The translations under genes and the position numbers were made by a program. Positions 1 to 64,000 of a stretch of 64,000 nucleotides of DNA are shown here, in pieces (positions within the stretch are counted from its first letter, which is position 1; every line of letters begins with the position of its first letter). This DNA comes from Geosiphon pyriformis uo1 (Eukaryota; Fungi; Glomeromycota). The notes below the pieces were generated by a model. That model was not told where the DNA came from and searched no databases. It saw only the letters and a program-made list of their open reading frames with translations. Where the stretch lies: contig JAAOMT010000282.1 of the NCBI GenBank assembly GCA_016748015.1, positions 1 to 64,000 of the forward strand, given 5' to 3'.

Positions 1-27345: not shown

Positions 27346-29954
27346 CAGCAATTTTAGTCAAACGGAAGAACCAAAGAAGATTTAAGGTAAATGAAGGAAT
27401 CAGAATATATTGATTTCATTCACGAAATTGCAGTTTCTACATTCTGAATAATAGCTAATTAACCTCTTCTAGATTTTGTTGTCATTAATTTAATAAATTA
27501 TACCTTTAGGAGGTAATCTTTAAACAAACAACGCAGTTTTAATGATTTATTGCTAAAAATAAATAAAGGGCGTTGCGTTTATTCGGATCCCTAATGTTTT
27601 TTTAATAAATCGATTACCAGAATGCGTGAATGCTAAAATAAAAAGGGCAATTGATTATCAGGGAAGCAAAAAATAAAGGTTCCTTTTAGAATTCTTTAAA
27701 AGGGATGAATGTTAATTAATATAAGAAAGTTGTTTGCCAATCATTTTGATCGTCTCTTTCCCACTCCTTCATTCATTTGTTTAGATCATAAGACAAAAGA
27801 GCTTTTGAATAGTTGCATCCAAGATTTTTGTCAAATTTTCTTAAAAATATAAAATAGATAAAATATCAATGTTTTCTTGATAGCAATGTTGTTAATGTGA
27901 ATTTATTCGACTTTTTCTACAAGTCAAAAAACCAAAACCTTTGAAGTTTTCGAACAAATAGAGATATCTAAATTTGTCATATTTTGGAAATAACTATTCA
28001 AAGGAACTGTTTTGTTTGATAAAATCCCGTTTAAGATTTAAAAGCCCAGAACTACTGTTTTAAAGTTTTATTTTTTAAGAGTTTTTAAATTTTCTAATTT
28101 CAAAAGCAAAAATTGATGGCAAACAATAATTTCCAAGAACAAAATGACGATTGCCAAGAATTTGAGCAACTTTTAGCATTCAATTGATCTTGTCAATTAT
28201 CGAATTAAACTTTAATTGAAGCTCATATTCGAACTTTAAACATGTTAATTAATTAGGCTGATTTGAAACTCAATAATCGAAAAATGGAGCATGCATTGAA
28301 TAAGGGGGCATATTTGTTATGGTTGATAAAAATAAGAGCCTGGGCTATTAAAATTTCTTGTGAAAAATTATATATTTAGAAATTTGCTTGGCATTGAATG
28401 AATAATCAATCTTATTATACTTGTCATAAACATGTGTAGTTTTTTGAATTTCCAAATCCAAGAGCTAAAGAATTTTTTTCAGGAGATGTAAATTTTAAAA
28501 TACGAGAGGAATATTTAGTAATAATAAAATTGTGAGACCAAATGACGAAAAGTAAACTTGAAATTTTACTTTGTTTTTTCTTTAAATAAATAAATAAATA
28601 AATAAATAGATTTTTAGAGACTTTTATCAAAATTTATTAATATCATTAACTTTATTTTTCTTGTTTTATATTTTTGGAAAATTCTTAAAAATTTAATTTT
28701 TTTTTTTAGTTTTTAAATTTTTTTGTAATAAAATCAGATATTTGGTCAAATTCATTCATTCAAAAAAACAAAATTCTGATTTTTAAAAGTTCAGTTTACC
28801 CTATCTGAAAAAAAAAAAAATTTTTTTTTAATTTATGACTTTTAATATTTGAAGTTCAAGAAAAGTTTTTAATGTGACATTCATTCTATTGAAAAAATTT
28901 AATGGAAATATTATCCATTATGCCTTAAATTGGGTTTTTGAATTAAACTAAAAAAAGACTTTTGGTTATAAATTGATGATCATACTCTAAATATAGCCAA
29001 AATAGTTTTTCCACTTGCTTTAATCGGGAAAAAATTTCATTTAATATTATTACGTTATATGAATTTTAAGTTAGTTTTTTAAAAAAAAGATACTCTTTTT
29101 TCTATGGAAATTACCATAAATAATCATGACCCAATCGTTTTCAGTAATCTTTTGAGAGGTTTTTTGTAAAATTTAAAAGATATTTTTGCTATTTTTGTGT
29201 CGGCTCATGATATGAAGTTTCAATAGAAACTTTTTCAAAATGGTTTGAAGACTGATATTTGTTTGTGTGTTTGAAATAAAAAATTGATTTTACAATTTAT
29301 ATATTGTATAAAAAAAAGAAATTTCTGGGGTCAAAGGAATTTTTTCAAATAGCAAATTATCTTTTGTTATCAAAAAGAAACCCCCTTACGTGTAGGGAAT
29401 AATTAGGAACAATCACTTTTTCTTTATATTTAGTCATTGTAAATATTATCAAGAAATTATGGTCACAATAAATTATTCTGGAAAATTTTATTGGCAAAAA
29501 GTGATTTATTTTTGTTGTTATATTAATTAATAATAAACTCTAATTACGTTATTTAATTATTAGAAGTTTCTTTTTGAAAACTTGTCTCTGCAGACAGTAA
29601 AAAAAAAAATTCATTGAAAAGAACAGTTGCGTTTGATTATCAATTCATTTTTATTTTCACTTTAATAATTATAATTGGCGACTTTTTTTAGCAATACATT
29701 TCCCCATTTAAAATAATTAGGAAAATTAATTCCGGACAAATTCTTTGGAAAAATTCTCCGGATAAAAAGATTTTCAGATACAATTGAAATTCTATTATTA
29801 GGGTTGAATTAAAATAGAGCCATTTACAACAGTGCCAATAAACTTTTTAAAGGGTCATTATTGCCTACTGGCTCGGCTAAATTATAAATATATTATTTCG
29901 TGATACATGTACACACTACCCCAAAAAAGAAATTCACTATTTGCATATGTGTGT

Positions 29955-30245
29955 GACCACTTTAAAAAATCAAGATATCAAGTTTTCTCACTTTTTTTAA
30001 CAAATAAACTTCATATTTGTTTACTTTTTACAATTCTCTAACATTATAATATTGTTATGTGTAACAAAATAACCCTCACTCATACATACACAGTTAAAAC
30101 GAAATTGACAAAAGGAAGATTCTCGCATAATAGAAAAAATTTATTAGTGTGCGTAAAGCCAAGAAAAAACGACATGCATAACTTCACTAATTTAGTTCAA
30201 AAATCTAGTTTGTCAACTGTACTGCAGATGTACTCTACCACTCAT
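29955..30245 (+). repeat. Dispersed repeat family B, copy 1 (similar to about 42465-42835)
   Basis: Shared colinear blocks aagatatcaagttttctca, aaataaactt, ataatattgtt, aaaaaattt..gtaaagc, tactctac. Boundaries approximate. Confidence 0.7.
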
Positions 30246-31295
30246 ATGTATCACAGCAAAAAAAATTTAAATCTTAGAAACACAATGATTATCCTCGTTT
30301 TAGGTAGTGTGAGAAAATAAAAATAAAAATGAAAATAAAAATAAAACCGGGTAAAAGTTATCTCCCTCTGATGAGATGATTGTGAAAATTGGTAAACAAT
30401 TACAATAACTAAGAGTTTAGGCGGCACACTGGAGAAAAATTTAATCCTAATCGCTTAGTCACTAATTTTAAAACTAGACTAAAATCTATAATTGTTCGGG
30501 AATATTTCGCTGGAGGATTAAAAGGACTATTAGTATTATCTGATTAATACCAAAAAAATGGTAAAAAAATAAATGTAAATACTTAACTTGAAAATCTTAA
30601 TAACCAATCAGTTTCCATTTCAAAACATAATTAACTTGTTAACTAGAAGCTACACAATTTTTCAGTAAAGATATCTCGCCCATTCATATTACGAGAAATA
30701 TAAAGAAATTATTAAATGGAAAATAAATCTACGACTTTCAACTGGCTGGCGAATTTGCCAAGCCTGAATTCTAAAATTGTGCTAAAAAAGGAATAGAAGA
30801 AATTGGATACGTCAATGTTGAAAACGATTGAAGTAGTAGTATTAAAGTCAAATGGGAAGGCTGACAAATTATTAATTAGATATAATTTTTTATTTAGTGT
30901 ATAAAATTATAAAAAATTAAGTTAACCAGAAAAGTATCAGAATTTTTGTGTCTAACTTTAAATCGGGGATTAATTTTGAGGGTACTGTATTATAAATAGG
31001 TTTTTCTACAACGTAATCAGTAAAATTTTTAATCGTCAATTTTGAAAAACAAGCAACGACTTTTTGATCACAAGTAACAAATAAAATTTATTTCTCAAGT
31101 TGTACAACTTTACAATAGACATTCCCGAGAAACTGCAGAAAACATTAATTTCATATAAACAATTAATAACTTTGTGTTTCATAAAAATCAAGTTTTCTTT
31201 TAAAATTTTCAAAAACTTGGGCTTAGTTTAAAATTTTTATCGGAGGCTCAAGATATTAATTAATGATTGTCCTTTCAGAAAAATTAGGATATTAA

Positions 31296-31297
<2 letters not shown>

Positions 31298-31340
<43 letters not shown>

Positions 31341-31362
31341 CATTATTATTATTATTATTATT
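31298..31362 (+). repeat. (TTA)n microsatellite
   Basis: Directly visible; similar tracts occur at about 13878-13909, 43268-43323, 49049-49143 and 51077-51120. Confidence 0.95.
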
Positions 31363-32815
31363 AAGTAAATAAAAAGGACTTGACTTCTTTAAGAACATAT
31401 TAAGAGTACAGATTACTTTAAAAAATATCTGTAAACTTTTTAAAAGATTATATTAAAAATATATTTCAATTGTTCCCGGTCAAAGAAATTTTTGTTGGTT
31501 TTTTAAAATGAATAGCTAGAAACTTTTATATTTTCTTAAATTTGAAAAATTTTCATTAAAATTCATGATTACTTTTAAAAATAATAATAATAATTTATTG
31601 AAAAATAAAAAAACTATTTTATAACATGAATTTTTACTTTGCCAAAAAATTTATGTTTGTTTAAGAATTCTTGTATTAAATTTTAAATGTAAAAATTTAT
31701 ATTAAAGAGTAATTATATATCTAATCACAATGGTACATATAAAAAAGTCTAAAGTATCTGAGTCATAATTTGTTTCAATATTATCAGAATTTTGAGAATT
31801 TAACTCTTGTCAATCAAGATTCCCAAGCAAATCTTTAGATTGGACAATAAAAAAAACAAATAATAATTAAGATAATTAATGATTTGAAGTAGTTAAAAAT
31901 TGGTACTTTAGGAAATTTGATCATCACGTTGCAAGGATTTTCAAAAAACTATCAGTTACACAAGTTTCCTTGTTATTAAGAGACATTATAAGTGGCTGTG
32001 TGCAAATCACAATTATCTATTTTTAACTTTTTTTTTTTTAAAGTTCTTTCTGGGGTTGAGGGGAGTAAAAAGTTTTTCAGAAAAATGAAAAATTTGGCGT
32101 CATATTATTAATTTTATTCTCATCCAAAATATGAAATTTAAAGAAATTTTCCTAGTTTTTTAACTTTTATTTTGAATTCCCTAGAAAAGTTTAAACACAT
32201 TTATTCTAATTATTCAAAGAACGAAATTTTTTATCTCCTTTAGTTAACTCTGCAAATTAAATATCTCTTATATGGACCCATTTGGAAAGTTGAAACTTTT
32301 CACAATTTATATCTCCAAATTATTGTAAACGTTTCTGTAAATTTTTTAATCCTTGGTTAATTTTTAAAATTGAGAAAGTCCTTTCCTAATCTGAGTTCTT
32401 TAAAAATAGCATTCTCATTTGAAAAATTTTCTTAATTGAAAAATTAATATTTCTCCTTGTAGAATTCCAAAGAGAATATTCGTTCAAGTTTTGATTTTCT
32501 TAAAAATTTTTCGGTAAAGTTACCATGGTAGGTCAGATTCTCAGCTTGTATTTTATAATGATAAATTTGTATTCTATCATGATAAATTTGTATTCGCAGA
32601 TCAATGTAGTACAATCACATTAGGGTATTTAGTTTTGCCAAGATTCTTATGGGAGTAATAATCAGAAAATTATAAAAACGCCCCAGGTATTTTTTTGATC
32701 CATTGTCTTGAAGAATATTCAAAATCTAAAGACAAGCAATTGCAGTTTTTAGAGTAAAAATTCTTTTTTCACTAGTAAAAATTCCACTTTGAAAACTTCT
32801 TTTAATAAATTAAAA

Positions 32816-33548
32816 ATGTTTCAAATCAAACAAGATTTCAATCACGATTCCAGTCAAAATAATGACAATTCAAATCTCCCCGAATGTTCACCGCAGTTCG
32901 TTCCCATCATCCAAATTCCATTCCCCCCAACTATTAGACCTGAAGAATGTATTAACATAAAGGAAGGTAAACTTCCATCAAAATCACCGAATGCTTTTAT
33001 CATTTATCGTCGTGCTTATCAAAAAGCAGTGCGAGAAAGTGGTCAAGTGATGAGATTAAGCAAGGTTTCTACAATGGCATCTGAAGCTTGGAAAAATGAA
33101 CTTGATTATGTTAAGAATGAGTATCGAAATTTAGCCACACAAGTTGGTATTTATTTGACTAACTTACGTGCAAGAGAATTAATCCAGAAAAATCAAATGC
33201 TCGATCTCTTGAAATCAGGAAATAAAACTTTTATTCACAATATTGAAAATCAACAAATTATTAAAGATTTGTCGTCGGTTGAAAAAAAACAGTCACTTTT
33301 ACAAGTTCCATGTCAAAACAATCACTCTTTATCCCCTTCGGACTCGGCTTATTATGGTAGTGATTTTGGTGATTTCGAATTTGAAAATAACAAAAATTTC
33401 GAATGCGATAAGAACATTCATTCCGATTTTTACCTCTTAAATTCACCAAGTCACTCCCCTTCTTTTCCCGCACCCTCAGAACAGAATCTTTGGGATCTCC
33501 AAAATAATTTTGAATTTGATTCTGTTGATTTTACTGAATTGAACAATT

Positions 33549-33593
<45 letters not shown>

Positions 33594-33871
33594 TAAATTA
33601 TCTGAACACTTCAATTGACTCATTTTATCAAGACTTTATTCAATTTTGTCAAGCAAATAACTTATCACCTGAGATAGACTTTCTTAATAATCCCTACCTT
33701 TCTTCGATAGGATTCTTTCCTGAACAGAATGAAAATATGCTGCTTGACCCTTATGCAAATATGAACTTTCAAATTTCCGAAAATTTAAATTATCAACCTC
33801 AAGAAAATGATGAAATTTTATATTCATCTATTTCTAATTATGCTACCATTTTGTCTCCTATGAATGAATAA
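32816..33871 (+). CDS. MATA_HMG-box transcription factor (351 aa, intronless)
   Basis: First ATG at 32816 (the track's start at 32789 is TTG). HMG box PSKSPNAFIIYRRAYQKAVRESGQVMRLSKVSTMASEAWKNELDYVKNEYRNLA preceded by PFPPTIRPEE. Acidic, aromatic, Asn-rich C-terminus resembles an activation domain and has a poly-N tract. Confidence 0.92.
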
Positions 33872-35159
33872 TTTTAGAATATTAGCGTCTCATTTTCTCA
33901 TTTTAAATGGAATTTAAGATAGATAGAATGTAAATATTAAAATTTCGTATTATATATATAAATTTTTAGCGTCTCTCTCACTGGCATTAGATAATTTATT
34001 AGTCATTAATAATTTTATATATAATCCTCAGAAAAATGTAAACCTTTTTTTTTATAAAAATTAAAGAGTTTATCTTCATTAAAAAAAAATTGATCATTTA
34101 GAATTATACAACTTATTTTTTATCATCAGAAAAATATTTAAATAATTATATAAATATTTTAATTTTGACACTAAAAATATATAAAAATTTCGTTTTTTTT
34201 TTTAATGTTTTTTGACAGAAATTGTAGTTCTCAAACTATTGGTTGTAATATTATTATACTCTCTAAATGATTTTTTTGAAGTTTTAGAACAATTGATTTT
34301 TAATTTAAAAGACTTGAAATTAACTATTAATTGCAACACAATTTTTTTCAAATTATCGTTTCCAAATGAAAATTTTGAATCATCATTTCAAGATTATTGC
34401 AAATTACAGTAAATAAGTTTTTTCGGTCCTTTATTAAAACATTAATTCATTTTTAAACATTAGAAAAATTCATTTATGCATAATATTATAATTTCCATAT
34501 TAGTTATTAAGTTTAATTATAATATATACTTTAATAATTTAATTTAAAATGAATAAGATTAGATCTTAAAATAATTAAAATCTTAATTTGAAGTTAATTG
34601 TATTATTAATATTACTTTATATATAAGAATAAAATGGCTGATAATATTCATAAAATTTTTGATTCTAACTTCAATGAAAAATAATAGCGAAATTGGGAAC
34701 ATCAGTTTCAAGTGTCAGATACTTGAATAAGAGAAGAGGCGATAAATAAAAAAAAAATTATGTTTTCTTTTTATGGCGAATTATCTCATTACCAAAATTG
34801 AAAAAGATTTTCTATTTTATTTTTATCTGCATAATATTTTTTTTATATACATCTTTTCCAAAGAATTCGAAAAAAGAACCTTTATTTTTCGCTACTCTGA
34901 TGATCAGTAGCTCTTCTTCATTAATCATTCGCCCAGTTTGTTAGGATATTCTGGTAATCAATAGAAATCTGAGTAAACAAAACGTTCTTCATTTATTTTT
35001 AGCAATAAATTCTTAAACTGCATTATTTGTTTTATTAAAATTAATCGCGGCAAGGATCTAAAAGAGGTGAAATTAGTTATGATTGATGAATCCTGAAACG
35101 ATAATCCAAGAATGTATAAGCTGCAATTTCGTGCTTTCTTTATTTGATCTTTCTATTGA

Positions 35160-35390
35160 ATACTGGTTTCAAAGGAATTTTAACTTCCTTCTTGATAAGT
35201 AACAAACAGCAGTTGATTCTTCCTAATTTAATTTATATTTTTAGATCTCAAAAAAAAAAAACTATAAATTTTTATACTATAAGGATTTACCAAATTAAAA
35301 ACTTAATTATTAACATGAAATATATTATTTTAAAAAGCCAAAAAAATATTGAAGCAATAAAAAAGCAATCCAATAATTTATGAATTAATA
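35160..35390 (+). repeat. Dispersed repeat family A, copy 2
   Basis: Colinear similarity with 27130-27345. Confidence 0.7.
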
Positions 35391-38300
35391 ACAATTCTAA
35401 TTTCAAGACATACAAACTTAAATTAATGAAAAATTCACATTTAAAAATAATTTTAGAAATCTAGGCCTTATTTCAATTAAAAATAATTAATCTTGAAATT
35501 TTTAGAGAAATCTGAACTTCATAAAAGAAATTTTTAAAAATGGAAAATGAAACGCTATTGTAACAAGGTAATTTTTAATGTTCAAAAAAAGGTAAATTTT
35601 GAATTTTAAACAAGTAGTTTTTTCAAAAGTCAATCATCTTTCGGCTTGTTACTCAAAGAACTTATTCAAGTACATGTTTAGAATGTTTTTGACCAAGAAG
35701 CCGGATTAAATACATTTGCAATTCGGGACGTTATTTAATCTTCAAAAATAAAACATAAATAGAATCGAAGAAGCTTTTATACCATAAAAAGTAAATTGAA
35801 AAAGGGATGAATGAAAAAAAAACTTTTAGATGCATTCACCCCGCATAAAATCACTTGATGATTTTCAAGTTCGTTCCCGAAAAAGGTTAGAATATTATTA
35901 AAAGCTACCAAGAACATTTTTACCGAAAAATTATATTGCTTATTCGCTCAATTAAGTTTTGAATAGATGTTAAAAATGTTTGGATAAATATATCAAATGT
36001 GGTATATTATGATGATGAATAATTCTTATTTTTATTAGTTTTTAAATGCAATCAAGAATAGTTTTCGATAAATTTACATTCAAATTTTCTAAATATTTAG
36101 ATTGAATGTTGGGGGAGTCTGATTATATTCTTAATTGATAAATTTTGTTTAAAATCTGTTGAGCGTAAAAGAAGGATTCTTAGAATACTCAACAAAATTT
36201 TCATGATAAATTAAATTCTGAATTAAAATTTTGCTCAGTAATTATTCAATAAATGGGTTTTGTGGAATTTTGAATTACAAAAAACTAACTTCTAGAAATC
36301 AAATTACCTTTTAATTTTGTTACGTGTTATTTAATTCACTTTAAAAATCGAATTGGTTGGAAAATTATATTATTAGATTCAAATCTCTGTAAAAATCTTT
36401 AAAATTTTTATTTTAAACTAATTGAATTTAACTTGAACTGCTTAACTTTTACTTGAATTGTTTAGAATTTCTTTTGAATTACCTGAAATCTCTTTTGAAA
36501 TACTTAAAATTCTATTAAAACTGTTTAAAACTTTTTATTGTTATATATTTTGGATTTTTGCATATAATTTATATGTAATATTTGTAAATTAAATTAATTT
36601 TGTTTAATATTATTTGCTAATAATAATAAACTAATTTTTTTTTGATTTTTTTAACATGTGTAATTTTATTACAATCTATTATAAAATAACAGAAAAGTGT
36701 CTTTAGAATAAATATGATTCATGTATTTTTTATATGTGATTAAACACAAGCTTAATTAAGCCTAAACTATATTGAATTTACCAAAACAAACTTACCTAAT
36801 ACAGTCATTTTATTCATAATTTCGATTAAACTTTTATTACCAAAAAAATTTTCAAAAATTGTTAATAATTTTTTTATTTATAAGAATTTTTTTATTTTAG
36901 CATCCAAAAAAGAAAAAATAACTACTAATCTAATAATTAAAGTAATTAAAATATTAATAAACTTAGCATAAAAATTAAGCAGAAAATAAGTTTAGTTAAA
37001 TTAAATTTCAAAGAAATTTTTCTAAAACTAATCACAAAAATTAGTACTAACAATAAAAAAAAATTCTAAAAATAACAGTTTTTACATATAAAATTACACC
37101 AGAAAACAATTTACAAATCTTTAAAATCAACTATAAATTTTTTAATAAAATAAAATTAACAATTAGAAGTTTTTTATCAAATATATCTTTTTTTTAAAGT
37201 ATTAGTTTTAATAATAACAACATTTAATTTTTATAAAACCAAAAGTAATAATAGCATATCTTAAACAAATATAATTTTGTATTTAAGAAAGCTTATTAAT
37301 TTTAAAAACAATACAATCAAATAAAAAATTTTGCTAAAAACACTTATAGTATTTTTAAAAAACAGAGAAAAAAATTCTTAAGTTTTTATTTAATTAGCTT
37401 AATTTTTAAGATTAAATAATTTAATAGGTAAAAATAAAAAAAGTTTTTTTGTCATTTGAGCAAATATAAAAAGAGTAATAGAAAAAAAAATAGCTTTATT
37501 ACTTGTAATTAAAAGTTTTAGAACTTTTTGTAATAATAGCAATTATATTAAGACTGGCCTTAATTATTTATTTAAAAAAAACTTTGAATAAAGAAAAACT
37601 TTTACTTAAAGCCAAAAATAGGACTTTAACAGCTGTTTTGATTTTATATTACTTAATATAACTATTTTAAAACTTGTAAAAATAATTCAAAATAAAAATT
37701 GCAATTATTTTACTTTTTGCTTTGAGTATAATCATAAAAATACAAAAGATAAAGAGATTTTTTAATAGTAATAATTAATTAATTAGATAACTAAATTAAA
37801 TACCATTACTATAAAAATTAACAATTAATTTAAAAAATGAAAATTATAAAAACTTGTTTTAATTTTTAAATATTATTTGTATATGTATTATATTTTTAAT
37901 TAATTTATCTTTTTTTTTAATTCAATATATTATAGAATTTTCAAAAATTATTTTTATATGAATTATTTTTTACTCAAATATTTTTCAATTAATTATTTTT
38001 GATCCTTTTATCAGTATATATTTTTTATATGATAAATATTATAAGTTGTTAATTTGTAAATTTTTTTATAATTTATACTTTTTATTAACTATTAATATTT
38101 AAATTTGTTTATATTTAAGGCCTTTATATAGTGTAATTTGAAGAATTGTATTCTGATTTGATTGAAAATATTCAAATATAAAATTAATAAAAGTTAAATT
38201 GTGAAAAATTTATAAGTTGGCAATTTACATTAAATCATGTTTATATATTGTAATGAATTTAAAAAATAAATTCTTAAAAAATTTTGAGAATATGAATTTA

Positions 38301-39413
38301 AAAATATGTTTCTTTAAATAAAGAATATTTTTTTTTACTTATAATTCCAAATATTGAAATAGATATCAGAAATATTCAAATGAGTTAATACTTAAAATTT
38401 TAATATTTTAGCATAATGATTTAATTTTATTATCATTTTTTTAGTTAAATTTTTAATAATAATATATATTTATAAATTCAAAATTATCATATATCTTTTT
38501 AATTAGATTATTAAGATATTTTTTAAATTAAAAATAACATTCCAAAACTGGCAATAAAACAAAATTAAGAATAAGCATAATTAAAATGAAAGAATAGTAA
38601 CTAAGTTTAATTAAATCAAAAGTTTTAATAATAAGAGAAGAATTATATATATAGATAATATAGAACTATTCTAGTTAGTCAAGGCATAAAGTTAAAAATT
38701 TGATTCAACCTTCAATATTTTAAATAAAGATAGAATTATTTTTTGCTAATTATTCCTAAAAGCTGATCCATAATAAAAACAAACATAAAAGATTAAATAA
38801 GTTCAAAATTATGCCCAACTAAAAAATTTATGTTCATCTTATTGCTATTTTTCAATCTAAATGAAACTACTAAAAATACCGATGTATTTAAGTGTCAACT
38901 AAGAAAATAATATATAATAGGCATAGCGGGTTTTGATAATAAATAAATTTGTTGAAAATAATGAAAATAATATTAGTTATATAAGATATTTGATTTGATC
39001 AAGCATGGAATTTTAAAATTACAAATTATGGAATATCCTCAATAAAAATATTGATATTACTCTCCTAGAAGATGAAATCTTCAAATCTTTTGGATATTGC
39101 GCCATTAAAAAATTCAGAGTAGAGTAAATAAGGTAGTGTTAAACCATAAAACATATTCATCATTTAAGCTAATCTCAGTAATTATGATGCGTGCTGCCAG
39201 TCGAGTGTTGAAACTCTAGAAAATAATACTGATTAAAGAAATATATAGGAATCAATTATTTTCGCCCTTTTTAAATTATAAATAAATTCAAAAGTTGAAA
39301 ATTAATTACCTTTTTAAATATAAAAATGTCATATCTTTCAGTTTTTTATAGTGAATGTGATATCAACTATGACACCTACCAGAATCAATATAATAGAAGC
39401 AATTGCAAAGCTA

Positions 39414-40549
39414 TTACCCTAAATGAACAAAAGTTATTAAATATTCAGTTAATTTACAAGTTAAAATAGAAATTGCCGTTAATATTACTGTAATTAAATT
39501 TGGCTTCGTTCTAAGGTTGACTAAAGAAATAGTATTAGATGTGACATCTTTAGAATTATCTGGGATTTTAAACCTTGATTTTGAGAAAGATTTCAGGTCA
39601 TCTTGGTTAAGGATACTTAAATCAGGAAATTCACTCCGATGTCTTAAATTATTTATCTTTGCTGCTTTTGAATAGAATTTACATGTTTCTTCCAGGTTTT
39701 TCATTGTTTCTCATCCATTTTCAGAGCACCACCCAAGAGTATATAATTCACTTGAGTTTCCTCGTTTGGCTGTTTTTGAATAAAGTTTAAATATATTTTC
39801 CAAATTTTCTGCAGTTCTCCACTTATTTCGATAACGGGTTCTAAGATTATTTTGTGGACTTAGATATCCTACTTTTTCGAAATTTTTTATTGTTTTTCAC
39901 CCAGGAATAAAAGAGTTTTACAAAGGTATTGTGCAATTAAACCGCCTGCCCCTGCTATTTTCAAAGAAGTTTAAATGCTTTTTCACCTTTATTATAATAA
40001 AGTACAAGACTTGTATTGTGCTAAGATATCTCCTATCTCTGCTGCTTTTGAAAGGAGTTCAAATGCTTTTTCCTCATTTTTTTTTTGTTCCCCTTCTATT
40101 TTATAACAATCTGCAAGAGCGCATTGTGCAAGGACATCTTCCACCTCTGCTGCTTTTAAAAAGAGTTCAAATGCTTTTACTTGATCTTTTGTGGCACCAA
40201 TTCTATTGCTCTAACAATAACCTAAAAAATATTACCCAAAAGCATCTTAATTTGCTATTTTTTGAAATTCTAAAAAGGCTTTTTTTAAATTAGGAATGTT
40301 TCCAATTCCATGATCAAAAAAAAACTGAGTAAACTATGATCTATTGAACACTTTGAACTTTTATTTTTCAAATAATTAAATAAGTCTTCAGGTGTTTTCT
40401 GATTGTGCACAAGATATTTTTACCAAGTCAGCAACTTTTGAATATTCACTAGCTGAAAAATTGGTCACACTTTCTTTGATGACAATTAATGTCCATTCAA
40501 GCCAGTTGAAGAGTAAAACTAGATTTTCAATTGATGGAGTTGAAAACAT
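39414..40549 (-). pseudogene. Pseudogenised paralogue of the Sel1-like repeat gene at 14813-15727
   Basis: Starts MFSTPSIENLVLLFNWLEWTLIVIKESVTNFSASEYSKVADLVK versus MSSTLSIQKKTAPLEWLEEVLIVIKKNLAIFSANEYSKVADLVK, then frameshifts and stops. SLR fragments recur down to about 39660. Upstream block ttgaagaaatctgaaacgt is shared by both copies. 3' end approximate. Confidence 0.88.
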
Positions 40550-42464
40550 GATTTTCAAGCATCTAAAAATGGATTATCAAACTTTGAATATTTTATATAA
40601 GTAGAGAAAGGTTTTTAAAGAGTTATTCTTGCTAAATATTTAAGCATTTCAACCTATAATTTCGTTAAATAACATTCTCAAAAAGGTTAAGTTTTGAAGA
40701 AATCTGAAACGTTAGAATATAAAAAAATAGATGCTTATTTTATAAAGGTAAACTTCCCTCATTTGCATTGATTAAATGGCAAAAAGGTGAAATATGCTTG
40801 TAATTGTCTTATTGCTATTTTTTAATTTAAATCAAAACCTAAAAGTTGAGTTATACTCTGATTGGTGTCAATGGTTCATAGTATATTCTTTAGCATTTTC
40901 TGCATGGATAATCTAGTTCTAAGATTGCAGATGGTCTTCTTTACCCTAGACGCTTCTTTTACTATTTGTATTTCATTGTGTGAATAAAACCAATTTAACT
41001 AGACTATAATTCAGAAACTAATTTATTAATTTATCATGGAAAAATTTTAAACCTTTAAATTTTAAAATTGTTATCTGTTTTAAACGTCTTTCACCTTGAT
41101 CAGTAGATGAGTATTACTTCTAATACATGCTTATCTACTAATCAAGATATCGATAGAAAATTAATAACATTTTGAACCATTTAGTTGAAATTTGAATATA
41201 TGAGATAAAATATATTTACAAAATTTAACCCAGAAAATCTTTGCCTTGATATTATGTATGATTAATTTTTAAAACCCAGCATAAAATTTGATGTATTATT
41301 ACATTATAAAATAAAAAACATTTTTGCTGTAATAAAACAACCAGTAAAATTTACTCGAAAAAAGAATGAAGTATATTGAAACTTAGAATGTAATTTTCAC
41401 CAAGTTTATTAACATTCAAGTTATGGAATATGAGAACAGATTGGTTCAAAATTTTTAATATTTTGATTTTGAAGTTTGAAAATTTCTTTTCATTTAAGAA
41501 TACCATAACGTTACGAGCAATTTCTTTTATAATTCATTTTGAAATAATAAATTCTGCTATCTCTTTATATGAAAAAGTTTAGAACTTTTATGTCAAAGTA
41601 TTTTAAATAAAAAGTTCTTCAATTGATTTTATTTCAGGTTTTAGGAATAAATCGATCCTTCCCAGTCAAACTCGGAATGATAATATAAAATTAATATGAA
41701 AAAAAAAACAGGAGGATCAATTATTATTTACAAAAAAATTAGTTGATACGAAGTAAAAGTTAGAAGAATTCAAAACAAAACATATTGGTTTCGTGAGGCT
41801 ATAAAAAGTATTAATTCTTGTTTTGTAAATTTATTATACTGAAAATCGTATTCAATGAAATAATATCTGTTCAAACCGCTTTGGTAAACCCTAATTCCAA
41901 GTCTATTCGAAAACTTTATGACTTTAATTTATAAATTTACATTAGTCAATGTATCAATTTTCTTAAAAATCTTAGATTTTTATACTTTTTTATTAATTCT
42001 TTAAATCTGGGATAAAAAATAACCAAATTTATTATGTCTAACTCAAAAAGGGATAAATTAAAAATTCAGTCTAGAACAATCTTCGTAATTAGACTAATCG
42101 CTTCAAACACATGTTAGATTAACTTTTTTCAATTAAAACGCCTAACATTTGATGGGATGATTCGTCTCAAGATTTGGTCAAACTAATTAAATAATTAAAG
42201 AAAAATTAACTAAATATTTTTAAAATTTCCAAATTAAATACCTTTTTTTAAAAATTTTTCGGCATTTTAATGTATAAAATAAAATATTTGACAAAATTTA
42301 TTTTAGAAAAACATTATGCTATTTATCCATTATGAAATTATATACATACTGAAATATGTTAAATTTTACAAACCTACTAATAAAATTAATCTTTCATTTC
42401 TCGGAAAATCTAAAAAGTTTTATCTACAGTACTCACAAAAACTAAAACGTAATTTGGATGTGTA

Positions 42465-42835
42465 ATCACTTTTAAGATATCAAGTTTTCTCATTTTTTTG
42501 AGAAATAAACTTGAAATTTGGGTTACTTTCTATGGCTCTTCAACATAATAATATTGTTGTGTAAAAAAATGACACCTACTTAAAAAAGGGAAGATTTTGA
42601 TATACTTGAAAACCATAATTCCTGCTAAATCGCAAAAATCCTTGGATGTAATTTCACAACAATATGCTGCTTTATTAACAAGTATCAAAAAAATAGAGAA
42701 ATGAAAAATTATTATATTCTAAAGACCACAGATTGTTAGCAACCACAAAAAAATTTGCTGGTATGTAAAGCAAAAAATTGTCAACAATTTAGGTTTAAAT
42801 ATAATCTATTAACTGCTGCAAATATACTCTACAAT
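42465..42835 (+). repeat. Dispersed repeat family B, copy 2
   Basis: Colinear similarity with 29955-30245. Confidence 0.7.
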
Positions 42836-43266
42836 AAAGGGTTATCTATTTCATTGTCGTCACTCCATCAATGATTGTAAAATACAGAAAGTAATAGCAG
42901 AATTGAAATTTAGATTTGAATTAAAAAATATATGGATGCACGAGCAAAATTTTGAAAGCTTACCAAATCTTCATTCAAATTAAGCTTTTTTACCTTGAAA
43001 TAATGAAAATGAAGTCTATGACATAGGGCTTTTACATGTATCTAGATTGGATAAAAAGGAAAAAGCTTTATGTGTGGTAATTTTTCCCTGTTGTTCGTTA
43101 ATTTTTTTCACACACACAGTAACTACAAATAATCAAACTTTAAAGATTAAAAAGCAATTTTAATATGAGGCTAATCATTAAGGTCTAACTATAAAGATTT
43201 CAAAATCCCCTTCTCGAATCTCGCTTGCAAGCATCTTAGGTCTTTATTTTGTGACAAAGGCCTAAA

Positions 43267-43324
<58 letters not shown>

Positions 43325-44079
43325 GCCAATTAAAAATATGCCATTCTTAAATTTCAGAGTGGGACACATTGTTAATTAAAATAATAAAGGCAAATATTTT
43401 GAAGCTTCTAATGAATAGACACAATAGGAAATAAAGCTGACTACTAGATAACACAATACGTTGAATGGGTTTTCAATTGCATGCCTTAAAACTATATTTA
43501 AAAATTTATCGAACTCTCATATCCTTTGAAAATTTCTTTAGTATACAAGTGACACGTTAGACATAGCGTCACAAGAACATGATATAATATTAAGGTCCCT
43601 GAAGAACAATACCTAGTTTGAAATCTATGTTGTACATTCTACTTTAGAAAGTTTTTTTTTGTTTTTAACAAGCTTTTAAATTCAAATCAAGATTAAAAGT
43701 GGAATAATTGTTTAAAATAAGGTTTTCATTAAAAATAAAATGTAAAAATTGTAGAAACCATTTTTTTTTCAGTTGGACATGATAAGCCATTCAAAATCGA
43801 AAATTGTCACACTAAAAAATGAAATTTACAAATATCAAAATTAAATTGAAAGCTATAATACAATTTGTAACACTGTATTTAGTTTACCATTATATCTATA
43901 GAAGAACAATGAAAGCTTTACTTTTTATTTCTAGAAAATAGAAAAATATTTTACAATTGTTATTTTCTTTATAAAACTCACCTGAAGTCTTTGCTACTTT
44001 TTTAAATTTCAACACCTCTCATCTCTCAAAGACAAAAATCGCAATTTGAGTTCACTTTATCAAAAAACTAAGAATCAAA

Positions 44080-44259
44080 ATGCATCAAATCAATACCACT
44101 TTAAGAAATCAAACCGCTTTGATCTTCAAAACGTTTGAAGGAAGAGAAAATACTAGGAAGCCATTAAAACCTTCGCAAACTTATCAAATGAATACTCCAA
44201 ATGAAACGAACCAAAGCCAATTATCGACGTTCAGTGAAGGTGGTTTACCTTGGTTCTAA
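44080..44259 (+). CDS. Candidate small ORF (59 aa), unknown function
   Basis: MHQINTTLRNQTALIFKTFEGRENTRKPLKPSQTYQMNTPNETNQSQLSTFSEGGLPWF-stop. TATAAAA at 43970-43976, pyrimidine-rich leader, caaaATG context, locally raised GC. Confidence 0.4.
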   Translation: MHQINTTLRNQTALIFKTFEGRENTRKPLKPSQTYQMNTPNETNQSQLSTFSEGGLPWF

Positions 44260-44336
44260 AACCAAAGTGGGATAAAAATTACGACGTTCAGTAAAGGTGT
44301 TTACCTGGTCCTAAAACCAGTGTGAGATAAAAATTG
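44225..44336 (+). repeat. Imperfect tandem duplication, about 57-bp unit x2
   Basis: cgacgttcagtgaaggtggtttaccttggttctaaaaccaaagtgggataaaaatt followed by cgacgttcagtaaaggtgtttacctggtcctaaaaccagtgtgagataaaaatt. Confidence 0.85.
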
Positions 44337-45163
44337 TAAAGTTAAAAATTTATTATTTATTTAGTGAGACAAACTGGAATTAAGTTGTAATTCAAGTTGA
44401 CATAACTTCAAACTATTCAATAGTAATTAATTGTATATAAAAATAGTGACCTAATATTTAAATCTATAATACTAATGTAAAAAGATATTCAGTTGTTTCT
44501 TTGATTTTCAAATGCAGCAAACTTGTACCAGATTAATTAAAATATTTTATAAATAAAATCTTTGATTTACCAAAATAATTCAAAAAAAGCCCTTGGTCTT
44601 TATGGGGTGTACCAAAATTACGTTTCAAAACTTTGTAATTTTTATGCGACCTCTAACGGATAAACAAGGCAAACTTATCTTTGGAATTGATAAACTGTAA
44701 ATTGAACTTTGGATATTCCCGAGCTTGCTCTATTTACTATAGTTAATTCTCATTTGTCAATCAAAAATAGCCAAGAATTACCAAGAATTATTTCAAACTA
44801 AAACAGATATTCAAGTACAAAGTGGTAGTCAAATATAAAATAAAATACTATTACCAAAATACTTCAAAAATTACCATAGGAATGGAAAATAATTATGTAG
44901 AAAATTTTTCTTGAATCAATAGAGTGATTTATTAAGGTTTTTCATTAGATCGAAATTTCAAACTTCATTTAATTTTTCAAAAATTTTTTTAGAAATATTT
45001 TATTGGCTAGCTCAAAAATCCATGAGTTTACATAAAGGGTATTGCTTCAAAACAATACCCTATTCTAAACCTTGGAACATGAAACATGAATCATAAATCA
45101 TGAAATATTTGTCATAGCACAATTATTAACAGAAATTGGATAATCGTAACTTTAGAGTAATAA

Positions 45164-45575
45164 TTTTTAGCATTGTTCGTATATATTCTTCGTACAACAA
45201 TGTGCCACATGATTAACAAAAACCTGTTTTTAGCATTGTTAATTAATTCACAGATACCCCATAAACACTTAATAAATCTCCTTAATGGCTGAATTTGAAA
45301 ATGAATGTACTAGTTAAGATGATATCAAAAAACAATGCTCCGTCTGCTCTATTCCCACTGATAATGATTAAATTAAATTAAATTTTGAATATTATTTGCA
45401 TTTTATACATTGTTTGGATAGCTAAACAATGGGGGTCTGCCGAATTATTAATTAAAATAGAACAATAAATTATATCGGTTATTGTCAAAAATTTTGGTTT
45501 TTAACATTCTGTTTCAATTTACATTGTTTTTAATGACAGGTGTTAATATGAAGGTTATGAATTTTTTCTATAAAA
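45164..45575 (+). promoter_or_regulatory. Promoter with clustered SOX/MATA-HMG-type sites (AACAATG) and TATA box
   Basis: AACAATG or CATTGTT at 45171, 45196, 45234, 45331, 45408, 45425 and 45522; AACAAT at 45461; TATAAAA at 45569-45575. Confidence 0.75.
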
Positions 45576-45634
45576 TTGGTTGTGCTCTCCCAATTTCTTT
45601 TCATTCAATCAAACTAAAATAACTAAAAGAAAAG

Positions 45635-45668
45635 AAAAGAAAAGAAAAGAAAAGAAAAGAAAAGAAAA
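45635..45668 (+). repeat. (AAAAG)n microsatellite in the putative 5' UTR of the CaaX peptide gene
   Basis: Directly visible pentamer run between the TATA box and the ATG. Confidence 0.9.
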
Positions 45669-45715
45669 AAACTATAACAACATTCAAAGTAAATCAATCA
45701 AAAAACTTAAAGAAA

Positions 45716-45847
45716 ATGCAACCAACAACCAACAATCAATCTTCATTCAATCCTTTATCAATAATTGCTCCTGGCAACGGCTCTATTAAAGGACCAACCG
45801 GTGACCCAGACGATGGTAGCGGTACCGGACAATGCTCTATTATGTAA
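45716..45847 (+). CDS. Putative CaaX lipopeptide (a-factor-like) pheromone precursor, 43 aa
   Basis: MQPTTNNQSSFNPLSIIAPGNGSIKGPTGDPDDGSGTGQCSIM-stop. Terminal CSIM farnesylation motif, sole Cys, no signal peptide, GC-rich island, aaaATG context, upstream TATA and HMG-site cluster. Confidence 0.75.
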   Translation: MQPTTNNQSSFNPLSIIAPGNGSIKGPTGDPDDGSGTGQCSIM

Positions 45848-47862
45848 AATTTGTAGAGTATTGTTATTGAGAAGTCTCTTTTCTTGACACCGCCATTATT
45901 CTTTGCGCGTAAACTTTTCACCGAATCGAAATTCGTGAAAGTTTCTGGTCAAAATCTGAGGAAAACGTCAGGACTTTATTCAAATTAGTTGAGATCCAAA
46001 TTGAACTCTTTAAATCATTAACTAGTCATTAATAATGAACTCAAAGTTAAACCTATCGTGACTATTCGAAACCAAATGATATAGATAATATTCTTGTATT
46101 TAATTATTCATCTAAAATTTTTAAATTTCGACTTGTTTTACATAATGTAATTAATTTTACCAAAGATCTGATAAATTTGTTGTTATTAAATTAAACTTGT
46201 CAAGAACCACAAATTCTTTTTTCTCAAAATCTTTTAATCAGATTTTCTTACAACTACCGGTTTCGTTAGTAAAGAAAATCTTTGACCATTACTTAAAATT
46301 AAACAGAACAAACCAAAAAATTGACTCATTCAAGACCAGAAATTGAATAAAGAATTCTATACGCATACCAATTATGTGACCATATTAACTGAATTTAATT
46401 TAAATTAAATGTTTAATTTTTTCAAATTGCCAACCCGACACGACCTACAACCCAATTAATGTACTCGGGTCAGATACGGATTCGAAAATATACTAATTTT
46501 TTTTTGACTTTAAGTAAAAATACTTACGAAGCTTGCTCTTTCTCTAGGGTCAGGTCAGAACGGGTTGAAATCGGGTCGGATCAATTCCAAACCCATGTCA
46601 TGAATATTTTTATAACTTATTAATTATTAAAATTGATAAAATTTTTGGTGATGTTATTAATTGAAATTGAAACCAAAAATTATCATGAAATTACTTTTAA
46701 TTCCTATTATTAACTCTTTTACACATAATTTCTAAAAAATAAATAGTTAAAATTATTGAGAGATTTTTTTCTAATTCACTTTCAGTAATTATTATTAATT
46801 AAACAATTTAATATTTTATAACTTTAAAATTTGTTAGTTAAGATATAAAGTTATATTATTAATTTTTTATCGAATTCAGATAATTAAAAATTTAGTGTAA
46901 TTTTTAAATCAATTTTTTTTGATATTGATTTTAATTTATTTTTTTATTTTTTATTAATAATATAAAGTAATTATAACATAAAAAATGCTTCACAATTTTA
47001 AAAACCTAAATCAATTATTTTCTTATTTGTTTAGAGATCTCTGCCTAAAACAAAAGAATAAATATTAAATGTTTTAAATATTCTTGATTAATATAAAAAC
47101 GCAGCAAATATTAAAATATAAATTTATCACAACAATAAAAAAATAATAGTTTTGATATTAGGCATAACCGAAACGGTTTATTATTAGCAATCATTTATTA
47201 TTTAGTGAATAGAAGCTGCGAGAAGTTGATTACTATATGCATATGCATTTTAGTTGATATATCCTTTATTATTAAAGAAGACAAAAAAAGAAAAGGAAGG
47301 CAATAAATAAAATCATAATTAAAAACTAAAAAGTCATACAGGAGAAAACCGAGCTAAACAAGTTCGGCAATTACCAATATTCTACGGAATATCAAGCATT
47401 AGGGTCATCAAAGCCGTTATTAGATGATCAAAAATAGCCTTAGCTTTTAAGTAACCAGCGTTAAAGTTAGAAAAGTTAGAAAAGTAATGAACAATGCAAT
47501 ATAACGAATTAGTCATATTGAACAACGCAGAAAAGCCTGAAGAGAAATTAACTAAAACTTTTTTTCTACTGGAAAAAACACTGATATTGCTAACCAAGTT
47601 TTTTTTTATACCAACCACAGACGAATTCTAAATCGAAAAGCTAACGACACAAAAGAAATAGACATACGCGAGCTATTTTTTTAGCAATTATTTAAAATAA
47701 GGGAAGAAATAGTCGAGGACGACGAACCAAGGCAGAAATTACTATAAATAAAGCCATGATTGGTTTAGAACTTAACAAAGAAAATCAAAAACAAGAGCAC
47801 AAACTTGTCAATACAATCAAATTAAAGGGAAAATATTGTGCATCTAATAAATAAAACAGCTA

Positions 47863-47948
47863 CGGTAAAGTCCTGAAAATAAGCAACCCTCTACATCATC
47901 AATCTTGCACCAAATTTAGGATGGTCGTTTATTTTCGGGACTTTACCA
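47863..47948. mobile_element. 86-bp MITE-like element with about 26-bp terminal inverted repeats and TA flanks (Tc1/mariner/pogo type)
   Basis: Left end TA|cggtaaagtcctgaaaataagcaacc; reverse complement of right end TA|tggtaaagtcccgaaaataaacgacc. Confidence 0.7.
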
Positions 47949-47952
47949 TAAA

Positions 47953-48052
47953 TAAAAAATTAAATCTAACATCAACTAGAACTAAAAAATTAAATCTAAC
48001 ATCAACTAGAACTAAAAAATTAAATCTAACATCAACTAGAACTAAAAAATTA
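47953..48052 (+). repeat. Perfect 30-bp tandem repeat, about 3.3 copies
   Basis: Unit taaaaaattaaatctaacatcaactagaac repeated without spacers. Confidence 0.95.
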
Positions 48053-48599
48053 GAATTATTCAAGTTTGATATTCCCTAACTATTTTTTCATTTTTAAATT
48101 CTTTGTTAAATTGAGAATAATATTTTAAAACTGATATTTTTAATGGTATAATTTATTATGTTTCATTTACTTGTAATAATAATATGTTTATCTAAAAATT
48201 AAAACAATTGAGTTAACAATTTTTTTTTAATTTAATTAAACTGATTAATTATAAATAATAAAATGAATATGATAATTAATAGTAAATCGAAATGTAAAAT
48301 TTGGTGAATTCACCCATAAATGAATGATACTTTCATGGAATACCATTTTAGAAAAACGGAAGTTTCCTATGAAATAAGATAAACAATCAGATAAAGTTAA
48401 TAATATTGTTTAACTATTGTTGACGTAATCGATGCCGACGTAATAATAGAAATTCGTTTTCGAAATAATAATAATAATAGATAAAAATCTTTATAAAGAA
48501 AGCCTCTTTTCACGATTCAGAGCAAAATATATCGATAAAATTCATCAACTCCTCTTTTTATTATATTCTCATAATACTTATTCGGATTTTATTTACGCA

Positions 48600-49088
48600 A
48601 TGGAAACCATTGAAATTAAAAGAACTCGTCCGGAAGCTCATGATTGTAACAAGTGTGAAGAGTGCCAAAAGAGCATAAAAAATAACAAGAAGAATTATTG
48701 CGGCGCATGTCAAGTCTTATTTCTTGAGAAGCTTTATAAGGACTTCTCAAGCGGAAACAAAGTAGTTGACGAGTTAATTAAGAATCCAATTTATACACCT
48801 AAATACAATCAAAAACATCATTTTGAATGGATTCCGTGGGATCGTTTAAAGGATATTAATAAAATTGCAAAAGGAGAATTTGGTGTTATTTATAAAGCAA
48901 CATGGATTGATGGATTAATCGATTTAAATAGTATTAAACATCATGGTGAAATGGATTATAAAAGGAATAAATTTACAAAAGAGAAAGAGGTAACAATAAA
49001 GTTTATAAACACATCTTTTCAGAAGAATGAAGAACTCTTTAAAGAGGTATTATTATTATTATTATTATTCTTATTATTCTTATTATTC

Positions 49089-49145
<57 letters not shown>

Positions 49146-49784
49146 TCATTATTTATTATTATTTAACTATTATTTATATTATTTAATTAACTATTTTTTT
49201 GACTTTTGACAGATAAATATACAAAGAGCTATATTCATTGAGAGTGGGAAACTCTCATATACCTCTCTAATAATAGGGATTACTCAAAATGCTGAAACAC
49301 TCGAGTATGGGATTGTGATGGAGCTTGCAGAAAGTGGAGATATGCGAAAATTTCTGTCAAAAAATTCTCATTCTAATCCTCGGAATAATAAATTATGGAC
49401 AACCAAAAATATTATTAAAGGACTTGATAGAATTCATTTTAAGCAATCATCAGAAAAGAACATTAAAGAAACTGCAGAAAGCGATGACACAAAAAAGACT
49501 TTAACTAAAATTCATCCAAACGCAGTTTATACAAGTCGTCTTTTAACTTTAAAAATGATTGAAGGATCTAATGGTTTGTTCATTATTTAATTTATTTAAT
49601 TTATTTAATTCAATTTTGGTTTAGATTATATTTTTAACTTGTTTTATTTTCATCTATGAATTCTAATTAACAAGAACTTATTTATATCCCTGAAGGTAAG
49701 AAGCTAAAGAAAGGTTTAATATGATTATTTACTCTTGTTAACGTTTTTTTCTCGGTATTTTATTTAGATGACTCTAAAAAATGA
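48600..49784 (+). CDS. Truncated tyrosine-kinase-like family protein (N-lobe only; pseudokinase or young pseudogene); exons 48600-49046, 49213-49573, 49675-49695, 49768-49784
   Basis: FSSGNKVVDELI, FEWIPWDRLKDINKIAKGEFGVIYKATWIDG, VTIK, IIGITQNAETLEYGIVMELAESGDMRKFL and KGLDRIH are followed directly by the tail KIHPNAVYTSRLL. No HRD, DFG or APE motifs. GT-AG introns keep frame. Confidence 0.8.
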
Positions 49785-50434
49785 TTGGTGAACATGATAT
49801 TTTGATTATTTAAGTTTCTTTTCTTTTAAATTGATCTAATAATAAAAAGGTTGATACACTAGAATTTTTCATTTAACATCTTTAATTATAAATAGTATTT
49901 TTATCATAATTCAATAACAATATTTATTAAGCTTATTAATATTATTCCTAGTTTTATGTTTAACGTTGTACTTAAAAAACAATTTGAAACTTTTATTTTT
50001 GTTAAAAATATAATTTATATTAAAACAATAACGAAAAATTATTATTCTGCAAATAAAAATAAAATATAATTTTTTTTTAAAATCAAATGTCAAAAATCAA
50101 AGTTATTAATATTTACATAATGGATAAGGTCTATTTTGAATGAAATGAAGTAATCAAGAGCTAAAGCATCCTTTTCATGGTCATTAATGAATTTACCTTA
50201 AATAACCAAAGATATACGAAAAGACGTCTTTAGGTTTTAAACCAAATATAAAAGACAGTAATTGTTTAATATGATCTCGAGATTAAAACCTTTCTAGAAA
50301 ACTCCTAATTAAACTTCGAGAGCAAGTAAGAAATTTCTATAAGGATTCTTTCACATTGTATTAAAAGATTTTCTTTCATCCTAATTCAAAATATTCCTTT
50401 CTCATTTTTCATTCAAAGAATTCAAAACCTAAAA

Positions 50435-50765
50435 ATGAAAAAGATTTTGACCTCAATTCAATACCTTCTTGCATTTATTCTTTTTACAAAGTCAGTCTCG
50501 CTGTCCCACTAGTATATACGATTTGCCAAACAATCAACAATAATAGTTGAGTCGGATGATATATATTTACAGAGATATTTCTGGTAAAAAAGAATTTATA
50601 AAAAAAATTAAAAAACTTAAAAAATTTAAATAAATTTAAAATATTTTCTTAATAGGAACAATAAAAGCCGGCTCTAGTGACCACCATCTCATTAAAGATA
50701 TATGCATAACTGGTTCTATTGCTTTATTTTTCGCTTTCACGCTACAAGAAATAATTGATTGGTAA
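50435..50765 (+). pseudogene. Pseudogene of the small Cys-rich secreted protein family (paralogue of 52366-52721)
   Basis: Signal-peptide-like start MKKILTSIQYLLAFILF, frameshift, then KVSLAVPLVYTICQTINNNS*VG*YIFTEIF aligning to QVSMGGPVAFAVCQTACNAGWVSCYATAGLV. Intron 50584-50655 at the equivalent position; exon 2 GTIKAG...DICITGSIALFFA. Confidence 0.75.
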
Positions 50766-51076
50766 ATTTCTTGTTGAATTTATTTTATTTCAAACAAACT
50801 AAATAAAAATATGTAATTAGAATATGAGAAAGAGTTGAAAATACTTTTTCTTAATTTTATATCTAAAAATAAAAACCGAAATTAATGTAAACCATACAAA
50901 TATTATCAAATATTGTAAATTATCTTGTAAATTTTAAAAAATGTTGTTTGACAAAATATGAAAAGAATTATTTGAAATTTTTATAAGCAATATATACGGT
51001 GAGTATACAATAAAAGATGCAAAAAAAGAATTTTGAAAGTATATATATAAAATATTTTAGATAAAAGATTAAATTA

Positions 51077-51120
<44 letters not shown>

Positions 51121-52365
51121 CATTGTCAAAAATATTGGGGTACTAAATTATTAATTATTTGGATAAATAAAAATAATTTTCATAATTTAACAAAAAATGT
51201 TTAATATATATATATAATTTATTACAAAAAAAAATTAAATAAAAAATTTTTTTGTTCATAAACAATTATAATTAAAATTTAAAATACATTTAATAATAAT
51301 AAACAGAAATTTTGTTAAAAATATAAATTTTTTATAAAATATTTTATATTCAAACTATTTCGTTTTTGTAAACTTTAAAATATAAATAGAAATTATTAAT
51401 TATTTAAATAATAATAATAATAATAATAATAATTTTCGTTTTTGAACTTTTATTAAAAATCAAAGAAATTAGTAAAAAAAAAATTTATAATATTAATTTT
51501 AATTTAAGAAAAAAAAATTTTATAGAAAAACTAGATTATAAATATTGTATCACTAATATAATTAATAAAATTACCCATGATAAATTTTTTAAAGTTACAA
51601 TATGATTGTTTTGCAATTAATTTTATTATCAATAAAAAAAATATATTTATTTTTAATATTTATTTTAGTTAATTTTAATGACCAAATATTAATATTATAA
51701 TTTAAATTTTAAAATTTGTATAATTAAAACAAAAATTTTATTCAAAATTTTAATAATTACAAATTATTATAAAATATTTTGTTAATTGAGATTAATATTT
51801 TTTTAAAATTGATTTTATATTAAATAATTATGTAATATTTAATCTATTTTTTTTATTTTTATTCTAATTTATTTACTACATTTTTTACTTATTATTATTA
51901 TTATTATTATTATTGTCATTTTTATGTTTAGGTTGGCCATAGTTAAAGCAGATAAATAAAATTAAACAAGTGAGGCCCAACCTTTATCTACGCATATAAA
52001 ACTAAATAAATTTTATAGTAGACGCAGCTCATGCTTTGTCCGCACGTGACCAGCTACCCGAGCCAGTATAATAATAAATAGGTATTATTGCGTACGCGTG
52101 ATCAGCCACCCGTTTTGTGAAAATAATTCTTAAAATATATTATCATGATTTTGTAATTATTATTAAAAATCCCAAATAATTAATTTGATAAAACAATATA
52201 TTATTGTTTATATCAGAAAAATATCAAAGAGCATTTTTATTTGATTAAAATTTTACGAAATTTAAAGATCGGTCATTTAAAATTTAACTTTGAAACAAAA
52301 ATTTAAAATCATTGAATGTGTAAAATCTTAGAATACATTTTCCCATGACAACACAATTAACCAGT

Positions 52366-52721
52366 TCAAGGGGTTGGAGCGATGAGTAAGCTACCGCATG
52401 CAGCCATACACAATCCTTGGGCGACGTTACATCCTGCAGCGGCAAGAGGAGCCGCAAGACCTCCAGATACGGTACCTTTGAGAGAAAATTTTGAAAATGA
52501 AAAATGGGAAAATTTCAGAAAAATTAGATTCCAAATTTTAAATCAACTTTTTTTCTTTTTTTACCGGCAACGAGCCCAGCAGTAGCATAACAAGATACCC
52601 ATCCAGCGTTACAAGCGGTTTGGCACACCGCAAAAGCTACCGGCCCTCCCATTGAAACTTGGCTAAAGCAACCAAGGATAACGAGCGAGATAAAAAGAGA
52701 TGTCATGGGTCCAGCTTTCAT
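52366..52721 (-). CDS. Small secreted Cys-rich, Ala/Gly-rich hydrophobic protein (88 aa); exons 52721-52565 and 52475-52366
   Basis: Spliced product MKAGPMTSLFISLVILGCFSQVSMG|GPVAFAVCQTACNAGWVSCYATAGLVAGTVSGGLAAPLAAAGCNVAQGLCMAACGSLLIAPTP. Six mature Cys and the GPxAxxxCQTxCN...APTP pattern of a widespread, poorly characterised fungal family often annotated as cysteine-rich or zygote-specific-like. Confidence 0.92.
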
Positions 52722-54165
52722 TTTCACTGTTCAGTAGTAAAAGAAATTTTAAAGTGATAATAAAACATGAGAACTTTTTGAAGTTGATGATAAAAAAATT
52801 TAAAATAAATTCTTTCACTTAATCGAAGCTACAAAAAGGTCAAGAAGTTATGCTTATATACCTTCGATTTTTTTAGGTAGAGGAATTTCGTGCGAAAAGA
52901 GAAAGGACGAAGAGCTTATGGATTTTTTGTAAAAATTATCTTCAATTTATATATATGTTATATGTGTGGCTACACTTATAATCTATTTATGCGATCTCAA
53001 CGTCATTGTTTTGATATTAATCAAAGTCGTAGTAAAATTTTTAAGGTTTGGAAAAATGAATGTGACTTTTTATTTTACAAACTTTGCCTAAATTTGGGAC
53101 AATCAGTAAAAGAAGAACGATTCAAGTTTTTAGTTTTCACATGTTGTACAATTATTTATTTTCATGGACATCGCTTACTACGTATCTATTGTTCCCACTT
53201 TTTAGTTATAAAACATGGATTTAACTAAAATTGGGAATAAATAGTTTTAATTCCTAGTTTAAAAGTTAAAGAATATTTTAAAATCCGTTAAGATATATTG
53301 ATATTAATAATTTTCCGGAAATATTTAAAATATAGTCATCTTTTAAAGTTAAAAAAAATTCTACTAAAAATACTTTGACTTATAGAAAAAGAAAGAGTTT
53401 GGTTGGGGAGAAAAGAAGTTTCACAAAGCTTTGGCTTTGGCTTTGGCTTTGCCTTTGCCTTTGCCTAGAAGAAAAACCCCCCACTTGTTTAACATTAAAA
53501 AGATTTAAATATATGAAATGAAAGGTTTTAATCATTTTTTGTGTGAACATTAATCTTTTTGTGTGAGCATTAATCTAATGTATATTGCAAATCAAACAAC
53601 AAATATATATTAATTAGTTATAATTTTTAATTTTTATTACTCGTTATCCAATTAAATTCTTATTGTAAATTAAAAAATTGATATGATCGTGCTTATTTTC
53701 AGTTTCAAAACAAGATATCTTATGAAGTTTAATCGACATTAGATTTCCTTAAATATAATTATTATTAATAATAATAAACCTTCGGATATAAAAAGATCTT
53801 CCCGGGAAAAACCTGTAATCTCTAAAAGAGGAAATGTCTTTCCGATATATATTTCGAAAAATAGAATTCTATTTGCAGATAAATTTTCTCATACGTAACA
53901 AAGACTTTTAGTTTGTAATATAACAAAACCCATCACATGCTTCTATGAGTAAAATAGAAAAGAATAACGTAAATAACTTCAAACAAAGAACTGTGCCAAA
54001 AAAAATATTGTCATTTGTATCATGCTATCGAAAAATCTAAAATCGACTGATGAAATTGTAGTACAAAATTAAAGCCTTTTTATTATATCAATATTTGAGA
54101 AATTTTTAATTTTATAAAGTATTTAAAATGGAAATTTTTTTTGTCTTTGACACATTTTACTCCGC

Positions 54166-54212
54166 TAAGCTTCTAAGCTTCTAAGATTCTAAGCTTCTAA
54201 GCTTCTAAGCTT
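54166..54212 (+). repeat. 8-bp tandem repeat (CTAAGCTT) x6
   Basis: ctaagcttctaagcttctaagattctaagcttctaagcttctaagctt. Confidence 0.9.
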
Positions 54213-54885
54213 TAATTAAATCTTGGTGAAACTTTATAAATATTTAATTTCTCAAAAACATATTCACTATAAAGTTTTAATCTTGAAAAAACATTTAACG
54301 ATTATTTTAAGTTTCCGAATTTAAAATTGAAAATGAATTAAAAAAGTTTTTATCACAGTCTTTATCATCATAATTTTGAAAAATTGGTTCGATTTAATAA
54401 GCTTCATTTCAAAAGATATTTTAATTTTGGAAAATAATTCAAAAAAATTTGACTATGATGAATTATAATTTGCTTTTTTATTAATTTATTAATTAATTAA
54501 TTAATCAATCAACCTAATATTCAATTTTTTTTTAATTTTTTTTCAATAAAATATATATAAATTTTAAAATTTTTTTTATAATAATTAATAAAGATTTGAT
54601 ACTAACTTATTTAAACAATAAATAAAAAAGAATTATTCATTTAAAATAACACGGGAAACTAATAATAATAATATTAATAAAAAAAAAATTCAGCAAATAT
54701 TATCTTTATATACATATTAAAAAAATTTGTTTAGAACCACGTTAAAATTTTATCAGTTAATTCAATTATATAAATTATATGAAAATTAAACGTATAATTT
54801 TGAAAATGATTACTGATAACATAACTTAATTTCATGAAAATCTTTGTCGAAATGAGATTCGAAATTATATTTTAAATTAGAAAAT

Positions 54886-54923
<38 letters not shown>

Positions 54924-57900
54924 TCAAAAAATATTTTAAATAAAAATTTCGAAAAAACCCAAAACATAAAAATCATTATGATACTATTTATTTAAATTAG
55001 TCCGAAGACTAAATACCATACATACCATGGTTAATTCCATATTGTAAAATAATTCAAAAAAATTTAACAAAAAAAAATAATAATAAAAGTATATTTTGTT
55101 TTTATTAATTTAACCTAATATTTGATTTATTACTTTTTATAAAAATTAATAAAAATTTAAAACTAATTTATTTTAAACAATAAATATATAAACAAATATA
55201 TAATAATATATATATATATTTATATATTTATATATATTGAAAAAATCTTATTTATAAAATTATAATCATCATATTAAAAATTCATCAATTAATTAAATCA
55301 TATAATTTATATAAAATTATAATTAAGAATTTTAACTTAAAATTAAATTTATAATTTTTTTTTTATAAAATTTCAAAAAATTTGATGCTTTTTTTCAAAA
55401 TTTTATTTTCATTATATAAAGTCCAAATTTTAGTTTTTAATAATTTCCAATTATTAAGATGTATACACATATTTAAATTGAATTCATACAAATTCATTAT
55501 TTTTCTCCTTAAATTTCAAAATCATCTTTTTATTTATTGCCTTTATTTCTTAATAAACTTGTTTGAAAATTTTTATTTGGTCTTCAAGTGTTTCTTGAGT
55601 GACTTTTATTATTTCTAAAAAATTCTTTGTTTAAATTAAATATGAGTTCATCTTTAAGTTGATTAAGAATTGTTGAAGTAAGAAATTTCTTTTGGAAACT
55701 TTCTTGAAACTTCTATGAATTATAGTAAAAATTGAATAATCATAAAAGAAAGAATAAGTAAAACATTATTTTATTTACTCACTAAATTTGTAGGTCTTCT
55801 CCATACAGTTGTGAAACGCAAATACATAATAGGCGGTTTTTAACCTCTAAGATTTCAACCATGTTGGTCACTTAAATAGCATGATGGCCATTTGAATTCT
55901 CTCGTTAGATTTCTAAATTAACAATATAAATCAAGAAATTAGGCTCAAATTATTATATCAAACAGTTGTTTTCAGTATGACATAATTTTTTTTTTACATA
56001 ACTTGATTTACCAAGCTCTTTTTTTTTGAAACAAATGTGGCATATCTACCTACTGTCAATGGTTTTAAAATTGTCATCATATGAATTTTAATGTACTTAT
56101 ACTTCTTGCTCATTAATTAGTACTATTGTTCCAAGAATGACAAAACAAGACGTTCATAACTTCTTTTAACCTTTGCCTCAATTATAAATTTGTGATCTTA
56201 AAAAGTTATGACGGTAGTAGTTCTATAAAATCATGATTATTCTTAGTAGTACTTGCATATATTTCGGTTTTAAACATGGTCATCGACTTTGGGTGGTGTA
56301 GTTATTTTGAAAGTAATAATTTATATATCCGACTTTCAAATTATTTAGAGAGAATTTTGTATATATCTATATTTCATTTGGTAATAATTCAGTTTGGGTG
56401 AAACTAGCTAGTTGCTAAATTACCCTTAGAATCCAAATAAAAATATTAAGTTCCAAATAGAGTTAAAAACATTTTTATCATGGTTTTTAAAAGCAAAAAT
56501 TTTCAAATTTATAGCTTGGAAACATATTTGATTTTCTAGGCCTTAAAAAATATATTTACAATAATAAGTTTTTGAAAGCTTTGCAATTTTTGAAATTTTT
56601 CTTTTTTTACTTTTGATATTTTTTGAAACTTGGGAAAAGCCTATAGAACATTTTTTTTCAATAAAATCCAAATTTTAATGCATGATTAACTTTTTTTATT
56701 ATTATATTTTATTTGGCCAAAATATTTTTTTTCATTTTTAAAATAGCAACTAATTTTTAGGATTCTTTCTAGTTTTTTGATTTGGTCTTTAAATTCTTAT
56801 ATGAGAATATTTTTAGATTTTTTGCCTTAGCAATTTTGTTTTCAACCTAAAAAATTAAAAATATTAAAATTCATTTTTTTAAACGATTTGAAAAATAAGT
56901 TAAAGTTATATCTTTTTTGGATGTTTGTACTTAATTTGTATAAGGATATCAGTGTTTCTCGCATAAATATTAAATATTTTTGGTTAAAGTTTTTTTTATT
57001 TTAAAAAATAAAAATATAGATAAAAAATAAAATTTTCATTTGATAAAGCTTTAAAACCTTTATTTTTGAATTTAGGAATTTACTTTTTGATATAAAGATT
57101 CATATTTTTTTGAGAAAATGAGTACAGATTTTTCATGAAACAAATCTTTTTAAATAATTAGTATTGAATATTTTAAACCATGAATGAAAAATATTCTTGA
57201 TTGCTTTTGCTAAATTAATAAACGATTAACAAATATGTGACCTATGTAAAAAAAAAAAAAAAAAAAAAAAAGACTACTCTTTCGGTATTTCAGAACATTG
57301 GTTTTAATTTGGTAATGTGAAAAAGACATAGGCAATCGATTTTAAAGCTGCTTTTAAATAAAATTTCTAAAAATTATAAAGCTAAATGATTCTCTAAAAA
57401 AAAGTTATTTCATGTTTAGCTACAAAAAATTTTTATGAATTTAAAATAAGATTTAATCAAGATTTTAGGGTAAAGAATATAATAAATTGTTTGGAAATTT
57501 TTTTTTTTGAATAAAATATTTCTATAATTTTCATTTCATTGATCTATAATCTAATAATAATAAGTGTTGCAAAACTGGCTTTAAAGTCTCATTTGACCTA
57601 GGGTGAGTTTTTTCTCATTGATTATGAAATAATATATATTGCCCTGCTATTAATGACATTACATCAATTTGGCAATCTAATTAATCTATAAGTTGACAAG
57701 TAAAAATACTTTTAGCAGATCTAATATCAGTATAAAAACTCTTTAATTAAACGTTTCGGAATTTTGACCAGCTGAATAAATGAAAACTCGTAAATTAATA
57801 GTTACCTCAGGGTGATATAAATAATTATTTTTAATAAAAAGTGGGTAATTGTCATTTAATAGCTATTTTCAAAATCTTAATATTTTTTATCTGGGCTTCA

Positions 57901-58661
57901 CTACTAATGGAAAGATTAAAGGAAAAATACGGTTTTAATCTGAATAATTTTATTTGTCATTTGTGTGTTTGAAAAAAGGTATCTCTTTTAAATTTAACGC
58001 TGGAAATATTCAGTACCAAACATTATGTGAGTTTGAAAAACTGTAATTTCATTGAGATGTCTCTTTACTTGTTGTCAAAGTTATTTTCTAGTATTTCTAA
58101 TTAAGAAGCTTTAATCGTTCTTGATTGTAAATATTAACCAAAAATATTCTAACAATATTATTTTAGATAATACTATTGTGACATTAAAATACTATTTTAA
58201 AAATACAATTGAATTATATTTAGCTTTTCCAACTCAATCAAAAAGGATACACAAAACTATTTCAATTAACAATTAATTATCTTGTTCATTGCAAAAAATT
58301 GAACAAGAAGCATTAATTTAGCAAATACCAAAAACTATTCTCATATTATTATAGTTCATAATTCGTTTCAAAACTCTAATCTTAATTATTTATAATATTT
58401 ACAAATAATAACTATTATTCTCAAATTTGATATTATAATTTTTATACAATTAATTAATCTTACAGCTGTAAAATTATATAAAAATTATTTTTATATATTA
58501 ATTAAATTTTTTGTTTTTAATATTTTTTTAATTAAATTAATTTAATTTTTAATAAATTTTTGATTTTTAATTCAATTTAAAATATTATATATTGAAATAT
58601 AACTTTTTTATTTGTTTTATAAATATTATGTTTTTTTTTACATATTTTTTAAGTAAAACTA

Positions 58662-58693
<32 letters not shown>

Positions 58694-59078
58694 GTGTTAA
58701 GATAACAAACAATAAATCACAAAAATAAATAAAAATTAATTAATTAATAAATTCAAATTAAAAGTTGTTTTTAATGTTTATTTTAAATTAAACTTAATTT
58801 TAAATAAATAATAAAAATTATAAATAATGGTAAATATTTTTTAAATAAAGAAAATTAATTTACTTTTATAATTAAATTAACCCTAAAAATAAGATTTAAA
58901 ATAAAAGTGTTTTACATGTTTATAGAAGTCAATAAATGAAATTATTATTCGCAATTCTCAATATTTTTGCACAATATAAAATTGTATGGCTCATATACAA
59001 TATTCAAATTTTATTTATATAAATAGCATCAATTCAATCAGGTTATTTTCAAAAAGTTGAGTGTTTGTTTGAGTGGAA

Positions 59079-59436
59079 CTAGCTTGATATAAAGACTGAA
59101 ACTGATCTCACAATCAATTCTGCAAAACCTGCGACACAAAAATCTTCGAGCGCATGACATCCTGAAGCTGCGAATGGAGCACTTGTTACGATTATTCCTG
59201 TCCCTAAAAATAAAATTCATATTTCATTAATAAAGCGATATCAGCAAAAATAGCTTCCAATTTTTATTTAATTTGAAATTAATTATATTACCAGAGAATA
59301 AAGCAACTAATAAAAAACAAGGAGTCCAAACAATCCAATGGCATGTTTTTTGACAGAGACCGAAAGTTATTGATCCTACCAGTGAAGTTTCCCAATGAAG
59401 CCAGGTAAGAATGGCCGCAAGCAATATAAAAAACAT
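59079..59436 (-). CDS. Divergent paralogue of the small Cys-rich secreted protein (89 aa); exons 59436-59292 and 59203-59079
   Basis: Spliced product MFFILLAAILTWLHWETSLVGSITFGLCQKTCHWIVWTPCFLLVALFSGTGIIVTSAPFAASGCHALEDFCVAGFAELIVRSVSVFISS. Same phase-1 intron in the Gly codon as the 52.4-kb gene; five of six Cys kept. Confidence 0.8.
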
Positions 59437-62400
59437 GAGATTAGGATTCAGTTTGAATGATTTTTTTATTTCTAAATTAAGAATTGAATTGATATAAAAA
59501 TCCTATTGGGCGAGTTAGATTGAATCGTTGTTTTGCAAGCTTTTCAACGAAATCAAATTTAGTAAAATTTAAGAAAAATTTATTAGTTTTCAAAATTTCC
59601 CACTATTTAGGAAGTAGAGGTCTAAATATAATAGATTTGAATGGATTATAAAGAACTAATTTGATTAGTTGATTAAGATTTATCAATTTTCAAATCATCT
59701 CTGAATCTCTTTTCAAAGCTGGGGGATTCGATAAGATTGACAAAACTACCGATATTATATCTCTTAATAAAAGTTTGTTATTAACATTTTATCTATCATA
59801 GAGTGTTAGAAAATGGGTATTTATGTATATATAACTTTATTTTTAATAAAATACGGAATATATTAACAAGGCTAAAAACAGATTAGTAAATCTGTGGTTC
59901 TGCTTAAATTAAACAAAAGTTGACACAGTAATTAACCAAAAGGTTATAAAAATGATTTAAATTGGAATTGTTTAAAAGCTGAATTTTTGATTCAGAAAAA
60001 TTAGTTTTAATAATTATGAATTATAAAAAGATTTTTTTTTAACCTAACAAAGAGTTATATATATATATATTATTTTTAAAATATTGAGTATCGATAATCA
60101 GGATTTTGTTATTGAATTTATACAATACATTTCTCCATTCTATTTAAAAAAAAAACGAATCCTTTTAAGGGCACTAAATGATAAATATGAAAGTTATTTT
60201 TTTACTTTGATAAAAATGATTAAATTTAAAAATTAAATTTTGTCAAAGTATTTAAATTGGCTTCTAGATTGTTGTTTCAAATAATTTAATGAAAAAAAGA
60301 TATCAATTTTTTAATGAGAAAATTTGTGCTTAAAAGATTCTTGTTATTTGTAAATGCGAGAGGAATTAAATTGAAAATGTGAAATTTTTTTGTATCAGAA
60401 ATAAAAAACTTATTTTTGCAAAGTCCCCAATCTTTAAATAAACAGCAGAAGCTTGAGTTTCGTTGGATAGACAAGAAATTAAAAGGAGTAAAATGCTTTC
60501 AGATTCTTTTCTGAATCAGCAAATAATATCTATGAATTTTTTCTAGTTTTTGAAATTTGCTAATATTTTTTGATTTGGATAATTTTGAATATTTGATATT
60601 GAATAAAATGTTTGATTTTTTATAAAAGAATCTTACTTGTAGACAAACCAATACTTAACGAATCATAATTTAATTTGTGAATCAAAAAAAAAATTGTTTT
60701 TTCACCTATTTTAATAAGAATCTTATAACCCAGTGACATCTTACAACTTTCTCCAAATTACTCAACAATTAAAAGATCAAGTTTACAACGACCAGTTAGG
60801 CTACTAACTCTCTTTTAAGCCTTAAAAATAACAAAAATTTATCATCTCTAACTTCAAGCTCGAAAATAAAATTCTTATTAAAAACTAGAAACAAATTAAA
60901 AATGGAACCTTGAAGCTGTTGTATACTGATTTCAAAAATCAAAAAAAAATATACCATCTTAATAGAAAAATTTCATTTCATTTTTTGACTCTAGAAACAG
61001 TTTTTACAATCGGTAATAACAAACAAGTAGTTAGATGAGTAAAATTTTTGAAAAAAACAATTATTTTAACATATCATTTTAAAATATAATCAAAATAAAC
61101 TTCTAACACATACTAACTTCTTTGAAAAACTAATACAACAGCTAAATGGTCAATTCAATTTTCAAATGATATTATTCAAGTATTATTTAAACGAAAAATT
61201 CAAATGAGTGCAAAATTTTATTTTTGGGCTTATATTCCAAATATAATCAAAACGTTTAACTAAAAATATCAAAAAAGCTATTTTTTTATTTTTTATTAAA
61301 ATCTTAATTTTACAATAAATTCTAAATCAAAAATAATTTTTTAAAAATTCAATTGCTACAACATAAAATAAAAATAAAAAATTCAAATTTGTTTTATACT
61401 TTCTCATTTTTCAAAAGCTTGGGAATCTATAAAATTGGCAATCTATAGCTTTTATAATTAGTAATTTAATAAAACAGTTTATTGTTTTTACAAATACATT
61501 TTAATTGTGTTCTACTTTTTTCAGAAATTTTAACGAAAAATAAAAATAAAAATATCAATGAACAGAAAAAACTATAACACAGCTAAATTAACTAAAAAAT
61601 ACTGCTTTTCTTATTTTAAATTTTTAATTGATTACAATTCAAAAAATTACTCTTGAATTCTTTTATAAATTAAATAATTTAATAGATTATTTTGAAAGAG
61701 ATGATAATTTTAACTTCAAAAACAAACCAAATTATATTCTTTTAAAAAATATTTTTAATAAAATTTTATTTAGAATAAATTTTATATTTAACATAAAAAT
61801 TAATATTTAATAATCAAAATATTGATTATCAATTATAAATACAACAAACCAAATTTACACATATATATATATTGTTTTGTATTTATAATACATAAAATAA
61901 TACAGAAGATTGAAATAAAGATTTTTTATGTATATAATTATTTATAATTGTATTTATAAAAAAAAATTAATCATGTTTAAAAAATGATATCCTTGCAATT
62001 AAAATATAAAAATAATTTAAAGCATTTCGAACTTTAATACAAAAATAAATAAATTAATATTTTATATTTTGGCTACATTATATAGTTAAATTGTGACAAA
62101 AACATATCATTTTTTATAATTTTGATTCCAATAATACATTTTATTTTGTATTATTATTAAACTTTAAATTTCATTGCTTTAAAATTTTTATGGTTTAATA
62201 TAAATATATACTTATTAATTTAGTATTAACACATTATATATATTATTTACTTAATAATAAGAATTTAAAATTTCTAAAAACAATATAAATTTTCATTTAA
62301 AACTTTTTTTCTTTTATTAAATTAAAAACTGTAAATTTGTACATAATAAAAAATAAAAAATTTACAATTGATTATCTTTACAAATTATTTATAAATCAAA

Positions 62401-64000
62401 TTTTAATAAAAATTTATTTAAGTAATTATTAAGTGTGCATAATTTTAATTAAAAAAATCACAACTTAAATTTTTTTTGCTGATTTGTTTTTTCTTACTTT
62501 TTTTCTTTCAAATTGCGTAAATTATAATTAAATAGAAGAAGTTATTTGTTATTTTAAATACTAATTTTTTTTGCATTGTATTCACAAATGTTTCAGAACA
62601 TATGTAAAACATAATTAAACTAGTATTAACATAAAAGCAAATTAGCTCACATTTCACAAATTTTAAACAAATATCATTATATGTTTAATTTATTGAGAAT
62701 TTATTGGCTTTAATAAAACATAATATTTCTAAAAAAGGTATGTTAAAAAGCAATTTTTACATTAAAAATTATAATACAAAAACCAACTAATATATTAAAA
62801 ATTAGTATTAAAAAATAAATTTATGGTTTATTTTTAATTATTATAATAAAGAATAAAATTTTGTTTGTAAATTTTTGCCTACTCTCTGTATAATTGCTAT
62901 TAAGGCAAACAAATTATTTATAACTTTGTTTGGAATTTTTCTATATACATCTTCAAATCTTTCAAGTTTTGTGATTCTTTCTCTTTTACATTTTTTTTCT
63001 TTTAAGTTTTTAATTAGATTAAAATTTGAAAAGAATTTTTATTTAAGCGACTTGTGTATTTTGAATTATTGTTTTCCTAAGGTCAAAGGAGCAAAATATT
63101 AATCGATTAAAAAATACAGATAATTTTTAATAATTTTACAAATATCGAAAAATTCCAAAATCCCTTTAGTTTAATGATTATTTTTTAATTTTGATAATAA
63201 AATTTGTGTACAAAAAAAAATTTATCAAAAACCTAAAAAAAATAATTTAATTTAAATTAATAAAATTTTTAACATTTTAAATATATAATTCATGTTATTC
63301 AATACTCGTGACTTACATTCACCATTAATAAGGAAATCTTTTGTGACCCTGCTTGTGATTGTGATTCCCTTTTAAGATAAACAAAGCTGCAAGATGAAAG
63401 CGAATAGTATTACAAAACTTGTTTGAAACCCAAATATCAATTAGGTCACTATGACACTATATGTCTTTTTACCGGGTCTCAATAACGAAAATCACGTTTT
63501 CTATCTCGTCCACAACATTACACCTGTCCAGTAGTTCATACCCTACTGCGTTTTAAATTACCAACAATTAAAGGAGTACGATTATCGATTTTCTCTTTAC
63601 CATCACCTTTTGCAGGAGCTACCAAATACCTCAACTTTTATCCAGCAAGATGCCTCCCCAGCTTCCTATTGACATCCTTCCAGAAATCTTGCGACACTTT
63701 GTAGGTGAACTAGGTTAGTAGAACTTTAACTTTATTTGTTCTAGATTTATGTAGCTTTACGGAGTAAAGAACCTGTAGTTTTTTCACTACAACCTCGACG
63801 GAAAAAGTTCAACCGCTTGTTCCTTTAAGAATTTTTTTTAACCAATGTAGTCATTTCTACAACATTTTTTCACATACTTTCTACCAAAAAACACTGAAAT
63901 ACCAATTTATACATAAGAAAACTAATCATATACGGTTTTTATCACAATAGACGAGCAAGAGATTCTACATAACTTGCTATTCGTCAATCGTACCTGGTGT

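Follow-up and report, generated by a model that had tools for sequence, protein, structure and literature searches.

The stretch of Geosiphon pyriformis DNA considered here (the window, 64 kb at its full length) contains, at positions 45716-45847 of the forward strand, a small open reading frame (ORF) of 43 codons that ends in CSIM followed by a stop codon, and that has the make-up of an a-factor-type pheromone precursor, namely a short conserved ORF with a C-terminal CaaX motif. It is preceded on the same strand by an (AAAAG)n microsatellite (45626-45667), which presumably belongs to the 5′ leader and differs in length among the copies of the gene, and by a TATA box of the form TATAAAA (45569-45575), already noticed at 45569 in an earlier reading of the letters (the sequence-only reading) and kept in nearly all copies. 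Upstream of the TATA box lies a dense group of the heptamer AACAATG. The whole region is also part of a segmental duplication, positions 41742-49404 being 92% identical to C778:64136-71000, and the twin gene copy on C778 keeps six of the seven sites described below. Elsewhere in the window, the forward strand carries, 12 kb ahead of the pheromone-like gene, an ORF (32789-33871) that matches the Pfam HMG_box family (E 1.9e-6); all the relatives found for it are from Glomeromycotina (Ambispora, Funneliformis, Rhizophagus and Glomus), and a search for a relative of solved structure found none. On the reverse strand, 14813-15727 encodes a Sel1-repeat protein (E 2e-51), of a family that is typical of Glomeromycotina genomes.

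Seven exact copies of AACAATG, or of its complement CATTGTT, fall within 358 nt (45171-45528). The forward strand carries AACAATG at 45196-45202, at 45331-45337 and from 45425, the reverse strand at 45171-45177, at 45234-45240, from 45408 and at 45522-45528. In the whole 64-kb window the word occurs 14 times, versus 16.4 expected from shuffled sequence, so that half of its occurrences are packed into the 358-nt span. The genome-wide count (38,987 in 128.3 Mb, i.e. 0.30 per kb) leads to an expectation of 0.11 copies for the span, which agrees with the value of about 0.1 that the sequence-only reading had estimated roughly, along with the seven copies themselves, each of which is found where it had placed it. 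When the window was simulated 200 times with a first-order Markov model that kept the local composition, no 358-nt span held more than three copies, versus the seven observed. The longer words pointed out in the same reading are likewise present: the two copies of the 14-mer TTTTTAGCATTGTT are at 45164 and 45227, AGCATTGTT is found three times counting both strands, and a dyad occupies 45408-45431.

The small ORF, which the sequence-only reading had taken for a real gene, is one of a family. Together with its flanks it is found at 37 places in the genome, some of them single copies and the others grouped in tandem arrays (C729, C578, C551 and C622). The 33 intact copies comprise 29 distinct DNA sequences but encode only eight proteins; the codon differences among them are 4700 synonymous versus 578 non-synonymous, and the variable sites at the first, second and third codon positions number 9, 11 and 33, respectively. 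The small number of proteins and the synonymous excess mean that the gene is real and under strong purifying selection, as had been supposed. At NCBI, identical or near-identical proteins are on record for G. pyriformis as hypothetical. The deposited gene models of the family, in both Geosiphon and Ambispora, are mis-called, being extended or spliced past the stop codon that follows the CaaX motif, or fused to a 790-residue neighbour, with the result that the CaaX end is hidden in protein databases. A 444-nt contig of the public run X1 covers 45680-46081 (forward strand) with no differences, and the 3.4 kb on each side of that stretch are without coverage; the contig, from a run that may be of DNA rather than RNA, is suggestive of a short transcript. 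Runs X17, X2 and X3 gave no match to the stretch. A word search for homologues beyond Geosiphon returned none, and the relatives brought up by an exhaustive HMMER search with a peptide profile were confined to Ambispora leptoticha and A. gerdemannii, members like Geosiphon of the order Archaeosporales.

The association of the heptamer with the gene extends to the whole family. The 1-kb regions upstream of all 37 copies hold 85 AACAATG, those downstream seven. Among the 33 intact copies, 72 occurrences are found between -450 and -130, versus two between -1000 and -680 and two downstream. When all words were counted without bias against a background of 152 kb of other Geosiphon DNA, ACAATG was the top 6-mer (98 observed versus 5.7 expected) and AACAATG the top 7-mer (72 versus 2.4), the latter being present in 28 of the 33 promoters. 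The shared ancestry of the paralogs and possible gene conversion among them inflate all such within-genome statistics. The 80 distinct instances of the site, 47 in one orientation and 33 in the other, yield the extended consensus wAACAATGc. There are three to seven sites per promoter, most often located from about -150 to -330 relative to the ATG (-194 to -545 in the window copy), the TATA box lying 100-150 nt ahead of the ATG, and in most copies 100-125 nt ahead of it. Five of the 33 intact copies lack ACAATG between -600 and -100; one of the five is N-masked and another has a replaced promoter. The degenerate copies, either truncated or with about 50-60% peptide identity, retain no or one site. 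Within the 219 kb of Geosiphon DNA examined for clusters of at least three sites, 17 of the 18 found are family promoters. The eighteenth, C551:51593-51648, has three AACAATG in 56 nt and resembles a broken inverted pair; having no peptide ORF nearby, it probably represents an orphaned remnant of a promoter.

Alignment of 28 non-redundant promoters allows the sites to be told apart by their conservation. The columns of the motifs score 0.58-0.64, versus 0.37 for the remainder of 45150-45559, and this conservation is matched by only 21-85 of 20,000 random block sets, while the median identity of the promoters among paralogs is 0.63. The two distal sites (45171 and 45196) are private to the window copy and to its C778 twin, here 92-95% identical: the former, part of the first copy of TTTTTAGCATTGTT, is found as an exact match in one of the 28 promoters, and the latter, also an exact match, occurs in the window copy and the twin only. 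The other five positions (45234, 45331, 45408, 45425 and 45522) are common to the family and stand above their flanks. At 45234 conservation is 0.54 versus 0.46 in the flanks, the CATTGT core being present in 14 of the 28 promoters and most paralogs reading CATTGTC. At 45331 the exact heptamer is kept in 16 of 28, and conservation is 0.71 versus 0.40 in the flanks. The sites at 45408 and 45425 form an inverted pair, CATTGTT-N10-AACAATG (45408-45431), which is the core of the module. Its family consensus is CATTGTTA-N8-TAACAATG; it is exact in 20 family promoters and present in relaxed form in 23 of 33, and in the majority of copies it starts 115-165 nt upstream of the conserved TATA box. A distance of 17 nt, or approximately 1.6 helical turns, separates its two sites. 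The last site, CATTGTT at 45522-45528 (reverse strand), reads TATTGTT in most copies. The commonest variant of the site is indeed this change from CATTGTT to TATTGTT, a C-to-T transition, seen in 7 of 28 promoters at 45408 and in 21 of 28 at 45522. Paralog alignment places this last site, together with a CATTCT word, in a proximal block (45497-45533) which is the most conserved segment upstream of the TATA box (0.65-0.83). CATTCT is present in 24 of 33 promoters versus 8 of 33 controls and is a word of the TEA/Tec1 type. The same block contains, in the window copy, TGTTTCA (the Ste12 word TGAAACA in reverse), where most paralogs have TGCTTCA. A second dyad signalled in the sequence-only reading, the palindrome GGGTATTG-N8-CAATACCC at 45037-45060, does exist; however, it lies outside the conserved module and is not kept in the family, being found only in the window copy and, when matching is relaxed, in its twin on C778.

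The inverted pair is also specific on the scale of the genome. CATTGTT-N8-12-AACAATG occurs at 37 places in the 128-Mb genome, versus seven for the reversed control; 20 of these lie in promoters of the family, 14 in a dispersed repeat, and three are isolated (on C541, C639 and C661), a number below the control count. One of the isolated pairs, C541:49431-49454, has an HMG-box ORF (C541:50657-50848, reverse strand) about 1.2 kb away. The dispersed repeat has the consensus CATTGCT..GCAATG and is found at approximately 370 places when up to two mismatches are allowed. It is made of three to five tandem 40-nt units with three CATTGC/GCAATG cores each (e.g. L039:1490-1650 and L060:1409-1606), its subrepeats are one base off the HMG word, and it adjoins reverse-transcriptase and integrase fragments, which identifies it as part of an LTR retroelement. 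The 14 places were considered as a possible second class of promoters and were rejected as such, being variants of this retroelement. Conversely, an origin of the family promoter from the transposon was also considered and was rejected, since homology to the retroelement is limited to the (AAAAG)n run; with homology of this extent and an ORF under purifying selection, the promoter does not behave as a transposon or non-genic repeat. Two concerns that accompanied the sequence-only reading can thus be judged. That the segment might belong to a repeat family is formally correct, as the segment is multi-copy, yet the family is one of selected genes and not a transposon; that comparable clusters might be common elsewhere holds to the extent that CAATG-rich clusters exist in the LTR retroelement, but their consensus differs.

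A comparison less dependent on the shared ancestry of the Geosiphon copies is offered by the two Ambispora species, from which five genes with upstream DNA are available, a small sample in which two promoters are homologous to each other. Read from their ATG, the Ambispora ORFs have 39-43 codons and end in CVIM or CIIW. Their promoters give no alignment to those of Geosiphon, and only two align mutually. In the -400 to -100 zones (1500 nt in all) ACAATG occurs 13 times, versus 0.76 per kb elsewhere on the contigs, and AACAATG eight times, versus 0.23 per kb. Both words are present in all five promoters, and they are the top 6-mer (p 3.5e-10) and the top 7-mer (p 5.6e-9), respectively, among the approximately 750-1070 words counted. 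A TATAAA element is found at -114 to -138, much where Geosiphon has its own. The persistence of the motif content where the surrounding sequence has not persisted is the strongest evidence presented here for functional sites. Together, the enrichment across the family, the conserved pair, the genome-wide specificity of that pair and the recurrence in Ambispora establish that the cluster is a conserved cis-regulatory module and not a product of chance.

Which proteins may read the module can be approached from the word itself. WWCAAWG is the word recognized by the sequence-specific HMG boxes (the SRY/SOX consensus), and AACAATG is an exact instance of it; the fit of the word, the excess on the promoter side and the conservation beyond the flanks are the features of a cluster of HMG sites. 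An HMG-box protein is therefore the predicted binder as judged from the DNA, and the genome offers many candidates, with at least 73 HMG-box regions (HMG_box matches); those listed show no consistent linkage to the arrays of peptide genes. The paired inverted sites suggest cooperative binding. In the SOX group, SoxE dimer sites are directed towards each other with 3-4 nt in between, whereas the paired sites of Geosiphon point apart across 10 nt; moreover, the Geosiphon sites belong to a fungus and stand before a pheromone-like gene, unlike those of the SOX systems.

Clustered HMG sites before lipopeptide pheromone genes are also found in Ustilago maydis, where Prf1 sites of the form ACAAAGGGA at the a locus control such genes. 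Prf1 has been named as an HMG pheromone-response factor (PMC7490403). Unlike these pheromone response elements (PREs), which are of the ACAAAG type, the module of Geosiphon is of the ACAATG type, and ACAAAGGGA occurs 0 times in the family promoters. The likeness is greater with Schizosaccharomyces pombe, where the ACAATG M-box bound by Mat1-Mc lies before the M-factor genes mfm1-3 (PMC1693924, Table 3). There, as in Geosiphon, the gene downstream is a multi-copy gene for a short CaaX lipopeptide precursor, (A)ACAATG is found 130-200 nt ahead of the ATG, and the HMG sites are spaced by a comparable distance, about 1.5 helical turns versus the 1.6 of the inverted pair (PMC1693924). An M-box of this type upstream of the CaaX gene is thus common to both organisms. 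The differences lie in the arrangement, the sites of Geosiphon being two words of the ACAATG type in inverted orientation, in the absence of the weak Ste11 box (AACAAAG) that in S. pombe follows the M-box by 14-26 nt, and in scale, as S. pombe has three gene copies and Geosiphon about 33 with several sites in each promoter. Furthermore, the S. pombe receptor gene mam2 is listed among the M-specific genes (PMC1693924), whereas the STE3 receptor gene of Geosiphon is without the element. A third scheme is that of the Saccharomycotina, where the HMG protein Mata2 directly activates the a-specific genes in what is regarded as the ancestral arrangement (bioRxiv 10.1101/565234). An HMG mating-type protein that activates mating genes would be the feature shared with Geosiphon; unlike the Mata2-Mcm1 operator, which is composite and 24-27 nt long, the Geosiphon module is homotypic, with no adjacent Mcm1 site. 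Words of possible partners are indeed not enriched in the 33 promoters: AACAAAG (the Ste11/Prf1/TCF type) is absent between -450 and -130, the Ste11 TR box AACAAAGA occurs twice versus twice in controls, the Mcm1-type CC(A/T)6GG once versus twice, and the Ste12 PRE is not enriched either. With no enrichment of Ste11, Mcm1, Prf1 or Ste12 partner sites, the module fits neither the S. pombe nor the Mata2-Mcm1 architecture.

The sequence-only reading had also suggested that other mating genes, the STE3-like receptor gene among them, be inspected for the same clusters. The single STE3-type receptor gene of Geosiphon (C642:334886-335808) has no AACAATG, and hence no cluster, in its 1.5 kb upstream, and the two isoprenylcysteine methyltransferase (ICMT) loci show single scattered sites and no cluster. 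A wider HMG-controlled mating regulon is thus not supported.

In the light of the above, the stretch 45230-45575 is probably the promoter of a lipopeptide-pheromone-like gene, built as a homotypic cluster of HMG-type words and placed under HMG control. One or more factors of the MATA/SOX type would bind in the minor groove at these words and thus bend the double helix, the inverted pair being possibly occupied by a dimer or by two partners, and the bound factors would switch on the approximately 30 gene copies together, the module being expected to activate rather than to repress. The peptide would, in turn, act as a mating pheromone, with the single STE3-type receptor as its sensor. More tentatively, and with a chance that we put at about one in three, the module would be the output of a working HMG mating circuit of the Archaeosporales, in which one protein of the much enlarged MATA-HMG family, or a mating-type-specific subset of them, switches on about 30 lipopeptide pheromone genes whose products act on the single STE3.

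Another explanation would be that the words are kept merely by shared descent and gene conversion among young duplicates, or belong to a mobile repeat, and have no regulatory role. The tandem arrays on C729, C578 and C551, the location of the window copy in a 92% segmental duplicate and the CAATG-rich clusters of the LTR retroelement all speak for it. However, mere descent would hardly leave motif columns well above their flanks in promoters as divergent as these, nor place several sites per promoter, in both orientations, in a zone that holds 72 of them while the downstream and far-upstream regions hold two each; besides, the retroelement shares with the promoters nothing beyond the (AAAAG)n run, and the Ambispora promoters, which cannot be aligned with those of Geosiphon, are enriched in this word as well. 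This explanation is, therefore, already disfavoured and is considered very improbable. A selected element read by a protein of another kind, such as a forkhead, a TEA/ATTS or a lineage-specific factor, with the match to the HMG word being a coincidence, deserves more attention, given that the conserved core is of 6-7 nt only and that the TEA/Tec1-type CATTCT accompanies it in the proximal block of 24 of the 33 promoters. It is nevertheless judged unlikely: the core with its flanks, wAACAATGc, fits WWCAAWG exactly, the forkhead consensus RYMAAYA is a misfit because most copies read TTAACAATG, the same word marks the HMG-controlled lipopeptide pheromone genes of S. pombe (PMC1693924), and HMG-box genes are very numerous in the Geosiphon genome.

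HMG control and mating are, on the other hand, separable, and HMG-type sites might serve repression, architectural bending in the manner of Rox1, or the response to a developmental or symbiotic cue, the peptides being unrelated to sex. The lack of clusters at the STE3 and ICMT loci, the mass production suggested by about 33 copies with identical products, and the fact that sex has never been observed in the group (PMC3834313) would be in line with such a role. Against it stand the position of the sites upstream of the TATA box and the a-factor-like product, which parallel those of yeast pheromone genes under activator control (PMC1693924; bioRxiv 10.1101/565234), and the presence of a single STE3-type receptor, so that such a role is given perhaps one chance in eight. 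Control of a lipopeptide-pheromone-like gene by HMG-box factors is the reading that we retain.

Textbooks present arbuscular mycorrhizal (AM) fungi and their relatives as 'ancient asexuals'. Their genomes nonetheless contain one STE3, STE6 and a full MAP-kinase pathway, with no pheromone gene found (Halary et al., 2013, PMC3834313), and HMG-box genes that are induced when isolates coexist (Mateus et al., PMC7490403); the role of their many HMG-box genes is debated (PMC7490403). The module, which recurs before about 28 Geosiphon paralogs and before their diverged relatives in two Ambispora species, adds the regulatory side to the pheromone-like gene family of Geosiphon, and it joins the many MATA-HMG genes and the receptor that lacks a ligand in a single testable circuit, naming the exact DNA to be used in binding and reporter assays. 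The signature of at least three ACAATG, followed by a TATA box and then by a short CaaX ORF, is a possible handle for genes of this kind in other Glomeromycotina, among them the pheromone genes that are still missing from the Glomerales and Diversisporales. The AACAATG cluster is very likely the switch for the candidate mating signals of Geosiphon and Ambispora; should the more tentative reading of a working mating circuit hold, the circuit leading from an HMG factor to a CaaX pheromone gene would predate the Dikarya.

Follow-up and report, generated by a model that had tools for sequence, protein, structure and literature searches.

A multicopy family of short CaaX-ending genes in Geosiphon pyriformis predicted to encode a-factor-type lipopeptide precursors

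The a-factor genes of Saccharomyces cerevisiae, MFA1 and MFA2, encode short, single-exon precursors that lack a signal peptide, carry an N-terminal extension with an N-X site, and end in a CaaX box followed by the stop codon; the system to which they belong further comprises Ram1/2, Ste24/Rce1, Ste14, Axl1/Ste23, Ste6, and Ste3. Mature a-factor corresponds to residues 22-33 of Mfa1 (PMC2134810). The M-factor precursors of Schizosaccharomyces pombe also have an N-terminal extension and a CaaX box (PMC2134810). Their genes, mfm1-3, which are under the control of Mat1-Mc and Ste11, are dispersed copies giving one product, and their promoters, as well as that of mam1, contain ACAATG or ACAATA sites at the position of the M-box, to which the HMG protein Mat1-Mc binds (PMC1693924). 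Srikant et al. (10.1101/2021.09.28.462209) devised a sieve for a-factor-like genes that retains multicopy ORFs of <100 residues conserved in relatives, with CaaX directly before the stop codon and Asn followed by an uncharged residue (N-X) 5-20 residues from the Cys. The pheromones of basidiomycetes (tremerogens, Ustilago Mfa, Cryptococcus MF, and those of agaric B loci) are CaaX-derived as well, and are farnesylated and sensed by Ste3-type receptors. To our knowledge no sexual cycle has been observed in the Glomeromycota. Halary et al. (2013; PMC3834313) described one STE3 together with STE6 and a MAPK cascade in Rhizophagus and Glomus and predicted a farnesylated ligand, but found no pheromone gene; Mateus et al. 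(2020; PMC7490403) found that HMG genes are induced when two isolates coexist and saw no pheromone genes; and a 2019 survey (PMC6339444) described pheromone chemistry as largely unknown for most early-diverging fungi. Our literature search, mainly outside subscription journals, yielded no account of pheromone precursors ending in CaaX from the Glomeromycota or from other Mucoromycota.

We analyzed a stretch of 64,000 nucleotides, referred to below as the window, which the initial annotation had assigned to a probable Glomeromycotina genome; its source is indeed Geosiphon pyriformis (Archaeosporales). Translation of positions 45716-45847 (+) yielded 43 residues with CSIM at the C-terminus followed by a stop codon. 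The GC content of this ORF is 43%, compared with 25.5% for the 64-kb window, its 5' leader is 56% A, and its start context is gaaaATG; the GC-rich island, TATA element, A-rich leader, and aaaATG start described in that annotation were all found as stated. The locus has the following features:

45171-45528, no strand assigned: cluster of seven AACAATG/CATTGTT sites (45171, 45196, 45234, 45331, 45408, 45425, 45522) plus AACAATA (45461), resembling HMG-box/M-box promoter elements
45568-45575, + strand: TATA box CTATAAAA
45576-45715, + strand: A-rich 5' leader with an (AAAAG)9 microsatellite at 45625-45668 and without a YAG splice acceptor
45716-45847, + strand: single-exon ORF for the 43-residue precursor, from translation, under purifying selection
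45716-45778, + strand: predicted N-terminal extension, residues 1-21, ending in the invariant Asn21, a candidate N-X cleavage site of the Axl1/Ste23 type
45779-45835, + strand: predicted mature peptide, residues 22-40 (19 aa), with putative boundaries, made up of a block conserved across genera (22-28), a species-variable block (29-39), and the Cys
45833-45844, + strand: CaaX box CSIM (CVIM, CVIV, or CIIW in Ambispora)
45680-46081, + strand: transcript-like footprint in assembled contigs, including a 3' UTR of ~180-230 nt, its RNA nature judged from the footprint

A Cys at position -4 is by itself common, occurring in 11 of 485 short ATG ORFs in the window; chance origin of the CaaX ORF was ruled out because it exists as 22 intact copies in three species and is under strong purifying selection. 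The window copy is solitary within the 64 kb and has the highest AACAATG count among the 22 copies examined. Elsewhere in the window there are tandem repeats at 44219-44335 (a unit of ~55-58 nt, present twice, with a low-depth contig from sequencing run X3 at 44223-44451) and 47953-48052 (a perfect 30-nt unit, 3.3 times), a 12-codon repeat at 12242-12505 within a 242-aa ORF, and two segments of extremely low GC content (9-13%), at 23001-25000 and 51001-52000, which are probably mutated repeats.

Protein searches with the ORF product detected Geosiphon models 74-100% identical to it and further models in Ambispora leptoticha and A. gerdemannii. When the genomic DNA was read, 22 intact copies were recovered, 16 in Geosiphon, 4 in A. 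leptoticha, and 2 in A. gerdemannii. Those of Geosiphon lie in the window and on six contigs; some are solitary, and others form clusters with as many as five copies within 12 kb. Three more Geosiphon models (P0010, P0011, and P0014) suggest additional copies, and the verified 16 are a lower bound. Twelve Geosiphon copies encode the identical protein despite a DNA divergence of ~10%. In a set of 14 Geosiphon copies, 39 distinct changes are synonymous and 3 are non-synonymous (ratio 0.024; P=2e-21, binomial); for all 16 the numbers are 44 and 17 (ratio 0.12), with the amino-acid changes mostly in two copies. The copies at L003:7772-7903 and L007:10001-10132 have 6 and 8 amino-acid changes but keep the ORF and CSIM; they may be decaying copies, or may represent a second specificity, as the L007 copy differs in the predicted mature segment. 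Coding identity among the Geosiphon copies is ~89%, whereas their flanks align at 55-69%, near the level seen against Ambispora flanks, and similarity between copies stops ~50 nt past the stop codon and 200-500 nt ahead of the ATG; no transposon was recognized within the shared stretch. As flank identity is only 55-69%, we concluded that the selected unit is the promoter plus the ORF and not a transposon. The gene is real and protein-coding.

In a codon tree of the 22 rows (midpoint-rooted for drawing only) the copies clustered by genus with support of 100/100, indicating lineage-specific amplification. The two A. gerdemannii copies, L006:8307-8435 and L011:10001-10129, differ strongly in residues 29-39, which suggests more than one peptide specificity within one genome. 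No degenerate extra copies were found in the window or in the loci examined. Searches of Glomerales, Diversisporales, Paraglomerales, and metagenomes, of a kind that readily misses short unannotated ORFs, gave no homologues, and the peptide matched nothing in Pfam or the ESM Atlas. Two metagenome matches (L009 and L010) were discarded as chance similarities in GC-rich contigs lacking the remainder of the ORF, and coral EGF-repeat and sushi-like matches in the representative protein search as low-complexity chance matches. Microsynteny between L007 and L005, which share an Ig-like membrane-protein gene (neighbors 30% identical), was rejected as ancestral because the L007 copy nests, with weakly supported placement, among young Geosiphon copies. 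Sel1-repeat genes and a kinase-like gene in the window (14813-15727 (-), about 39400-40660, and 48600-49590 (+)) resemble neighbors of the L003 and L004 copies; this shared neighborhood is probably unspecific, since such families are large and expanded in this group.

Each of the 22 copies begins with Met1 in an A-rich context and is preceded by an in-frame stop codon, 21 of the 22 have a TATA-like element 103-147 nt 5' of the ATG, and in the window copy there is no YAG acceptor between TATA and ATG. Thus the ORF stands alone and is not, as the initial annotation had allowed, the last exon of a longer gene. We compared contigs from four sequencing runs over positions 43500-48500; the types of run were guessed (X2 "RNA? 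probably DNA", X3 "DNA?"), and such contigs give neither strand nor level and can be dropped by the filter. Run X1 covered all 30 bins, as DNA does. Run X2, from a different study, gave a single contig at 45680-46081 and nothing else in the 5 kb, and run X3 gave contigs at 45696-46025 with a depth of 47-75 relative to 0-4 in the flanks; both the X2 and the X3 contigs pass through the stop codon without a splice joint. This footprint, obtained in two studies, is likely due to an unspliced transcript whose 3' UTR measures ~200 nt. A lack of transcript had been named earlier as a possible objection to the gene; what we observed was a gene-only, transcript-like footprint in X2 and X3, from whose shape we infer that it is RNA. 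Run X1 showed two haplotypes throughout the same 5 kb, with dozens of SNPs and indels and contig depths of ~110-160 versus 70-110, consistent with a heterokaryon or with pooling of the sample. The X2 and X3 contigs carry solely the window allele at 45877, 45906, 45948, and 45958, which hints at expression bias toward one allele of the peptide gene, in a type of data that drops minor variants.

The precursor is 39-43 residues long in all 22 copies, with ORF length and stop position conserved across genera, and each copy ends in Cys-x-x-x-stop: CSIM in 16, CVIM in 4, CVIV in 1, and CIIW in 1. All Geosiphon copies have CSIM and four of the six Ambispora copies CVIM, the atypical X residues (W and V) being those of two Ambispora copies. 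The CaaX Cys is invariant in the 22 copies across genera, which disposes of the earlier reservation that CaaX might not be conserved in homologues. A CaaX box with Met at X favors farnesylation, and by the CaaX rules Cys40 is very probably prenylated. In a ten-copy representative alignment Met1, Asn6, Gln8, Ser9, Phe11, Asn12, Asn21, Gly26, Pro27, Thr28, Asp30, Gln39, Cys40, and Ile42 are invariant. The N-terminus is polar with no signal-peptide-like hydrophobic core (9-residue hydropathy maximum 1.2), and neither of the features of alpha-factor-type or KEX2-processed repeat proteins, a signal peptide or KR-separated repeats, is present in the 43-residue product.

Asn21 occurs in all 22 copies, 16-19 residues ahead of the Cys (19 in Geosiphon, 16-19 in Ambispora). 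In Geosiphon the Asn of Asn21-Gly22 is the sole one in the 5-20-residue range; the residue after the Asn is charged (Glu) in one A. leptoticha copy. Cross-genus identity is 86% for residues 22-28 in five of the six Ambispora copies (43% in the other), 27-64% for residues 29-39, and 50-70% for the pro-region. Because Asn21 is invariant and residues 22-28 form the best-conserved block, the mature peptide likely begins after Asn21 and would have 19 residues; within it, residues 22-28 may be a processing or export determinant and residues 29-39 a species-specific segment. The mature peptide of 11-12 residues proposed earlier did not hold up: it equals the variable segment and would require a second cut, for which we saw no motif. 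The window gene passes every sequence filter of Srikant et al.; those filters alone admit hundreds of ORFs per genome, and the added weight comes from the selection data and the promoter. By every sequence test run the product resembles an a-factor precursor, a likeness that does not imply membership of the class by function.

Beside MFA1 and MFA2, with which it shares the precursor layout and the presence of several copies, the Geosiphon gene differs in lying outside the Dikarya and in having at least 16 copies rather than 2, and its predicted mature peptide is acidic and Gly-rich with 19 residues, whereas that of yeast is hydrophobic with 12. Protein searches with the Geosiphon product gave no database-level homology to yeast a-factor. 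Aligned without gaps and in the same numbering as Mfa1, the product has Ile24, Lys25, Gly26, Asp30, and Pro31 in common with it, that is, 5 of the 11 residues after Asn21, and these five are invariant or nearly so within the family. Shuffling gave P values of 4.5e-5 (anchored) and 6e-4 (any offset) for this match, a post hoc comparison that could have been made with dozens of known pheromones. We regard the match as suggestive only, and deep homology of so short a peptide would be surprising. In its polar, Gly/Asp/Pro/Ser-rich composition the predicted Geosiphon peptide may resemble tremerogens. Farnesylation and Ste3-type sensing, which belong to the basidiomycete pheromones, are predicted for the Geosiphon product, and in contrast to those pheromones Geosiphon has one dominant product and no allelic series, yet the two A. 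gerdemannii copies differ.

Seven of the 14 AACAATG/CATTGTT sites of the 64-kb window lie 545 to 194 nt 5' of the ORF, where 0.07 would be expected (Poisson P ~1e-12). Between -400 and -120 there are 33 AACAATG sites in the 16 Geosiphon copies (0.8 expected, ~40-fold) and 8 in the 6 Ambispora copies (0.4 expected, ~20-fold). De novo, AACAATG was the first-ranked 7-mer upstream of the copies in both genera (13 of 16 in Geosiphon and 5 of 6 in Ambispora), with AACAATR as the wider consensus. The promoter P values count related copies as independent and so overstate significance. Since the flanks are barely alignable between genera, the motif must have been kept or regained. AACAATG is missing within 800 nt of the two copies that have diverged most (L003:7772 and L007:10001). 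The cluster matches the M-box of the S. pombe M-factor genes and would be a binding site for an HMG factor; the HMG-site promoter proposed in the initial annotation is borne out as a motif conserved in two genera. Relative to mfm1-3, Geosiphon has up to seven M-box-type sites, no intron, and a longer predicted mature peptide, and the promoters of the copies lack AACAAAG, the Ste11-type box.

The HMG-box gene reported near the ORF also exists, as a single exon at 32816-33871 (+) with a Pfam HMG_box match of E=2e-6, ~12 kb from the ORF. The exact sequence of its product is absent from the protein collection, the closest matches, 38-46% identical, being from Diversisporales, some with two per contig. 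The linkage implied by that report was not upheld: no other examined copy has an HMG gene in its flanks, a tblastn comparison of the window HMG domain with loci L001-L011 gave no match, a conserved HMG linkage of the Mucorales sex-locus type was not encountered among these loci, and there are no AACAATR sites in the 1 kb 5' of the HMG gene. Related fungi have >100 HMG genes (PMC4771724), and because peptide copies are also many, one HMG neighbor would be expected by chance; its position near the ORF is probably coincidental.

Neither STE3, STE6, nor processing genes were found in the flanks examined (up to 10 kb, 21 copies), and there was no STE3 among the long ORFs of the window. Linkage of a pheromone gene to a Ste3 gene as in the basidiomycete P/R locus was not encountered in eight loci and the window, and the Diversispora loci reached through HMG homologs contained neither STE3 nor a CaaX candidate whose promoter was rich in the motif. 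In its layout, with dispersed copies, no linked receptor, and an M-box-type promoter, the family resembles S. pombe mfm more closely than the basidiomycete P/R locus. The putative pathway of Rhizophagus (PMC3834313) belongs to the same phylum and has a single STE3, STE6, and the MAPK cascade, whereas the peptide family has so far been found in Archaeosporales only and no Rhizophagus homolog was detected. Of the peptide-pheromone system that the initial annotation took to be uncharacterized outside the Dikarya, STE3 and STE6 were already published for Rhizophagus (PMC3834313), which left the ligand as the missing part.

We propose, with a probability of roughly 0.68, that the gene encodes an a-factor-type farnesylated peptide that is cleaved, exported, and sensed by the glomeromycotan Ste3. 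This proposal is supported by the multiple copies, the 39:3 ratio of changes, the conserved Cys40 and Asn21, passage through the Srikant sieve, the AACAATG promoter, the transcript-like footprint, and the orphan STE3. An HMG-box factor would bind the clustered AACAATR sites, whose enrichment we observed, and drive transcription from the TATA box; the mRNA, likely unspliced, would be translated into a 43-residue cytosolic precursor, which is under selection at the protein level. Farnesyltransferase would then modify Cys40, the last three residues would be removed and the Cys methylated, and an Axl1/Ste23-type protease would cut past Asn21 to release a farnesylated peptide of ~19 residues, perhaps trimmed further. 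Export would be by an ABC transporter of the Ste6 type and sensing by a Ste3-type GPCR, either on a different hypha or within the same mycelium, acting through the STE MAPK cascade, with STE6 and STE3 both published for Rhizophagus; the many identical copies would supply dosage. If this is so, a role in mating or compatibility has slightly better than even odds, and one in vegetative recognition, anastomosis, or density sensing falls slightly short of even; the presence of one dominant product with one receptor is compatible both with a signal specific to a cell type, as in ascomycetes, and with a species signal produced constitutively. Several findings count against the proposal. The predicted mature peptide of 19 residues lies near the upper limit of the known lengths and is very polar. 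In yeast pheromones conservation is highest in the mature part; here the C-terminal mature part is less conserved between species than the pro-region. There are, in addition, no receptor or processing genes in the flanks examined, no homolog beyond Archaeosporales in searches that readily miss short unannotated ORFs, no AACAAAG box, and two atypical X residues.

Other explanations accommodate some of these facts. The product might be an intracellular prenylated micro-protein, anchored in the membrane and neither cleaved nor exported, that serves as an adaptor, acts on prenyl-binding proteins as a decoy, or coats membranes in abundance, the copies providing bulk. All 43 residues, the N-terminus included, are frozen in Geosiphon and fairly conserved in Ambispora, the copy number exceeds the 1-19 curated pheromone candidates per yeast genome (10.1101/2021.09.28.462209), and no receptor is linked, all of which would suit such a protein; it would leave unexplained, however, why HMG/M-box sites cluster in the promoter, why an Asn is invariant at the spacing seen in pheromones, and why the segment beside the Cys varies between species, and neither Pfam nor the Atlas matches the product to a known small prenylated protein. 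We consider this improbable. About as improbable is a lipopeptide exported by the a-factor route to another target, another organism or another receptor, either as a symbiosis cue (e.g., for Nostoc hormogonia or a plant host) or as an antimicrobial, amplified in Geosiphon for its partnership. The lineage-specific amplification, with its 100/100 grouping by genus, is in keeping with that idea, the transcript-like contigs probably derive from symbiotic material, and in Fusarium pheromone machinery has been co-opted for host sensing (cited in PMC4771724); but Ambispora, which has no Nostoc partner, shares both the family and the promoter motif, and the group has an orphan Ste3. A further point against it is that we know of no prenylated peptides acting as cross-kingdom fungal signals.

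It is very unlikely that the real products are instead the longer, spliced proteins in public gene models, or that the ORF is the passenger of a repeat, with the CaaX incidental. NCBI models do splice from GT donors that lie inside the ORF or at its end and continue into downstream exons, so that the CaaX is lost, but the appended tail is different for each copy and includes fusions to unrelated neighbors, and CSIM and the stop codon are retained with synonymous changes, contigs run unspliced across the stop, and the limits of similarity around the ORF enclose no transposon. Models P0009-P0011, P0013, P0014, and P0017 are artefacts that fuse the peptide ORF to lipase-like, kinase, kelch-like, or Ig-like membrane-protein neighbors. 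The exact 43-residue product is absent from a collection of 15 billion proteins, and the family has probably gone undescribed because public gene models splice the CaaX away.

Returning to the a-factor-type peptide, we also considered a more far-reaching and doubtful version, in which the glomeromycotan Ste3 has the product as its cognate ligand, the product is homologous to the Dikarya a-factors, the pattern Asn-x-x-Ile-Lys-Gly-x-x-x-Asp-Pro is inherited, the module is older than the Dikarya/Glomeromycota split, and the peptide governs a cryptic mating or nuclear-compatibility step. Were it true, the lipopeptide-pheromone module would predate that split together with its HMG (M-box) control, and the peptide would possibly be expressed from one nuclear type of a heterokaryon.

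The Geosiphon peptide provides a testable candidate signal for mycorrhizal relatives that lack observed sex, for which STE3 and STE6 have been known since 2013 and the ligand has been missing (PMC3834313). As a defined lipopeptide that can be synthesized, it makes the question testable without genetic transformation, and the combination of a short CaaX ORF, an Asn site, clustered AACAATR, a TATA box, and several copies can serve for searching other arbuscular mycorrhizal genomes. If the proposal is true, lipopeptide pheromones would be older than the Dikarya.
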